From assembly GCA_964461845.1 (NCBI GenBank), contig CAYWVH010000001.1, forward strand, positions 183,487 through 247,486: a stretch of DNA of 64,000 bases. The letters are read 5' to 3'. The position numbers and the translations under genes were made by a program. The notes under the pieces are model-generated. The model was not told the DNA's origin. It did not search any database and saw only the letters and a program-made list of their open reading frames with translations. The DNA comes from an uncultured Wenzhouxiangella sp. GTDB taxonomy: Bacteria > Pseudomonadota > Gammaproteobacteria > Xanthomonadales > Wenzhouxiangellaceae. Positions 1 to 64,000 of the stretch are shown in pieces. The stretch's first letter is position 1. Every line of letters starts with the position of its first letter.

Positions 1-1056
1 ATTTGGTTCGTGATACTGGCTGGTTTTTCACCGATTCCTTTCAAAGCGATCACCATCGCCGCCGGTGCGCTGGGGATGCCTTGGGTTGGATTTATTTTAG
101 GTTCCATCATAGGCCGAGGTGCGCGGTTTTTTATGGTGGCAGGCATCATTTATGCGGGAGGCGAGCGGGCGGCTGAGCACTTGCGAAGCTGGGTCGATCG
201 CATCGGCTGGGCCACGGTCATGATTGCGCTGGTGGTCGCGGTGATTTGGTTGACGGGCTGCACCACAACAAGCACGCCCGCACCCGTGGTTCATCGAAGC
301 GGCATGATGGGTCAGGCGTCTGCTGTGGCGCCGGCCACGTACACCGTTCGATCGGGAGATTCTCTTTATTCCATCGCTTTTCGCTACGGTTTGGATTGGC
401 GTGAAGTGGCCGCTTGGAACCAGATCAAGGCGCCGTATATGATTCAAACGGGGGATCGCTTGAGGTTGCGGGCACCGATTGGGCCTCGCGCTTTGGCAGA
501 AAACACCACCACCCAAAGCCCAGTCAACTCAGCGCCCGTTGAGACCCAGCCTTTGAGGCCTGCGACTTCGGCACCCACGCGTCCTGCTGTGGTGGCGATG
601 CCTAGGCCCTCAGAAGCCACACCAGGCCCCACCATCAAAGCAGCGCCCAGTGCTGGCCAAGTGGCCACGCGTCGGGTTGAGGGGCTGGATTGGCGCTGGC
701 CTTTGGCTGGGCGGTTGGATCGGGTTTTCGATCCCTCTGCCACCAGGAAAGGGATCGGCATTACCGGTCAATCGGGCAATCAGATTGTGGCGGCAGCACC
801 CGGTGAGGTGGTTTACAGCGGAACAGCGCTGATTGGGTATGGTGAGCTCATTATCATTAAGCACTCCGATACCTTTTTGTCTGCCTATGGCTATAACCGG
901 AAACGTTTGGTTGAGGAGGGAATGCGCGTAGAGGCGGGTGCCCCCATCGCCGAGATCGGCCAAAACACCGAAGGCCAGTGGCAGCTCCATTTCGAGATCC
1001 GGAGAAACGGCGACCCCGTTGATCCACGGGCGTTCCTCCCCCCGACAATCCAGTAA
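1..1056 (+). CDS. nlpD: In-frame fusion: C-terminal part of a YqaA/DedA (VTT) family membrane protein + NlpD-type LysM/M23 lipoprotein (5' end outside window)
   Basis: Frame open from base 1 (IWFVILAGFSPIPFKAITIAAG, a YqaA-like motif), then a hydrophobic helix ending in lipobox LTGC (Cys codon 259-261), LysM (YTVRSGDSLYSIA), Pro/Ala/Thr linker, M23 domain (YGELIIIKH, LHFEIR). Confidence 0.85.
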   Translation: MWFVILAGFSPIPFKAITIAAGALGMPWVGFILGSIIGRGARFFMVAGIIYAGGERAAEHLRSWVDRIGWATVMIALVVAVIWLTGCTTTSTPAPVVHRSGMMGQASAVAPATYTVRSGDSLYSIAFRYGLDWREVAAWNQIKAPYMIQTGDRLRLRAPIGPRALAENTTTQSPVNSAPVETQPLRPATSAPTRPAVVAMPRPSEATPGPTIKAAPSAGQVATRRVEGLDWRWPLAGRLDRVFDPSATRKGIGITGQSGNQIVAAAPGEVVYSGTALIGYGELIIIKHSDTFLSAYGYNRKRLVEEGMRVEAGAPIAEIGQNTEGQWQLHFEIRRNGDPVDPRAFLPPTIQ

Positions 1057-1215
1057 CTTGCGACCCAAGCTAAAAGTGGGTTCTTCAAAAGCGCGCTATC
1101 TGTCGGTATCTCTTGACTTTTTCTGAAATTTTCGGGATCATGCCCCCAAGCGTCTGGCAAAAAGGTCCCTTCCGTGTCTGCAAGAAGGCTTGAATTACCA
1201 ACGAATTTAAGGTGG

Positions 1216-2517
1216 ATGCGCATCGCATTGGTCGCGCTGGCATGGGCTGTGGTCTCGCTTGCCCAAGCAGACGCCGTAGAGAACTTGCGGGTCTGGTCTG
1301 GCCCCGATGGCACCCGCGTGGTCTTCGACCTAGATTCTGCCGTTGAGTACAACATCATTGAGCTCGATGGGCCCGATCGCGTGGTGGTGGATCTAAAAGA
1401 CACCCGCCTGGGCGGTGATCTTAGTTTGGTCCCTGACCGCAACGACCTGATTACCTCCGTTCGTCATGGCATCCGCAATGGCGATGACCTTCGTGTGGTC
1501 TTCGATCTTAAAACCCGAGCCAAACCCACCAGCTTCTTGTTGCCACCTGCGGGCAAGTATGGCCATCGTTTGGTCATTGACCTTGTGTCAGACGATGTGG
1601 TGCCGGCAGCAGAGCGCATCCGTCAAGCCACCCAGGTGACGGTGAGCGGTGAGCGGCCAATGATCGTGGCCATTGATGCAGGCCATGGTGGAGAAGATCC
1701 AGGGGCCATCGGCCCAGCGGGCACGTTCGAAAAAACAGTCGTGCTGAAGATCGCCCAAGAGCTCAAACGTCAACTCGATGCCATGCCAGGAGTGCAGGGG
1801 GTGTTGCTTCGCACCGATGACTACTTCATTCCGTTAAGAGATCGGTACCAACGGGCACGTCAAGCGGGGGCTGATTTGTTTATCTCGATCCATGCGGATG
1901 CGTTCAGAGATTTTCGGGTACGAGGAAGCTCTGTGTATGTCTTATCCCAGCGGGGTGCATCCAGCGAGGCTGCGCGCATGTTGGCCAAGGCTGAGAACGA
2001 GGCTGACTTGATTGGTGGCGTGAAACTTGACCGAGGTGATGATGTTTTAAGCTCGGTGCTGTTGGATCTGTCCCAAAGCGCGACGATGGAATACAGCGCT
2101 CATGCCGCACAAAACCTACTCGATCAACTCGGCACAGTGGGGCGCCGTCACCGCAAGCAAGTCGAGAGTGCAAACTTTATGGTGCTTCGCTCGCCCGATG
2201 TGCCCAGCGTGTTGGTGGAGGTGGGGTTCATCTCCAACCCGCAGGATGAACAAAACCTCAACACGTCAGCACATCGGAAGAAAGTGGCCACAGCCTTGGC
2301 GCAAGGCATTCATCGGCATTTTATGCGCACCGCGCCTCAAGGGACTTGGTATGCCGCGAATCGATCTGAGCAGCAATACATCGTGCAACGGGGCGATACG
2401 CTCGGCATGATTGCCCAGCAACACCGTGTCAGCATCAATGATTTGCGTGCAAGCAATAACATCAATGGCGATCTCATCAAGCCAGGCGCTGTTTTAGTCA
2501 TTCCCGCCGGCTCATAA
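1216..2517 (+). CDS. N-acetylmuramoyl-L-alanine amidase (AMIN + Amidase_3 + C-terminal LysM), AmiB/AmiC type
   Basis: Signal peptide MRIALVALAWAVVSLAQA; AMIN (TRVVFDL, LRVVFDL); Zn-ligand motifs DAGHGG, EKT, SIHAD, VEVGF; LysM YIVQRGDTL; upstream of mutL as in amiB-mutL. Start ATG 1216 preferred over GTG 1174. Confidence 0.92.
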   Translation: MRIALVALAWAVVSLAQADAVENLRVWSGPDGTRVVFDLDSAVEYNIIELDGPDRVVVDLKDTRLGGDLSLVPDRNDLITSVRHGIRNGDDLRVVFDLKTRAKPTSFLLPPAGKYGHRLVIDLVSDDVVPAAERIRQATQVTVSGERPMIVAIDAGHGGEDPGAIGPAGTFEKTVVLKIAQELKRQLDAMPGVQGVLLRTDDYFIPLRDRYQRARQAGADLFISIHADAFRDFRVRGSSVYVLSQRGASSEAARMLAKAENEADLIGGVKLDRGDDVLSSVLLDLSQSATMEYSAHAAQNLLDQLGTVGRRHRKQVESANFMVLRSPDVPSVLVEVGFISNPQDEQNLNTSAHRKKVATALAQGIHRHFMRTAPQGTWYAANRSEQQYIVQRGDTLGMIAQQHRVSINDLRASNNINGDLIKPGAVLVIPAGS

Positions 2518-2543
2518 ACACCCATTGGGGTTACACTTTAGGC

Positions 2544-4343
2544 ATGCCCATTCGTGCCTTAGACCCTCATTTGGTCAATCAAATCGCAGCAGGCGAGGTG
2601 GTTGATCGACCCGCCTCCATCGTCAAAGAACTGATTGAAAACAGCCTAGATGCTGGCGCACGTCGCATCGAGTTGCACATCAACCAAGGTGGTCTGGGAC
2701 TGATCAAGGTCCAAGACGATGGTCTGGGCATTTCGAAAGACGAGCTCTTGTTGGCAATTACACCGCATGCCACCAGTAAGATCCATTCTTTGGCCGATCT
2801 TGAGGCGGTGGCGAGCCTCGGTTTTCGGGGCGAAGCGCTGGCTTCGATCGCCTCAGTCAGTCGATTTAGATTGGCCTCTCGGTGCTTTGGTGATGACAGT
2901 GGGCATGAGTTGATCAGCCACGGTGGCGCATTGGTGGGACCTAACCCAGTGGCCCATCGCCATGGCACCACCGTTGAGGTGGCGGATTTGTTTTTCAACA
3001 CGCCAGCCAGGCGGAAGTTCCTACGGACTGAGAAAACAGAGTTCGGTCACATCGATGATGTGGTTAAAAAGATCGCACTGGCGCACATGCAAGTTGAGTT
3101 TGAGCTCTACCACAATCAGCGCTTGGTTCGACAGCTCAAGGGCGCGAGCGATGAAGCGCTCGTGATCAGACGCCTGCATCAAGTCTGTAGCGAGGCCTTT
3201 GTTGAACATGCCATCGCCATCGATCAAGAAGAATCAAGCATGCATTTGACAGGCTGGGTGGCTCGGCCCACATTTTCTCGGCCGCAGGCCGATCAGCAGT
3301 TTTTCTATATCAACGGTAGATTGGTTCGAGACCGCTTGGTGGCCCACGCGATCCGGCAGGCCTATCGGGATGTATTGTTTCATGGTCGTCACCCAGCGTT
3401 TGTCTTGCATCTGACCATGGCGCCTGAGGCCTTGGATGTGAATGTGCACCCACAAAAGACCGAGGTTCGGTTTAGGGATGCGGGCAAAGTCCATCAATTT
3501 CTGTTTGGGCGTTTGCACCAAGCCTTGGCAGAGACGCGCCCGGGTTCTGCAGCAAGTCAGCCCCATAGCCAAGCAGGATCAAGTGGATTCAATGTTCCAT
3601 CGGCCCGCACACAGTCCCTCGGCGCCACGGCCTATGAACAGCTGGGTCTGTCTGTCAAAGCAGCGGCCGCACACTATGAGACGCTCATGGCTGGTTCTAT
3701 GCCCTCAAGCAGCCTCAGCGCATCATCAATCGAGTCAGATGACAATGGAGGCGGTGAGATTCCGCCCTTGGGCTATGCCAGAGCACAAATCCATGGGGTG
3801 TTCATCGTCGCTGAGAATGCACACGGTTTGGTGTTGGTGGATATGCATGCAGCACATGAACGGGTGGTGTATGAGCAACTAAAAACAGATTGGCAAAAGA
3901 GTCGCGTCCAAGCACAACGCTTGCTGGTGCCCACGCAGTTGTCGGTCAAGGCCTCGCAGTTGGGGCTATTAGAGCAGCATGACGAGGCTTTGGCGCGCTT
4001 GGGCTTGGAGCTCAGTCCTGCAGGGCCAAGCAGTCTTTTGATTCGTGCCATCCCCAGTTTGTTGTCTCAGAATCAGGCAACCGATTTGGTGGCCAAGGTG
4101 CTTGAGGAACTCGATGAGGTGGGGCAAAGCCAAGTGATCGAGGGCGCCATTGACCATCTTTTGGCCACCATGGCCTGCTATGGCTCGGTGCGGGCGAACC
4201 GATCACTCACCTTGGCTGAGATGAATGGTCTGCTGCGCGCGATGGAAGCCTCAGCGCGCTCGGATCAATGCAACCATGGTCGACCCACTTGGGTGCAGTT
4301 GGATATGAATACGTTAGACCGTCTGTTCTTGCGCGGTCAATGA
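2544..4343 (+). CDS. mutL: DNA mismatch repair protein MutL
   Basis: NQIAAGEVVDRPASIVKELIENSLDAGA, GFRGEALASI, DMHAAHERV, CNHGRPT. Confidence 0.98.
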   Translation: MPIRALDPHLVNQIAAGEVVDRPASIVKELIENSLDAGARRIELHINQGGLGLIKVQDDGLGISKDELLLAITPHATSKIHSLADLEAVASLGFRGEALASIASVSRFRLASRCFGDDSGHELISHGGALVGPNPVAHRHGTTVEVADLFFNTPARRKFLRTEKTEFGHIDDVVKKIALAHMQVEFELYHNQRLVRQLKGASDEALVIRRLHQVCSEAFVEHAIAIDQEESSMHLTGWVARPTFSRPQADQQFFYINGRLVRDRLVAHAIRQAYRDVLFHGRHPAFVLHLTMAPEALDVNVHPQKTEVRFRDAGKVHQFLFGRLHQALAETRPGSAASQPHSQAGSSGFNVPSARTQSLGATAYEQLGLSVKAAAAHYETLMAGSMPSSSLSASSIESDDNGGGEIPPLGYARAQIHGVFIVAENAHGLVLVDMHAAHERVVYEQLKTDWQKSRVQAQRLLVPTQLSVKASQLGLLEQHDEALARLGLELSPAGPSSLLIRAIPSLLSQNQATDLVAKVLEELDEVGQSQVIEGAIDHLLATMACYGSVRANRSLTLAEMNGLLRAMEASARSDQCNHGRPTWVQLDMNTLDRLFLRGQ

Positions 4344-5281
4344 AACCCATCATCATCATTTCGGGCCCAACGGCCGCTGGCAAGACCGCTTTGGCCATGG
4401 CAATGGCTGAACGTCATCCCGTGGCTTTGATCAATGTGGATTCAGCACAAGTGTATCGAGGCTTGAACATTGGCAGCGCCAAACCTGATGTCGAATTTCT
4501 CGCCACTTACCCCCATGCATTGATCGATATCCGAGATCCAGAGGAGACCTACTCGGTCGCTGAATTTGTCGAGGATGCTCGCCAAGCGATAGAGGATGCC
4601 CATGACCAAAACCGTTGGCCGGTATTGGTCGGTGGCACCGCGCTTTATTTGCGGGCCATTTTGTATGGTCTGGATGAGCTGCCAAGCGCCGATGCCGATG
4701 TCAGGCAAGCCATCTTGGCCCGAGCTGAACAAGAGGGATGGGCGGCTTTGTATGCCGAGTTGATGGCCATAGATTCAAGCTTGGCGGCCACCATTCGACC
4801 CTCGGATCGCCAACGCATTCAGCGGGCTTTGGAGATCTTCACGCTGACCCAACAAAAGCCCAGTGCATTGATGAGCAACAATCGGGTGCCCTTGCATCCA
4901 AGCTTAAGGCTGGTGGTCACACCGAAAGACCGATCGCTTCTTCATCAACGCATTGCTCGGCGCCTTGATCACATGTTGAGCGCAGGGTTCATGGACGAGG
5001 TGGCGGCTTTGATGGCGCGACCGAACTTAACAGCAGATCACGCGTCTATGAGAAGCGTGGGGTATCGGCAGGTTTGGGCCTACTTGGAGCAAGGTGGTCA
5101 AAACCGAGCGGGCTTGCACGATGACATAGTGGCTGCCACCCGGCAACTGGCCAAGCGCCAGCTGACGGCATTGCGTAAATTATCGCAAGCGCTCTGGTAT
5201 GATTCTGAATCTAGCCATTTGATTGAAATGGCGAGTAAGCAAGTGGTGCGCTATATGGCCAAGCACTCGTCGGTCGATTAG
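4340..5281 (+). CDS. miaA: tRNA dimethylallyltransferase
   Basis: GPTAAGKT, DSAQVYRGLNIGSAKP, VGGTALY, VGYRQ; ATGA overlap with mutL stop; start set at ATG 4340. Confidence 0.97.
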   Translation: MKPIIIISGPTAAGKTALAMAMAERHPVALINVDSAQVYRGLNIGSAKPDVEFLATYPHALIDIRDPEETYSVAEFVEDARQAIEDAHDQNRWPVLVGGTALYLRAILYGLDELPSADADVRQAILARAEQEGWAALYAELMAIDSSLAATIRPSDRQRIQRALEIFTLTQQKPSALMSNNRVPLHPSLRLVVTPKDRSLLHQRIARRLDHMLSAGFMDEVAALMARPNLTADHASMRSVGYRQVWAYLEQGGQNRAGLHDDIVAATRQLAKRQLTALRKLSQALWYDSESSHLIEMASKQVVRYMAKHSSVD

Positions 5282-5348
5282 ACGGCCAATGAGCTGGCAT
5301 TGGGGTTTTTCAGATAAGTGATGACTAAATTGGAGGAGATCAAACCGC

Positions 5349-5588
5349 ATGTCTAAGGGTCAGTCGCTACAAGATCCGTTTTTAAATGCGCTCAGGCGTG
5401 AAAAAGTTCCAGTATCTATTTACTTGGTCAGCGGCATTAAGCTTCAGGGGCACATTGAGTCATTCGATAATTTCGTGATTTTGCTCAAGAATTCAGTAAG
5501 CCAAATGATCTACAAGCATGCCGTCTCTACCATCGTGCCGGCTCGGAATGTGGACTACGGCGATGCTGGCGCTTTGGAGAATGACTGA
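5349..5588 (+). CDS. hfq: RNA chaperone Hfq
   Basis: [16 protein letters not shown]...YKHAVST; GGAGGAG SD upstream. Confidence 0.99.
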
Positions 5589-6913
5589 TCTTTAAGACCA
5601 CCGAGCAAGAGGTCCAGCGTGCGCTGACCCAGCGATGCGTCTTATTGCACCCCGAGTTGGGTGAGGAGATCACCCCTGAGGCTCGGTTGGAGTTTAGATG
5701 TCTGGCGGAATCCGCGGGCCTTGAGGTGGTAGGAGAGATTCAAGCCCGCCGCCACCGCGCAGACCCTGCCACCTTGGTTGGGTCTGGGAAAGTCGATGAA
5801 ATCAAAGATCACATGGCCGAGCGCGAGGCCGGGCTTTTGCTGGTCAATGGCAGGTTAAGCCCCATCCAAGAGCGAAACCTCTCTCGCGTACTGGATTGCC
5901 CCGTTCTCGACCGGACGACCTTGATCCTCGATATTTTTGCGCAACGGGCCAGATCTCATGAGGGCAAGTTGCAAGTTGAGTTGGCCCAGCTTAGGCACTT
6001 ATCCACGCGACTCATCCGAGGCTGGACCCACTTAGAGCGCCAACGCGGCGGCATCGGGATGCGTGGCCCGGGTGAGACGCAGTTGGAGACAGACCGCCGC
6101 TTGGTGGCTCAGCGCATCAAGCAGCTGACTCAGCGGCTGGCCCGGGTTGAGCGAAGAAGAAGTGAGGGGCGGCGGGCGCGCGATCGATCTGAAGTGCCCG
6201 TTGTGGCCCTGGTCGGTTATACCAACGCTGGAAAATCGACGCTGTTTAATCGCCTGACCGATTCTTCGGTGGTCGCAAAAGACCAACTGTTTGCCACCCT
6301 AGATCCCACCGTTCGCCGCATCCAAGAGGGCGGTGAGAAAAGTGGCCAAGGGTCAGATATCCTCCTAACAGATACCGTTGGATTCATTCGAGATCTGCCC
6401 CATGAGTTGATCGCTGCTTTCCGCTCCACCTTAGAAGAAACAGCCCAAGCGGATTTGGTGTTGCATGTGATTGATTCCGCCGACCCTGACCGACTGACCT
6501 ACCAAGCAGTGGTAGAAGAGGTCTTGGCCGACATTGGGGCCGCCAAGGTGCCCACCTTGTTTGTGATGAATAAGATCGATGAAACCGGCCATGACGCCGG
6601 GATAGAGCGAGATGCTCAGGGCCTGCCCGATCGCGTCTATGTTTCAGCGCTCACAGGCGAAGGCATAGAGGATGTGCTCGGTGCCATCAAGGAGCGCTTG
6701 AGTCATGGGCGCATCCATAAAGATATTTCTCTGCCGGCCTCGGGACAGCGCCTGAGGGCCAAGCTTTTTGATCTGGGGGCCGTGCGCTCAGAATCGTTTG
6801 AACCGGATGGCACCAGCAATTTATCGGTGGATCTAGACCGTCGGGATGCACAGTTATTGAGCCGTTTGGGGGGTGTAGACGGCGAAATGGCGAGGCAACT
6901 CCTGTTAAACTAG
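5585..6913 (+). CDS. hflX: Ribosome rescue GTPase HflX
   Basis: [60 protein letters not shown]; frame open from CTG 5585; start uncertain (5585 vs TTG 5645). Confidence 0.95.
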
Positions 6914-6958
6914 GTCGTATTTTTGATACTTTGATTGATTTTACTATCGGAGAGATGC

Positions 6959-8119
6959 ATGCCTTGGAATGAACCTGGTCGCTCAAGCGGGGGTGATAAA
7001 GATCCGTGGAAGGGTGGGAGCGGTAATCAGCCGCCAGATCTTGATGAGGTGTTTGCCAATGTGCAGCGTCGCCTGAAAAAGATCATGGGTGGCGGCAACG
7101 ACGGCAAAGACAGCAGCGGGGGTGGCTCCAGTGGTGCGCCTTCCAATGCCGGTATCTTTACAGTGGTCGCGATCATTCTGGCTGGCTGGGTGTTGTGGAA
7201 TTCGATTCATATCATCGATGAATCGGAGCGCGGGGTGGTGCTTCGTTTTGGGGAATACACCAGGACGCTGAGTCCCGGTTTGAATCTTACCTTGCCACGC
7301 CCGATCGAGGAAGTGACAACGGTCAACGTGTCTCGTGTGCGCTCGATTGAGAGTTCTTCACGCATGCTCACTGGAGATGAGAACCTCATCGACTTGGCGT
7401 TTGCCGTGCAGTACCGCATCAATGAGCCAGAAAAGTTCCTCTTTAATGTGGCTGTCCCAGAGGAGTCTCTGGCTCAAGCAGCCGACAGTGCCATGCGCGA
7501 AGTGGTCGGGACCAATAACATGGACTACATCCTAGAGATTGGTCGAGGCCAGATCGCCTTGGATACACAAGTGCTGTTAGAAGAAGTCTTGACGCGCTAT
7601 GACCCAGGCATTGAAATCACCTCGTTTAACTTGCAAGAAGTTCGCCCTCCCAGTCAGGTCCGTGCGGCATTTGATGATGTGGTTCGTGCAAGAGAAGACC
7701 AAATCCGTTTCGCCAATGAGGCGCAGGCCTATGCCAATCAGGTGGTTCCTGAGGCACGGGGTCAAGCGGCTCGTGTTTTGGAGGAGGCTCAAGGTTATCG
7801 AGAATCCATCATCGCCAAAGCCTCAGGTGAAGCAGACCGCTTCAGCGCGATTTATGCTGAATATGCCAGAGCACCAGAAGTGACCCGCGAGCGCCTTTAC
7901 CTAGAGACATTGGAAAATGTCTACGGGCGCTCTGCGAAGATCCTGTTGGATACATCCAGCCAGAACAACATGTTTTATCTTCCGTTGGATCGGATGATGG
8001 GTGCTGACGCAGGCTCGGTTAATCGCATGCCGCCACCGCCATTAATGGCGCCAAGCGAGCAGCAGAGTAGAAACAACAGCACGGATCTACGTGCTAGAAC
8101 TGGCCGAGAGGGACGTTAA
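6959..8119 (+). CDS. hflK: FtsH modulator HflK
   Basis: MPWNEPG, PPDLDEVF, single TM, SPFH domain; start ATG 6959. Confidence 0.97.
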   Translation: MPWNEPGRSSGGDKDPWKGGSGNQPPDLDEVFANVQRRLKKIMGGGNDGKDSSGGGSSGAPSNAGIFTVVAIILAGWVLWNSIHIIDESERGVVLRFGEYTRTLSPGLNLTLPRPIEEVTTVNVSRVRSIESSSRMLTGDENLIDLAFAVQYRINEPEKFLFNVAVPEESLAQAADSAMREVVGTNNMDYILEIGRGQIALDTQVLLEEVLTRYDPGIEITSFNLQEVRPPSQVRAAFDDVVRAREDQIRFANEAQAYANQVVPEARGQAARVLEEAQGYRESIIAKASGEADRFSAIYAEYARAPEVTRERLYLETLENVYGRSAKILLDTSSQNNMFYLPLDRMMGADAGSVNRMPPPPLMAPSEQQSRNNSTDLRARTGREGR

Positions 8120-8121
8120 TC

Positions 8122-8985
8122 ATGCGGATCATTTTACCCATTGTTATTGTTGCGGCTTTGTTTGTCGGACTCAACAGTTTATTTGTGGTCAAAGAGACAG
8201 AGTTTGCCATCAAGTTCAGGCTCGGTGAGATCATCAAAACAGACTATGAGCCCGGGCTTCATTTCAAGATGCCTTTTGTCAACAACGTACGGAAGTTCGA
8301 CAACCGATTGATCACGCTTGATATGCAGCCTGAGCAGATGAACACGGCAGAGCAGAAGTTCGTCGAGGTTGACTATTACGTCAAATGGCGGATCTTTGAT
8401 CCAGCGGCTTATTACATCTCCACCCAAGGCGACATGATGTTCACGCGCTCTAGATTGGCCCAGCTGATCAGAAACGATTTGCGGGATGAATTTGCCAGAC
8501 GAACACTCAGCGAAGTGGTCTCAGAGCAGCGTCGGGAAATGATGGACCAGCTTCAGGTCCGAGCGGATCTTCGCTTTGAAGATTTTGGGATTGATGTGAT
8601 TGATGTTCGTATTAAAAAGATTGAGTTGACCGACGAGGTGCTGAACTCAGTCTTTGATCGGATGGAAACACAGCGGACTGAGTTTGCCAACGAACTTCGC
8701 TCCTTGGGTCGTGAGCGCTCCGAGCGCATCCGTGCCGATGCCGACAGGCAGGTGCGTGTCTTGTTGGCGGATGCAGAGCGAGATGCTGCGCGCATTCGTG
8801 GTGAGGGCGATGCTCAGGCGATTGAGATTTATGCTGCCGCCTACAACAAAGACCAAGAGTTCTTCTCGTTTTGGCGAAGCCTTCAAGCCTATGACACCGC
8901 GTTCGGCACCCAAAACGATGTCATGCTGATGGATACAAGATCAGATTTCTTTCGGTATTTTGACCAGGCTAGGCCTGCGCAATAA
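8122..8985 (+). CDS. hflC: FtsH modulator HflC
   Basis: EPGLHFKMPF, IDVRIKKI, FFSFWRSL; follows hflK. Confidence 0.97.
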   Translation: MRIILPIVIVAALFVGLNSLFVVKETEFAIKFRLGEIIKTDYEPGLHFKMPFVNNVRKFDNRLITLDMQPEQMNTAEQKFVEVDYYVKWRIFDPAAYYISTQGDMMFTRSRLAQLIRNDLRDEFARRTLSEVVSEQRREMMDQLQVRADLRFEDFGIDVIDVRIKKIELTDEVLNSVFDRMETQRTEFANELRSLGRERSERIRADADRQVRVLLADAERDAARIRGEGDAQAIEIYAAAYNKDQEFFSFWRSLQAYDTAFGTQNDVMLMDTRSDFFRYFDQARPAQ

Positions 8986-8997
8986 CACGTCGAATAA

Positions 8998-12662
<3,665 letters not shown>

Positions 12663-12670
<8 letters not shown>

Positions 12671-13769
12671 TGATGAACTAGACAAAATCCGGCAGGCCAT
12701 CGATGATGTCGATGCCCAGGTCCAGGCTTTGATCAATCGCCGTGCGGCTTTGGCCATGGACGTCCGACGAATCAAGGGGGATTTGACTGATGCCAGCGAC
12801 TACTATCGACCAGACCGTGAGGCTCAAGTATTAAGAAAAGTGGTTGAGCGGAATCAAGGGCTCGACGCTGGTTTGTCCGATGCGGTCATGCTTCGGGTGT
12901 TTCGCGAGATCATGTCCGCCTGCTTGGCACAGCAAGAGCCTTTGCGCATTGCCTATTTGGGGCCTGAGGGGACGTTTACGCAGCAAGCGGTCTACCGCCA
13001 GTTTGGCCATTCGGTCAACCCGATCGCGCAACCCTCCATTGAAGAAGTTTTTTTGCAGGTGCAGGCGGGGGAGGCCGATTTTGGTGTGGTGCCCGTCGAA
13101 AACTCCACCCAAGGCATTGTGTCACACACGCTGGATATGTTTCTCCACTCAGACATCAAGATTGCAGCAGAAGTGGAGCTTAGGATTCATCAGCATTTAC
13201 TCACACGCGCAAAAAGCCTTGAATCAATTCAACGGGTCTATGCCCATCAACAGTCTTTGGCGCAATGTAAGCACTGGCTGGCAGCCCACTTGCCTGAGGC
13301 TGAGTTAATTGCGGTCTCGTCGAACGCTGAAGCCGCCAGACGGGTCAGACAAATGAGCGATGCTGCGGCCATTGCCTCGCGTCATGCCTCTGAGGTGTAT
13401 GGACTGCCAGTTTTGTTTGGCAACATTGAGGACCATGTTGATAACACCACCCGTTTTTTGGTGTTGGGTCGGGCCCTGTTGCCACCTTCAGGCGATGATA
13501 AGACCACCATTTTGGTGGCGGGAAGCGACGGACCAGGTGCTTTGTTCAAGATGATCGAGCCGCTGTCTCGCCATGGCGTCAACATGACGCGCATCGAATC
13601 TCGGCCTTCTAGGCAAGGGCGTTGGGATTATGTTTTCTTCATTGATCTAGATGGCCATATCGACGAGGGACCCATCCATGCGGCCATCGAAGAGCTGGGT
13701 TCAGAGGCGCGTATGGTTAAAGTGTTGGGCACCTATCCTCGGGCGATCGAGGGAGCGCTTGGGACATGA
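12663..13769 (+). CDS. pheA: Bifunctional chorismate mutase/prephenate dehydratase (P-protein)
   Basis: AroQ domain (YRPDREAQV), YLGPEGTF, PVENSTQG, NTTRF, IESRPS (ACT); start ATG 12663. Confidence 0.97.
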
Positions 13770-14896
13770 TGAGCCGAGATTTTAGCCATCTGGCCAATCC
13801 GGGCGTCTGTGAGCTCATCCCCTACACCCCAGGCAAGCCCATCGAAGAGCTTGAGCGAGAGCTTGGAATCCGTGACTCCATCAAGCTGGCTTCCAATGAA
13901 AACCCCTTAGGCGCGAGCCCCAAAGCATTGGCTGCCATTGAAAAAGCGCTGCCTAACTTACATTTGTATCCGGATGCCAACGGGTTCTACCTAAAGCAGG
14001 CGATCTCAAAAAAACATGGCCTGCCCATGGAAAGCATCACCTTGGGCAATGGGTCCAATGACATTCTGGTCTTGTTGGCACAGGTCTTTCTCAATCCATC
14101 GGTTGAGGCGCTGTACTCTCAATACGCGTTTGCGGTTTATCCGATCGTGACGCAATTGATGGGGGCTTCCCACAAGGAAGTACCCGCCTTGCCCCAAGGC
14201 CACCCGATGGCACTGGGCCATGATTTAAGGGCCATGTTTGAGGCCGTGTCTGAGCAAACCAGATTGGTCTTTGTGGCCAACCCGAATAACCCAACAGGCA
14301 CATGGCTGGGCAAGGATCGACTTAAGGACTTCATTGCCTCTTTGCCACCGCATGTCATTTGTGTGGTGGACGAGGCCTATACCGAGTATGGGCAAGGCGA
14401 TGTTTTGGGCGACGCCACCGAGTGGGTCGAGACCTTCCCAAATTTGGTTGTGACCAGGACCTTTTCGAAAGCCTATGGCTTGGCGGCTTTGCGCGTTGGG
14501 TATGCCGTGAGCAACCCAGGGATTGCGGATCTATTGAACCGCGCCAGGCCACCTTTCAATGTGAGTTCTTTGGGGTTGGCTGCGGCCACAGCCGCATTGG
14601 ATGATGTGGCCTTTATCGAGAAGAGCCGGCAAGTCAATGCCGAAGGCATGAGCCAGTTGGTTGAAGGGTTGGGCGCGTTGGGTATCTCGACAACGCCCTC
14701 GGCGGCCAACTTTGTTTTGGCACACTTTGGGCACGATGTCAGTCAACTCAATCAATCATTGTTGGCCCTGGGCGTGATCGTTCGGCCTGTTGCGAACTAT
14801 GGCCTGCCAGAGTCGCTTCGGATCACCATTGGCACGCATGATCAAAATGCGCGTTTGTTGCAAGCCATGGGCCAAGCCATCACGGGGCGGGGTTGA
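13766..14896 (+). CDS. hisC: Histidinol-phosphate/aromatic aminotransferase
   Basis: IKLASNENPLG, GNGSND, NPNNPTG, DEAY, RTFSKAYGLAALRVGY. Confidence 0.95.
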   Translation: MMSRDFSHLANPGVCELIPYTPGKPIEELERELGIRDSIKLASNENPLGASPKALAAIEKALPNLHLYPDANGFYLKQAISKKHGLPMESITLGNGSNDILVLLAQVFLNPSVEALYSQYAFAVYPIVTQLMGASHKEVPALPQGHPMALGHDLRAMFEAVSEQTRLVFVANPNNPTGTWLGKDRLKDFIASLPPHVICVVDEAYTEYGQGDVLGDATEWVETFPNLVVTRTFSKAYGLAALRVGYAVSNPGIADLLNRARPPFNVSSLGLAAATAALDDVAFIEKSRQVNAEGMSQLVEGLGALGISTTPSAANFVLAHFGHDVSQLNQSLLALGVIVRPVANYGLPESLRITIGTHDQNARLLQAMGQAITGRG

Positions 14897-14915
14897 TGGT
14901 GGGGACGGTCGTGTT

Positions 14916-16238
14916 ATGGATTTGAAGTCCTCTCCCATTGATGGGCCTTTGACTGGTTCGTACCGCCCACCAGGCGATAAGTCCATCTCTCATCGTCTGG
15001 CTTTGCTGTGCGCGATGGCCAAAGGAAGAAGCGTGGTTCATGGTTTTCTGGACAGTCACGACACCTTGGCCACCGCGAAGGCCATGGAAGCGATGGGTGC
15101 CGACATTGAGTGGACGCCAACAGAGCACGGTTACTCGTTGGTCATTCAGGGCGGTCACCTGCGCGCGCCAGAGGTGCCCTTGGACTTTGGTAACTCAGGC
15201 ACAGGGATCCGTCTGAGCGCTGGCCTTTTGGCTGGTCTGGGTGAGGTGTTAACGCCGCCCGTGGTCGATATCGAGTTGATTGGAGATGCCTCGCTGAGTC
15301 GCAGACCCATGAGGCGCATCATTGAGCCATTGAAGACCCATGGGGCAGATGTGAAGGCCACCGACGGTCATGCCCCTTTGTTTGTGCGACCCAGTACTTT
15401 GCATGGCGCCAGGCATGATCTCAACATTGCCAGTGCTCAGGTTAAGTCTGCATTGCTATTGGCAGGGCTCAATGCACACGGCCAGACCAGAATAAAAGAG
15501 CCAACGGCCAGTCGGGATCACACAGAACGTTTGTTCGAGGCCTGTGGTGTGGAGCTCGAAAGAGTCAGTGACACTGAGGTCGTGCTCAACGGGCCTCAGT
15601 CGGTTAAATCAGGGATTCATCACGTGCCGGGCGACATCAGCTCGGCTGCTTTCATGTTGGCGGCGGGATTGCTGGTGCCAGGCTCTGAAGTGACCTTGCA
15701 TCATGTGGGCTTGAACCCAACACGGGACGGCATTTTAAGAATCATTCGTGCCATGCAAGGTCAGCTGGAGGTGGACAGAGACTCATCAAAAGTGGGTGAG
15801 CCCATAGGTGTGATAAAGGTGCGTGCATCGGCGCTGATGGGCATCGATATCGATCCTGACTGGGTGCCGTTGGCGATTGATGAATTTCCCATGGTGATGG
15901 GTATGGCAGCACTCGCTCAAGGCAGCACCACAATCCGTGGGGCTGCTGAACTTAGGGTCAAAGAGTCAGATCGATTGGCCATGATGTGCTCGCAGCTCAA
16001 GGCCTTGGGGGTTGAAGTGGAAGAGAGGCCCGATGGGGCCACAGTGGTGGGTGGACAGTTGCAAGGCGGTACTGTGGAGTGTGCGGGCGATCACCGCATT
16101 GCCATGACCTTTGCGGTACTGGGTTTGGTGGCACAGTCTCCCATCGTCATAAAAGACGCGCATTGGATGCAGACGAGCTACCCGAGCTTTGTGGATGACC
16201 TCAATCGACTGGGTGGTCGCTTGGAGTGGTTGGGATGA
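14916..16238 (+). CDS. aroA: EPSP synthase (class II motifs)
   Basis: GDKSISHR, GNSGT, SAQVKS, RDHTE, NPTR, DEFP, KESDR, DHRIAM; start ATG 14916. Confidence 0.97.
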   Translation: MDLKSSPIDGPLTGSYRPPGDKSISHRLALLCAMAKGRSVVHGFLDSHDTLATAKAMEAMGADIEWTPTEHGYSLVIQGGHLRAPEVPLDFGNSGTGIRLSAGLLAGLGEVLTPPVVDIELIGDASLSRRPMRRIIEPLKTHGADVKATDGHAPLFVRPSTLHGARHDLNIASAQVKSALLLAGLNAHGQTRIKEPTASRDHTERLFEACGVELERVSDTEVVLNGPQSVKSGIHHVPGDISSAAFMLAAGLLVPGSEVTLHHVGLNPTRDGILRIIRAMQGQLEVDRDSSKVGEPIGVIKVRASALMGIDIDPDWVPLAIDEFPMVMGMAALAQGSTTIRGAAELRVKESDRLAMMCSQLKALGVEVEERPDGATVVGGQLQGGTVECAGDHRIAMTFAVLGLVAQSPIVIKDAHWMQTSYPSFVDDLNRLGGRLEWLG

Positions 16239-16939
16239 GCGATGCTCGCACAAGTGTGCCTGTGATTACAGTAGACGGCCCCTCGGGCGTGGGTAAGGGC
16301 GCGGTGAGCGCCGCGCTGGCAAAGACGTTGGGCTGGCATCTTCTGGATTCTGGAGCGGTCTATCGAGCCATTGGGTGGGTGGCTCAACATCGCCACGTGG
16401 ATCCTGAGGATGAAAAGGCCCTGGTCTCATTGTGTCAGTCTGTGGATTTGCGCTTTGAGCCGAGTGCTGAGGGCGTATGTGTCTATATCGATGGCCAGCA
16501 GGTCGAAGATGAGCTTCGGTCAGAAGCCACCAGCCAAATGGCCTCGAAAGTGGCCGCCATACCGGCGGTGCGCCACGCATTGTTGGCGCTGCAGCATGAT
16601 TTCAGGCAGATGCCTGGTTTGATCGCCGATGGCCGGGATATGGGGACCGTGGTATTTCCTGATGCGGTCGCCAAGATATTCTTGACAGCCAGCCCTCAGG
16701 AACGGGCTCAAAGGCGCTATAAGCAGTTGAAAGAAAAGGGGGAGCATGTTATATTTGACCGGTTATTCAGTGATATCACCGAGCGTGACCAGCGTGATCG
16801 AGACCGAGCGGTCTCGCCCACGGTTCCCGCTTCGGATGCCAAAGTCATTGACTCAACAGACATGTCGCTTGATGCTGTGATTGCATCGGTGATGGCCTTT
16901 GTTGAAGATCGGTGTGCGGAGGTGAGGAATAACACTTAG
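16235..16939 (+). CDS. cmk: Cytidylate kinase
   Basis: DGPSGVGK, LDSGAVYR, DGRDMGTVVFPDA, RDQRD; start ATG 16235 overlapping aroA stop. Confidence 0.97.
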   Translation: MSDARTSVPVITVDGPSGVGKGAVSAALAKTLGWHLLDSGAVYRAIGWVAQHRHVDPEDEKALVSLCQSVDLRFEPSAEGVCVYIDGQQVEDELRSEATSQMASKVAAIPAVRHALLALQHDFRQMPGLIADGRDMGTVVFPDAVAKIFLTASPQERAQRRYKQLKEKGEHVIFDRLFSDITERDQRDRDRAVSPTVPASDAKVIDSTDMSLDAVIASVMAFVEDRCAEVRNNT

Positions 16940-16942
16940 GCG

Positions 16943-17094
16943 CCTGGTGGTGTTTGGTCTCTTCGAATAGAGCCTCTCCATCCAGGATGTTAAACGAGCG
17001 AAACCGCCAGGTTTTGCAGATGACCACGGCCAGCCGAGCTTTTCTCGGTTGAGTAGGGCATGCGAGTCTGGCCAATCAGGAATACATAAGTCAC
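16943..17094 (+). promoter_or_regulatory. Structured rpsA leader (putative S1 autoregulatory region)
   Basis: Stem CCTGGTGGT (16943-51)/ACCGCCAGG (17003-11); stem GGCCAG (17028-33)/CTGGCC (17068-73) enclosing CCGAG-ctttt-CTCGG; no canonical SD at normal spacing before ATG 17095. Confidence 0.55.
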
Positions 17095-18768
17095 ATGAGT
17101 GAATCTTTTGCAGAGTTATTTGAACAGAGCTTAGTCGAGCGCGAATTGCGTCCTGGCGCCATCGTGATGGGTCGTGTTGTTGAGATCCGAGACGATGCAG
17201 TGGTGATCAATGCAGGCCTTAAGTCTGAAGGTGTTGTTCCCATTTCTCAGTTTGAGTCGCGGGACGGAACCATCGAGGTCAGCGTAGGCGATGAAGTGGA
17301 AGTGGCCTTGGATGCCATTGAAGATGGATTCGGTGAGACGCGTCTATCTAGAGAGAAAGCCAAACGTTCGCGCGTATGGACAGAGCTTGAAGTCGCTCAT
17401 GAGGCCGGCCAGACGGTCATTGGCCACATTTCTGGTAAAGTCAAAGGTGGATTCACCGTCAGCATCGATACCATCCGTGCATTCTTGCCAGGCTCCCTGG
17501 TGGATGTCAGACCGGTTAGAGACCCTGGCTATCTCGAGGGGAAAGATCTCGAGTTCAAGATTATTAAACTTGATCGTCGTCGCAATAACCTTGTGGTGAG
17601 CCGACGCGCGGTCGTTGAACATGAATATGCCTCGGAGCGGGATGATTTGATTGATCGCCTCACCGAAGGTGCAGTGATCAAAGGTGTGGTCAAAAACCTC
17701 ACGGATTATGGTGCCTTTTTGGATTTGGGCGGCATCGATGGTCTGTTACACATCACCGACATGGCGTGGAAGAGAGTGCGCCACCCATCAGAAATCGTAG
17801 AAGTGGGTAAAGAGTTGGAAGTGCGCGTGCTGAGATTCGATCGTGACCGCATGCGGGTTTCTTTGGGCCTGAAGCAGTTGGGCGAAGATCCATGGAGCGA
17901 TATTGACCGTCGCTATCCACCCACCGCGCGTTTGTTCGGTAAGGTGACCAACATCACCGATTACGGTTGCTTTGTTGAGATTGAAGATGGTGTGGAAGGT
18001 CTGGTCCACGTCTCTGAAATGGATTGGACCAACAAGAACGTCAACCCAGCCAAAGTGGTCCATGTGGGCCAAGAGGTTGAGGTGATGGTCCTTGATGTGG
18101 ATGAGGAGCGTCGTCGTATCTCATTGGGCATGAAACAATGTCAGCCCAATCCTTGGGAAGCTTTTGCTGCAACCTACAACAAGGGCGACAAAGTGTCAGG
18201 TGCGATTAAGTCGATCACCGACTTTGGTATCTTCATCGGCCTTGAGGGTGGCATTGATGGCTTGATCCACCTCTCAGATGTCTCTTGGATGGATACGGGC
18301 GAAGACGTTGTCCGTGATTACAAGAAAGGCGATGAGTTAGAAGCGGTCGTCTTGGCGGTGGACCCCGAAAGAGAGCGCATTTCTTTGGGCATCAAACAAA
18401 TGGATCAAGACCCATTTGCATCCTTTATGGCCGAGCATCCGAAAGGGTCCTTGATCAAAGGCACCGTGGAGTCCGTGGATGCCAAGGGCGCTGTGATCAA
18501 TATCGCCGAAGGCGTTCAAGGCTACATCAAAGCCAGTGATTTGTCTCAAGACCGTGTTGACGATGCGAGCAAAGTGGTCTCAGTCGGTGATGAAATCGAG
18601 GCGAAGTTCGTTTCTTTGGACAGAAAGACACGCCAATTGGCCTTGTCCGTACGTGCCAAAGACGAAGATGAGCTGGCCGGTGTGATTGATCAGTATCAGT
18701 CGCGCTCATCGGGCACCGGGACTTCCTTGGGTGATCTCCTTAAAGAGCAGTTGGACAAGGATTCCTAA
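17095..18768 (+). CDS. rpsA: 30S ribosomal protein S1
   Basis: [10 protein letters not shown]; repeated S1 domains ([59 protein letters not shown]). Confidence 0.99.
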
Positions 18769-18777
18769 GGCAGCATC

Positions 18778-19065
18778 ATGACCAGATCCGAGCTGATCGA
18801 GAAGTTATCCGCACAGCAGACCCATCTGAGTTTGGCTGATGTGGAGCTGGCAGTTAAGGCCATCATCGATCAGCTTGGGTCGGCCTTGGCTGCAGGAGAC
18901 CGAATCGAGATCCGCGGGTTTGGTAGCTTCGCGCTCCATCATCGTCCTCCTCGTCTTGGCAGAAACCCCAAGACGGGGGAGCCGGTGGCGCTTCCTGGAA
19001 AGTATGTGCCCCACTTTAAGCCAGGCAAGGCATTGCGGGAACGGGTTGATGTACTCAAGAAGTAA
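18778..19065 (+). CDS. ihfB: Integration host factor beta subunit
   Basis: [32 protein letters not shown]; follows rpsA. Confidence 0.98.
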
Positions 19066-19108
19066 CCCTTTGACTTTGGCCTGCCGCGCGAACCTTAAGG
19101 GCTAAGCT

Positions 19109-19333
19109 GTGTTTCGCTGGTTGCTGCTGGTCGGTGTGCTGGTAGCTATCCTCACAGGGCTTGTGGTGGGTGTACTAAATCCAGCGCATGTTGAGCTCAA
19201 CCTTCTGTTTTTCAGTGTTTCTCTCCCCGTCGGTGCTTTGGTCAGCGCCAGTTTTTTTGCAGGCATCCTAGTGGCTTGGTTTATCCAAGCAGTGGCCCGG
19301 TTGGGTCGGCTTTTCGTTAGGCGGCCCCGCTAA
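19109..19333 (+). CDS. lapA: LPS assembly protein LapA (DUF1049)
   Basis: Two hydrophobic segments around LNPAHVELNLLF; position between ihfB and lapB. Confidence 0.75.
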   Translation: MFRWLLLVGVLVAILTGLVVGVLNPAHVELNLLFFSVSLPVGALVSASFFAGILVAWFIQAVARLGRLFVRRPR

Positions 19334-19342
19334 CCAGCCATC

Positions 19343-20545
19343 ATGTTAGACGCACTCTTATTGACTGGCTTATTCACGGTGGCACTGGCCCTTGGCTGGG
19401 CGCTTGCTCGTTGGCAGCTTAAGAAAAGATCTACTCAGGAAAGCAGGCTGTCACAGGGTTATTTGAAAGGCCTTAATTATCTACTTAACGAAGAGCCTGA
19501 CAAAGCCATTGAGATCTTCTTGCAGATTGCGGAACGGAAGGGGACTGGGCTTCATAAGATCACGCGTCAAGGGCAGCTGGACATAGTTGATACGCATTTA
19601 GCGCTGGGCAGTCTTTTTCGTCGGCGCGGTGAGATGGACAAAGCCATCCGATTTCACAAGCACATCATTGCGCAACCACACTTAACTGAATGGCAGCGCA
19701 CAGCTGCGCTTAAGGAGCTCGGTCGTGACTATCTTCAGGCTGGTTTGCTTGATCGGGCGGAGCGGATATTCAGCGAACTACTGGAGAGGGATGATCAGGG
19801 ATCTCAGCCAACCCACCAGCTCATGCAAATCTATCAGCAAGAAAAAGAGTGGGGCAAGGCCATCGATCAGGCCCAGCACCTCAAGGACGATGATCTCCCC
19901 AATAGAGAGACATTGCTTGCACAGTTTTTCTGTGAGCTGGCGGAGCAAGCGCGTGGACGGGGTGATCTAGATGCGGTGCAAAAAGCATTAAGGCAAGCCA
20001 AGCGATATCAGCCCAAACACCCGAGAGCAGCTCTGATCTCGGGTGATGTCGCATGGAGGCAGGGGGATTTTGAGGGGGCAATCAAAGAGTACTGTGCTGC
20101 CTGTCAAACAGATCCAGAGATGTTCGTATTGGTGGCTGACTCTTTGGTCCAAGCGCATGAACAAATTGATCAATTAAACAAATTGATTGAATGGCTGGAG
20201 CGCTTTGTTGCTGTGACGGCAATGACGCCAGCCATTATTTTGCTTTCGCAGTTGCGTGCCCGAACAGATGTCAATTTGGGTGTTGAAACCCTACTCAAAG
20301 GCCTAGAGAAGCGACCGACAATTCGCGGGCTTGAGGCCTTGGTTGACTTATTGCATGTCCATGGCATGTCCCTTGCTGAGGTCAGCCCTGAGCTGATCGG
20401 CGAGCTGATGGGCAAGCTGAGAAGCGCTCAGCCCAGATACCGTTGCAAAGAGTGCGGGTTCAGCAGTAGCGAGCACCATTGGCTTTGTCCAAGTTGTCGT
20501 AATTGGGACACCACACGCTTGCTTCAGGGTCCTGCAGGAGATTAA
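19343..20545 (+). CDS. lapB: LPS assembly protein LapB (TPR + rubredoxin)
   Basis: YLKGLNYLLNEEPDKAI, HLALGSLFRRRGE, C-terminal CKECGF...WLCPSC. Confidence 0.95.
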   Translation: MLDALLLTGLFTVALALGWALARWQLKKRSTQESRLSQGYLKGLNYLLNEEPDKAIEIFLQIAERKGTGLHKITRQGQLDIVDTHLALGSLFRRRGEMDKAIRFHKHIIAQPHLTEWQRTAALKELGRDYLQAGLLDRAERIFSELLERDDQGSQPTHQLMQIYQQEKEWGKAIDQAQHLKDDDLPNRETLLAQFFCELAEQARGRGDLDAVQKALRQAKRYQPKHPRAALISGDVAWRQGDFEGAIKEYCAACQTDPEMFVLVADSLVQAHEQIDQLNKLIEWLERFVAVTAMTPAIILLSQLRARTDVNLGVETLLKGLEKRPTIRGLEALVDLLHVHGMSLAEVSPELIGELMGKLRSAQPRYRCKECGFSSSEHHWLCPSCRNWDTTRLLQGPAGD

Positions 20546-21574
20546 ATGGCTCTGTGGGCACATGTTTTTTGGTTGATCACAGTGCCTACCTTGGTTGTTG
20601 CTCTGGTGGCATGGCCGGCATCGATATGGCTGACGCACAGGGGAATGATTGATCAGCCGGAGCCTGCACGTCGGCTGCATCAAGTGGCCACCCCGAGAGG
20701 GGGCGGGATAGTCATATGCCTAGGCCTTTTCGTGGGCTTTGGCATCCAGGGCATTTATGCGGGAACGGCTATTGTTTGGACCATCGCGGGTGGCTATGCT
20801 TTGGTTTTAACTTTGGTGGGGTTTTGGGAGGATGTGCGACCACGCCCTGTCGCCCCGCGCCTATTGGCCCAGTGCCTTCTTGGGGTGCTTTTGATTGTCA
20901 CATTGGGCCCAATAGATGCCATCAGCGTCCAAGGTATCCAGTGGCCCCACGCTTGGTTGTGGGCTGGGCTGGGTTGGGTTGGGCTGGTTTGGCTCATGAA
21001 TCTGCATAATTTCATGGATGGGTCAGATGGGTTGGCGGCGAGTCAGGGTGTATGGACAGCCGCATGTTATGCGGTTTTGTTCTATCAAGATGCCCAGTTA
21101 CAGTGGATGGGGATCAGCTTGAGTCTGATGGGCGCCTGCTTGGGATTCTTGGTCTGGAATCGACCGATCGCACGGCTTTTTATGGGCGATAGCGGGTCAC
21201 TTTTGTTGGGTGGATTGGTTGGCCTGCTGGCTTATCAGGCCGTCCTGTCGCAGGCAGCCTCTTTACTGGTTTGTGTGATGATTTCATCGGTTTTCGTAGT
21301 CGATGCCACAGCCACCTTGATTCGGCGCGTCTTTCAGGGGGAGCGGTGGTATACTGCGCATGCAACACACGCTTTCCAGCGTTTGATTGCAGGGGGTTTG
21401 AGTCACAGCCAAGTGCTGATGATGTATGTGTTGCTGAATTTGGGGCTGGTGTTGCCTTTGGTTTATGCTGCGGTGCATTATCCAAGGTACGAGGGCTGGC
21501 TCAGTTTGGCGTTATTATCCGCCCTTCAATTGGGTTGGTGGCAGGTTCAAAAAGCGCATTTGAATCAGGGCTAA
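20546..21574 (+). CDS. Polyprenyl-phosphate sugar-1-phosphate transferase (glycosyltransferase family 4, WbpL/WecA-like)
   Basis: H..ATPRGGG, WEDV, NLHNFMDGSDG, LVWNRP, FMGDSGS; multiple TM helices. Confidence 0.9.
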   Translation: MALWAHVFWLITVPTLVVALVAWPASIWLTHRGMIDQPEPARRLHQVATPRGGGIVICLGLFVGFGIQGIYAGTAIVWTIAGGYALVLTLVGFWEDVRPRPVAPRLLAQCLLGVLLIVTLGPIDAISVQGIQWPHAWLWAGLGWVGLVWLMNLHNFMDGSDGLAASQGVWTAACYAVLFYQDAQLQWMGISLSLMGACLGFLVWNRPIARLFMGDSGSLLLGGLVGLLAYQAVLSQAASLLVCVMISSVFVVDATATLIRRVFQGERWYTAHATHAFQRLIAGGLSHSQVLMMYVLLNLGLVLPLVYAAVHYPRYEGWLSLALLSALQLGWWQVQKAHLNQG

Positions 21575-21589
21575 AAGGCTAGGACAGTT

Positions 21590-23473
21590 ATGGAAGCATC
21601 TTCGGCGGGGATCAATCGACGAGCGTTGGTCATTGCCCACGATTTCTTTGTCTTGGTGGTGGCCTGGCTTGGCGCGCGGTGGCTTGGCAACTGGGTGGTG
21701 GGTGACGCCGCCATCAGCTGGCAGCAGCTGGCTGTTGAAGTCAATCTCATACTCATCATCCAAGGGTTTTTGCAGTGGCGTGCCGGCCTTTATCGAGGGG
21801 TATGGCGCTTTGCCAGCCTGCCTGATTTAGCGAATCTGTTGCGGGCAGCCATTCTGGGGGCGGTGGCTGGTATCACCGTGATGTTGTTATTGGATGTCGC
21901 GCTCGAGGTCATGTTGCTTGTGGTTTGGGCGTTCCCAGCCATGCTGCTTTTACTGCTGAGTCTGCCACGCCTAACTTATCGAATTTTTAAAGACATGCGT
22001 TCTGAGGTCCATCAGCGACGCGTCACTCAAAGGACATTGATTCTTGGCGCTGGGCGGTCGGGCCAGCTGTTGTTGCCTGAGTTGCGTCGACGTGGCCGTT
22101 ATGATGTTGTTGGCTATCTGGATGATGATGAGCAGCTTCGTGGCAAATTGGTGATGGATCTGCCTGTTCTGGGTCCCATTACGAGGCTATCTCGAGTCTG
22201 TCGTGAGGCAGCCATTGATTTGGTCGTTATCGCCATACCGTCCGCCACCAATCAACAGATGCAAAGGATCGTTGCTCACTGTGAGACTGCGGGTGTCGAG
22301 TTTAAGACCCTGCCCACGCTCAAACAGATGGGGGCGACGCTGACGCGTTTTGATGACCTAAAACCAGTGGCGATTGAGGATTTGTTGGGCAGGGATCCTG
22401 TGTCACTGGATTGGGATGGTTTGCGTGCTGGATTGGCCGGGCGCCGCGTGTTGGTCACGGGGGGTGGGGGTTCGATTGGGGCTGAGTTGTGTCGTCAAAT
22501 TGCACGCTTAGATCCGGCGTCATTGGTGGTGCTCGACAACTGTGAGTACAACCTCTATCGAGTTGACTATCGCTTGCGGAGCGAGTTTCGGGACTTGATC
22601 ATCGAAACTGTGCTTGGGGATATCTGTGATTCAGCGACCATTGAGACGGTGATGGCGCGTAGCCGGCCTGAAGTGGTGTTCCATGCTGCGGCCTACAAAC
22701 ACCTTCCGATGTTACAAAATCAGGCCAGAGAAGCGTTTCGAAATAACGTATTGGGAACAAAACGTGTGGCGGATGCAGCCATCGAGCATGGGGTTGAAAC
22801 CTTTGTGTTGATCTCAACCGATAAGGCTGTCAATCCAAGTAATGTGATGGGCGCAACGAAACGCATTGCTGAGCTGTATTGCCAATATGTGAACCCAAAA
22901 TCAGACACCCGCTTTATTACGGTTCGATTTGGTAATGTCCTCAATTCAACGGGCTCTGTGGTGCCATTGTTCAATGAGCAAATTCGTCAAGGTGGGCCAG
23001 TGACTGTGACCCATCCTGACATCACCCGCTACTTCATGACCATTGCAGAAGCTGGGCAGCTTATTTTGCAAGCTGGTGTGCTTGGGCGCGGCGGTGAGGT
23101 GTTTGTTTTAGACATGGGTGAGCCTGTCAGAATCAGCTACCTTGCTGAGCAACTGATCCGCTTGGCTGGTAAGGAGCCAGGTGGGGACATCGAGATTATT
23201 TACACAGGTCTTCGCCCTGGTGAAAAGCTTTTTGAGGAGCTCTTTCACGAGCATGAGCCCCACGCCAATACTGAGCATGAGAAGATTTTCTTGAGCCGCT
23301 CAACATTGGATCAGGTGGCCTTGGAGACTGTGATGGGCCACCTCTACGAAGCCGAGCGAGCCTCTAGACAGTACGACACCGTAAAGCTCAATGAGGCTTT
23401 ATTAAAGATGGTGCCAGAGCTTGGCAAGCAGCCACCAAGACGTCATCAGAAAGTCGTATCACTGACGGGGTAG
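21590..23473 (+). CDS. Nucleoside-diphosphate sugar 4,6-dehydratase (WbpM/CapD/PglF family)
   Basis: N-terminal TMs, GAGRSG, VTGGGGSIG, FHAAAYKH, STDKAVNP, MGATK, RFGNV, MTIAEA, GLRPGEKL. Confidence 0.95.
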   Translation: MEASSAGINRRALVIAHDFFVLVVAWLGARWLGNWVVGDAAISWQQLAVEVNLILIIQGFLQWRAGLYRGVWRFASLPDLANLLRAAILGAVAGITVMLLLDVALEVMLLVVWAFPAMLLLLLSLPRLTYRIFKDMRSEVHQRRVTQRTLILGAGRSGQLLLPELRRRGRYDVVGYLDDDEQLRGKLVMDLPVLGPITRLSRVCREAAIDLVVIAIPSATNQQMQRIVAHCETAGVEFKTLPTLKQMGATLTRFDDLKPVAIEDLLGRDPVSLDWDGLRAGLAGRRVLVTGGGGSIGAELCRQIARLDPASLVVLDNCEYNLYRVDYRLRSEFRDLIIETVLGDICDSATIETVMARSRPEVVFHAAAYKHLPMLQNQAREAFRNNVLGTKRVADAAIEHGVETFVLISTDKAVNPSNVMGATKRIAELYCQYVNPKSDTRFITVRFGNVLNSTGSVVPLFNEQIRQGGPVTVTHPDITRYFMTIAEAGQLILQAGVLGRGGEVFVLDMGEPVRISYLAEQLIRLAGKEPGGDIEIIYTGLRPGEKLFEELFHEHEPHANTEHEKIFLSRSTLDQVALETVMGHLYEAERASRQYDTVKLNEALLKMVPELGKQPPRRHQKVVSLTG

Positions 23474-23479
23474 CGGGCA

Positions 23480-24514
23480 ATGGATGGTTTGCGGCCAGCG
23501 ACAGACTATGCGAAAGGCTGCGTTGTTTCTTGGGCCTTTAACTCAACCATTCTGGCCGACAACCCGTTAGGTGATCCTGCGCTTCGCCAACATCCTGTCT
23601 ACTTGCCACCCGGTTATGAGGAAGAAGGCACAAAGCGCTATCCAGTGCTTTGGAGTCTTGCGGCGTACACCAATTCAGGGCTCGGTCACGTGGCTTGGCG
23701 CAATCACGGGGAGACCTGGCCCCAGCGTTTAGATCGTTTGATCTTTGAGGGCAAGATTCCGCCCATTATTTGTGTCTTTCCTGACTGTTACACCAGCTTA
23801 GGGGGCAATCAGTACGTCAATTCACCGGCCTTGGGCCGTTATGCCGACCACTTGGTTGAAGAGTTGGTGCCTGCCATTGATCAGTCCTTTCGGACCATCC
23901 CCGACTGGCAGGCCAGAGCGCTGATTGGAAAGTCGTCAGGCGGGTTTGGCGCGCTTCACTTGAGCATGCGTTTCCCTGAGGTCTGGGGTGCTGCGGGTTC
24001 TCATGCAGGTGACTGTGGCTTTGATCGCGTCTATGCCAGAGATTTCCCGACCACCTGTGATGTGTTGGCGCGCCATCGGGGTGATGTTGTTGAGTTTGTC
24101 CGGGCTTTTTGGCGCTCAAAGCGTCCTGGCCATGCCGATTTCCACGCGCTGATGACGCTGTGTTTGGCGGCCAGCTACTCACCTGAGCCTGACTGGCCAT
24201 TGGGTCTGGCGCTGCCTTTTGATTTGTATGCCTGCGAGATGGATCCTGCCGTTTGGGCGCGCTGGTTGTCTTTTGATCCTGTATCGGATGCCGCCAAGCA
24301 TGCAGGCGAGCTTCAGAAGTTATCTGCCTTTTGGATCGACGTGGGCACTCGAGATCAGTACTTCATCCACTACGGGAGCCGAGCATTGCATCGTGTCTTG
24401 GATGAACACCAAGTGGCCCACCATTATGAGGAATTTGATGGAAGTCACTCAGGAATAGATTGGCGTCTGGACCACTCCATCCCATACCTGGTCAATGCCT
24501 TGGTATCCGACTGA
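23480..24514 (+). CDS. Alpha/beta-hydrolase, putative esterase family (Fes/antigen 85-like)
   Basis: VYLPPGY, nucleophile elbow GKSSGG, candidate Asp (DVGTRDQY) and His (FDGSHSG). Confidence 0.8.
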   Translation: MDGLRPATDYAKGCVVSWAFNSTILADNPLGDPALRQHPVYLPPGYEEEGTKRYPVLWSLAAYTNSGLGHVAWRNHGETWPQRLDRLIFEGKIPPIICVFPDCYTSLGGNQYVNSPALGRYADHLVEELVPAIDQSFRTIPDWQARALIGKSSGGFGALHLSMRFPEVWGAAGSHAGDCGFDRVYARDFPTTCDVLARHRGDVVEFVRAFWRSKRPGHADFHALMTLCLAASYSPEPDWPLGLALPFDLYACEMDPAVWARWLSFDPVSDAAKHAGELQKLSAFWIDVGTRDQYFIHYGSRALHRVLDEHQVAHHYEEFDGSHSGIDWRLDHSIPYLVNALVSD

Positions 24515-24559
24515 TGGCCCTGCGCCCGATGGCACTTAAATCAGCGTTAAAATAGGCCC

Positions 24560-25138
24560 ATGTTGACTGTCACTCCCAGCGCGCGCGAATATTTCCAAGG
24601 CCTCCTTGAGCAGCAGCCTCAAGGAACCAATCTAAGATTACAGGTGTTGCACGCGGGCACGCCGAGGGCTGAAGTCGATTTGACTTTTTGTCCTGAAGGA
24701 GAGCAAGCCACCTCTGATACGCCGATTGAGTGTGGTGCCTTTGTCTTGTTTGTCGAGGCCAACAGCCGTCAAGCGTTGGAGGGTGCGATGATCGATTTTG
24801 AGCGCCACAGCACCGGTGGTGATTTGTCCATTCGCGCCCCTGGGTTAAAAGGTGAGCGGCCAAGTATCGACGCTCCAATTGAGGAGCGGATTGCCTGGGT
24901 TTTAGAAGCTCGGATTAACCCGATGGTGGCCTCACACGGGGGTGTGGTGTCTTTGGTCGAAGTGACTGAAGATCAGGATGTGGTTTTGAGGTTTGGTGGG
25001 GGTTGCCAAGGGTGTGGCATGATTGGGGTCACGCTCAAGCAAGGCGTAGAGACCACAATCAAGCAAGAGATTCCAGAGATCCGAGAAGTGATAGATGCCA
25101 CCGATCACGCCAGTGGCACCAATCCTTACTACCAATAA
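24560..25138 (+). CDS. nfuA: Fe/S biogenesis protein NfuA
   Basis: Degenerate A-type carrier N-domain; INPMVASHGG, FGGGCQGCG, DATDHASG. Confidence 0.93.
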   Translation: MLTVTPSAREYFQGLLEQQPQGTNLRLQVLHAGTPRAEVDLTFCPEGEQATSDTPIECGAFVLFVEANSRQALEGAMIDFERHSTGGDLSIRAPGLKGERPSIDAPIEERIAWVLEARINPMVASHGGVVSLVEVTEDQDVVLRFGGGCQGCGMIGVTLKQGVETTIKQEIPEIREVIDATDHASGTNPYYQ

Positions 25139-25169
25139 TATTGTTCTCTCTTTGCAGCTGAACCTAACC

Positions 25170-25189
25170 CGATCACCCATGTGTGATCG
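25170..25189. terminator. Hairpin between convergent nfuA and cytochrome c genes
   Basis: CGATCAC-ccatgt-GTGATCG 7-bp stem; no U tract on either side, so function uncertain. Confidence 0.3.
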
Positions 25190-25204
25190 AGCTGTGGGGC
25201 CAAG

Positions 25205-25546
25205 CTAGTCAATCTTCAATTCAATCAATCCGCTTTGGCGAGAATACCAAGCAGCCAAGTCTTCAATGTCTTGGTCACTCAATGCAGCAGCAAAGCCCGC
25301 CATGATCGCATTGTCGCGGTCACCAGAGCGGTATGCCTTAAGGGCATGGACGAGGTAGTCATAATGCTGCCCACCCAGTTTGGGGTAATCGTCTTGCAAG
25401 GATAAGTTGCCGTCTATGCCGTGGCAGCTCTGGCAAACAGCAGAGATCTCCAGCCCACGCTGAGGGTTGCCTGTGGCAAAGGCATCGAGGCTGACCGAGC
25501 CGATGATGAGAAGTAAGCCAGCACGCAGAATCACTCGACAACTCAT
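25205..25546 (-). CDS. Monoheme class I cytochrome c (c4/c554-like)
   Basis: Signal peptide, CQSCH, PKLGGQ, distal Met (NAIMAGFA). Confidence 0.9.
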   Translation of the reverse strand: MSCRVILRAGLLLIIGSVSLDAFATGNPQRGLEISAVCQSCHGIDGNLSLQDDYPKLGGQHYDYLVHALKAYRSGDRDNAIMAGFAAALSDQDIEDLAAWYSRQSGLIELKID

Positions 25547-25920
25547 GGCTGACCTCCAACGTTTGCATTGGTGTTGGTCTCATTGTCCGCGGCGAAGCTG
25601 GCAAAGTAGGCCGCCACATGATGCATGTCTTCATCAGACAGTGTGTGTGCTTGTGCATTCATGGTGGCGTGCTTGCGGCTACCGTCTCGGTACGCCTTCA
25701 GGGCAGAAACAATATAGCCATGATTCTGCCCGCCAATGCGAGGGACAGAGTAGGAGGGGTAGACATTGGCCTGAAAGGGAATGCCATGACAGCCATTGCA
25801 GGTATATGCGATGACTCTTCCTTCTTCAGGATCACCCATCTGAGCGCCCAGAGGCGTGCCGAGTAACCCTGTGGCCAGCGCAAGCGCACCTGCGCCAAAT
25901 AGTTTCATGGTTCGATTCAA
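25543..25920 (-). CDS. Monoheme class I cytochrome c (c4/c554-like)
   Basis: Signal peptide, CNGCH, PRIGGQ, distal Met (HATMNAQA); ATGA overlap with next gene. Confidence 0.9.
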   Translation of the reverse strand: MNRTMKLFGAGALALATGLLGTPLGAQMGDPEEGRVIAYTCNGCHGIPFQANVYPSYSVPRIGGQNHGYIVSALKAYRDGSRKHATMNAQAHTLSDEDMHHVAAYFASFAADNETNTNANVGGQP

Positions 25921-26041
25921 AGCAAGCTACTCCAAAACAGTCCAGAGGGCTATTATAGCGAGGCAACGGGCCAGGGTGTAGGGTCCCCGACATTTGTGAT
26001 TATGGATTAAAATGGGGGCTGTTTTAATCGGGGCAAAACCT

Positions 26042-27205
26042 ATGCGAGCGCTGGATGCTTTAGACCTTTTTGATATTACCGCCGAGCTGACTGAAGAAGA
26101 ACGCATGATCCAACAGGCGGTGGGTCGATTTGTCGATGAGAAAGCCCTGCCACTGATCCCAAAATGCTTCGACGAGGGGCGTTTTCCGGCCGAGTTAATC
26201 CCTGAGATTGCTGAGCTTGGGCTGTTGGGTTCCAGCCTAGAAGGCTATGGTTGCGCGGGTCTCAATGCGGTGAGCTATGGCTTGATCTGCCAGGAGCTGG
26301 AACGTGGAGATTCTGGTCTTCGAAGCTTTGTCTCGGTCCAGTCGTCTTTGTGCATGTATCCAATCCATGCTTTTGGGTCAGACGAGCAGAAAGCCATGTG
26401 GTTGCCCCGCATGGCGGCAGGCGAGGTCATCGGCTGTTTTGGATTAACTGAACCCCATGGTGGCTCTGATCCGGCCAACATGAAAACACACGCCAAGCGG
26501 GATGGGTCTGATTGGATCTTAAATGGCGCTAAGATGTGGATCACCAATGGGGGCATTGCCGATATCGCCATCGTCTGGGCCATGACGGAGGAGGGGATTC
26601 AGGGGTTTATTGTAGAGCGAGGATTTGCTGGCTTTGAGACACGTGATATCCACGCCAAGATGTCCCTTCGTGCCTCAGTCACGTCAGAGCTATATTTTGA
26701 TAATGTGCGCATCCCAGATTCGCATCGCCTGCCCAATGTGATTGGCTTGAAAGGCCCGCTGTCGTGTTTATCTCAAGCACGCTATGGGATCACCTGGGGC
26801 CCCATCGGCGCGGCACAGGCTTGCTTGAAAGAGGCCCTAGCGTACGCGGCAGATCGTGAGCTTTTCAAAAGACCGTTGTCCGCCAACCAAGCCGTGCAGA
26901 TCAGGCTTGCTGACATGGCTCGCCGCATCACAACCGCGCAACTGCTGTCACTGCGTCTGGGTCGCTTGAAAGACGCCGGTTCAGTGCACCCCACCCAAAT
27001 TTCCTTGGCCAAGTGGAACAACGTCAGAATGGCCCTAGACATTGCCAGAGATTGTCGGGACTTGCTCGGCGGCTCAGGCATTACGCTGGAATACGCGGCC
27101 ATTCGACACTTGCTTAATCTTGAGTCTGTGATCACCTACGAGGGTACCGAGACAGTGCATCAGCTTGTCGTGGGTCGTGAGCTCACGGGCATCAATGCGT
27201 TCTAA
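26042..27205 (+). CDS. gcdH: Glutaryl-CoA dehydrogenase-like acyl-CoA dehydrogenase
   Basis: ELERGDSGLRSFVSVQSSL, GCFGLTEP, GAKMWITN, ITYEGT; start ATG 26042. Confidence 0.82.
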   Translation: MRALDALDLFDITAELTEEERMIQQAVGRFVDEKALPLIPKCFDEGRFPAELIPEIAELGLLGSSLEGYGCAGLNAVSYGLICQELERGDSGLRSFVSVQSSLCMYPIHAFGSDEQKAMWLPRMAAGEVIGCFGLTEPHGGSDPANMKTHAKRDGSDWILNGAKMWITNGGIADIAIVWAMTEEGIQGFIVERGFAGFETRDIHAKMSLRASVTSELYFDNVRIPDSHRLPNVIGLKGPLSCLSQARYGITWGPIGAAQACLKEALAYAADRELFKRPLSANQAVQIRLADMARRITTAQLLSLRLGRLKDAGSVHPTQISLAKWNNVRMALDIARDCRDLLGGSGITLEYAAIRHLLNLESVITYEGTETVHQLVVGRELTGINAF

Positions 27206-27226
27206 ATTGTCTTAAGAGACCGATTT

Positions 27227-29440
27227 ATGAGCGCTCGGATTAACCGTGCACCGCTGATTGACCAGCGTTTTATCGACTTTGTTGAGCGCCTTGATCCTAC
27301 ATCAATAAACACATCTTTGGGGCAGTCCGATCTGACGGATAAAGATCTGTTGGAATTGTTCGAGAGCCAAATGGTCTCGCGTCAACTTGATCTGATGGCG
27401 AGAATTAAGCGCCAAGAGAATAAGGTCTTTTACACCATAGGCTCGTCGGGCCACGAGGGGAATGCCTTGCTTGGGCGCGTGACTCGGGCAACAGACCCAG
27501 CCTTCTTGCACTACCGCTCCGGTGCGTTTATGGCGGAGCGCTATCGAAAAGCGCCCAATCTCAACTTCATTGATGACACGTGTCTATCTTTTGCTGCTTC
27601 AAGCCAAGAGCCGGCCTCAGGTGGCCGCCACAAAGTCTGGGGCCATCCAGACCTTTGGGTGCTTCCGCAAACTTCAACCATCGCATCGCATCTGCCAAAG
27701 GCTTTGGGCACAGCGCTGGCCATCGAGTCGGCCAAGGCCTCTGGTCAACATTTGCCAGTGCCAGCTGATTCCATTGTGGTTTGTAGCTTTGGGGATGCCA
27801 GCCTGAACCATGCCACGGCACAAACCACACTCAACGCTTTGGCATGGACCCGCCACCAGAACTTAAAAGCGCCTTTGGTGTTGGTGTGCGAAGACAACGG
27901 TTGGGGCATCTCTGTGCCCACACCCAGCGATTGGGTTCAGCGGAGCATTGAGGCACGCTATGGCATTGAGTATGTTCGGGTGAATGGACTCGATATCGCC
28001 TCGGGTTATACAGCCGTGGCTGAAGCCATTGGCCGAGTCAGGTCACGTCGAGCCGCGGTGTTTATCCATTTGGATACCGTTCGTTTGATGGGCCACGCTG
28101 GGACTGACTTTGAGATCGAGTATCGCGCTGAGGCCGAATTGTTGGCGTCTGAGGGCAAAGACCCCTTAATGGTCAGTGCCCTGCATGTGATCGGGAGAGG
28201 GCTGATGCCCAAAGAGGCCGTGGTGGCTCGGTATCGGTCCCTGGGTGAGCACATACTGGCAAGAGCGGATTGGGCGGATCAGCAACCTAAGCTGTCATCT
28301 GTGGCGAGCATCATGGCCCCACTGGCCCCATGCTCGCCCTCAGAGGTGGTCATCGAGGCGGGCCGTGCGCCTGCCGTCGCAGGGGCGCAAGATCTGAGTG
28401 AGTCTGGTGCCTCGCCGGAGGCGCAGGGCGCCAAGCACATGGCCGTCTTGATCAACCAAGGCTTAAGAGACATTCTTAAGAAATATCCACAAGCCATTGT
28501 ATTTGGAGAGGATGTTGCCAAAAAGGGGGGTGTGTATACCGTCACCAAAGGTCTGTGGTCCACGTTCGGGCGTCGGCGAGTTTTCAATACGCTGTTGGAT
28601 GAGACCACAATATTGGGCCTGGCCCAGGGCTATGCCACGATGGGGTTTTTGCCCATCCCCGAGATCCAGTATTTGGCTTATTTCCACAATGCCTGTGACC
28701 AGATTCGCGGTGAGGCATGCTCATTGCAGTTCTTTTCCAATGGCCGATTCAAAAACCCGATGGTGATGAGGATTGCTGGTCTGGGGTATCAAAAAGGCTT
28801 TGGTGGCCATTTTCATAACGACAATTCGATCACGGCTTTGAGAGACATCCCTGGTTTGGTCATCGGTGTGCCCTCGCGCGGGGACGATGCGGTGATGATG
28901 CTTCGGACCATGACGGCTCTTGCAGCGGTGGATGGTCGGGTGTGTGCGTTTATTGAGCCCATCGCCCTTTACATGACCAAAGACCTCTATGAGACCGATG
29001 ATCGTCAATGGTGCTTTCAGTATCCAGCCGCTGAGCAATGTCTGACCCCGTTTGAGCCTCGCCAATACGGTGAGGGTGAGTGTGATTTGCTGATCATTAC
29101 CTATGGCAACGCGGTCCCCATGGCGCTGCGTATCCAACGCCGCCTAAAGTCTCAAGGCAAGAGGATTAACGTATTGGATCTGCGGTGGCTCAAGCCCCTG
29201 CCACTGGAGGCCATAGAGCGGCTTGCCAGAGACGCTCGGGCGGTATTGGCGGTGGATGAGGGGAGGCCAGGCGGTTGTGCCGCTGAGACGGTTTTGGCTC
29301 ATTTGGCTCAGCATCAAGTAGGGTTAAAGGTCGGGCTGGTGACGGCCCAAGATAGTTATATCCCCTTGGCTCAGGCGGCGGAGCTTGTGATGGTCAGTGA
29401 GTCTGACATCGATCAAGCCGCTCAGGCGCTGCTGGAATGA
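27227..29440 (+). CDS. Fused E1 alpha/beta ThDP-dependent 2-oxoacid dehydrogenase
   Basis: ThDP motif FGDAS...EDNG, RLMGHAGTD; beta part GEDVAKKGGVY, LDETTILG, PEIQYLAY, GGHFHND, LDLRWL. Confidence 0.88.
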   Translation: MSARINRAPLIDQRFIDFVERLDPTSINTSLGQSDLTDKDLLELFESQMVSRQLDLMARIKRQENKVFYTIGSSGHEGNALLGRVTRATDPAFLHYRSGAFMAERYRKAPNLNFIDDTCLSFAASSQEPASGGRHKVWGHPDLWVLPQTSTIASHLPKALGTALAIESAKASGQHLPVPADSIVVCSFGDASLNHATAQTTLNALAWTRHQNLKAPLVLVCEDNGWGISVPTPSDWVQRSIEARYGIEYVRVNGLDIASGYTAVAEAIGRVRSRRAAVFIHLDTVRLMGHAGTDFEIEYRAEAELLASEGKDPLMVSALHVIGRGLMPKEAVVARYRSLGEHILARADWADQQPKLSSVASIMAPLAPCSPSEVVIEAGRAPAVAGAQDLSESGASPEAQGAKHMAVLINQGLRDILKKYPQAIVFGEDVAKKGGVYTVTKGLWSTFGRRRVFNTLLDETTILGLAQGYATMGFLPIPEIQYLAYFHNACDQIRGEACSLQFFSNGRFKNPMVMRIAGLGYQKGFGGHFHNDNSITALRDIPGLVIGVPSRGDDAVMMLRTMTALAAVDGRVCAFIEPIALYMTKDLYETDDRQWCFQYPAAEQCLTPFEPRQYGEGECDLLIITYGNAVPMALRIQRRLKSQGKRINVLDLRWLKPLPLEAIERLARDARAVLAVDEGRPGGCAAETVLAHLAQHQVGLKVGLVTAQDSYIPLAQAAELVMVSESDIDQAAQALLE

Positions 29441-29530
29441 CCCGCGCAGAATGACGCACCAGCGCTTTGACAGGCCCGTGAGTCTATTTGCGGTACTGTA
29501 TGCACTGATCTTTGATTCTGGGATTGAGCG

Positions 29531-30424
29531 ATGAGAGTGCTGGTGACGGGGGGTACAGGTTTTATTGGCCAAGCGCTTTGCCCCTACTTGATCGATCAAG
29601 GCCACCAAGTGGCCGTGTTATCGAGAAACCCTAGAAAGGCAGCGACTAAGTTGCCCCCATCGGTGATGATCCGACGTGAGCTGGCTGATTTGGCTGAATT
29701 TGCGCCAAAGGCCATCGTCAATCTGGCCGGTGAGCCGATTGCCAATGCTCGCTGGACAGGCGCCAGAAAACAAAAGCTGGTCTTGTCTCGAACCCAGACG
29801 ACTCACTCACTTGTTGATTTTCTAAAGGCATTGCCCGAAAAACCTGACGTTTTTGTCTCCGCCTCGGCGGTCGGCTTCTACGGCAATCGAGGGCAAGAAG
29901 AAATGACAGAGTCCAGCTCGGGTCGTGGTGGGTTCTCGCACGAGCTGTGCGAGCGTTGGGAGGCGGCCGCCCGCTTGGCCGAAGGCGATGTCGCGCGGCT
30001 TTGTATCGTGAGAATTGGTTTGGTGTTGGATCAACCAGGCGGGTTGTTGGATCGAATGGTGTTGCCCTTTAAGCTGGGAGTTGGGGGTCGTTTTGGTTCA
30101 GGTGAGCAGTACATGCCCTGGATTCATCGTCAGGACATGGTGCGCATCATTGGATTCCTGTTGGCATCAACAACAGCCGAGGGGATTTATAACGCCTCTG
30201 CGCCTAACCCTGTGACCAATCAGGTTTTTAGTCAAACCTTGGCCGAGGTGCTCCATCGACCCATGTTGCTGCCTGTGCCATCGAGTGTTTTGAGAATGGC
30301 CTTTGGGGAGATGTCGGAACTGATGCTTGAGGGTGCACGCATGGTCCCACAGCGGCTCGTGGAGAGTGGCTTTGAGTTTAATCACCCGAATTTGAAAGAA
30401 GCACTGACCTCTATTCTTAAATAA
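29531..30424 (+). CDS. TIGR01777 family NAD-dependent epimerase/oxidoreductase (YfcH-like)
   Basis: TGGTGFIG, NLAGEPI, SASAVGFYG, WEAAA, PWIH, C-terminal FGEMSEL..EG. Confidence 0.92.
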   Translation: MRVLVTGGTGFIGQALCPYLIDQGHQVAVLSRNPRKAATKLPPSVMIRRELADLAEFAPKAIVNLAGEPIANARWTGARKQKLVLSRTQTTHSLVDFLKALPEKPDVFVSASAVGFYGNRGQEEMTESSSGRGGFSHELCERWEAAARLAEGDVARLCIVRIGLVLDQPGGLLDRMVLPFKLGVGGRFGSGEQYMPWIHRQDMVRIIGFLLASTTAEGIYNASAPNPVTNQVFSQTLAEVLHRPMLLPVPSSVLRMAFGEMSELMLEGARMVPQRLVESGFEFNHPNLKEALTSILK

Positions 30425-30447
30425 GCACAGAGGTTAAACGCCAAGAT

Positions 30448-31431
30448 TTATTCAAGCCTCTCTTGGATGATGATCTGAGCTCGCGTGCTGGGTCCAACCA
30501 CGACTCGCCCTTCCAGATCTCCTGTCTTTGGTGCAACATCATTGCCCAGCGAGACCCGTGCGGTGAGCTGTATGTCGGCAGCTGAAGACAGGGTCATTCC
30601 TTCAATCATGGCGTCTGCATCACTCAAGGAGAGCGTGATGGGTAGGTCCTCGACAGTCAGTCTGCGAGCCGCCAAAGGGGTTGAGGGCCCGTCGACTGCT
30701 TGGGCGATCACGAACACCGTCTCTTGGCCAGTCAGCGCCTCTCTGAGGGCGGGTGCAATATCGATGGCTACTTCGATCACTCGGCCTGATCTCATTTCAC
30801 CCGTTTGTGATCTGGCCAATTCGATCTGGCGTTGTATCGATTCAACAACCGGCGCGTTTTCCGGCAGCTGTGCCAACAAGCCTTCCCAGTATTGGATGGC
30901 CTGATTAAATTGTTCAGCCGTAAAAGCCACCACCCCTTGAAGCCAGAGGGCTTTTTGAAGCGTTGGGTCTGTTGCCAATGCCTCTTCAAGAAGCGCTCTC
31001 GCTTCCTGTGGGGCTGCCCCGACATTGGAGAGAATCAATGTCTCGGCGAGCTCGACTTTGAAAGTCGGGTTGTTATTGTCAATATAAAGCGCACGTCTTA
31101 GCGCATGTTCCGCCGCTGAGAAGGCTTCGATGTTTTTGTATGCCATGCCCAATGCAAACCAATTGTCTTGATTGTCAGGCTGTTTCTCAAGGTCATTGGC
31201 AATCTCAATCAGTTGTGCTCGGAGTTGATCAGAGGGGCCAAAAGAACGATCGATCGCTCTGGGTTCCCCGACCACGGCATACAGACCGATCAGGCCCGCG
31301 GGCAGTAAAAAGATAAGTGCGACACCGAGCAACAAATACTGATTTCTTTGGTCTGGTCGCCACAAAGGCACGAGAAAGCAGGCCAGGGTGAACAATAGGG
31401 ACAGGAGTCCAAACGCAATAAAGGATGTCAT
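30448..31431 (-). CDS. ccmI: Cytochrome c biogenesis TPR protein CcmI/CycH
   Basis: N-terminal TMs, TPR region, C-terminal domain (VFVIAQA..GPSTPLAARR, LSDADAM); last gene of ccm operon. Confidence 0.85.
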   Translation of the reverse strand: MTSFIAFGLLSLLFTLACFLVPLWRPDQRNQYLLLGVALIFLLPAGLIGLYAVVGEPRAIDRSFGPSDQLRAQLIEIANDLEKQPDNQDNWFALGMAYKNIEAFSAAEHALRRALYIDNNNPTFKVELAETLILSNVGAAPQEARALLEEALATDPTLQKALWLQGVVAFTAEQFNQAIQYWEGLLAQLPENAPVVESIQRQIELARSQTGEMRSGRVIEVAIDIAPALREALTGQETVFVIAQAVDGPSTPLAARRLTVEDLPITLSLSDADAMIEGMTLSSAADIQLTARVSLGNDVAPKTGDLEGRVVVGPSTRAQIIIQERLE

Positions 31432-31841
31432 GGGTTAAGAAGCTTTTTTCTTTGGCGGATCACAACAACAGAAGCGATCAGACCGATCAACAGCAAAATA
31501 ACTGGCCCTCCCCACAACAGTAAGGTGTGAGAAGCCAATGGGGGTCGATACAAGACAAAATCCCCATAGCGTTCCACCATGAAATTGCGGATCTCTTGAT
31601 CTGATCGACCATCTTGAATCATGAAGAAAAGTTGCTGGCGAAGGTCTTGAGCCAAAGGGGCGTCAGAATCAGCCAGTGATTGGTTTTGGCATACCGTGCA
31701 GCGGATTTCCTCAGCCAGGGCTTTGAATCTGATTTCCTCAACTTCAGTTCGAAAGGGAAAGGGCTCGATGGCAGATGCCATTCCGAGCAGGGGTGCCTGC
31801 AGTGCAATTAATGTCATCACAAGAGCAATGGCTCGGCTCAT
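31428..31841 (-). CDS. ccmH: Cytochrome c biogenesis protein CcmH
   Basis: IRCTVCQNQSLADS, ERYGDFVLYRP. Confidence 0.95.
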   Translation of the reverse strand: MSRAIALVMTLIALQAPLLGMASAIEPFPFRTEVEEIRFKALAEEIRCTVCQNQSLADSDAPLAQDLRQQLFFMIQDGRSDQEIRNFMVERYGDFVLYRPPLASHTLLLWGGPVILLLIGLIASVVVIRQRKKLLNP

Positions 31842-32377
31842 GAGGGTATCTCTTCTTTCAAACGCTCAATTTGTTTGAGGAGATCTTGTAGGATCTGCTC
31901 ATCGATGGGTCCAATGTGTTTGTGCCGAATGGTGCCCGTGTGGTCAATCAAAAAAGTTTCTGGCGCGCCATACACACCCAAATCAATGGCACTGCGGCCC
32001 TCATAATCGACCATGTGGTAGCTCCAAGCATCACCAAAGCGGTTGAGCCAGCGAAGTGCGTCTTGCCGCTCATCTTTCCAGTTAAATCCAACCACCGCCG
32101 CACGGGATTCCTCAGTCAAGCGTTTGACATAAGGATGCTCGATGCGGCAGGACTGACACCAGCTGCCCCACACATTCAGCACCCACACCTCGCCTAAACG
32201 ATCTTGAGTGCTGGTGGATTGTTCAGGGTGGTGTAATTTGGGCAAAGAAAAAGAGGGGATGGTCCGTCCTACCAAAGGAGAGTCCACCAACTTTCTTTCT
32301 TCAGCAGTTTGCATGCCGATCACGAGCAAAGCCACCAGTGCTGAAAACACCAGAAGTGGCGTGAGTAAGCGAATCAT
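31838..32377 (-). CDS. ccmG: Thiol:disulfide interchange protein CcmG/DsbE
   Basis: NVWGSWCQSCRIEHP, GVYGAPETF. Confidence 0.95.
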   Translation of the reverse strand: MIRLLTPLLVFSALVALLVIGMQTAEERKLVDSPLVGRTIPSFSLPKLHHPEQSTSTQDRLGEVWVLNVWGSWCQSCRIEHPYVKRLTEESRAAVVGFNWKDERQDALRWLNRFGDAWSYHMVDYEGRSAIDLGVYGAPETFLIDHTGTIRHKHIGPIDEQILQDLLKQIERLKEEIPS

Positions 32378-34332
32378 ACCAGCGAGGCGCCAGTGGCCAA
32401 TTCCTCAGCCTCTTGACGCTGTTTTAGGCGATATCGGCGATCGCTCGCCGCCACTGTGGCACCGATGGCCAGCAACAGCGCACCCCCCCAAATCCAACGG
32501 ATGAAGGGTTTGATGTGGATGCGAATCGACCATGCGTTGGATTCATCGTCCAGACGCTCTCCCATGGCCACATACTGATCTTTAAACAACCCAGGGCGAA
32601 GCGCGACTTGGGTCATCGTTTGCCCGCTCTGGTGATAGCGTCTCTTTTGCGGTGTCATTGTTTCCACCAGTTCACCATTTTTTAGGACGGAGAAACGCGC
32701 CTCATCAGCAATCCAGTTCGGCCCTTTCACAGATACGACTTCGTTGAGTCGGAATTCATAGCCTGCCACTTCAATGGACTGACCAGGCTCAAGTCTGACA
32801 TCCCGTTCGTAGGTAGAGGACTCGACCATGGCCACACCAATCACGAACACCCCAACGCCCGCATGTGCAAGCACCATCCCGAGTTGATGTCGGGGCAGGG
32901 CAAAGCGTGATTTCTTCTTTCTGTCAAAGAGATAGTGGAAAGAACCGAGGATCAACCAAAGGCCACCCATCCAGCCAGTGATGGCCCGAGCACTCCAGGC
33001 ATCCAAGAGCGCGACGATGATCAACGCACCGATGCCCGATGCGAGCAAAGACAGCACCAAGGGCCTAACCACTCGGCTTAACTCATCTTGTCCCCACCGT
33101 GAGAAGGGGCCAAGAGGCATCAGCATCACAACGGGCGTCATCAGCAAAATGAACATCGCACCGAAGTAAGGGGGTCCCACCGAAATTTGCCCCCATCCCA
33201 TCAGATCGATGATCAATGGGTACAGGGTGCCCAGTAGAACCATGGCTGCAGACACTGTGAAAAAGACATTGTTCAGTAGCAACAAGGCCTCTTTACTCAC
33301 AAAGTCAAACCCTTTGCCCGTCATGATGCGCGGTGCCCTGAAAGCATAAAGCAATAGCGCGCCTCCGGTGACGACCACCATGAACCCTAGGATGAACATG
33401 CCCCTCTCAGGGTCGTTGGCAAAGGCGTGGACCGAGGTCAAGACACCAGAGCGCACCAAGAAAGTGCCCAGAAGCGACATGGAAAACGCGGCAATGGCCA
33501 GTAACACGGTCCAAGCAGGGAAAGCCCCTCTTTTCTCGGTCACTGCTTGCGAGTGGATCAGCGCTGTTCCGATCAGCCAAGGGATAAAAGAGGCATTCTC
33601 AACAGGGTCCCAGAACCACCAGCCACCCCAGCCGAGCTCGTAGTAGGCCCACCAAGAGCCCAAGGCAATGCCGACAGTGAGAAAAGCCCAGGCCATCAGT
33701 GTCCACGGGCGCGACCATTTCACCCACTCGGACTCAACGCGACCATCCAAGAGGCCTGCGATGGCGAAACCGAACGCCACGGCAAATCCAACGTAGCCCA
33801 TGTACAGAAGGGGCGGGTGAAATATCATTCCTGGGTCTTGCAGCAGCGGGTTCAGGTCCTGACCGTCTAGAGGCCCTGGAATCAGCCGATCGAACGGATT
33901 TGAAGTCAGCAAAGTGAAGAGCAAAAACCCAACCGAGATCATCCCCATGACGGCGAGGACGCGGGCGATAAAGGGCCGAGGTAGGTTCTTTGAAAACACG
34001 CTGACCAAGGCCATCCAGCCGGCCAGCATCAGGATCCATAGGAGCAGTGAGCCCTCATGGCCTCCCCAAACGGCAGAGAGTCGATAATACCAAGGCAACA
34101 GCAGGTTTGAGTTTGTCGCCACATAGGTGACTGTGAAGTCGTGGTTTAAAAAGGCCATGCTGAGCGCCACATAAGCGGCTGTGGCAAACACCAAATGACC
34201 AATCACTAAAGTATGTGCCAATTGCATGAGTGCGGTTTTTTGACGGTACGCACCATACAAAGGCAAAATGGAGAGCGCCACGGCCAACAGCAGCGCCAAA
34301 ATCAAAAAGACTTGGCCAAGCTCAGCGATCAT
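32374..34332 (-). CDS. ccmF: Heme lyase CcmF
   Basis: WGGHEGSLLLW, HPPLLYMGY, WGGWWFWDPVEN, SVHAFA. Confidence 0.98.
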   Translation of the reverse strand: MIAELGQVFLILALLLAVALSILPLYGAYRQKTALMQLAHTLVIGHLVFATAAYVALSMAFLNHDFTVTYVATNSNLLLPWYYRLSAVWGGHEGSLLLWILMLAGWMALVSVFSKNLPRPFIARVLAVMGMISVGFLLFTLLTSNPFDRLIPGPLDGQDLNPLLQDPGMIFHPPLLYMGYVGFAVAFGFAIAGLLDGRVESEWVKWSRPWTLMAWAFLTVGIALGSWWAYYELGWGGWWFWDPVENASFIPWLIGTALIHSQAVTEKRGAFPAWTVLLAIAAFSMSLLGTFLVRSGVLTSVHAFANDPERGMFILGFMVVVTGGALLLYAFRAPRIMTGKGFDFVSKEALLLLNNVFFTVSAAMVLLGTLYPLIIDLMGWGQISVGPPYFGAMFILLMTPVVMLMPLGPFSRWGQDELSRVVRPLVLSLLASGIGALIIVALLDAWSARAITGWMGGLWLILGSFHYLFDRKKKSRFALPRHQLGMVLAHAGVGVFVIGVAMVESSTYERDVRLEPGQSIEVAGYEFRLNEVVSVKGPNWIADEARFSVLKNGELVETMTPQKRRYHQSGQTMTQVALRPGLFKDQYVAMGERLDDESNAWSIRIHIKPFIRWIWGGALLLAIGATVAASDRRYRLKQRQEAEELATGASLV

Positions 34333-34775
34333 TCCAACACTCCATGGGGTGCGCCAGCGCGCTCTAGCGCGGCGGCCACTTCTGGAGGCATGTAAGTCTC
34401 GTCATGCCGAGCCAATACCTCTCTGGCATGGAATAGCCCATCAGCATCCAGTCTACCCTGTGCAATCACGCCTTGGCCTTCTCGAAACAAGTCGGGCAGT
34501 ATGCCTGCATAGGTGACGGGGACCGAGTGAGCGCCGTCGGTGACGAGAAAAGTCACAGCCAAAGAGTTTGGATCGCGTTGAATACTCCCAGCCTCAACCA
34601 ATCCACCCAATCGAAAGTTGCGTTCTGCTGGAAGCTCGGTGGCGTAAACATCGCTGGGTGCAATGAAATACAACATATTGTCTTGTAGCGCGGTAAAAGC
34701 GATCGCTGCAGCGGCGCTGATGCCAACGACCAATAGTGTGACGGCCATCAATCGTTTACGACGGGTGGGGGTCAT
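34329..34775 (-). CDS. ccmE: Heme chaperone CcmE
   Basis: RLGGLV, GILPDLFREGQGV, LARHDETY (HxxxY). Confidence 0.97.
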   Translation of the reverse strand: MTPTRRKRLMAVTLLVVGISAAAAIAFTALQDNMLYFIAPSDVYATELPAERNFRLGGLVEAGSIQRDPNSLAVTFLVTDGAHSVPVTYAGILPDLFREGQGVIAQGRLDADGLFHAREVLARHDETYMPPEVAAALERAGAPHGVLE

Positions 34776-34951
34776 GGTGTTACTTGCTCCTTGGTGTGAT
34801 CACTCTTTTCCCTAATCAAAATGCTTTCTTGAATGCGTTGCTTGAGCAGTCGATATTTCAAGACTGGCTGTGTGGCTTGCCAGATGATGATGCCAGCAGC
34901 GATGGCATAGCTGCTCCAGACATATTCTGCGTAAGTAAATTCAGGAAGCAT
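34772..34951 (-). CDS. ccmD: Heme exporter protein CcmD
   Basis: YAEYVWSSYAI, single TM followed by basic tail; start ATG 34951; position between ccmC and ccmE. Confidence 0.85.
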   Translation of the reverse strand: MLPEFTYAEYVWSSYAIAAGIIIWQATQPVLKYRLLKQRIQESILIREKSDHTKEQVTP

Positions 34952-35702
34952 GATGGTTTGGCCGCAATGCTTGATAAACCCAATTTTTTTGTTGGTCTTG
35001 CGCCAACAACTCATTTCTGGCACGTTGGAGTAACAACGCGCCGAACATCAATTTTACCGCAACCGTCATCCAAATCAGGGGCGGGAGCATGCTGGGATCC
35101 ATGGTTGATGGGCCAAATAAATTGATGGTGGAGCCTTGATGCAATGTGGTCCACCACTCAACAGAGAAGTGGATGATCGGGATATTAATGAGACCGACCA
35201 GGATGAGGATGCTGGCAATTCGAGCGCCGTGGCGGCGATCATCGAAGGCTTGATACAACGCCATGATGCCCAAGTAGATGAATAACAGCACGAGCATGGA
35301 TGTTAAGCGCGCATCCCAAGCCCAGTATGTGCCCCACATGGGACGGCCCCAAATGGCGCCAGTGATCAAGCAGATGAGCGTAAAGGCCGCACCGATGGGC
35401 GCGGCAGTCATGGCCATGATTTCAGCCGTCCGAATGCGCCAGACCAGAGTGATGACTGCCAAGATGGCCATCACTAAATACGTCGCCATGGCCTGCCAAG
35501 CAGCGGGCACGTGGATGTATAAAATCCGATAACTATCGCCTTGCTGATAGTCGGGCGGAACCACATACAAGGCTTGATAGAGCCCGATGCACAATGGAAT
35601 CAGGGTGGCTATCCAGAGCCATGGGATCAGCCGCTGAGCGAAACGATAGAAGCTCAAAGGCGAGCCCAATTTATGAAACGCAATTTTTATCTTTTTCCAC
35701 AT
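34941..35702 (-). CDS. ccmC: Heme exporter protein CcmC
   Basis: DYQQGDSYRILYIHVP, WGRPMWGTYWAWDARLT, WWTTLHQ. Confidence 0.97.
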   Translation of the reverse strand: MWKKIKIAFHKLGSPLSFYRFAQRLIPWLWIATLIPLCIGLYQALYVVPPDYQQGDSYRILYIHVPAAWQAMATYLVMAILAVITLVWRIRTAEIMAMTAAPIGAAFTLICLITGAIWGRPMWGTYWAWDARLTSMLVLLFIYLGIMALYQAFDDRRHGARIASILILVGLINIPIIHFSVEWWTTLHQGSTINLFGPSTMDPSMLPPLIWMTVAVKLMFGALLLQRARNELLAQDQQKNWVYQALRPNHHAS

Positions 35703-35704
35703 GG

Positions 35705-36379
35705 CTATTCAATATTTAATCGAAGTGAGCTGGCGATCGCCATCGGCACCAAGGTCATGGTTAACACGAGTAGGGCAGAGAGCAATAGCAAATATGGGCG
35801 CACGGTTAGGCCATCCAGTAGAGCAGAGATTGAGCCTGTAGAAAAGATTAGCACAGGCACCACGAGTGGGAAGATTAAAAGGCCTAAAAGTGCGCTCCCT
35901 TGTCTCGCCCCGAGCGTCAAAGCCGCAGCCAGCCCACCGATCAAGGAAATGATGGGTGTGCCCAACAGCAAAGTGAGCAGCAAAAGAGGCAGTGCCTCTG
36001 TGGGTAGGTAGAGCATCTGCCCAGCCACTGGGGCAAAGACAATCACAGGTAAGGCAGTGACCAGCCAATGGACAAGCAACTTGACAAAAATGAGTCCAAT
36101 GACGGGTTGGTTGCCAACCCACCATTGCTCCAGCGACCCATCCTCCCAGTCGCTCCGAAACAAGCCATCCAATGCCAGCATGGAAGAAAGCAGGGACGCG
36201 ACCCAGATCATCCCCGGCGCAATGGTGCTAAGCACATTGGGTCCTGGGCCGATGCCGAGCGGAATCATCGCGATCACTGAGAACAAAAAGACCAAAGGCA
36301 ACAGGGACTGCCCGCCTTGCCTGCGTGCGCGCCGTAGATCCCTAAAAAAGAGTGCGCGAAGCGGACAGTGGGTCATCAC
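35705..36379 (-). CDS. ccmB: Heme exporter protein CcmB
   Basis: APGMIWVASLL, DWEDGSLEQ, LIFPLVVPVLIF. Confidence 0.95.
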   Translation of the reverse strand: MMTHCPLRALFFRDLRRARRQGGQSLLPLVFLFSVIAMIPLGIGPGPNVLSTIAPGMIWVASLLSSMLALDGLFRSDWEDGSLEQWWVGNQPVIGLIFVKLLVHWLVTALPVIVFAPVAGQMLYLPTEALPLLLLTLLLGTPIISLIGGLAAALTLGARQGSALLGLLIFPLVVPVLIFSTGSISALLDGLTVRPYLLLLSALLVLTMTLVPMAIASSLRLNIE

Positions 36380-36987
36380 ACAGACCCCTGGGCACTATGG
36401 ACCACCAGCTGATGCATGGGGTGGGGGAGCTCTGGCATCCTCATATGAGTGCTCACCAAGGCAGAGCCTGATTGGCCCAGATGCTCATCCAGTAAAGCAT
36501 CGAGCCATCGGCATGCGTCAGCATCCAAGCTCGTGTAGGGCTCATCTAAGAGCCACAGGTCAGCAGGCGCAACCAGTAGTTTGGCAAGCCCCAATCGACG
36601 TTGCTGGCCTGCGGATAGTTGGCCTGCCAATTGTCTTCTGAGGGTGATGAGCCCAACGCGGTCGAGTGCATCCAAAGGGCTGAGTGCTGAGCGTTCAGGA
36701 CTGGCTGGGTAGAAGGCTCTGGCAAATTCGAGGTTCTCAACGCAGTCTAAATCGCTTTTAAGGCCCAATCTGTGGCCAAGGAAGGCCAAGGTCCCATGAC
36801 GCGCAATGGTGCCTTCATGGGCGCTTAGAATGCCAGCCAGCAGCCTAATTAGGGTGGTTTTGCCGGAGCCATTTGCGCCCGTCAGCACAGTCAAGGACCC
36901 AGCCGTCAGAGACAAACTCACGGGTTGGAAGACAGGTTCGTTGTGACGGTGGAACGAAATTTGGTCGGCGACAAGAAATGGCTTCAT
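36376..36987 (-). CDS. ccmA: Heme ABC exporter ATPase CcmA
   Basis: GANGSGKTT, LSAGQQRR, LWLLDEP; start ATG 36987 preferred over TTG 37002. Confidence 0.93.
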   Translation of the reverse strand: MKPFLVADQISFHRHNEPVFQPVSLSLTAGSLTVLTGANGSGKTTLIRLLAGILSAHEGTIARHGTLAFLGHRLGLKSDLDCVENLEFARAFYPASPERSALSPLDALDRVGLITLRRQLAGQLSAGQQRRLGLAKLLVAPADLWLLDEPYTSLDADACRWLDALLDEHLGQSGSALVSTHMRMPELPHPMHQLVVHSAQGSV

Positions 36988-37026
36988 TGACTTAGATAAC
37001 AAGCAACCACGCTCATTATCCTAGCA

Positions 37027-38487
37027 TCATTCACAGCGGTAAGCGGAAGAATCGAACCGTCGGGTGAGTCTTTTGAACCGAATCGTGGTGTAGGGCCACA
37101 GCGTGGTATTCCGACCGCTGATGGGATGTAAGTACCAGCTGCTGCATCCGCCCGCGTTCCACACTGAATTTTCTAGCGTCTTGTCTAAAAACTCACTCCA
37201 AGCAGTTTGTGCCGGCTCTGTAAGCTCCACACTTCGCCAACCTCGTTGTCTCATGGTTGAGAGGGCATCGATGATGTAATGGATCTGGCCTTCGATCATC
37301 AGCAGTACAGAGTTATGACCTAAGGCAGTATTCGGGCCCATCAGCATAAAAAAGTTGGGAAACCCGGAGACGGTGCTGCCCTTGTAGGCTTCGGGTCCTT
37401 CGTGCCATTGCTCTGCGAGGTCTTGGCCCTGCTTTCCATAGATCATGCCTGCAGGAATCGGTGAGGTGGCCTCAAACCCTGTCCCTAAAATCAGAACATC
37501 GGCCCGATATCGAACGCCGTCTCGGTCTCGCAACCCGTCTTGTTCAATCGCCTCTATGGGTACGGTGATCAGATTGACATGTGTTTGGTTAAAGATCGGG
37601 TAGTAGTCATTGGACATCAGTACCCGTTTGCATCCCATCTGATAACGAGGCGTCAATTGCTCAACCAATTTGGGATCATGAACTTGAGAGTGCAAGTGGC
37701 GCAATGCTTTGCGCCGATGAAAGAAAGATAGGTTAGGCCACCTTGTAAAGGCGGGTAGCCGAGTCTCGAGTAACAGAAACAGCCCCAAACGGGTGAGGTA
37801 GCGCAAGGGTGGAAAATAGCGATAGGCTTTTCTCAGTCCCTCGGGAATGGGGCGGTCTGGCTTGGGCAGAACCCAATTCGGTGTTCGCTGAAAGACCGTG
37901 AGTGATTTGGCCTGACGGGCCACGTGGGGCAGAAACTGAATCGCGGAAGCGCCCGTGCCGATCACAGCGACACGCTGGCCAGTTAGGTCCAGGTCCTCTG
38001 GCCAGGCTTGGGAATGAACCATCCTGCCTTGAAACGACTCCAGGCCATCAATGTTCGGTTTCGCCGGCTTTGCTAGGCCACCAACGGCACCAATCAATAC
38101 TTGGCAAGTGAACTGGTCCCCTATTGACGTGGTGAGTGACCACTGCTTCTGCTGATCGTCCCAACGGGCCTCGGTGACGCGCGTATTCAACAAGATATGA
38201 TCGGTGAGTTTTTTATCATCAACAACACGCTCGAGATGAGCCTGAATCTCCTCTCGACTTGGGAAGTGCCGTGTCCAATCCGGATTCGGTGCAAAAGAAA
38301 GTGAATATAGGTGGGACTGCACATCGCACGCACACCCTGGATATCGATTGACCCACCAGGTGCCACCCACACCAGCCTCGGCATCAAGGATCAAAAAATC
38401 GTCCCGACCTTTGTCCTTGAGTTTTAGGCCAAGGCCGATCCCTGCAAACCCAGCACCGATAATGATGATGGGCTTTTGAGTGCTCAC
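37027..38487 (-). CDS. Class B flavoprotein monooxygenase (Baeyer-Villiger type I fingerprint)
   Basis: [26 protein letters not shown] (FxGxxxHxxxWP), [13 protein letters not shown]. Confidence 0.9.
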
Positions 38488-39683
38488 ACCACGCCCAAGC
38501 GCCGACCCACGCGCGTAAAGGCATCAACGGCTTTTTCTAGGTGAGACTGCGTGTGAGCTGCTGAGATTTGAGTGCGGATTCGCGCCTCATTTTTGGGAAC
38601 CACGGGATAGAAGAAGCCAATCACATAAATCCCTTCTTTCAAAAGCTCGCTGGCCATGGACTGAGCCAGTTTCGCATCATAGAGCATGACGGGAACGATC
38701 GGGTGCTCGCCTGGTTTGACATCAAACCCAGCCTCTACCATGGCCCGTCTGAAAAATTGGGTGTTTTTCATCAGCTGTTGGCGTCGCTCATCGGATTGCT
38801 GGATCAGATCAAATGCTGCTTGAGAGGCCGCCACCAATGCAGGGGCAAGAGAGTTAGAGAATAAATAAGGTCGCGAGCGCTGCCGTAAAAGATCAACGAC
38901 CGTCTGCGATGCAGCGGTGAATCCACCCATTCCACCCCCCATGGCTTTGCCCAGTGTGGAAGTGACAATGTCGATTTTATCCATCACGCCATGGTGTTCG
39001 CCAGAGCCCTTTCCGTGTGGGCCTAAGAAGCCGGTGGCGTGGCAATCGTCCACCATGACCAAGGCATCGTATTTTTCAGCCAGTGCGGTGATGTCGCTCA
39101 AGGGTGCAATCGTCCCATCCATAGAGAAAACACCATCTGTGGCGATGAGGCGCGTGCGTTTGCTTTTTGTTTTTTTTAGGCAGTCTTCGAGCGCATTCAT
39201 ATCAGCGTTCGCGTACCGATGCCGTTCTGCCTTGCACAGCCGAATGCCATCGATGATGGATGCGTGGTTGAGCTGGTCAGAAATGATGGCATCGGCCTCA
39301 TCGAGGAGCGGTTCAAACAAACCGCCGTTGGCATCAAAGCAGGCCGCATACAGAATGCTGTCCTCTTGGCCAAGGAATTGGGCAATGGTTTGTTCGAGTG
39401 TTCTGTGGGGTGTTTGTGTGCCGCAAATGAAGCGAACGGAGGCAAGCCCGAAACCATAATCATCCAATGCTTGCTTTGCGGCATCAATCAGGGCGGGGTG
39501 ATCGGCGAGGCCTAGGTAGTTGTTTGCACAGAAATTCAGTACAGAGCCACCATCTTCAGTCTCTATTTCAATGCGCTGTGGCGTGGTGATGAGGCGCTCT
39601 TTTTTGTAGAGCCCATCTTGCTTGATTTGTTCTAGCGTATCTTCCCAATGCGCATGAGCTTGTTTAGCGACTTTGTGTGTCAT
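38484..39683 (-). CDS. kbl: Glycine C-acetyltransferase (2-amino-3-ketobutyrate CoA ligase)
   Basis: [56 protein letters not shown]; GAGG SD 6 nt before ATG 39683. Confidence 0.95.
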
Positions 39684-40425
39684 CGTCATCCTCTAAGAAG
39701 GCATCGTAATCGGGGAGGGTGGCGTCTTCGCCATGGAGCTGAAACTGCCTTCTTTGCAACCAACCATCCCGCACTAAAGCATACTCATCAAAAGCCTCTG
39801 CTAGGGTGGCATCGAATGGGAGTAGGCCTGCGCGCATTTGAACAACATCCAAAGCCGTCACACCCGAGCCTGCTCTTGCTCGCAGTTCTTGATCCACGGG
39901 ATCTACGACCATCTTTGCCACTTGACCGATACCGTCTCGAACTGTGGCAGGCCCCAGCAGCGGTAACATCAAAAATCTTGACTCCTCCCAGCCCCAAACA
40001 GCCAGTGTTTGTCCCAAGTCAGTGTCGTGTTCTGGCAGATTGTTATGATCAGCAACATCAAAAAAACCACCGATGCCGTAGACCGTGTTAATTAAAAATC
40101 GCCCAAATTGTTCGGAACTGTGCTTGAATCTTCCCTGCAGTAACAGTTGGCTTGAAACCCAAGGTGAGCTCAGGTTGGTGAAAAAATTGCTGATGCCTTG
40201 TTGTGCCAAAGATGGTGTGACTTCGTCATACACGATCGCAACAGGGCGGAGTACGATCTCATCGGCCTTCTTGTTGAAAGCATAAATCGAGCGGTTCATG
40301 TCCTCCCACGGATCCTGATCCACGGGTGCGGTCAGCTCTTTGGGGTTGGCTGCGCATCCGATCAATGCGATGGTGGCTAGGCCAATGGCAAAAATTTTCA
40401 CTAAACGAGCGGGTGTGTGCTTCAT
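39664..40425 (-). CDS. mlaA: Phospholipid-binding lipoprotein MlaA/VacJ
   Basis: Lipobox [51 protein letters not shown]. Confidence 0.93.
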
Positions 40426-40724
40426 GGCTCGACGGATTCCCCTTGGTTACTCGGCCAGCCCAACAGACCAGATGCGCCACTGAGGCGAGCAAGTGTTAGC
40501 AGGGCAGGCGGTGGACTTTTAAGCTCGATGTCTTGGTTCAGTGACTTTGCCATGGCTTTTAGCTCAAGCAAAAGCGCGAGTGCGCTGGAATCAGTCCGCT
40601 CAACCGCTGATAGGTCTACTGAACTTGGCAGCGATGCACGGCACTTAATGTCACCGAAATGCCTCGGTACTTCCTCGAGTGTTAAGTTGCCGCTGATGCG
40701 CAATTCGGCCAAGCTTTCGCTCAT
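40422..40724 (-). CDS. mlaB: STAS domain protein MlaB
   Basis: VDLSAVERTDSSALALL; position in mla operon. Confidence 0.85.
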   Translation of the reverse strand: MSESLAELRISGNLTLEEVPRHFGDIKCRASLPSSVDLSAVERTDSSALALLLELKAMAKSLNQDIELKSPPPALLTLARLSGASGLLGWPSNQGESVEP

Positions 40725-41356
40725 GGGGTCTCAGCCTGCAGAGTAAGGCGCCCGGCTTGAAGAGACTCTAGGGTGGCGTCAAAGCCTTGTTGAGTGATTT
40801 GCTCGCCGATTTGAGTTCGGAGGGTGGCCACATAAGAAATGCCTTCAGCAATGACATCAAACAGCTGCCACTGGCCATCTTGAAGTCTGAGCATGTAATC
40901 AATCGGCATGATTGAGCCGTTATCTAGCCTCAGTCGAGTTCTGACTCGAGTGCGCCGCGGGTCTTGGTTGGGCTCCAGTGGCAGAACCTCGACTTCATTT
41001 TGGCTGTCGAAGTCCAGTAAGCGTTCGGCATATTGGTCCATAAGAACGCTTCCCAATGCATCAGCAAAGGCTTGAACTTTATCTGAGTCTAAACCGCGAC
41101 CATGGCGGCCAAGAACCAGCCGCCCGGCATAGACCGCATCGATGTGCTGACGCATTCGCCCATCCACAGCTTGTTTGAGCAATTCTATGTCTGCCTCATA
41201 GGCGGTTCGGTGCTCGTCGATCAAGGCGTATAAATCCTCGGTCAGATCCTTGATCAGTTGATCAGGGGAGGGCTGAGCCAGTGAGAGCATCGGCGCCATC
41301 GCGAAGAAAGCGCCTAAAAGCATGAGTGAGCTGAGGGGCTTCGCCATAACTCTCAT
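40721..41356 (-). CDS. mlaC: Periplasmic phospholipid-binding protein MlaC
   Basis: Signal peptide, IDYML, WQLFDVIAEGISYVATLR. Confidence 0.9.
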   Translation of the reverse strand: MRVMAKPLSSLMLLGAFFAMAPMLSLAQPSPDQLIKDLTEDLYALIDEHRTAYEADIELLKQAVDGRMRQHIDAVYAGRLVLGRHGRGLDSDKVQAFADALGSVLMDQYAERLLDFDSQNEVEVLPLEPNQDPRRTRVRTRLRLDNGSIMPIDYMLRLQDGQWQLFDVIAEGISYVATLRTQIGEQITQQGFDATLESLQAGRLTLQAETP

Positions 41357-41814
41357 TGCTGTGCATCCCCACCGAGCAGGTACTTGGTGATCAGCTGCTC
41401 AAGAACCATGGCCGAGTTGGTGATCAAGACCTGATCACCGGCTTTAAGTGATTCTGGAGATCCACCGGGCTCTAGGCCTACGTACTGATCGCCTAGGATG
41501 CCTGCAGTTAGAATCGAGGCAGACGTGTCTTCTGGCAGTTCGCGGTACTGATCTGAGATCTGCATAAAAACCCGAGCCTCAAAAGTAATGGGGTCAAGTT
41601 CAATTTTCTCCACCATGCCGACCGTGACGCCACCCATGCTGACTTGGGCTTTGGGTTTAAGGCCGCCAATGTTGGTAAAAGTGGCGCTGATTTGGTAGCT
41701 GCCCCCAGAGACCACCCCCCGGTCTGTGGCCTGAAGGGCCAGAAAAATCAAAGCCGAGATGGCCAGCAGCAAAAAGATGCCGGCGGTCAATTCAATGTGA
41801 TTCGATGATTTCAT
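41353..41814 (-). CDS. mlaD: MCE protein MlaD
   Basis: FTNIGGLK, GVTVGMV, ILTAGILGDQYVGLEPG, LEQLI. Confidence 0.95.
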   Translation of the reverse strand: MKSSNHIELTAGIFLLLAISALIFLALQATDRGVVSGGSYQISATFTNIGGLKPKAQVSMGGVTVGMVEKIELDPITFEARVFMQISDQYRELPEDTSASILTAGILGDQYVGLEPGGSPESLKAGDQVLITNSAMVLEQLITKYLLGGDAQQ

Positions 41815-41826
41815 AATTGGACACCA

Positions 41827-42564
41827 TTACAGCATGAATGCTGACAAAACAAAGTCAAGGATAAGTACAGAAATGGCTGTGGCGATGACGGTCTGGGTGG
41901 TGGCCAAGGCAACCCCTTCACTGGTCGCCTTGGCTGACCAGCCAAAATACACAGCAAGCCAGGCCGCCAAAAAGCCAAACCCGATCGATTTTCCCATCCC
42001 ATGAAGGAAGTCACGCCCAAGCTCCACGGAGTTTTGCATATTTCCCCAAAAGCTCACTGGGTCGTTCCCCATCACAAACACAGCAAAGAAGATGCCGCCG
42101 AGCAAGGCCATTAGATTGAAAATCACAACGAGTGCAGGGACGGCAATCAGACCTGCGATCAGCCTTGGTTGAACGATGCGCTCCATTGGATCGATCGCCA
42201 TCAGATCCAAGGCATCGAGCTGCTCTGTGGCTCTCATTAAGCCAATTTCAGCCGTGATTGAGGTGCCGGCTCTGCCGGCAAACAAAATGGCGGTGAGTAC
42301 GGGGCCAAGCTCTCGAAATAAAGAGAGCGCAAGGACTGTGCTGGCCGCGTCAGCGGCACCAAACCGGGTCAAGGTGTCATAGGTTTGCAGGGTCAACACC
42401 AAACCAACAAAAAAGCCACAGGTCACGATGATGACCAAAGAGCGCACACCTGCATAATAAATCTGTCTGAGTGTCTCCCTGACTTGAAGCGCGCTAAAGC
42501 GCATGCGACTGATGGCTTGGGCCAAGAAAATCAGCGCGCGTCCAAGCTCACGAATGCCGTTCAT
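41827..42564 (-). CDS. mlaE: ABC permease MlaE
   Basis: RELGPVLTAILFAGRAG, EIGLMRATEQLDAL, GVALATTQTV. Confidence 0.95.
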   Translation of the reverse strand: MNGIRELGRALIFLAQAISRMRFSALQVRETLRQIYYAGVRSLVIIVTCGFFVGLVLTLQTYDTLTRFGAADAASTVLALSLFRELGPVLTAILFAGRAGTSITAEIGLMRATEQLDALDLMAIDPMERIVQPRLIAGLIAVPALVVIFNLMALLGGIFFAVFVMGNDPVSFWGNMQNSVELGRDFLHGMGKSIGFGFLAAWLAVYFGWSAKATSEGVALATTQTVIATAISVLILDFVLSAFML

Positions 42565-43388
42565 GATTGATCTCCTAAGCCCAGAAGATCCGAAGCCAAG
42601 TCAGGGCCTGGGTAATGGAAAGCGACGGGGCCATCGGGCAGGCCTTGCATGAACTGCTTGACCAATGGCTCTTCCGAATTGGCCAAGGTCTTGGGTGGTG
42701 CAAATCCAATCACGTGTCCGTTGGCGATGATGCAAGCCTGATGCGCAAGCTTGGTGACCTCGTTAACGTCGTGTGTGACCACAATGCTGGTCATGCCAAG
42801 GGCCTCATTCACCTGCCTGATCAGTCTCAAAGATATCCCCATGGAAATGGGATCAAGGCCTGCGAAAGGCTCATCATAGAGCATGAGTTCAGGATCGAGC
42901 GCCATGGCTCGAGCCATCGCAATGCGCCGATTCATGCCTCCGGACAATTCGCGCGGATAGAGCTTGGCCGCACCTCTGAGCCCAACTGTGTTGAGTTTCA
43001 AGAGGACCACGCGCCTGATCAGTGACTCATCCAGTGCAGTGTGCTCCCGCAAGGGCAGCGCCACATTATCAAATACGGTCAGATCGGTGAACAGAGCGCC
43101 ATTTTGTAGTAACACGCCCACGTTTTTTCGGTATTGGTTCAGCGCTTTGGCGTTGAGTTCATTCACGCTTGTGCCGTGTACCGTGACTTGGCCAGAGTCG
43201 GGTTTGAGCTGTCCGGTGATGAGGCGAAGCAGTGTGGTCTTGCCAGCGCCACTGGGGCCCATGATGGCAGTCACTTGGCCAGAGGGAATTTCCAAGCTCA
43301 ATTCATCCAAAATGACACGCCCACCCAAAACCAGTGTGACCTTTTCAAACACGATGGCTGGCGAAGCCTTGTTGGTCATGTTAGTCAT
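42561..43388 (-). CDS. mlaF: ABC ATPase MlaF
   Basis: GPSGAGKT, LQNGALFTDL, ELSGGMNRR, YDEPFAGLDP; start ATG 43388 (alternatives TTG 43394, ATG 43379). Confidence 0.94.
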   Translation of the reverse strand: MTNMTNKASPAIVFEKVTLVLGGRVILDELSLEIPSGQVTAIMGPSGAGKTTLLRLITGQLKPDSGQVTVHGTSVNELNAKALNQYRKNVGVLLQNGALFTDLTVFDNVALPLREHTALDESLIRRVVLLKLNTVGLRGAAKLYPRELSGGMNRRIAMARAMALDPELMLYDEPFAGLDPISMGISLRLIRQVNEALGMTSIVVTHDVNEVTKLAHQACIIANGHVIGFAPPKTLANSEEPLVKQFMQGLPDGPVAFHYPGPDLASDLLGLGDQS

Positions 43389-43390
43389 GG

Positions 43391-44731
43391 TCAAAGGATA
43401 TACCGACTCAAGTCTTCATCCTCAGACAAATCTTTGAGGTGCTGATCCACATAGTCTTGATCGATGATGATTTTCTTATCCGTTAAGTCAGGTGCGCTAA
43501 AAGAAATTTCTTCTAGAAGTTTTTCAAGTAAAGTGTGCAGCCGTCTGGCGCCTATGTTCTCGGTGGATTCATTTACAGAAAAGGCAATCTCGGCGATCCG
43601 AGTAATGGCGCCTTCACTGAATTCAATCTCCAGACCCTCTGTGGCCAGCAGTGCTTTGTACTGTGTCGTGAGTGACGCATTGGGCTCGGTGAGGATCTTT
43701 TTAAAGTCATCGACACCCAAGGCTTTCAGTTCTACACGTATGGGCAGACGACCTTGGAGTTCGGGCACCAAATCAGAGGGCTTGGCCACATGAAAAGCCC
43801 CCGATGCGATAAACAAAATGTGGTCGGTTTTGATGGCGCCATAGCGCGTGTTGACGGTGCAGCCCTCGACCAGTGGCAGTAAATCACGCTGCACGCCTTC
43901 TCTCGATACTTCACCGCTGGCGGTGCTGTCTGAGCGACGAGCGACTTTATCAATTTCATCAATAAAGACAATGCCGTTTTGTTCAGCCATGCTCAACGCT
44001 TTTTGTTTGACATCTTCATCGTTGATTAGCTTTTGGGCTTCCTCTTCGATCAAGATCGGGATCGCATCTTTGACTTTGAACTTGCGCTTTTGTTTTTTCT
44101 GACCCGATAGGCTGGAGAACATTTGTTGCAGCTGGCCGGTCATCTCCTCCATACCGGGTGGGGCCATGATTTCAACGCCCAAATTCATCCGAAGGTCGAT
44201 CTCAATTTCCTTGTCGTTGAAGTCACCATTGAGGAGCTTTTGCAATAACTTGGCGCGCGTCTCATCGCTTTTGTCATCGACCGTCTCGGGCGATTGGCTA
44301 AAGCCCGTGGTTTGACGCTTGGGGAGCATGATATCCACTACGCGTTGAATGGCAGCGTCCTCGGCTTTCGGGCGCACCGAGCTCATCGCCTCCTCACGCG
44401 CCAACTTGACGGAAGTCTCTACAAGATCACGGATGATGGACTCAACGTCTTTGCCTACGTAGCCCACTTCGGTGAATTTCGTGGCCTCTACCTTGATGAA
44501 GGGTGATTGCGCCAATGCCGCCAGCCTTCTGGCAATCTCTGTTTTGCCCACGCCGGTGGGTCCAATCATCAAGATGTTTTTCGGGGTGATTTCAGATTGC
44601 AAGTCGCCGCCGACTTGCATGCGTCGCCACCGATTTCGCAGCGCCACAGCCACGGCTTTCTTGGCCTCTGCCTGACCGACAATGTGCCTGTCCAATTCGT
44701 GAACGATTTCTCGTGGGGTCATTTGCGACAT
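43391..44731 (-). CDS. hslU: HslUV protease ATPase subunit
   Basis: [51 protein letters not shown]. Confidence 0.99.
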
Positions 44732-44734
44732 GAC

Positions 44735-45277
44735 TCAGCCAACCTCCAGTGTTTCGATGGTGAAGTTGTGGTTGGTGTAGATGCAAATGTCGGCTGCTGT
44801 GTTCAGCGCCTCTTGGCAGATCGTTTGAGCATCCAGCTCGGTATGGTTGAGTAACGCGCTGGCAGCGGCTTGGGCGTAAGGGCCACCAGAACCAATGGCA
44901 ATGAGGCTGTTTTCGGGCTCAATGACATCCCCGTTGCCAGAGATGATGAGAGAGGCGGTGTGGTCGGCGACGACCAAGAGCGCTTCGAGGCGGCGGAGCA
45001 ATCGGTCCGTCCGCCAATCTTTGGCCAATTCAACAGCGGCCCGAGTGAGGTGCCCTGAGTGCATCTCCAGTTTGCCCTCGAACCGCTCAAACAACGTGAA
45101 GGCATCGGCGGTGGCGCCAGCAAACCCACCAATCACCTTGTTGTGATAGAGCTTGCGAACTTTTTTGGCGTGCGCTTTCATAACCGTATCGCCGAAGGTG
45201 ACCTGGCCATCGCCAGCCACCACCACTTGGTGGCCCCGACGAACTGAGACGATGGTGGTGCCATGAAACTGTTCCAT
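44735..45277 (-). CDS. hslV: HslUV protease peptidase subunit
   Basis: [35 protein letters not shown]; start ATG 45277. Confidence 0.98.
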
Positions 45278-45374
45278 ACCGAATGCCTTTTTGGATGTGC
45301 CTTTTGCGATGAGCCTGGATTGATGACCGCTCACTGACCCCAACGATCAAGGGCCATTCAAAGTCAGTGTCTAT

Positions 45375-45403
45375 ACATGGGGTCGGTTGAAGCAAATCCC
45401 AAG
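45375..45403 (-). promoter_or_regulatory. Sigma32 (RpoH)-like promoter upstream of hslV
   Basis: Minus strand CTTGGG-N15-CCCCATGT vs consensus CTTGAA-N13-17-CCCCATNT; hslVU is a classical RpoH target. Confidence 0.7.
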
Positions 45404-45443
45404 CAAAGGCCGATGGCTATCGCACCATCCTATTGTAAGCGCT

Positions 45444-46337
45444 TTATTTGCTCTTTTTCGCTCTGGGGTGGGTCTGATCATACACTTTGGCCAGATGTTG
45501 ATAGTCAAGGTGTGTGTAGATTTGGGTGGTGGTGAGATTGGCATGCCCCAAGAGCTCTTGCACGGCGCGCAAATCGCCCGAGGATTGAAGAATATGTGAG
45601 GCAAATGAGTGACGAAGCTGATGGGGATGGACGTGTTGGTCAAGCCCCTGACGCTCGGACCAATAAGCCACCCGTTTTTGTAGGGCTCGGACCGTTAGGT
45701 GGCGGCCTTTGGGATTGGTGAAAATGTGCAGGGTATTTTCGGGCTGCAGGGACCGCCACCGAGAAAGCGCCGACAATGCATGACGTCCGACAGGCACCAA
45801 GCGCTCTTTGTTGCCTTTGCCCAGCACCCGAACCAAGCCCTCCGTGAGATCCAGGTCCTGCCATTTCAACGCCACCAATTCACTGACCCTAAGGCCGCTG
45901 GCGTAAAAAAGCTCAAGCATGGCCCGATCACGGATGGCCAGATCGGAGTCAGCGGGGATTTCGAGCAAAGCCATGATTTGGTCGATGTCCAAGGTCTCGG
46001 GCAATTTTCGCCTGACTTTCGGCGCTTTGACGCCATCGCTTGGATCCGTTTTGATGAGCCCTTGCTGGCGAAGGGATTTAAAAAAGCGGCGACAGCCTGA
46101 AATGCGACGTTGGATCGAGCGCGGACTCAATCCACGTCTGTGTTCAGAGGCAGCAAAGGCCCTGATGGTGTGGGTATCGATTTGATCCAGGCCGTCTGTC
46201 CCTTGATGCTGGCACCATTCGACCAAGGCATTGAGGTCTCGCTTGTAAGCATCTTGGGTCGCTGTGCCCAGTGAGCCTTCTTGGCTCAAGCGGTAGAGAA
46301 ACTGATCAACCGCTGTGCGCAGACTGACCCGGCTCAA
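45444..46337 (-). CDS. xerC: Tyrosine recombinase XerC
   Basis: RDRAMLELFYASGLRVSEL, GKGNKER, HPHQLRHSFASH, LGHANLTTTQIYT; dapF-DUF484-xerC synteny. Confidence 0.93.
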   Translation of the reverse strand: MSRVSLRTAVDQFLYRLSQEGSLGTATQDAYKRDLNALVEWCQHQGTDGLDQIDTHTIRAFAASEHRRGLSPRSIQRRISGCRRFFKSLRQQGLIKTDPSDGVKAPKVRRKLPETLDIDQIMALLEIPADSDLAIRDRAMLELFYASGLRVSELVALKWQDLDLTEGLVRVLGKGNKERLVPVGRHALSALSRWRSLQPENTLHIFTNPKGRHLTVRALQKRVAYWSERQGLDQHVHPHQLRHSFASHILQSSGDLRAVQELLGHANLTTTQIYTHLDYQHLAKVYDQTHPRAKKSK

Positions 46338-46338
46338 C

Positions 46339-47028
46339 TTAAGGCCCTGTATTTTGCTCTGGCATGGCGCCGGCCAGTCGATGCTGGAGGGTAGAGGCCA
46401 GCAACTCTAGAAAGAGTGTGCCCATCTGGGGTTGGTATTTGGTTTGGTCTTCCGAGCCAATGGCCAATAGCCCAAATTCGTTCATGGGAACGACAGCGGC
46501 AGAACGGATCACCTTTGCTTCATCCCCAAAAAGCGCGTTCAGTTTATCTTTTGTGAACCTGCCGCATTGGGCTGCTAAGCCCGCTGAGTTCTGATCAATC
46601 CAAGAAAAGCACTTTGGATCATAGGTCTGGATGGACGAGACACCCTCGAGTGCCTCGGGGATGCTATGGAGGTGGAGCGCAATGGCTAAGGCACCAAATT
46701 CCTCGTTGAGTTGTTCAAAGAGCGCTTGAAAAAATTCATTCAGTGGTTCAATGGCCATGAGCGATAACGTCATGGCGTGCAGCCGATGCATCAATCGCTC
46801 GTTTTCGCTGGCAACGGCCACCAGTGTTTTTAATTGATCTTGCAGTTTAAGCAGCTCCGACTGGGTCCGCCTTGCTTGAAATTGCGCCAACGAAGTGGGG
46901 CCAGACGAAGAAGCTTCCTCGCTGGGCAGTTCAAGCTGTGGCACCAGTTCAGGGTGTGTCAAAAAAAATTGCGGGTTGGCCTTGAGCCAAGCGATGATGT
47001 CTTCTTTGGCAAGGTCTTTGTGGCTCAT
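46339..47028 (-). CDS. DUF484 (YigA) family protein
   Basis: WLKANPQFF, SLAQFQ, ENERL, GLLAIGS, MGTLFL; start ATG 47028 overlapping dapF stop. Confidence 0.88.
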   Translation of the reverse strand: MSHKDLAKEDIIAWLKANPQFFLTHPELVPQLELPSEEASSSGPTSLAQFQARRTQSELLKLQDQLKTLVAVASENERLMHRLHAMTLSLMAIEPLNEFFQALFEQLNEEFGALAIALHLHSIPEALEGVSSIQTYDPKCFSWIDQNSAGLAAQCGRFTKDKLNALFGDEAKVIRSAAVVPMNEFGLLAIGSEDQTKYQPQMGTLFLELLASTLQHRLAGAMPEQNTGP

Positions 47029-47855
47029 ACAGACTGTATCCAATGCAGGCATCCTTCGCCAAGGCGTTGAACATCACCTGCCAATTCGATGGGGTGAGAA
47101 GGTGAATCAGTGGCTGGCCAATTTACCACAACTGACCCACCTGGTTGGTCGATCTTCAGCCGCCTCGATGACTTGAAATGCCGAATCACTGCAGCAGCTG
47201 TTGCGCAGGCACCACTGCCGCAGGCCAGTGTTGGGCCGACGCCGCGTTCATACACCCGAAGCTTCACCGCATCACCCGCCCAATGGGCCAGGCTGACATT
47301 GATCCCTCCGGTTAATGGCTCACCTGCTTGAAGCGTTGCGCCCACCGACTGACACTCCTCGTGGCTGGGTGGGTGTGGCCAGATCAAAATCAAATGAGGG
47401 TTGCCCATGGAGACACGATAGGCCGCTAGGCAAGGTGTGTTCATCGGGATGCCTGTGCTTTCGATCTCCCTTGGCCCTGGCAGTTGGACACCGACCCAAG
47501 CACGCGCCTCATCATAAGCTTCAAATTCAGTGACTCGGACCAAGCCCGCCGGTGGATTGAGACGGATGCTCGTTGCGTCTGCGACTTTTTCAGTACGGTA
47601 TAAGAACTGCGCAACAGCGCGCATTCCATTGCCGCATTGTTCGGCCATGCTGCCATCGGCATTGAAGATCGCTACATCCCAAGTCTGATCGAATCGAGAT
47701 CGGCCAACGAGCAAGAGCTGGTCGAAGCTTGTCAGATCGTCTTGCTGGGCCCAGTGCGTGATCTGTTGCGGTGTCAGGGGAGCATTGAGCGTCGCTTCTT
47801 CTACGATGACAAAAGCATTGCCCTGAGCGCTGAATTTCTCATAAGGAATGGTCAT
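47025..47855 (-). CDS. dapF: Diaminopimelate epimerase
   Basis: Both catalytic Cys (EQCGNG, TLACGSG), MGNPH, VYERG; start ATG 47855. Confidence 0.9.
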   Translation of the reverse strand: MTIPYEKFSAQGNAFVIVEEATLNAPLTPQQITHWAQQDDLTSFDQLLLVGRSRFDQTWDVAIFNADGSMAEQCGNGMRAVAQFLYRTEKVADATSIRLNPPAGLVRVTEFEAYDEARAWVGVQLPGPREIESTGIPMNTPCLAAYRVSMGNPHLILIWPHPPSHEECQSVGATLQAGEPLTGGINVSLAHWAGDAVKLRVYERGVGPTLACGSGACATAAAVIRHFKSSRRLKIDQPGGSVVVNWPATDSPSHPIELAGDVQRLGEGCLHWIQSV

Positions 47856-47878
47856 TTGATTCACTGGGAGATCACGCC

Positions 47879-48553
47879 TCAACCATCCATCGAGCCGATC
47901 ACCATCCAATGTCGGTTGGAGGGCTGTTCGATGCTCCAAGTCTGCCAACCCATCGAAGCGAGCTGATCTTCAATCTCTTCAATGCGCCACGCTGCCAGCA
48001 GGCTGTTGTAGAAATCCTGTTTTAAGACCTCATGGGCGCCATTTGTGTGAGCATCGACCAATGCATTGGCTTCATCGATTGACGCTGGTCGGATTAGATC
48101 CATAACAACCACCACGGTGCCAGGCTCGCCCAATTGCTCAATCGAGTGCCACAGTGTCATCGGGTCTGCCAAATGATGAAGCAAGCTGTTTGACACGATG
48201 GCGTTCCATGGCCCAAGGGTTTTTAGCTCATCCAAATCTGTTGGGAGATGGCTCTCTTTTAAGGCCACACGCGCTTGTAAATCATTTGCTTCGATGGTGT
48301 GTCTGGCCAATGCCAACATATTGGGCCCTGCATCAACGCCCAGCATGGACCATTGTGGCAGGGTGGTGGCGAGCTCCGCGAGCAAACCGCCAGAGCCACA
48401 ACCAAGATCTAAGAGGCGGCCGCTGTTCTGTGTCACGACCTCGGCGGTGCGTTGACAAAATAAGGTGTTGGGCTCGCTGAAATCGGCCGCAGCATAGGCT
48501 TGGGTCTGTTCAGCCGAGTCCATCAGTTCAGGTTCAGGAATGCGTTTCATCAA
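47879..48553 (-). CDS. Class I SAM-dependent methyltransferase, unknown substrate
   Basis: LLDLGCGSG, GVDAG, SNSLLHH; N-terminal RIPEPELMD..YAAADF. Confidence 0.85.
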   Translation of the reverse strand: MMKRIPEPELMDSAEQTQAYAAADFSEPNTLFCQRTAEVVTQNSGRLLDLGCGSGGLLAELATTLPQWSMLGVDAGPNMLALARHTIEANDLQARVALKESHLPTDLDELKTLGPWNAIVSNSLLHHLADPMTLWHSIEQLGEPGTVVVVMDLIRPASIDEANALVDAHTNGAHEVLKQDFYNSLLAAWRIEEIEDQLASMGWQTWSIEQPSNRHWMVIGSMDG

Positions 48554-48735
48554 GGCTTGACCTCAACAAACAGGCTGGCGTCAACGCGCTGATCCGGTAG
48601 GATCAGGTCGTCTTTTAGTCCGCATCCACTGATCAAGCACACGCCGACTGCCCCACAGAGTGCCAGGAAGATCCGCTGCCTTGATCGGCGGTTTGTCGAA
48701 CGAAACGTGGGCTTTGGCGTTAAACTGAAAGGCAT
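48550..48735 (-). CDS. lptM: Small outer-membrane lipoprotein LptM (YifL/LppL)
   Basis: Lipobox LISGC followed by GLKDDLILP (CGxKGxLxLP-like); upstream of dapF; ATGA overlap with methyltransferase; start uncertain. Confidence 0.72.
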   Translation of the reverse strand: MPFSLTPKPTFRSTNRRSRQRIFLALCGAVGVCLISGCGLKDDLILPDQRVDASLFVEVKP

Positions 48736-49453
48736 GAAGCAACTCACTGTGTCAGGTGTCGAGTGCGTGGTCGTGGATGCAGGGGCTGCACCGAAGACCT
48801 CCATCATTTGGTTACATGGCTTAGGTGCCGATGCCACCGACTTTGTGCCCATTGTACCGCAGCTAAAAAAGACCCTCGCCATCGGCGCGCGCTTCGTTTT
48901 TCCCAATGCACCCATTCGCCCCGTCACCATCAATGGAGGCATGGCCATGCGCGCTTGGTACGACATCATGGGCTTTGATATCGCCAGAGATCAAGATGTG
49001 GCCGGCATTCAAGCCTCGGTTCAATCCATCCTGGCTTTGGTTGAACACGAGTCTGCGGTGATGGCCGCTCAGCGGGTGGTGTTGGCTGGATTCTCGCAAG
49101 GGGGTGCTGTGGCCTTGCGCGCAGGCTTGGCCAGTTCGAGACCCATTGCAGGCATCTTGGCTTTGTCCACCTATTTACTGCAAGCCGATACTTTGGCCCA
49201 GTGGGCGAGGCGGGAGCCAACCGACCGCCTGCCGAAGATTTGGATGGGACACGGCATGCATGATCCCATTGTCCCGGTGACAATGGGCAAACAGGCCACT
49301 GAGTCTCTCGAGGGTGCAGGCTATTCGGTGGCGTGGAACACTTGGCCGATGGGGCATGAGGTCTGTCAGGCTGAGATTGATCAGCTGGATGGGGTGTTGT
49401 CTTCTTGGAGTGACCCTGAGGTTGGACAAGCCGATGCCACAGTGGCATCATAA
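48734..49453 (+). CDS. Carboxylesterase/phospholipase (acyl-protein thioesterase-like)
   Basis: WLHGLGAD, MRAWYDI, GFSQGG, HGMHDPIV, MGHEV; start uncertain (48734, 48749 or 48767). Confidence 0.92.
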   Translation: MKQLTVSGVECVVVDAGAAPKTSIIWLHGLGADATDFVPIVPQLKKTLAIGARFVFPNAPIRPVTINGGMAMRAWYDIMGFDIARDQDVAGIQASVQSILALVEHESAVMAAQRVVLAGFSQGGAVALRAGLASSRPIAGILALSTYLLQADTLAQWARREPTDRLPKIWMGHGMHDPIVPVTMGKQATESLEGAGYSVAWNTWPMGHEVCQAEIDQLDGVLSSWSDPEVGQADATVAS

Positions 49454-49691
49454 GACCGCTTCACAGTGGGCTACTTGGGGTGCCAAGCATACGGGTTTGT
49501 GCGCTGTGTTGATTCAAGTTTGCTATCCGGGCGCCGGCATTATGCAGAGTCATGGGGCGCTTCTCGCACTGCCAACGCCAACACGCAAGCCCCTAGCGCC
49601 TCTACAGCGCTCTGCTCGGCGCCCGGACCTTTGCCACGATCAATGTGGGCAGACATCCTTAAGGGAATTCAAATGAGGTGGGTTTCAAATC

Positions 49692-50870
49692 ATGAGTGAC
49701 TCGGTGCCAGCAAAGCCTCCCCACACATTAAAGTCGCGCTTGCTGCGGCGTTTGAAGTGGATCAGCGCCATGCTTGTTGTGCTATCCCTGGTTGGTTTCG
49801 GGGCGGGGGTCTATTTCTTTGGCTATCCAGTGAGCCTGTCTGTTTTTCAGCCTCCCTTGGCAGAGCGGCTCGGTGCCTTAGAGTCCTCCATCGATGATCG
49901 AATCGTGGCGCAAGTGGGGTCTCGGTTGGACGCGCTTGGTTTAAATGGAGATCGCCCAGTGGGTCGCGCTGAGTGGTCTGAAGCGATGGCAGAGTCCATG
50001 GATGTTCAAGGGCGTCTTCAACGTCAGATCGATGACTTGCAAACGGCCATAGATGGGGTGCTGTCAGCACACCAAGATGGGTCGGCTTCGATGGCGGAGA
50101 TTCAGGCGCTGTCTGATCGGGTGGCGGCACTACAAGCCAAGGTCGATGCTGTGAGAGAGGCTTCGGCCGGCCGCATGGATCCAAGTTCCATGACAGAGGA
50201 TGCGGTGCAGGCATGGGCCAAAGAGCGGATTGCTTTGACCGATGCCTTCAGCGCCCTGACCATGGCTTCTATCCAGATTCAGCGCTCTAACAAAGAGGGT
50301 GCGTTGGAGGCCTATCAGCAAGCCGAGTGGGCGCTGGCTTCGTTGGACAGCGAGTCGTTCAAGGCCATTAAAGAAACGCTGGCGGTCGAGGCAGCGCTGT
50401 TGGCACAGTGGCCTGCAGTGGATTGGCTCGCCTGGGAAGAAAGGGTGCAGGGTGTTTTGGATGATGCCGATGCGATCACTCAAGGAGCACCTTCTTCTGG
50501 CGAGTCTATGGTTCTCTCGGATGAGGCTCGGTCTGGTTGGTGGCAAAAGTTAGTCACGGCCATGAATGAGTTGGTCACCATTCGGCCCAGAGAAGCTTCG
50601 GTGCTGAGCGAAGCCGATGAGTTGTTGTTCAAGACTGCACTTCAACAGCATTGGGTGCTCCTTGAGATGGGCATGGCCAACCGCGACATCGAACGAGTCC
50701 ATGTCCAGGCAGTTCGCATTCGGGGTTGGATGATGCGGATGGATCGGCCTGAGTCTCCTAAGTTGGCATCGGCTGAGGCTTTGGTCGATGAGCTTATTCA
50801 ATTGGATGCGCCACCGCCACCAGAGGGGCTGGGTCAGACGAGACAAGCCATTCGGGGTTTGTTGAAATAA
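49692..50870 (+). CDS. hemX: HemX-family membrane protein
   Basis: N-terminal TM, long coiled coil, WWQKL...LVTIR, position before hemY; divergent sequence. Confidence 0.65.
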   Translation: MSDSVPAKPPHTLKSRLLRRLKWISAMLVVLSLVGFGAGVYFFGYPVSLSVFQPPLAERLGALESSIDDRIVAQVGSRLDALGLNGDRPVGRAEWSEAMAESMDVQGRLQRQIDDLQTAIDGVLSAHQDGSASMAEIQALSDRVAALQAKVDAVREASAGRMDPSSMTEDAVQAWAKERIALTDAFSALTMASIQIQRSNKEGALEAYQQAEWALASLDSESFKAIKETLAVEAALLAQWPAVDWLAWEERVQGVLDDADAITQGAPSSGESMVLSDEARSGWWQKLVTAMNELVTIRPREASVLSEADELLFKTALQQHWVLLEMGMANRDIERVHVQAVRIRGWMMRMDRPESPKLASAEALVDELIQLDAPPPPEGLGQTRQAIRGLLK

Positions 50871-50871
50871 G

Positions 50872-52068
50872 ATGAAGCGATTGATCCTGTTTGTTGCCAT
50901 CGCAGGCGCTTTGATCGGTGCGGCCATCATCGCGCCTGTGTTGTTGGCTGATCCTGGCCGAGTGGTGGTGGGGATTGGTCCGTGGCTGATCGAGACCTCA
51001 TTTCTGGCACTTGTGCTGGGCATTGTGCTCGGTTGGGCCATCTTGGGCGTGCTTTGGGCAATGGTCCGGTGGCCCGCAAAGCTGCTGGCGCATCGTCGTG
51101 AGGCGCGCTCGCGTCATCAGCTTGAGGAAGGTTTTTTGGCGCTGATTGAGGGTGAATGGCAACGGGCTGAACAGTCGTTTAGTCAGTCTTTGAGCCATCA
51201 AAAGTCAGTGGCAGGGTTGCTGGGTGCCGCCAAAGCGGCCCAAGCGCGCTCTGATTATGAAGCGCGTGACGCCTGGCTCGCCCGAGCAACAACGCGCTTT
51301 GGTCGGAAGCATTTTGTGACTGAATTTGCCCGTGCTCAACTGGCCATGGAGGCGGGGAGGCTGGATGAGGCCATTGCTTTGTTTGAGCGCCTGCACCTAA
51401 AAAAACAAAAACACCTTGGGGTTTTGAGGGCACTTTTGCAAGCCTATCAAGACAGTGGGCGTTGGCGATCCCTTCGAGAGCTAACACCTGCTTTGAAACG
51501 GGCTGGCATGATTGATGCAGACAAGGCGCAAGCATTGGTGCAACTGGCCGCGCAAAAAGAGCTGTCCCGTTGTGAGGACCACGGGGAATTGTTGGATGCA
51601 TGGAAGTCGTTGGGCCGAAAACATCGCCAAGAGCCTTCCATGGTGTTGGCGTTCTCTCAGCGAGCGCATGCCTTAGGCCATCACGAAAAAGCCAGTCAGC
51701 TATTAAAGAAGCAACTGGATCAGGGTTTGTCAGCTGAGGTTTTGCGGGCATACAGACTCAGTGATGAATCCTCTCGTTCGAGTCGGATTTTGGAGTTAGA
51801 GAAGCGGCTAAAAAGCCATCCCGATCATCCCCTGTTGCTTGAGACGCTGGGGTTTTTATATTTGGATGATCGACAGTATGAAAAGGCAGAGCGTTGTCTG
51901 CTTCAAGTGGTTCAGAAAACGCCATCCGTCGAGCTGTACACAGCTTTGGGGCGCCTAATGGATCGTCAAGGCAATGTCGAGGCCTCGGCCAGGTACTACC
52001 GAAACGCGTTGCAGTTTCAAGATGGCCATCCGCTCAAACCACTCAGCTCGCCTCTGGCGGGCGATTAG
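50872..52068 (+). CDS. hemY: HemY family TPR membrane protein
   Basis: DPGRVVVGIGPWLIETS, GFLALIEGEWQRAE, C-terminal TPRs (LLETLG...LYTALG). Confidence 0.85.
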   Translation: MKRLILFVAIAGALIGAAIIAPVLLADPGRVVVGIGPWLIETSFLALVLGIVLGWAILGVLWAMVRWPAKLLAHRREARSRHQLEEGFLALIEGEWQRAEQSFSQSLSHQKSVAGLLGAAKAAQARSDYEARDAWLARATTRFGRKHFVTEFARAQLAMEAGRLDEAIALFERLHLKKQKHLGVLRALLQAYQDSGRWRSLRELTPALKRAGMIDADKAQALVQLAAQKELSRCEDHGELLDAWKSLGRKHRQEPSMVLAFSQRAHALGHHEKASQLLKKQLDQGLSAEVLRAYRLSDESSRSSRILELEKRLKSHPDHPLLLETLGFLYLDDRQYEKAERCLLQVVQKTPSVELYTALGRLMDRQGNVEASARYYRNALQFQDGHPLKPLSSPLAGD

Positions 52069-52072
52069 CAGG

Positions 52073-52078
52073 TATAAT
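52073..52078 (+). promoter_or_regulatory. Possible sigma70 -10 box for typA
   Basis: Exact TATAAT in the hemY-typA spacer, ~48 nt before ATG; no convincing -35. Confidence 0.4.
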
Positions 52079-52125
52079 CCCAGCGCTTTGCTGTCATAGA
52101 TTCCCAGGGTTGGGATACCCACTCA

Positions 52126-53934
52126 ATGAAACTTCGAAATATTGCCATCATTGCCCATGTTGACCATGGCAAGACCACTTTGGTCGACCAGTTGCTTCGC
52201 CAGTCCGGCGAGTTTGCTGCGCATGAACGTTTGACCGACCGGGTCATGGACTCAGGTGATCAGGAGCGCGAGCGGGGCATCACCATTTTGGCCAAGAACA
52301 CGGCCATCACTTGGCAAGATTGGCGCATCAATATTGTGGACACCCCAGGACATGCTGACTTCGGAGGCGAAGTGGAGCGTGTGCTCTCAATGGTCGATTC
52401 TGTGCTGTTGCTCGTCGATGCTGTCGATGGGCCCATGCCTCAAACCCGGTTTGTGACACAAAAAGCCTTTGCCATGGGTTTTCGGCCGATTGTGGTGATC
52501 AATAAAGTCGACCGAGATGGTGCCAGACCAGACTGGGTCTTGAATCAGACGTTTGACTTATTTGATCAACTCAATGCCACCGATGAGCAATTGGACTTTC
52601 CAGTGCTTTATGCCTCCGCGCTCAACGGCTATGCAGGGCTTGATCAAGATGTTCGCTCTGGAGACCTCACCCCTTTATTCGAGACCTTGATCACGCATGT
52701 ACCAGAGCCACCGGTGGACCCCGATGGTCCGTTCCAAATGCAAATCTCGTCATTGGCTTACTCAACCTACGTGGGCTTGATCGGCATTGGCCGTGTTCGG
52801 CGAGGCAAAGTGGCCACGAATCAACCTGTGGTTGTGGTGGATGCCGAAGGCAAAAAAACACCCGGCCGCATTCTTCAGGTATTGGGTTTTAAGGGGCTCA
52901 AACGAGAAGAGGTTCCGCAGGCGAGCGCAGGGGACATCATTGGCATTTCAGGCATTGAAAAATTGGGGATCTCCTCGACCTTGTGTGACCCCAATGCCGT
53001 CGAAGCCTTGCCTGTGCTCACCGTCGATGAGCCAACCATCCATATGACGTTCCAGGTCAATGACTCTCCCTTTGCAGGGCGTGAAGGAAAGTTTCTGACC
53101 TCGCGGCAACTTCGGGCACGTCTGTATCAAGAAGCCAGTCATAACGTTGCGCTTCAAGTCAGTGACACACCCGACCCTGATCAGTTTGAAGTGGCCGGTC
53201 GCGGTGAATTGCACTTGTCTGTCTTGATTGAAGCGATGCGCCGAGAGGGCTATGAGCTGGCGGTTTCCAGGCCTCGGGTGAGAAAGCGTGAAATCGATGG
53301 CCAATTGAAAGAACCGTGGGAGCAGGTGGTGCTGGATTGCGAGGAAGCCTACCAAGGTGCGGTGATGCAGGCCATGGGCGAGCGAAAAGCTCAGCTAAAA
53401 GACATCCAACCCGATGGCCGGGGTCGAGTGCGGCTGGATTATTTGGCGCCTGCCAGGGGCTTGATTGGCTTCCAAAGCCAGTATCGGACCATGACTGCGG
53501 GCACTGGCTTATTTTTCCGAGTCTTTGATCATTGGGGAGAGCCCACCGACAGTTTCAGCCCCAGGATCAATGGCACCTTGATCAGCATGGATGTGGGCGT
53601 TACCGTCGCCTATGCGCTTTTCAATTTACAAGAGCGGGGCAAGCTGTTTGTTGGGGCCGGTGAGGATGTCTATGAGGGCATGATCATCGGGCTTCATAAT
53701 CGAGACAATGACCTGGTGGTCAATCCCCTTAAGAAAAAGCAACTGACCAATATCCGTGCCTCAGGTAAGGATGATGCGTTGCTGCTCACGCCCCCTGTCA
53801 AAATGAGTTTAGAACAGGCGCTGGAGTTCTTGGCAGACGATGAGTTGCTTGAGGTGACCCCCAGCCACATCCGACTGCGCAAAAGGTTCTTGAAAGAGCA
53901 CGAGAGAAAGCGTGCGAGCAGGGAAAGCGCCTGA
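52126..53934 (+). CDS. typA: Translational GTPase TypA/BipA
   Basis: [55 protein letters not shown]. Confidence 0.99.
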
Positions 53935-53946
53935 TAAGATTGGGGC

Positions 53947-55167
53947 ATGGATTTTTCTCAATCTTCCAAAGCCCAACAGATCAGCCATCAGCTCGATGAG
54001 TTCATGCGTGAGCACATCGAGCCTTTTGAAGCCAAGTGGCATCAGGCCAGCGCCTCATCTTCCAATCCTTGGGTGGTCTCACCCGAGATAGCCGATTTAA
54101 AAGCCAAGGCTCGCCAGGCGGGTCTTTGGAATCTGTTTTTGCCGGATGACAAGTTAGGCAGGGGGTTATCCAACTTGGACTATGCGCCCATGGCAGAGCG
54201 CATGGGTCGCTCTTTGATGGCACCAGAGATCTTTAACTGCAATGCGCCCGATACCGGCAACATGGAAGTGCTTTATCACTTTGGCTCTGCTGAGCAAAAG
54301 ACAAGGTGGTTGGCCCCCTTATTGGCGGGTGAGATTCGGTCTGCTTTTTGTATGACCGAACCCGATGTGGCCTCTTCCGATGCCACCAACATGGCGGCCA
54401 CTGCAATGGTTGAGGGCGACGAGATTGTCTTGAATGGTCGCAAGTGGTGGTCGACTGGGCTTGGGCATCCAGATTGTCAGTTGCTTATATTTATGGGCCT
54501 CAGCTTGCCCGAGGCGGACAGGCATCGGCGCCACTCCATGGTGTTGGTGCCGGCCGATGCCCCTGGCGTCAAAGTGGAGCGCATGCTGAAGACCATGGGG
54601 CAGTGGGATGCACCCTACGGTCACGGTGAGGTCAGCTTTGACCATGTGCGTTTGCCATTGACTTCGGTCATATCGGGCGTCGGTCATGGGTTCGCCATTG
54701 CCCAAGGTCGCTTGGGTCCTGGCCGAATCCATCATTGCATGCGCTTAATTGGTTTGGCTGAGCATGCACTGGCTTTGGCGTGCGAGCGTGCGGTATCGCG
54801 TCAAGCCTTTGGTCGGCCATTGGCTCACCTGGGCGGCAACACAGAACGCATCGCCGATGCGCGTATCGCCATCGAGCAATCGAGGCTGTTGGTGCTCAAA
54901 GCCGCTTGGGCACTGGATCGCCATGGCGTCAAAGCGTCCATGAGTGAGATTTCACAGATTAAAGTGGCCGTGCCGAATATGGCGCTTAAAGTCATTGATA
55001 TGGCCATGCAGCTCCATGGGGGAGCGGGGTTGAGCGATGATTTCCCTCTGGCGATGGCTTGGACGGCGGCCCGAGCGTTGCGTCTGGCCGATGGCCCTGA
55101 TGAGGTCCATCGAGGCTTGATCGCAAAGATGGAGCTCAAGCCCTACAAAGAGCAACATGAATCCTAA
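53947..55167 (+). CDS. Acyl-CoA dehydrogenase, ACAD10/11 (LvaC-like) subfamily
   Basis: FNCNAPDTGNMEVL, SAFCMTEPDVASSDATN, AQGRLGPGRIHHCMR, LRLADGPDEVHR. Confidence 0.9.
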   Translation: MDFSQSSKAQQISHQLDEFMREHIEPFEAKWHQASASSSNPWVVSPEIADLKAKARQAGLWNLFLPDDKLGRGLSNLDYAPMAERMGRSLMAPEIFNCNAPDTGNMEVLYHFGSAEQKTRWLAPLLAGEIRSAFCMTEPDVASSDATNMAATAMVEGDEIVLNGRKWWSTGLGHPDCQLLIFMGLSLPEADRHRRHSMVLVPADAPGVKVERMLKTMGQWDAPYGHGEVSFDHVRLPLTSVISGVGHGFAIAQGRLGPGRIHHCMRLIGLAEHALALACERAVSRQAFGRPLAHLGGNTERIADARIAIEQSRLLVLKAAWALDRHGVKASMSEISQIKVAVPNMALKVIDMAMQLHGGAGLSDDFPLAMAWTAARALRLADGPDEVHRGLIAKMELKPYKEQHES

Positions 55168-56254
55168 CCAATCTGCATGGTTGGACCGCGCAGGCAAGGT
55201 GCGCAGCGAGGATCAGTTTGATGTCAGCGAGCTGGATCGGTGGCTACGAGTGCATGTGGATGGGTTGCCACCCGGTCTTCCGAAAGTCAGCCAATACGCC
55301 AAAGGGGCGTCCAATCGTACCTATCTTTTGAGTTATGGCGAAAAGCAATACGTGATGCGCCGCCCACCCTTGGGTGATAAAGCCAAGTCAGCGCATAACA
55401 TGGCCAGAGAATATCGCATCCAAGAAGCGCTGGCCGAGGCCGGTGTGGCTGTGCCAAAGATGCTCGGGCTGTGTGAGGATCCCTCGGTGATTGGGCAGGA
55501 GTTTTATGTGATGGCTCATGTCGAGGGATTGATCCTGCGAGCCAATCCACCCAAAGGCCTTGATCTTGATCAGCAACATGCACACGCTTTATGTCAAAGT
55601 GCCATTGATCAACTGATTCAGCTTCATTCAAGCCCGATTGAGGGCACCGCGCTTTCTCAGATAGGCAAAGGTGAAGGTTACAACCGTCGCCAAATCGATG
55701 GATGGAGAGACCGATTTCAAAAAGCAAAGACTTGGAACGTGCAAAGTGCCAGATCAGTCATGGCTTGGCTGGATGAGCGCTGCCCCGATGAGGTGTCGCT
55801 TTGCGTGATCCATGGGGATTTTCGCCTCGATAATCTCGTCCTCAAGCCCAATTTCCACGATGTCAATGAACCAGTCGAAATTCGAGCGATTTTGGATTGG
55901 GAGTTGGCCACCATTGGCGATCCGCTCATGGACCTTGGCAATTCCATGGCCTACTGGGTACAGGCCGATGATGATTTCTATTTCAGGGGCTTTCGCCGCC
56001 AGCCCACGCATATAGATGGGATGTGGACGCGTCAACAGGTGGTGGACCACTACTGCACTGAGCGAGGCCTTTCCACCGATGATTGGCCTTTTTATGAGGT
56101 CTATGGGCTGTTTCGTCTGGCTGTGATTGTGCAACAGATCTACCATCGCTACCACCATCGACAAACATCCAATCGCCAGTTGAGGCATCTTTGGGTGGCA
56201 GTCAACTACCTGTTGTGGCGATGTCGCCGGGTGATGCGAGCCCATAGAGCTTAG
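55157..56254 (+). CDS. APH-family phosphotransferase (ACAD10/11 kinase / LvaA-like)
   Basis: KGASNRTY, MRRPP, HNMAREY, IHGDFRLDN, ILDWELATIGDPLMDL; overlaps the ACAD gene by 11 nt. Confidence 0.88.
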   Translation: MNPNQSAWLDRAGKVRSEDQFDVSELDRWLRVHVDGLPPGLPKVSQYAKGASNRTYLLSYGEKQYVMRRPPLGDKAKSAHNMAREYRIQEALAEAGVAVPKMLGLCEDPSVIGQEFYVMAHVEGLILRANPPKGLDLDQQHAHALCQSAIDQLIQLHSSPIEGTALSQIGKGEGYNRRQIDGWRDRFQKAKTWNVQSARSVMAWLDERCPDEVSLCVIHGDFRLDNLVLKPNFHDVNEPVEIRAILDWELATIGDPLMDLGNSMAYWVQADDDFYFRGFRRQPTHIDGMWTRQQVVDHYCTERGLSTDDWPFYEVYGLFRLAVIVQQIYHRYHHRQTSNRQLRHLWVAVNYLLWRCRRVMRAHRA

Positions 56255-56347
56255 AAGGCATCCGATACTCGGATACAGAAGTCGGCAAGGCGGGGGCTTT
56301 GGACATGATAAAATCGCAAACCTAATTGGCGTCCCACGGGTACCTCC

Positions 56348-57244
56348 ATGTCGACTTTAAACAACATCCCATCACCAGGCGCGCGGTTTCGGCATCTTGT
56401 CGCCACCCACCCACCGCTTCAGGTGGTCGGTGCCATCAATGCCTACTGCGCGTTGCTGGCCAAGCGTGCAGGCCATCAGGCACTCTATCTATCGGGTGCG
56501 GGTGTGGCCAATGCATCTTTTGGCTTACCGGACTTGGGTGTCACACAGCTGGCTGATGTGGCGGAAGATGCCCAGAGGATTACATCTGTGTGTGACTTGC
56601 CCTTGCTGGTCGACATTGATACTGGTTTTGGGGGTGCCTTTAACATTGCCAGAACCATTCAGGTGCTAGAACGTGCGGGTGTGGCAGCGGTGCACATGGA
56701 AGATCAGGTGCAAGCCAAGCGCTGCGGGCATCGACCGAACAAGGCCATCGTATCAACCGCTGAAATGACGGATCGACTGAAGGCGGCTGTGGATGCAAGG
56801 AAGGATCAGTCCTTTGTAATCATGGCAAGAACGGATGCCTTTGCCAATGAGGGGATGGATGGGGCCATCGCTCGGGCTGAAGCCTATGTAGAGGCGGGTG
56901 CGGATATGATTTTTGCAGAAGCGCTTAGTTCTTTGCAGGACTTCAAAGCCTTTTGTGCATCGTGTCCTGTGCCTGTGTTGGCCAACATCACTGAGTTTGG
57001 CAAGACCCCGTTGCTGACCATTGAGGAATTGGCAGATGCTGGCGTGGGGTTGGCGCTGTATCCATTGTCAGCTTTCCGAGCGATGAGCCAGGCTGCCTTA
57101 GCGGTTTATGAAACGCTGAGAATGGAAGGGACACAGGCCTCTTTACTTCAGCAGATGCAGACCCGAGACAGTCTGTATGAGGTCTTGAACTATCACGCGT
57201 ACGAAGAAAAACTAGATGCACTATTTCAACAGGAGACATCATGA
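56348..57244 (+). CDS. prpB: 2-methylisocitrate lyase
   Basis: [45 protein letters not shown]. Confidence 0.97.
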
Positions 57245-58365
57245 GCACAACAGATAAAGGCGCTGGCCTCCGGGGTCAGTCTGCGGGCCAGACCGCCATT
57301 TGCACTGTGGGCGCCACAGGCAACAGTCTCCGCTACCGTGGCTATGATGTTGAAGAGCTGGCCCAGAAGGCAAGCTTTACTGAAGTTGCTCATCTGATAT
57401 TGAAAGGGCATTTGCCTAATGCTCAAGAGCTTACGGCATACACCAAGCGTTTGGAGTCAATGCGCGCTTTGCCTCAATCGCTTAAAGAGGTCCTTGAGCG
57501 GATTCCCAGACAAGCTCATCCCATGGATGTCTTAAGGACAGGCTGTTCTTTCCTCGGCAACATTGAGCCTGAATTGGATTTTGGCGCTGAGCAAGATGTG
57601 GCCGATCGTCTCTTGGCCGTATTTCCTGCAATCATTGCCTATTGGTATCGTTTCAGTCATGAAGGTGTGCGAATCGATACAGAGACAGGCGAGGAGAGCA
57701 TCGGTGGGCATTATCTCCATATGCTGCACGGGCACCCGCCCAGCGAGCTGTTTGCGCGCGTCATGGATGTGTCTCTGATTCTCTATGCAGAGCATGAATT
57801 CAATGCTTCTACCTTCACTGCCAGAGTGTGCGCATCTACCTTGTCTGACATGCATTCATGTGTGACCGGTGCCATCGGTTCATTGAGGGGGCCTTTGCAT
57901 GGGGGTGCCAACGAGATGGCAATGGCGATGTTAGAGCAATATGATTCTGTTCAAGCAGCGCACGATGATGTGATGGCCAAATTGGCAGCCAAAGAGAAAA
58001 TCATGGGCTTTGGGCATGCCGTCTACCGCGAGCGTGATCCGAGAAATGCCATCATCAAAGAGTGGTCGAAGAAGTTATCCGAGGCTGTGGGCGATGAGGT
58101 GCTTTATCCAGTCTCTGAGACCGTAGAGCGCATCTTATGGGATGAGAAAAAATTATTTGCCAACGCTGATTTCTTTCATGCCTCTGCCTATCACTTTATG
58201 GGCATTCCAACGCCGTTGTTCACACCCATCTTCGTGATGTCTCGGGTGACTGGATGGTGTGCTCATGTCATGGAGCAGCGGGCCAACAACCGCATCATTC
58301 GCCCAAGCGCTGACTACATTGGGCCAGATGCCAGAGCCGTGACCCCGCTCAAAGAACGCGCTTGA
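57241..58365 (+). CDS. prpC: 2-methylcitrate synthase
   Basis: [51 protein letters not shown]. Confidence 0.97.
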
Positions 58366-58423
58366 GTGTCATGAGATCCATTGCAAGGCGCAGTTTGATG
58401 CGTCTTGGTGAATCAGTGGTGGG

Positions 58424-59524
58424 TCATTGGTCTGGTGCTTCTAGAAGCGCCATGTGATCAGGTGGCAGCGCCTGTCCGTGTTCTATTTCATGAATGTTCA
58501 AGCGCTCCATCAGGTAGCACAGGCAGTCTGTGCGAATAGCAAAACGATCCTGGGTCAGCATCGCGGGCATTAAGGGGCGAGCGGTTTGGATGCCACCGGC
58601 TTTTAGTGTGAAGCAGCTGGCCGTGAGGTCTCGGCCTTGATGGCCCAGCGCCATCAGAGGCATGGCAGCACCATTGAAGCGGGCCAGCTCAAATCCAGGG
58701 GCCCATTCGCAAAAATTATGCTGGTCAAGATCGGCTGGGAATCGCAGTGCTTCATTGCGATGTGGGTTGCTGGTGCTATCGGCGATACCGCCAAATTCGA
58801 ATTCGGTGTTGCTGTCAATTGTCAATGTCGCGAACATTTGATAAAGATCGAGGCGATTAGGGGGTGGGAATTGATCGGGCAAATCGCCCATGCGAAGCAC
58901 ATGCTCTAAATAGGCCAAGGCATGATCTGCGCCTTGCGAATCCTCTGATAATCCGCACTCGAGCGTGACAGAGGGGCAGAAGCTTGAGAATGCGTGGGAT
59001 TGGACGCCCCTGGGCTCGGTGAAGTAGACCACGGTCTTAGAGAATTCGCTGGCCAATTGCAAGGCCTGAGGTGCAATGACGTTGACAGCAGCGTAATGGG
59101 GGTTTCTGCCGGTATTGTTGTGGATATCAATGCTGGCAAACGGGGCCAGCCGTTTGATGTGTTCGGTGATCTTATGCTGGAGCAAGTGCCAGGGAGTGGG
59201 TGGCAAGGTGCTGCCTGGCCAGCAACGATTGAGGTCGGCTTGGGTGGGGAGGTAACGCACGTTGTGTCGGGCTGCTTCGATGTTACCAATCAACACAATC
59301 AAACTTCGAGGCAGGGGGTCTTTGCTATACCGGCCGCGAAGAAGGCGTCGGATGGCCTCCCATCCTGAGGTTTCATTCCCGTGCTGAAGTACCGACACCA
59401 CCAAGGGCCTGGTGTGTTCACCGGGCAGATGGATGACGGTTGGGCCGGACAGGTGCTGATGCAGCTCCCAGGCTGGACACTCGAGCAGTCCATCGGGCAA
59501 ATGATCGAGAATCAGCGGCTCCAT
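58424..59524 (-). CDS. M14-family metallo-deacylase/peptidase (AstE/AspA-like)
   Basis: Zn ligands HGNETSG and DIHNNTG, DLNRCWPG, LECG; start ATG 59524. Confidence 0.82.
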   Translation of the reverse strand: MEPLILDHLPDGLLECPAWELHQHLSGPTVIHLPGEHTRPLVVSVLQHGNETSGWEAIRRLLRGRYSKDPLPRSLIVLIGNIEAARHNVRYLPTQADLNRCWPGSTLPPTPWHLLQHKITEHIKRLAPFASIDIHNNTGRNPHYAAVNVIAPQALQLASEFSKTVVYFTEPRGVQSHAFSSFCPSVTLECGLSEDSQGADHALAYLEHVLRMGDLPDQFPPPNRLDLYQMFATLTIDSNTEFEFGGIADSTSNPHRNEALRFPADLDQHNFCEWAPGFELARFNGAAMPLMALGHQGRDLTASCFTLKAGGIQTARPLMPAMLTQDRFAIRTDCLCYLMERLNIHEIEHGQALPPDHMALLEAPDQ

Positions 59525-59542
59525 GAGGTATCCTTTAGGCCC

Positions 59543-60463
59543 ATGAGTACTATCGTCGCACAATCGCTCAGCAGATGTTACGGTCCAATGAAGGCCGTGA
59601 GCGATCTGTCATTTCAGGTGGATGGGCCGACCGTGGTGGGCGTGCTGGGTCCCAATGGGGCTGGGAAGTCTACGACCATGAAAATGCTGACGGGTTATTT
59701 GCAGCCGACCTCGGGGCGGGCCTTGATCAATGGGTATGACATTCAGGCCAAACGTTTGGAGGCGCTCAAATGCCTCGGTTATCTCCCAGAAGGCGCGCCC
59801 ATGTATCCAGAAATGACGGTGTTGGCATTTCTGGAGTTTGTGGCCTCTGTGCGCTTACTTCACGGTAAGCCCAGGCTAAAAGCGATTGAGTATGTGGTTG
59901 ACCGATTGGATTTATCGTCGGTGCTCCATCAACCCATAAGAACATTGTCAAAAGGCTTCGGTCGTCGGGTGGGGATGGCTCAAGCCATCATCCATGATCC
60001 GCCGATCTTGATACTGGATGAGCCGACCGATGGCCTCGATCCCATACAAAAAAATGGGGTCCGTAAGCTCATCCAAGAGATGGCCCCGAAAAAAATCATC
60101 ATCATTTCTACCCATATCTTGGAGGAGGTTGAGCTTCTCTGCCAACGAATTATGGTGATTGCACATGGGCAACTGAAGTTGGATGCCACGCCATCGGGAA
60201 TGCGGCAACGCTCACGCTACCGTGGTGCAGTGAGCATGGTGCTGGATCAGCCACAGACCAAAGCATCTTTGATCAGTGGCTTGCCTGAAGTGAGATCTGT
60301 GGAGTTGCGTGCCGGGCGGTTGACAGCGTTTGATAGCGGGCGAGGAGATTTGCCTGATGCGCTACAGAAATTGATCCAAGAGCAGGGTTGGCTGGTCAGT
60401 GAATTTCATCAAGAGGCTGGCCGGCTTGAGGATGTATTTGCTGAAGTCACGGGGGGCAGCTGA
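59543..60463 (+). CDS. ABC-2 ATPase, GldA-like
   Basis: GPNGAGKSTT, LSKGFGRRVG, LDEPTDGLDP, ISTHILEEV; start ATG 59543. Confidence 0.9.
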   Translation: MSTIVAQSLSRCYGPMKAVSDLSFQVDGPTVVGVLGPNGAGKSTTMKMLTGYLQPTSGRALINGYDIQAKRLEALKCLGYLPEGAPMYPEMTVLAFLEFVASVRLLHGKPRLKAIEYVVDRLDLSSVLHQPIRTLSKGFGRRVGMAQAIIHDPPILILDEPTDGLDPIQKNGVRKLIQEMAPKKIIIISTHILEEVELLCQRIMVIAHGQLKLDATPSGMRQRSRYRGAVSMVLDQPQTKASLISGLPEVRSVELRAGRLTAFDSGRGDLPDALQKLIQEQGWLVSEFHQEAGRLEDVFAEVTGGS

Positions 60464-60464
60464 C

Positions 60465-61202
60465 GTGTCATCCGTACTCTGGGCGATTATCCAGCGAGAG
60501 CTAAGGAGTTATGTCTCAACACCCATAGGCTGGGTATATGGGTTAGTTTTTATTGCGTTATCCAATGCGCTTGCATTTTATGTGGGTGGCTTTTTCCAGC
60601 GAGAGATTGCCGATCTGCAACCTTTTTTTCAGTTCCATCCTTGGCTTTACCTTCTGTTAATACCCGCCTTAGGCATGCGGGTCTGGTCCGAGGAGTTTCA
60701 GTCAGGGTCTGCGGAGCTCCTGCTAACCTTGCCCGTGGCCACATGGGAAGCGGTGATGGGTAAATTTCTGGCGGGCTGGTTTGTGATGGGTGTGGCCTTG
60801 GCTTTAACCTTTCCGATCTGGCTGACCGTCAATGTGCTTGGTTCGCCCGACAATGGTGTGATTCTCTCATCGTATTTGGCAAGCTGGTTTCTCGCAGGGG
60901 TCTTTTTGAGTTTGAGTGTTTGGCTGTCAGCAACAACCAATAATCAAGTGGTCGCTTTTACAGCAAGCTGCATTGTTTGTTTCGGGCTTTTGATGATGGG
61001 CATGCCTTGGTTGTTGGCGGCTTTGTCATCTTTTTTGCCAGAGGACATGGTTTGGGTGATGAGGAATACATCAGCACTCACCCACTACCAGTCCATGGCG
61101 CGAGGTGTCATTTCTTTGGTTGACCTGGTTTATTTTTTCGGATTGATGGCCACCTGTTTGTTTGGCAATTGGGCCGTCATTGAACTTAGGCGGGCTTCAT
61201 AA
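60465..61202 (+). CDS. ABC-2 permease, GldF-like
   Basis: RELRSY, MRVWSEEFQSGSAELLLTLPV, GKFLA, HYQSMARGVISLVDLVYF; GTG start 60465. Confidence 0.87.
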   Translation: MSSVLWAIIQRELRSYVSTPIGWVYGLVFIALSNALAFYVGGFFQREIADLQPFFQFHPWLYLLLIPALGMRVWSEEFQSGSAELLLTLPVATWEAVMGKFLAGWFVMGVALALTFPIWLTVNVLGSPDNGVILSSYLASWFLAGVFLSLSVWLSATTNNQVVAFTASCIVCFGLLMMGMPWLLAALSSFLPEDMVWVMRNTSALTHYQSMARGVISLVDLVYFFGLMATCLFGNWAVIELRRAS

Positions 61203-62930
61203 GTGGCTCACCGAAACGCAGTGCGCGCCTCGTTGGTCTTAGCCCCATTGGCTTTCTTGGCGTTGGTAACTGTTTTGGCGCAGTGTTCGCAAACCGCTCG
61301 TTGGGATCTGACTGAGAACAAGATCCATACCTTAAGCGACGGAGCCAGGACAGTGCTGATGGGTTTGGATGAAGAGGTCAGGATGCGGCTGTATTTCAGT
61401 GAGCAGGCGAGCACAGATCTACCAGCGCTTGGCTTCTATGCCAAGCGGGTGAGCGATTTTCTAGATGAGGTGCGGCTGGTGTCTGATCGCCAGATTGCCA
61501 TTGAGTGGAGGGATCCCCAGCCCTTCTCTGAGGCAGAGGATGAGGCGCTGTTGGCTGGGCTGAGTGGTTTGCCCATTGGCCCTAGGGGTGATCCGGTTTA
61601 CTTTGGCTTGACCATGCAGTCAAGCTCAGGCGCGGTCGCAACGATCCCTTTTCTATCACCAGACCAAGCATATTTGTTGGAATATCAAGTATTGCAGGCA
61701 TTGGATGAGGTGACTCGTCAACGAAGGCCTCGAGTGGCCTTGGTGACGGACTTGCCCATCCAATCTTGGGTCATTTATGAAGATATGCAGGCTCGTTATG
61801 AATTGATCGAGGTCCCCGTCGCTGCTGAGGCCTTGCCATCAGGGCTTGATTTGGTGCTGTTGATTCAGCCATCCGTAATCAGCCCCAAGCTTTTTGAAGC
61901 GCTCGAGGCGGCTATCAAAGAAGGGCAGTCGTTTTTAATATTGATTGATCCATTGATTCAAAGCATCCCCCAAGCGGCAGCGCCCGACCCAAAGGTGGAT
62001 CAATTATTGGACCTCTTGGGCGTTGCTGTAGGGCTCGAAGAATTTGTCGCTGATGCTCGGCTTGGTCTTCAAGTCACCTTAGAACCCAACGCATCACCCA
62101 TACGCCATCCTGCGATTTTGGGTCTGACGGGGCAGTCACTGAATCGAGAGGATGTGGTGACAGCTGAGCTAGACGCCATCAATATTGCCAGCGCCGGCAT
62201 GGTGGGTCGTCCACCCACAAGTGATCGGGCTTTGAATGTGTTGTGGCGCTCGTCGAGCCAGTCCGCTTTGTTGCCGGTGACGAGGTTATTGGCAGCGACG
62301 GATGTGGCTGCGACAACTGCCCAGATCCTAGCAGAGCTTCCAGAGCAGTCGGAATCCTTGGCCATCGCTGCCCGTGTGTCTGAGCCCAGCCACTCGGTTG
62401 TCATTGCAGATGTGGATTTTTTGGCCGATCAGTATTGGGTCTCTCGGCAGGATTTACTGGGAACACAGTGGTTGGATCGGTTCGCCAGTAATGGGTCTTT
62501 TATGCTGAACTTGATAGACAACCTGGTGGGTGATCCGGCGCTGATTCAGTTGAGAAGCCGTGATGTCTCATTTAGGTCTTTCGAGCTGGTGGATGAGCTT
62601 AGGCGCAGTGCTGAGATGCAGTTGCTGGCCACCGAGCAAAGACTTGAGGCTGCTTTAGAGGCAGCAAACCAACAGCTGCGGGCGCTTCGTTTGGACCAAG
62701 ACTCAGCCAATCTCGAGCAGAGTCAAACTCAAATTGAGGCTTTTGTGGCTGAGCGCGCCAGGCTTCGCCAGGAGTTAAGAGCGGTTCGACGCGATCTAGA
62801 TCAGAACATCAACAGGCTGGGTCAGCAACTGACTTGGATCAACATTTTGTTGGTGCCTTTATTGATCCTTGGGGTTTATGGCACCTTTTTTGCTCGCCGT
62901 GTACTGAGCCGACGCTCGACGGGCTTTTAG
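61203..62930 (+). CDS. GldG-like ABC auxiliary component
   Basis: N-terminal TM then WDLTENKIHTLS, LEYQV, VIADVDFL, NGSFMLNLIDNLVG, coiled coil, C-terminal TM. Confidence 0.82.
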   Translation: MAHRNAVRASLVLAPLAFLALVTVLAQCSQTARWDLTENKIHTLSDGARTVLMGLDEEVRMRLYFSEQASTDLPALGFYAKRVSDFLDEVRLVSDRQIAIEWRDPQPFSEAEDEALLAGLSGLPIGPRGDPVYFGLTMQSSSGAVATIPFLSPDQAYLLEYQVLQALDEVTRQRRPRVALVTDLPIQSWVIYEDMQARYELIEVPVAAEALPSGLDLVLLIQPSVISPKLFEALEAAIKEGQSFLILIDPLIQSIPQAAAPDPKVDQLLDLLGVAVGLEEFVADARLGLQVTLEPNASPIRHPAILGLTGQSLNREDVVTAELDAINIASAGMVGRPPTSDRALNVLWRSSSQSALLPVTRLLAATDVAATTAQILAELPEQSESLAIAARVSEPSHSVVIADVDFLADQYWVSRQDLLGTQWLDRFASNGSFMLNLIDNLVGDPALIQLRSRDVSFRSFELVDELRRSAEMQLLATEQRLEAALEAANQQLRALRLDQDSANLEQSQTQIEAFVAERARLRQELRAVRRDLDQNINRLGQQLTWINILLVPLLILGVYGTFFARRVLSRRSTGF

Positions 62931-62971
62931 TGCTCGCCGGCGAGGGCGTCAGGGCTCAATTCGCCAAACGT

Positions 62972-63883
62972 TCACTTCGTGGTCGGATCAAGCAGTGTCT
63001 GGTCGAGGGACTTGAAGACTTGAGCCACGGCCATCAGCAATTCTTCCCTGAGGCTACTTTTGCGCCAGGCCATGGCAATCGTTCTTTGGGGTTGCGGTGG
63101 GCTAAAAGGCCGAGTCACCACATTGTCTGTTTTGGTGACTGGGGGTTGGGTCGCCAGGATGGGCATCAAGGTCACACCGCTGCCGGCCGCCACCATGTAG
63201 CGCAGTGTCTCTAGGCTCGAAGCTTGAAAATCCAGCTGCTCTTTCGCGCCAGAGAGTTGGCAAACATCCAATGCGTGTTGTCTTAAGCAGTGTCCATCTT
63301 CCAACAACAGCAATTGTTCAGTGCGAAGATCGCCCAGACTCACCGATGGCTGTTTGGCCAGAGGGTGATCGGTGGGTAGCACCAACACGAAGGGCTCGTC
63401 GAATAAGGGCTCAACATGCAGCTGGTCGTCATGAAGGGGCAGTGCGAGTAATATCGCATCGACGACACCTGTGGCGAGCATGGCCATGACTCGCTCTGTT
63501 TTTTCTTCGAATAATCTCAAGGTGAGTTTGGGGAATTTCTGTCTGAGTGTCGGGATGACATGAGGCAATAAATAGGGTGCGAGGGTAGGGAATACCCCGA
63601 GGCTTAATGTGCCAGCGAAAGGGTCATCGGCATCCCGAGCGAGCTGTCGAATGGCTGCCGTTTCCGAAACGATGATTCTGGCGCGTTCTAGGATCCTCTG
63701 ACCAATGGGGGTCAGCATCACTTGCCGTGAGTTTCGTTCAATGAGGTCCGTCCCCAGCTGCTCCTCTAGTTTCTTGATTTGGGTGCTCAGCGTGGGCTGG
63801 CTGACGTGGCAACGCTCGGCCGCTTTTCTAAAATGCCGAAGTTCGGCCAGTGCGATGAAGTACTGGAGCGCTCGAATGTTCAT
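62972..63883 (-). CDS. oxyR: Peroxide-sensing LysR regulator OxyR
   Basis: LysR HTH (HFRKAAERCHVSQPTLS), PTLAPYLLP, LLEDGHCLRQHALDVC with both redox Cys 9 residues apart. Confidence 0.92.
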   Translation of the reverse strand: MNIRALQYFIALAELRHFRKAAERCHVSQPTLSTQIKKLEEQLGTDLIERNSRQVMLTPIGQRILERARIIVSETAAIRQLARDADDPFAGTLSLGVFPTLAPYLLPHVIPTLRQKFPKLTLRLFEEKTERVMAMLATGVVDAILLALPLHDDQLHVEPLFDEPFVLVLPTDHPLAKQPSVSLGDLRTEQLLLLEDGHCLRQHALDVCQLSGAKEQLDFQASSLETLRYMVAAGSGVTLMPILATQPPVTKTDNVVTRPFSPPQPQRTIAMAWRKSSLREELLMAVAQVFKSLDQTLLDPTTK

Positions 63884-63890
63884 GGCATTT

Positions 63891-63939
63891 ATTATATAGA
63901 AAAACTATTGATAATCGATTGATCTTTTCATTCTTCAAT
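63891..63939. promoter_or_regulatory. AT-rich LysR/OxyR operator-like region
   Basis: ATAG(63896)-N7-ATTG(63907)-N7-ATTG(63918), 11-bp periodicity like OxyR tetranucleotide boxes; only a partial match to ATAG-N7-CTAT. Confidence 0.4.
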
Positions 63940-64000
63940 CAGGGTCAGCGGCGGGTTCATTTGGGTGCGCCGAGAATCAATGCAGCCAGTGCCCGTCGGT

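What the first reader, a model, noticed from the sequence alone, without database searches (positions are those of the whole stretch)
1..1056. YqaA/DedA membrane protein fused in frame to NlpD through an internal lipobox: a possible LspA-processed polyprotein
Seen: there is no stop codon between the YqaA-like segment (GFSPIPFKAITIAAG) and the LysM/M23 protein. The last YqaA helix (DRIGWATVMIALVVAVIW) runs directly into LTGC (Cys at 259-261). The only nearby internal ATG (220) would give a signal peptide with no basic n-region. Known: yqaA and nlpD are usually separate neighbouring genes; NlpD is an outer-membrane lipoprotein that activates septal amidases; some DedA proteins recycle undecaprenyl phosphate or flip lipids. 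Inference: YqaA's terminal helix acts as NlpD's lipoprotein signal, so Lgt/LspA cleavage would release both proteins 1:1, or NlpD stays tethered in the inner membrane. Either would couple a DedA transporter to cell separation.
Basis: partly seen in the sequence, partly recalled or inferred. Interest (0 to 1): 0.75.

Follow-up and report, generated by a model that had tools for sequence, protein, structure and literature searches.

The report
YqaA membrane protein fused to NlpD
A real, long-conserved gene fusion joins a DedA-type inner-membrane protein (YqaA) to the cell-separation lipoprotein NlpD, so that YqaA's last membrane helix stands where NlpD's export signal used to be; the lipid-attachment cysteine is kept in every known fusion, which suggests, though it is not yet shown, that the cell cuts the fusion into two proteins.

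Summary
Window 1-1056 is the 3' 352 codons of one 459-codon ORF that begins 324 nt upstream of the window. It encodes a YqaA/DedA (VTT) domain, one last hydrophobic helix, the lipobox L-T-G-C (Cys at 259-261), LysM, and a degenerate M23 domain. It is not an assembly error: contigs from three separate studies cross the junction without indels.

The same fusion, in the same synteny (surE-pcm-fusion-amiC-mutL), occurs in a monophyletic Wenzhouxiangella-like clade. Members diverge down to 64% identity with saturated dS, and dN/dS is about 0.06 on the YqaA core and 0.03-0.14 on the dLytM domain. The sister taxa have separate, overlapping yqaA and nlpD genes with two hydrophobic segments. The fusion removed YqaA's tail and stop codon plus the n- and h-regions of NlpD's signal peptide.

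Fusions arose independently at least three times, and about nine times by parsimony. All 35 fused proteins keep the cysteine, a small residue at -1, and exactly one uncharged segment before it. No in-frame start codon is conserved upstream.

The best reading is a polyprotein processed by Lgt and LspA. Cleavage itself is untested. The fusion is rare: about 10 clusters at 50% identity among 1.84 billion representatives. No paper in the searchable library mentions YqaA and NlpD together.

The parts
1..1056 (+). 3' 352 codons plus stop of the 459-codon yqaA::nlpD fusion ORF. The ORF starts 324 nt upstream of the window at a GTG that abuts the pcm stop codon.
   Evidence: The gene was called as one 459-aa product with VTT_dom+LysM+Peptidase_M23 in two assemblies.
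4..153 (+). C-terminal part of the YqaA/DedA (VTT) core: second re-entrant loop (GFSPIPFK) and the GRGARFF helix (TM3).
   Evidence: Pfam VTT_dom positions 72-122 of 123. Invariant P119, P121, K123, R147 and F151 across 26 fusions.
157..201 (+). Predicted cytoplasmic loop GGERAAEHLRSWVDR before the last helix. It contains the in-frame TTG at 181-183.
   Evidence: Charge profile over 76 stand-alone YqaA proteins. TTG is replaced by CTG in L113 and L088. SD duplex energy is -5.8 kcal/mol against -8.1 for the true start.
202..258 (+). Last transmembrane helix of YqaA (IGWATVMIALVVAVIWLTG, 19 uncharged residues), here doubling as the h-region of NlpD's lipoprotein signal.
   Evidence: It is homologous to the C-terminal helix of stand-alone YqaA in W. 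marina. The AlphaFold2 helix ends at residue 194, which is window codon 86.
250..261 (+). Lipobox L-T-G-C. The Cys (259-261) is residue 195 of the full protein.
   Evidence: Cys is present in 35/35 fused proteins. Position -1 is G/S/A in 35/35 and position -3 is L or M in 31/35. 33/35 match the PROSITE-type lipobox core pattern.
262..333 (+). Disordered Thr/Pro-rich tether after the Cys (TTTSTPAPVVHRSG...).
   Evidence: pLDDT is below 50 for residues 196-216. The PAPV motif is shared with stand-alone NlpD directly after its Cys.
340..468 (+). LysM peptidoglycan-binding domain.
   Evidence: Pfam PF01476, E 5e-13.
484..615 (+). Low-complexity Pro/Ala/Thr linker; the least conserved part of the protein.
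   Evidence: pLDDT is below 50 for residues 270-313. Amino-acid identity is 22-45% and dN/dS 0.24-0.75 within the clade.
745..1026 (+). Degenerate LytM (M23) domain of the amidase-activator type.
   Evidence: Pfam PF01551, E 3e-23. The best solved relatives are the EnvC and DipM dLytM domains. The domain has KGIGI, SAYGYN and QLHFE where active M23 enzymes carry their metal ligands (ligand positions from own knowledge).
1216..2517 (+). Downstream amiC-like gene (AMIN + Amidase_3 + LysM), the presumed target of NlpD. An alternative start is GTG at 1174.
   Evidence: The same neighbour is present in every member of the fused clade examined.

Best explanation
The locus encodes a natural two-in-one precursor.

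Shown:
- One 459-codon ORF, translated from a GTG coupled to the pcm stop codon.
- It makes a YqaA-type DedA membrane protein whose own last helix runs straight into the lipobox L-T-G-C of NlpD.

Inferred:
- The helix inserts N-in/C-out and so carries the LysM-dLytM part across the inner membrane.
- Lgt attaches diacylglycerol to Cys195.
- LspA cuts between Gly194 and Cys195.
- This leaves a YqaA of essentially native length (194 aa against 191 aa in Wenzhouxiangella marina) in the inner membrane.
- It also releases a normal lipoprotein NlpD. There is no Asp at +2, so NlpD is expected to go to the outer membrane.
- There NlpD activates the AmiC amidase encoded next door.

Origin: the fusion arose by a deletion in an ancestral overlapping yqaA/nlpD pair. 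The deletion removed YqaA's short tail and stop codon together with the n- and h-regions of NlpD's signal peptide.
For: 1. The fusion is real and old.
- The open frame is the same in independent assemblies and in contigs of three studies, with no indel.
- Twelve or more 90%-identity clusters, down to 64% identity, form one clade with identical synteny.
- dS is saturated. dN/dS is about 0.06 for the YqaA core and 0.03-0.14 for dLytM.

2. The ancestral state is known.
- W. marina and a Wenzhouxiangellaceae MAG have separate genes with two hydrophobic segments and a 10-nt overlap.

3. The lipobox is retained.
- Cys in 35/35, G/S/A at -1 in 35/35, no Asp at +2.
- 33/35 fit the lipobox core pattern.
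- The composition resembles that of 63 stand-alone NlpD signals.

4. Helix parity is kept.
- 34 of the 35 fused proteins have exactly one uncharged run (14-24 aa) between the predicted cytoplasmic loop and the Cys. This holds whether the run derives from YqaA TM4 or from NlpD's own signal. P0126 has no loop or TM4 and is treated under evidence against.
- In 14 of 54 unfused pairs a single stop codon separates the genes in the same frame, so two-helix fusions would be easy to make.

5. The fusion is recurrent.
- Fused clades are nested among unfused relatives. Fitch parsimony gives at least 9 changes.
- Clade a is 69% identical to its nearest unfused relative and 54% to the nearest other fused clade. 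Clade c4 is 74% against 57%. Clade c2 is 64% against 56%.

6. No internal start is conserved.
- TTG 181 is CTG in L113 and L088.
- L088, L006 and L118 have no ATG, GTG or TTG before the hydrophobic run.
- The SD pairing of TTG 181 and ATG 220 is not distinguishable from background, whereas the true start has the best site.

7. The topology fits.
- The N-terminus and the loop after re-entrant loop 1 are basic, and the middle loop is acidic.
- A Rhodanobacter YqaA in the same pcm-yqaA-M23 context is predicted N-in/C-out (PMC8679861).
- The DedA core has two re-entrant loops, each followed by one crossing (bioRxiv 10.1101/2020.12.18.423352).

8. E. coli NlpD held in the inner membrane (S27D) cannot support cell separation (PMC5533458). 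An uncleaved tether would therefore be expected to be non-functional if the biology is similar.
Against: - No biochemical evidence for lipidation or cleavage exists for any member.
- I found no documented case of Lgt/LspA acting on a lipobox about 195 residues into a polytopic protein.
- The hydrophobic run before the Cys is 19 residues in this clade, against a median of 13 in stand-alone NlpD signals. It is not known whether LspA accepts this length.
- The AlphaFold2 output gives no membrane orientation, and DSSP merges TM3, the loop and TM4 into one helix. Topology therefore rests on charge bias, literature and the fusion logic itself.
- One fused protein (P0126) joins the lipobox directly after the TM3-like helix, which does not fit the topology model.
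- Internal initiation at TTG 181 in this particular genome cannot be excluded.
Confidence: 0.58

Rival explanations
1. Uncleaved tether. The fusion stays in one piece, so the LysM-dLytM module is permanently anchored to the inner membrane through YqaA. It might additionally be lipidated on Cys195 without LspA cleavage. This would put amidase activation at the site of the DedA protein.
For: - The full-length polypeptide is necessarily synthesised: there is one ORF and both halves are under purifying selection.
- A 19-residue, TM-length helix precedes the Cys, longer than typical lipoprotein h-regions.
- Two long disordered linkers could let the dLytM domain reach the wall from the inner membrane.
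Against: - If a helix anchor sufficed, nothing would preserve the Cys and the small -1 residue. Both are kept in 35/35 proteins from several independent fusions.
- In E. coli, NlpD retained in the inner membrane fails to activate cell separation (PMC5533458).
- No feature known to block LspA after Lgt modification is apparent.
Confidence: 0.2
2. Two products by internal initiation. NlpD is mainly made from an in-frame internal start (TTG 181 in the window) as an ordinary pre-lipoprotein. The read-through fusion is a tolerated by-product of losing the yqaA stop codon.
For: - TTG 181 would give MRSWVDRIGWATVMIALVVAVIWLTGC, a textbook lipoprotein signal with Cys at position 27 and Arg at positions 2 and 7.
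- TTG is present at that codon in five of seven lineages of the clade.
- One unrelated fusion (L025) clearly keeps NlpD's own ATG and whole signal peptide.
Against: - The codon is CTG in L113 and L088.
- L088 (same clade), L006 and L118 have no canonical start before the hydrophobic run.
- SD pairing at TTG 181 (-5.8 kcal/mol) lies within the background, where 26% of codons reach -5 or lower. ATG 220 (-4.0) is at the background mean. The true start has -8.1.
- Independent initiation would not explain why all conserved fusions have deleted exactly one of the two hydrophobic segments.
Confidence: 0.17
3. Artefact or decaying pseudogene. A sequencing or assembly indel, or a recent frameshift, merged two genes that are really separate.
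For: - Most relatives have separate genes.
- The fusion is rare: about 10 clusters at 50% identity among 79,502 hits with E <= 1e-10.
Against: - Contigs from three studies show no indels.
- The identical junction is present in lineages down to 64% identity with saturated dS and low dN/dS in both halves.
- The junction is a clean in-frame deletion of about 20 codons, not a 1-nt slip.
Confidence: 0.02

Closest known systems
Stand-alone yqaA-nlpD gene pair of Wenzhouxiangella marina (CP012154) and many other Gammaproteobacteria (surE-pcm-yqaA-nlpD)
   Same: - Same two proteins, same order, same upstream genes, with amiC-mutL downstream.
- The YqaA core is up to 69% identical to that of the closest unfused relative. 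Stand-alone Wenzhouxiangella NlpDs are 50-56% identical.
- The genes already overlap by 10 nt, which implies translational coupling.
   Different: - There, YqaA ends 3-6 residues after its last helix, and NlpD has its own start codon, basic n-region and 13-17-residue h-region.
- Here those elements are deleted, and one helix serves both proteins.
E. coli NlpD (outer-membrane lipoprotein, LysM + dLytM, activator of AmiC)
   Same: - LysM plus a degenerate M23 domain.
- Lipobox followed by a disordered linker.
- surE-pcm context and a neighbouring or cognate AmiC-type amidase (PMC5533458).
   Different: - The score is below NCBIfam's NlpD equivalog cut-off (163 against 311 bits).
- rpoS is not downstream in this clade.
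- The lipobox lies at residue 192-195 of a polytopic protein instead of within the first 26 residues.
YqaA subfamily of the DedA superfamily (for example Rhodanobacter sp. B2A1Ga4 YqaA, linked to indium resistance; PMC8679861)
   Same: - Minimal DedA domain with two re-entrant loops.
- Located between pcm and an M23 peptidase gene.
- Predicted cytoplasmic N-terminus and external C-terminus.
   Different: - That protein is a separate 202-aa polypeptide.
- The biochemical function of YqaA proteins is unknown, so no functional equivalence can be claimed.
FbcH cytochrome b-c1 polyprotein of Bradyrhizobium japonicum (own knowledge; no paper found in the searchable library)
   Same: A polytopic inner-membrane protein is fused to a periplasm-facing partner through an internal signal sequence, and the precursor is cut after insertion to give two subunits.
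   Different: - There the cut is attributed to type I signal peptidase and produces two subunits of one known complex.
- Here the site is a type II (lipoprotein) signal, and a physical YqaA-NlpD complex is not known.
Lipoproteins that are also polytopic membrane proteins (Gram-positive YidC/SpoIIIJ, CtaC/QoxA, E. coli CyoA; own knowledge)
   Same: They show that Lgt and LspA can act on proteins that also contain further transmembrane helices.
   Different: In those proteins the lipobox is N-terminal and the helices follow it. Here the order is reversed, so the 'signal peptide' that would be left behind is a whole functional membrane protein.

Membership tests
DedA superfamily, YqaA-type (Pfam VTT_dom PF09335) | Match to the VTT/DedA domain model | tested here: met
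   The window fragment alone scores 22 bits, below the 33.9 cut-off, because only the last third of the domain is in the window. The full 459-aa product and all fused relatives carry precomputed PF09335 hits.
DedA superfamily, YqaA-type (Pfam VTT_dom PF09335) | Two proline-tipped re-entrant loops with conserved membrane-embedded acidic and basic residues | tested here: met
   FFPIPPD and GFSPIPFK motifs are present. E32, P37, P39, P119, P121, K123 and R147 are invariant and D41 and R150 nearly invariant in 26 fusions. The motif definition comes from PMC8679861 and bioRxiv 10.1101/2020.12.18.423352.
DedA superfamily, YqaA-type (Pfam VTT_dom PF09335) | N-in / C-out topology of the minimal YqaA form | tested here: inconclusive
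   Charge bias over 76 homologues fits, and a literature prediction agrees. No orientation can be read from the AlphaFold2 output, and P0126 does not fit.
NlpD-type amidase activator | LysM domain followed by an M23/LytM domain | tested here: met
   PF01476 with E 5e-13 and PF01551 with E 3e-23.
NlpD-type amidase activator | Degenerate LytM domain (metal ligands lost), as in NlpD, EnvC and DipM | tested here: met
   The best solved relatives are the EnvC and DipM dLytM domains. The aligned motifs are KGIGI, SAYGYN and QLHFE against EnvC's KGMVI, SLYGYN and SLYFE. The ligand positions of active M23 enzymes are from own knowledge.
NlpD-type amidase activator | Reaches NCBIfam equivalog NF008123 (NlpD) cut-off | tested here: not met
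   163-165 bits against a cut-off of 311. ActS (NF040883) scores 157-158 against 375. It is an NlpD-like family member, not a curated equivalog.
NlpD-type amidase activator | Activates an AmiC-type amidase at the septum | not testable with these tools
   Context only: an AMIN+Amidase_3+LysM gene lies directly downstream.
Bacterial lipoprotein (Lgt/LspA/Lnt substrate) | Lipobox core pattern ending in Cys after an uncharged hydrophobic run | tested here: met
   The junction is LVVAVIWLTGC. 33/35 fused proteins match the pattern and 35/35 have [GSA]-C. The pattern was recalled from PROSITE PS51257.
Bacterial lipoprotein (Lgt/LspA/Lnt substrate) | Cys within about 15-35 residues of the N-terminus, with K/R in the first seven | tested here: not met
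   The Cys is residue 195 of the ORF. The rule would be met only for a product started at TTG 181, and that start is not conserved.
Bacterial lipoprotein (Lgt/LspA/Lnt substrate) | Diacylglyceryl modification and globomycin-sensitive cleavage | not testable with these tools
   This needs labelling and immunoblot experiments.
Membrane polyprotein cut at an internal signal sequence (FbcH type) | One ORF, an internal N-in/C-out helix followed by a signal-peptidase site, and two mature products | tested here: inconclusive
   The ORF, the helix and the site are shown. The two mature products are inferred only.

The most novel reading that the evidence does not exclude
Lgt and LspA process a lipobox buried about 195 residues inside a polytopic membrane protein. 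One translation product would then yield a DedA-family protein and an outer-membrane amidase activator in strict 1:1 ratio. Repeated independent evolution of this arrangement would reflect a working partnership between YqaA and NlpD in septal wall remodelling. If so, it would give the first functional handle on the YqaA subfamily.
Probability: 0.3. Interest if true: 0.8.

Novelty: new variant of a known kind. Interest (0 to 1): 0.6.

Why it matters
1. If the precursor is cut, type II signal peptidase can use the last helix of a functional multi-spanning protein as its 'signal peptide'. That would be a bacterial membrane polyprotein of a kind I could not find described. Annotation rules that require the lipobox near the N-terminus would miss such lipoproteins.

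2. The fusions act as natural reporter fusions. A peptidoglycan-binding module after the last YqaA helix argues that the C-terminus of YqaA-type DedA proteins faces the periplasm.

3. YqaA has no established function. Its near-constant position next to nlpD, together with recurrent fusion to it, gives a concrete and testable lead towards cell-envelope or cell-separation biology.

If the fusion turns out to be only a tolerated deletion between overlapping genes, it still shows that a native transmembrane helix can replace a lipoprotein signal.

Tried and rejected
- **Assembly error or frameshift.** Rejected.
- **ATG 220 as a conserved start.** Rejected. The Met occurs only in this lineage; other members of the clade have A, G or V there.
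- **First regex screen of the 80 GTDB loci.** It suggested many single-frame matches. Inspection showed these are separate genes in the same frame, split by one stop codon, each with its own NlpD signal peptide. Only L025 is fused there, and it is a different, two-helix form with its own ATG.
- **L089.** It was at first mis-scored as unfused because its contig ends inside the gene. This was corrected before the parsimony count.
- **AlphaFold2.** It gave good domain models but no membrane orientation, and it merged TM3, the loop and TM4 into one DSSP helix. It was used only to place the helix end and the disordered linkers.
- **RNA evidence.** No RNA run holds the sequence.
- **Literature.** No paper contains YqaA together with NlpD, or 'internal lipobox'. 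Papers with 'lipobox' plus 'polyprotein', or DedA plus NlpD, were irrelevant by title and abstract. The FbcH search returned nothing usable.
- **A Tat link through AmiC** (DedA mutants of E. coli fail to export Tat-dependent amidases). The 'SARRLEL' motif at GTG 1174 is not conserved in relatives, so this was dropped.
- **A second profile search of the 5.8-billion-protein set.** It found no fused clusters beyond the 28 already known.
Full report
**1. What is in the sequence**

Frame 1 of window 1-1056 is open from the first base to TAA at 1054-1056. The translation matches three Pfam models:
- the last third of the VTT/DedA domain (aa 2-51);
- LysM (aa 114-156, E 5e-13);
- Peptidase_M23 (aa 249-342, E 3e-23).

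The window starts inside the gene. Looking up the neighbouring amidase protein retrieved two longer assemblies: an ENA scaffold of 364 kb (L002) and a Logan contig (L003). In both, one 459-aa gene with VTT_dom+LysM+Peptidase_M23 is called.

L002 differs from the window by one amino acid, so it is an independent sample of the same population. The ORF starts at a GTG that directly follows the pcm stop codon. This start has the best Shine-Dalgarno pairing of any in-frame start codon in the first 200 codons of the ORF, which run up to the lipobox Cys (-8.1 kcal/mol).

Window codon n corresponds to residue n+108.

One omission: an in-frame TTG at 181 would give a signal peptide with a basic n-region (MRSWVDR...).

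**2. It is not an artefact**

Logan contigs from three separate studies (marine, aquaculture and marine plankton metagenomes) cross positions 190-262. They differ only by substitutions; no insertion, deletion or joint was found.

**3. Relatives**

A search of 5.8 billion proteins found 28 clusters with the same three-domain or two-domain fused architecture. An exhaustive profile search of 1.84 billion 50%-identity representatives found about 10 fused clusters among 79,502 hits with E <= 1e-10. That search added seven more sequences. A second profile search added none. The fusion is therefore rare.

Fourteen clusters (64-100% identity) belong to one group. On a neighbour-joining tree of the YqaA core, the members sampled form a single clade. 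Its sisters are Wenzhouxiangella marina and a Wenzhouxiangellaceae MAG, both unfused.

Every member examined has the synteny sspB / DUF3301 / smr / surE / pcm / fusion / amiC / mutL. W. marina has the same order with separate genes.

Within the clade, synonymous sites are saturated (dS > 1.4 wherever it could be estimated for the YqaA core and dLytM). dN/dS is about 0.06 for the YqaA core and 0.03-0.14 for the dLytM domain. Both halves are therefore functional, and the fusion has been kept for a long time.

**4. How the fusion was made**

In W. marina, YqaA (191 aa) ends ...REWVDLIGWSVLIIAAVAGLVWWWL*. NlpD starts 10 nt before that stop codon, in another frame, as VAVGRLLSGLFATLLIAGGLTAC-APWQPAPV.

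The window protein reads ...RSWVDRIGWATVMIALVVAVIW-LTGC-TTTSTPAPV. The fusion thus keeps YqaA's last helix and NlpD's lipobox. It has lost YqaA's tail and stop codon, together with NlpD's start codon, n-region and h-region (about 20 codons).

**5. The pattern across all fusions**

All 35 fused proteins have the following features:
- a Cys at the junction;
- G (30), S (3) or A (2) at position -1;
- L or M at position -3 in 31 of 35;
- no Asp at +2;
- exactly one uncharged run of 14-24 residues before the Cys.

Thirty-three of the 35 fit the lipobox core pattern. The composition matches that of 63 stand-alone NlpD signals. The run is longer, though: 19 residues in this clade against a median of 13.

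The junctions fall into different types:
- In most, YqaA's own last helix (after the V-D-R-I-G-W motif) abuts the lipobox.
- In another clade (for example L006, context surE-fusion-rpoS), YqaA's last helix is gone. NlpD's own n- and h-regions (SFRKKHIAAICLAMMTLMMGC) take its place, with no start codon.

Each fused clade's nearest relative is an unfused gene rather than another fused clade. This is clear for three clades:

| Clade | Identity to nearest unfused | Identity to nearest other fused clade |
|---|---|---|
| Window clade (a) | 69% | 54% |
| c4 | 74% | 57% |
| c2 | 64% | 56% |

Fitch parsimony on the tree needs at least nine changes. The fusion has therefore arisen at least three times, and probably more.

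This recurrence matters for interpretation. In 14 of 54 unfused pairs the two genes lie in the same frame, separated by a single stop codon. Two-helix fusions would be one point mutation away. Yet the only such case found (L025, a 2-kb contig) still has NlpD's own ATG and whole signal peptide.

Conserved fusions always keep the number of membrane crossings compatible with a periplasmic NlpD, and they always keep the lipidation site.

**6. Internal initiation**

- The TTG at 181 is CTG in two lineages of the same clade (L113, L088).
- L088, L006 and L118 have no ATG, GTG or TTG between the cytoplasmic loop and the hydrophobic run.
- ATG 220 is unique to this lineage.
- SD pairing at TTG 181 (-5.8 kcal/mol) and ATG 220 (-4.0) lies within the background for codons of this ORF (mean -3.4, sd 2.6).

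Internal initiation cannot be excluded for this genome. It is not a conserved feature, and it would not explain the parity rule.

**7. Topology**

Over 76 stand-alone YqaA homologues:
- the N-terminus is basic (4.1 K+R against 1.3 D+E);
- the short loop after the first re-entrant loop is basic;
- the middle loop is acidic (4.1 D+E against 1.6 K+R).

In the experimentally supported DedA core model, each of the two re-entrant loops is followed by one crossing (bioRxiv 10.1101/2020.12.18.423352). That gives three crossings and a periplasmic C-terminus.

A YqaA of Rhodanobacter, encoded between pcm and an M23 gene, was likewise predicted N-in/C-out (PMC8679861).

AlphaFold2 (mean pLDDT 78) ends the last helix exactly at Gly194. 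It shows disordered stretches at 196-216 and 270-313 and confident LysM and dLytM folds. It gives no orientation.

P0126, a single sequence, attaches the lipobox right after the TM3-like helix. It does not fit this model, and I cannot explain it.

**8. What the NlpD half is**

The closest solved structures are the degenerate LytM domains of EnvC and DipM, which are amidase activators rather than peptidases. The motifs KGIGI, SAYGYN and QLHFE align with EnvC's KGMVI, SLYGYN and SLYFE.

NCBIfam's NlpD and ActS equivalog models are the top hits but fall below their cut-offs. The next gene encodes an AMIN+Amidase_3+LysM amidase.

In E. coli, NlpD must reach the outer membrane. An inner-membrane-retained S27D variant cannot support cell separation (PMC5533458).

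**9. Mechanism proposed**

Shown: one ORF; two selected halves; one helix; an invariant lipobox.

Inferred:
- The last YqaA helix inserts N-in/C-out and exports the NlpD part.
- Lgt lipidates Cys195.
- LspA cuts before it.
- YqaA is left at about its native length.
- NlpD is N-acylated, sorted to the outer membrane, and activates AmiC.

I put this at about 0.58. The rivals are an uncleaved inner-membrane tether (about 0.2), NlpD made mainly by internal initiation (about 0.17), and an artefact (about 0.02).

**10. Comparison with what is known**

Both halves are ordinary members of known families. What is unusual is the position of a type II signal at the end of a polytopic protein, and its strict retention across independent fusions.

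- The nearest conceptual precedent I know is the FbcH cytochrome b-c1 polyprotein of Bradyrhizobium, cut at an internal type I signal (own knowledge).
- Lipoproteins with downstream helices (YidC/SpoIIIJ, CyoA, QoxA) show the reverse order.
- I found no paper that mentions YqaA together with NlpD, or an internal lipobox.
- Databases hold such proteins only under generic names such as 'peptidoglycan DD-metalloendopeptidase family protein' or 'lipoprotein NlpD'.

**11. Caveat on meaning**

yqaA and nlpD are neighbours in 54 of 68 sampled unfused loci. That sample is biased towards loci resembling the fusion. The genes often overlap, and both junction partners are Leu/Ala/Val-rich helices.

Recurrent fusion may therefore owe as much to mutational opportunity and tolerance as to selection for coupling. 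The claim that the fusion couples a DedA transporter to cell separation remains a hypothesis.

**Verdict**

This is a real and conserved fusion, and a new variant built from known parts. It is of moderate to high interest because it makes an unusual processing event and the function of YqaA directly testable.

Noticed in passing
L025:2-1348 (Ectothiorhodospiraceae MAG, 2-kb contig): This is a different kind of yqaA-nlpD fusion. YqaA's last helix is followed by AKQS and then a complete NlpD signal peptide with its own ATG (MKIIKVNFILFICSLIIAC), giving two hydrophobic segments. It looks like simple stop-codon loss, or an error, with independent initiation preserved.
   Followed up: partly
P0126 (358 aa, one Logan contig of 86 kb): In this fused protein the lipobox LSGC follows the RYFLVAGFAFFF helix directly. 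The cytoplasmic loop and last helix are missing. This does not fit the topology that explains the other 34 fusions.
   Followed up: no
window 1174-2517: The downstream amidase gene encodes AMIN + Amidase_3 + a C-terminal LysM. From GTG 1174 the N-terminus reads MSARRLEL..., which resembles a twin-arginine motif. The RR is not conserved in relatives (L111 has KR; others lack it), so Tat export is not supported. ATG 1216 was the start called in the ENA and Logan assemblies.
   Followed up: partly
L002:6440-6470 (324 nt upstream of the window): The pcm stop codon TAA is immediately followed by the GTG start of the fusion, with GAGGGAG 8 nt upstream. This suggests translational coupling of pcm and the fusion gene.
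   Followed up: partly
L005:3972-4421 (W. marina): W. marina has an Rrf2-family regulator gene between nlpD and amiC. It is absent from all members of the fused clade examined.
   Followed up: no
P0015 (NCBI, 'Wenzhouxiangella sp.' TPA MAG, 270 aa): A sequence of the fused clade is annotated as a stand-alone NlpD starting inside the last YqaA helix (MVVALLWLTGC...). This shows that annotation pipelines can split or truncate this gene.
   Followed up: no
window 1-64000: The whole 64-kb window contains no tRNA gene (ARAGORN) and no Rfam family at gathering threshold.
   Followed up: yes
window 1057-1215: The 117-159 nt spacer between the fusion gene and amiC (depending on which amiC start is used) contains a sigma-70-like TTGACT-17 nt-GATCAT. 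amiC may therefore have its own promoter. This was seen by eye only.
   Followed up: no
L115-L117, L006 (low-GC gammaproteobacterial contigs): The other fused clades sit in a surE-fusion-rpoS(-htpG) context without pcm. One contig also carries an ankyrin-repeat gene, which hints at Legionellales-like intracellular bacteria.
   Followed up: no

Follow-up and report, generated by a model that had tools for sequence, protein, structure and literature searches.

Which enzyme forms glutaryl-CoA from 2-oxoadipate in bacteria, and can it be encoded directly beside the enzyme that consumes the product? At this reaction, the catabolic routes of lysine and tryptophan meet. Animals use DHTKD1 for it, and in bacteria it is usually credited to a side activity of 2-oxoglutarate dehydrogenase. 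We found no gene assigned to the bacterial step, and nothing relevant in the literature on a bacterial fused E1 in the role of 2-oxoadipate dehydrogenase. The question is raised by a gene pair in the window analyzed here, a stretch of 64,000 nucleotides from an uncultured Wenzhouxiangella sp.

The first gene, gcdH (26042..27205, + strand), is followed by a gene for a single-chain, fused alpha-beta E1 of 737 aa (27227..29440, +), a ThDP-dependent 2-oxoacid dehydrogenase component and a candidate 2-oxoadipate E1. Exactly 21 nt (27206..27226, +) separate the stop of gcdH at 27205 from the ATG of E1 at 27227, and an AAGAGA Shine-Dalgarno-like stretch was read directly in this spacer. No strong promoter- or terminator-like site was found between the genes, and the two are probably co-transcribed. 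The pair is preceded by two minus-strand cytochrome c genes and followed by a YfcH/TIGR01777 oxidoreductase gene and the ccm operon. No E2 or E3 gene was found near the pair in the window. The sequence-only reading had described a GcdH-like gene with a GLRS arginine and a YEGT motif, placed 21 nt upstream of a single-chain E1 with a GDA-type ThDP motif and with no E2 or E3 gene adjacent, and each of these elements was recovered.

The longest gcdH reading frame (26012-27205, +, 397 aa) begins at an alternative upstream ATG at 26012. The ATG at 26042 is the likelier start, because relatives align from about residue 9-13 of this frame. All three ACAD Pfam domains were found in the protein. Solved glutaryl-CoA dehydrogenases matched it at E values from 1e-143 to 1e-113, the best being 3SWO, 2EBA and 3SF6 (about 1e-142), with human GCDH at 5e-117. 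Of the ten solved structures that match best, nine bear the name glutaryl-CoA dehydrogenase; the tenth, 4W9U, is listed as an unassigned acyl-CoA dehydrogenase. The GLRS arginine (R104, or R94 counted from M11; 26321-26323, +) and the YEGT glutamate (E377; 27140-27142, +) fall on their counterparts in human GCDH (1SIQ, 1SIR). By analogy with the human enzyme, we take the arginine to bind the free carboxylate of the substrate and the glutamate to be catalytic. Together with the orthologues found beside E1 in relatives, these features identify the gene product, as judged from its sequence, as a decarboxylating glutaryl-CoA dehydrogenase of the GcdH family. ETF beta and alpha, the electron acceptor for GcdH, are encoded elsewhere in the same genome (G000:C1:39121-40298).

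The E1 chain carries E1_dh, Transket_pyr and Transketolase_C domains, all above the Pfam cut-offs (74.6, 65.3 and 60.1 bits). Its alpha-like half (residues about 1-356; 27227..28294, +) was aligned to human BCKDH E1-alpha (1DTW_A), and its beta-like half (residues about 406-737; 28442..29440, +) to G. stearothermophilus PDH E1-beta (1W85_B). They are joined by a low-complexity linker rich in Ala, Pro, Ser and Glu (residues about 357-405; 28295..28441, +). Like that of E1-beta, the C-terminus is free. An AF2 model had a pLDDT of 84.6 and a pTM of 0.88, with pLDDT below 50 at linker residues 385-399. The ThDP/Mg motif expected for alpha/beta E1s is GDG-x(25-30)-N(N). In the fused E1, G189-D190-A191...E222-D223-N224 (G189 to N224: 27791-27898, +) aligns with GEG...NN of human BCKDH E1-alpha. 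In the alignment to 1DTW_A, alpha-His291 is matched by H290 (28094-28096, +), the phospho-serine 292 by A291, and the YR pair by Y96-R97. Against 1W85_B, E459 (28601-28603, +) falls on beta-Glu59 and H530 (28814-28816, +) on beta-His128. H290, E459 and H530 are all invariant in our alignment of E1 relatives (A2). The two histidines align with those on which the E1s of BCKDH and PDH depend to acylate lipoamide reductively, and the glutamate is taken to activate ThDP. By sequence, the active site is intact, with the ThDP motif and the lipoyl-acylation residues kept.

A sequence search of solved structures with the fused E1 returned E1 chains of the alpha and beta types and no SucA. The known enzymes closest in build are the heterotetrameric alpha2beta2 E1s, such as G. 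stearothermophilus PDH (1W85), T. thermophilus E1b (1UM9) and human BCKDH (1DTW). The fused E1 shares with them the domain set, the ThDP motif, the alpha-His, the beta-His and the beta-Glu. The beta half also shares their fold, with Foldseek TM scores of 0.90-0.92 to 1W85_B and 1UM9_B, and is 29% identical to solved PDH/BCKDH E1-beta chains, whereas alpha chains were matched weakly (E 1e-15). The differences lie in gene and chain organization. The alpha2beta2 enzymes have separate subunits, here joined by about 50 residues, and their cognate E2 (often also E3) is encoded alongside. No E2 gene was found within 5 kb of the fused E1 in any of 114 related loci examined, and its link is to gcdH rather than to E2 or branched-chain genes.

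We consider it fairly probable (about 65%) that the fused E1 is a 2-oxoadipate-specific E1 using resident E2 and E3 subunits, and that gcdH and E1 form an operon for lysine catabolism via 2-aminoadipate, covering its last specific steps. The E1 would bind ThDP, decarboxylate 2-oxoadipate and load the resulting glutaryl onto the lipoyl arm of an E2 whose gene lies at another place in the genome. This E2 and Lpd would then release glutaryl-CoA and NADH, and GcdH with ETF would oxidize and decarboxylate glutaryl-CoA to crotonyl-CoA. The use of a resident E2 and E3 is itself a prediction from gene content. The genome encodes four E1s (AceE, SucA, an alpha+beta pair and the fused E1) against three E2s, and each of the first three E1s adjoins its own E2.

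An extra E1 without its own E2 and E3 is also the logic of the animal 2-oxoadipate dehydrogenase complex (DHTKD1 as E1a, shared DLST as E2o, DLD as E3), which carries out the same proposed reaction, immediately ahead of GCDH in the breakdown of lysine. DHTKD1, however, is a single-chain E1 of the SucA type, whereas the fused E1 joins alpha and beta subunits of the heterotetramer type. The two are non-homologous at the family level and have only the general ThDP fold in common (TM 0.66-0.68 and 14% identity to DHTKD1, 12-14% identity to SucA-type E1s). If the proposed function is correct, two unrelated E1 lineages have converged on one substrate and on the habit of having no E2 of their own. 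Lysine-catabolism predictions would then change for many marine and soil bacteria, and the present names of thousands of genes (‘branched-chain dehydrogenase E1’, ‘transketolase domain protein’, even ‘MFS transporter’) would be misannotations. The pair also raises the question of how an E1 of the alpha-beta type gains an E2 where the main complexes belong to the homodimeric type.

The substrate is suggested by gene linkage and by co-occurrence. Within the genus, 20 of 21 loci have gcdH directly upstream of E1, and the other one stops at a contig edge. Across 80 species loci of Lysobacterales, a same-strand gcdH was found upstream of E1 in 59, and it was missing in just seven loci with a full 10 kb of upstream sequence. 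The gcdH neighbors of E1 in relatives are orthologues at 50-87% identity. A locus search with the 12-sequence E1 alignment returned Lysobacterales only. In an even, family-level sample of Gammaproteobacteria, gcdH directly adjoined E1 in 12 of 20 loci, in both gene orders, and it was the sole recurrent functional neighbor; the other recurring genes were flagellar. In a second phylum, gcdH abuts E1 in 9 of 14 loci, eight of them divergent. The pairing of gcdH and E1 is not a chance event. The three arrangements (gcdH then E1, E1 then gcdH, and divergent) map onto three E1 clades in a quick tree, from which one wrongly picked reading frame (row L096) was left out. These arrangements count as about three independent linkage events rather than dozens.

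Co-occurrence was assessed in 300 evenly drawn gammaproteobacterial genomes, 25 with E1 and 275 without. Orthologues of gcdH were present in 23/25 genomes with E1 and in 65/275 without, and L-piperideine-6-carboxylate (P6C) dehydrogenase in 22/25 against 44/275; Fisher values for these counts overstate the case, as related genomes are not independent. One of the two E1 genomes without gcdH was cut off by a contig end. P6C dehydrogenase and gcdH occurred together without the fused E1 in 29 sampled genomes, and E1 is therefore not the sole solution. The sequence-only reading had proposed that a fused E1 of PDH/BCKDH fold converts 2-oxoadipate to glutaryl-CoA. Its comparative side held: gcdH stays linked to E1 in three gene orders, in many families of Gammaproteobacteria and in a second phylum, and the E1 family co-occurs with gcdH and P6C dehydrogenase. 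The substrate is still something that we infer.

The genome that contains the window (1.77 Mb, 90.7% complete) encodes P6C (aminoadipate-semialdehyde) dehydrogenase, with 774 bits against a cut-off of 730 for NF050084, as one of just three aldehyde dehydrogenases. For the preceding conversion of lysine to P6C, no enzyme was found in this 90.7% complete assembly. LAT stayed below its cut-off, and no 2-aminoadipate transaminase could be named in the genome. The saccharopine pathway was considered and rejected here: Sacchrp_dh_C was absent, Sacchrp_dh_NADP gave only weak matches, and the AlaDh_PNT_N matches are alanine dehydrogenase and PntA. In 12 E1 genomes, a saccharopine-dehydrogenase-like gene lies beside the P6C dehydrogenase gene. 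Tryptophan was also rejected as the main source of 2-oxoadipate in this genome, in which tryptophan 2,3-dioxygenase is present and 3-hydroxyanthranilate dioxygenase was not found; the latter occurs in 1/7 genomes of the genus and in 8/8 other Lysobacterales tested. An alternative bacterial fate of 2-oxoadipate is its conversion to D-2-hydroxyglutarate by HglS (DUF1338) of Pseudomonas putida (PMC7286885, bioRxiv 10.1101/450254). This route has a different chemistry and forms no CoA ester, and HglS was not found in our genome.

E1 could serve the same route from lysine to glutaryl-CoA by another chemistry. It might decarboxylate 2-oxoadipate non-oxidatively to glutarate semialdehyde, without an E2, or act on another 2-oxo acid derived from lysine, for example 6-acetamido-2-oxohexanoate or 6-amino-2-oxohexanoate. 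The lack of neighboring E2 genes would suit such a reaction. Lysobacterales often have a GNAT acetyltransferase gene directly upstream of E1 (53/80 loci, at times no more than 60 nt away), which would agree with an N-acetyl-lysine route, but this gene was found neither in our genome nor in the other E1 clades. Both lipoyl-acylation histidines are invariant, which argues against an E2-free reaction, and a route through the semialdehyde calls for one more aldehyde dehydrogenase as well as a CoA-transferase, in a genome with so few aldehyde dehydrogenases. P6C dehydrogenase points to 2-aminoadipate and therefore to 2-oxoadipate. We consider these other chemistries unlikely.

A third, alpha-beta-type E2 was found in 21/24 gammaproteobacterial E1 genomes. 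Two complete E1 genomes are without it, and it may not be an obligatory partner. In the second phylum, E1 is directly followed in 12/14 loci by a gene of about 340 aa that resembles acyltransferase genes, and such a gene also follows E1 in three further metagenomic or genome contigs (L128, L129, L217). Its product shows the motifs PGRGSY, GNSMGWY and HxxFHTPL and matches Acyl_transf_1 below the threshold. The other-phylum modules of E1, this FabD-like acyltransferase and gcdH (L128, L129, L132, L196-L209, L217) contain the same E1 family at 40-49% identity and show the same gcdH association, but gcdH is usually divergent. By tblastn, the acyltransferase was found neither in our genome nor beside E1 in 23 gammaproteobacterial loci. 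Because it travels with E1 elsewhere and is missing here, the acyl-transfer step in our genome may not be a simple loan of an E2.

The fused E1 might even work independently of a classical E2 core, its acyl group being off-loaded by a non-E2 transferase that would here be an unrecognized protein. The position of the FabD-like gene favors this, as does the finding that most genomes with it (10/14) have two E2s only. Its absence from our genome and the frequency of the third E2 among gammaproteobacterial E1 genomes speak against it, and oxidation of the ThDP-bound intermediate without lipoamide would be left unexplained. We regard E2-independent off-loading as distinctly unlikely for this genome. 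A doubtful but broader scenario keeps the 2-oxoadipate function and combines both partners. The E1 family would be a second, independently evolved 2-oxoadipate dehydrogenase in several bacterial phyla, possibly also in some eukaryotes, and its original partner would be a FabD-like serine acyltransferase off-loading glutaryl. Two gammaproteobacterial clades, including ours, might have lost this partner and re-wired E1 to a resident E2.

Database names suggest instead that the protein is the E1 of a branched-chain (or pyruvate/acetoin) 2-oxoacid dehydrogenase in fused form, for which the position of gcdH would be irrelevant to the substrate. Relatives are listed as ‘2-oxoisovalerate dehydrogenase E1 component’, ‘3-methyl-2-oxobutanoate dehydrogenase’ or ‘transketolase domain protein’, and the nearest solved alpha chain is that of BCKDH. 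These names are automatic, however, and some relatives are even called ‘MFS transporter’. On the fused E1, every NCBIfam equivalog model stayed far below its cut-off; the best scores were 103 bits (cut-off 321) and 85 bits (cut-off 411). An E1-alpha/E1-beta/E2 cluster is already present at a separate place in the genome, and no branched-chain catabolic gene recurs near E1, whereas gcdH does. A branched-chain function is very unlikely.

The entire Lysobacterales region is syntenic (ThiF, TatD, glycine-zipper protein, gcdH, GNAT, GST, E1, sdh), with unrelated genes separating gcdH from E1, but inherited synteny without functional coupling is a highly improbable explanation of the adjacency, as gcdH and E1 are arranged in a different way in each of three deep clades, with every other neighbor changing, and E1 co-occurs genome-wide with gcdH and P6C dehydrogenase even when unlinked. 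Stenotrophomonas retained E1, with gcdH relocated elsewhere. All 13 tested genomes in which gcdH is not beside E1 carry it at another place.

The gcdH gene (26012/26042-27205, + strand; 397 or 387 aa, depending on the start), an acyl-CoA dehydrogenase gene with three ACAD domains, ended exactly 21 nt before the start of the fused E1 gene (27227-29440, + strand; 737 aa). Nine of the ten best matches of GcdH among solved structures were named glutaryl-CoA dehydrogenase (E 3e-143 to 5e-113), and its GLRS arginine and YEGT glutamate aligned with their counterparts in human GCDH. The fused E1 had E1_dh, Transket_pyr and Transketolase_C in a single chain. Two cytochrome c genes, a YfcH-type oxidoreductase gene and the ccm operon flanked the pair, and no E2 or E3 gene was found among the flanking genes in the window. 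The sequence-only reading had described this arrangement correctly in every detail, and had proposed the pair as a candidate non-SucA-type 2-oxoadipate dehydrogenase module. The genome itself (1.77 Mb, 43 contigs, 90.7% complete) has the window as part of its contig C1, and its relatives are Wenzhouxiangella and other Lysobacterales. Further along the window (37027-39689, − strand), kbl (glycine C-acetyltransferase, TIGR01822, 658 bits) overlapped a flavin monooxygenase gene; the genes scanned around it included no threonine dehydrogenase.

The fused E1 is most likely a 2-oxoadipate-specific E1 feeding GcdH, a substrate prediction to which we give about two chances in three. No publication giving this role to the fused E1 family was found in the literature searched. 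Functionally, the closest known system is the animal DHTKD1-DLST-DLD complex, with the same proposed reaction at the same place before GCDH; like DHTKD1, the fused E1 is without its own E2 and E3. In E1 class the two proteins differ.

The solved relatives of the fused E1 were PDH and BCKDH E1-beta chains (E 3e-35) and BCKDH E1-alpha (E 1e-15). The ThDP motif was retained (G189-D190-A191...N224). By alignment, alpha-His290 corresponded to human BCKDH alpha-His291, beta-Glu459 to beta-Glu59 of 1W85, and beta-His530 to beta-His128 of 1W85. The motif and these three residues were invariant across the family alignment, which included members down to 40% identity. In other E1s, the two equivalent histidines take part in the reductive acylation of lipoamide; their retention here argues for a lipoyl-dependent enzyme. 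The AlphaFold model was confident (pLDDT 84.6, pTM 0.88), being uncertain only in the linker between the halves and in a pair of short loops at residues 133-135 and 522-529, probably part of the active site. In the model, the beta half superposed on PDH and BCKDH E1-beta with a TM of 0.9; the likeness of the whole chain to SucA, DHTKD1 and transketolase was at the fold level only. All curated NCBIfam models scored far under their cut-offs. The enzyme is intact, yet outside the recognised E1 subtypes: by descent it is an alpha/beta-class E1 with its two subunits fused, yet it does not qualify as a BCKDH or PDH E1.

The genome encodes sucA-sucB-lpd, aceE-aceF-lpd and an E1-alpha/E1-beta/E2 cluster, so that, counting the fused E1, there are four E1s to three E2s. 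A single lipoyl domain and a subunit-binding domain were present in every E2: SucB (C1:293797-294987), AceF (contig C5:45275-46603) and the third E2 (contig C4:66298-67494). The third E2 occurred in 21 of 24 gammaproteobacterial E1-bearing genomes and was absent from two complete genomes.

Within the genus, gcdH lay directly 5' of E1 in 20 of 21 loci, the last of which stops at a contig edge. In Lysobacterales, it was on the same strand and 5' of E1 in 59 of 80 species loci; among the loci whose upstream sequence spans 10 kb, it was missing from only 7, including 4 from Stenotrophomonas. A RimJ/RimL-type GNAT gene stood between gcdH and E1 in 53 of the 80 loci (for example L055:6129-6686 and L086:8883-9902), sometimes <60 nt from the E1 start, and a GST gene did so in 32 of them. 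No close homologue of this GNAT or GST was present at the window's own locus. In the four Stenotrophomonas loci (L080, L094, L112, L122), the GNAT-GST-E1 block was intact and gcdH was elsewhere in the genome (72-73% identity). Three of these four also had sucAB-lpd 7-10 kb 3' of E1, on the opposite strand.

An even sample of 300 Gammaproteobacteria had E1 in 25 genomes (>20 families). Outside the window's order, gcdH directly adjoined E1 in 12 of 20 sample loci, 4 of them as gcdH->E1 and 8 as E1->gcdH. When ORFs within ~10 kb of E1 were clustered, gcdH alone stood out as a recurrent functional neighbour; flagellar genes came next in frequency (4-5 loci). In a second phylum, represented by 201 genomes sampled around that of locus L132, E1 was found in 14 genomes, and gcdH abutted it in 9 of the 14 loci, with divergent transcription in 8 of the 9. 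Because the three arrangements formed three clades in a quick maximum-likelihood tree, with the window's E1 in the 'gcdH then E1' clade, the linkage arose or was retained about three times independently, not dozens. The linkage noted in the sequence-only reading is conserved in the genus, in Lysobacterales, in other Gammaproteobacteria and in the second phylum, beyond what synteny explains.

The expected co-occurrence across genomes was also borne out: gcdH was present in 23 of 25 E1-bearing genomes of the 300-genome sample, vs 65 of 275 without E1. Of the two exceptions, one had gcdH cut off at a contig end and the other was a fragmented assembly. All 13 tested E1 genomes without an adjacent gcdH, Stenotrophomonas included, carried a GcdH orthologue elsewhere.

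L-piperideine-6-carboxylate (P6C) dehydrogenase, also named aminoadipate-semialdehyde dehydrogenase, produces 2-aminoadipate, the direct precursor of 2-oxoadipate. Its family was found in 22 of 25 E1-bearing genomes vs 44 of 275 without E1; the 44 include one unpublished genome (G078), which does not affect the result. The window's genome has this gene at C4:43902-45443 (774 bits vs an equivalog cut-off of 730), as one of only three aldehyde dehydrogenases, and also has ETF. No HglS, the alternative sink for 2-oxoadipate, turned up in it. The P6C dehydrogenase gene adjoined a saccharopine-dehydrogenase-like gene in 12 E1-bearing genomes. A gammaproteobacterial contig (G128:C21:7986-26558) had E1, gcdH, a saccharopine-dehydrogenase-like gene and P6C dehydrogenase within 19 kb. 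Tryptophan is an unlikely feed in this genome, since 3-hydroxyanthranilate dioxygenase is absent from most of the genus. At C4:66298-70528, outside the window, a tryptophan 2,3-dioxygenase gene (TIGR03036, 368 bits, just below the cut-off of 390.7) was divergent from the E1-alpha/E1-beta/E2 cluster, with no other kynurenine-pathway genes adjoining it.

A protein of ~340 aa was encoded directly 3' of E1 in the second phylum and on three further metagenomic or genome contigs (L128, L129, L132, L196-L209, L217). It had the FabD-like motifs PGRGSY, GNSMGWY and HxxFHTPL, and a sub-threshold Acyl_transf_1 match (21.7 bits). Its start often overlapped the E1 stop. In most cases a divergent gcdH lay upstream, so that the three genes formed a unit. 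This acyltransferase was absent from the window's genome and did not adjoin E1 in the 23 gammaproteobacterial loci searched. Genomes with it mostly had two E2s only, a comparison confounded by phylogeny. Across the E1 family as a whole, acyl transfer may follow a less conventional course.

The E1 family is large: one protein search gave >8000 close family sequences among the matches listed, and a second gave 636 representatives at 50% clustering (E below 1e-30). Their automatic names were either unspecific or incorrect ('2-oxoisovalerate dehydrogenase E1', 'transketolase C-terminal domain-containing protein', 'MFS transporter'); the last, in several NCBI records, is a clear, propagated annotation error. 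A 767-aa member with 37% identity (L219:7001-9304) had mitochondrial-carrier-domain genes on both sides, which suggests that its contig came from a eukaryotic host.
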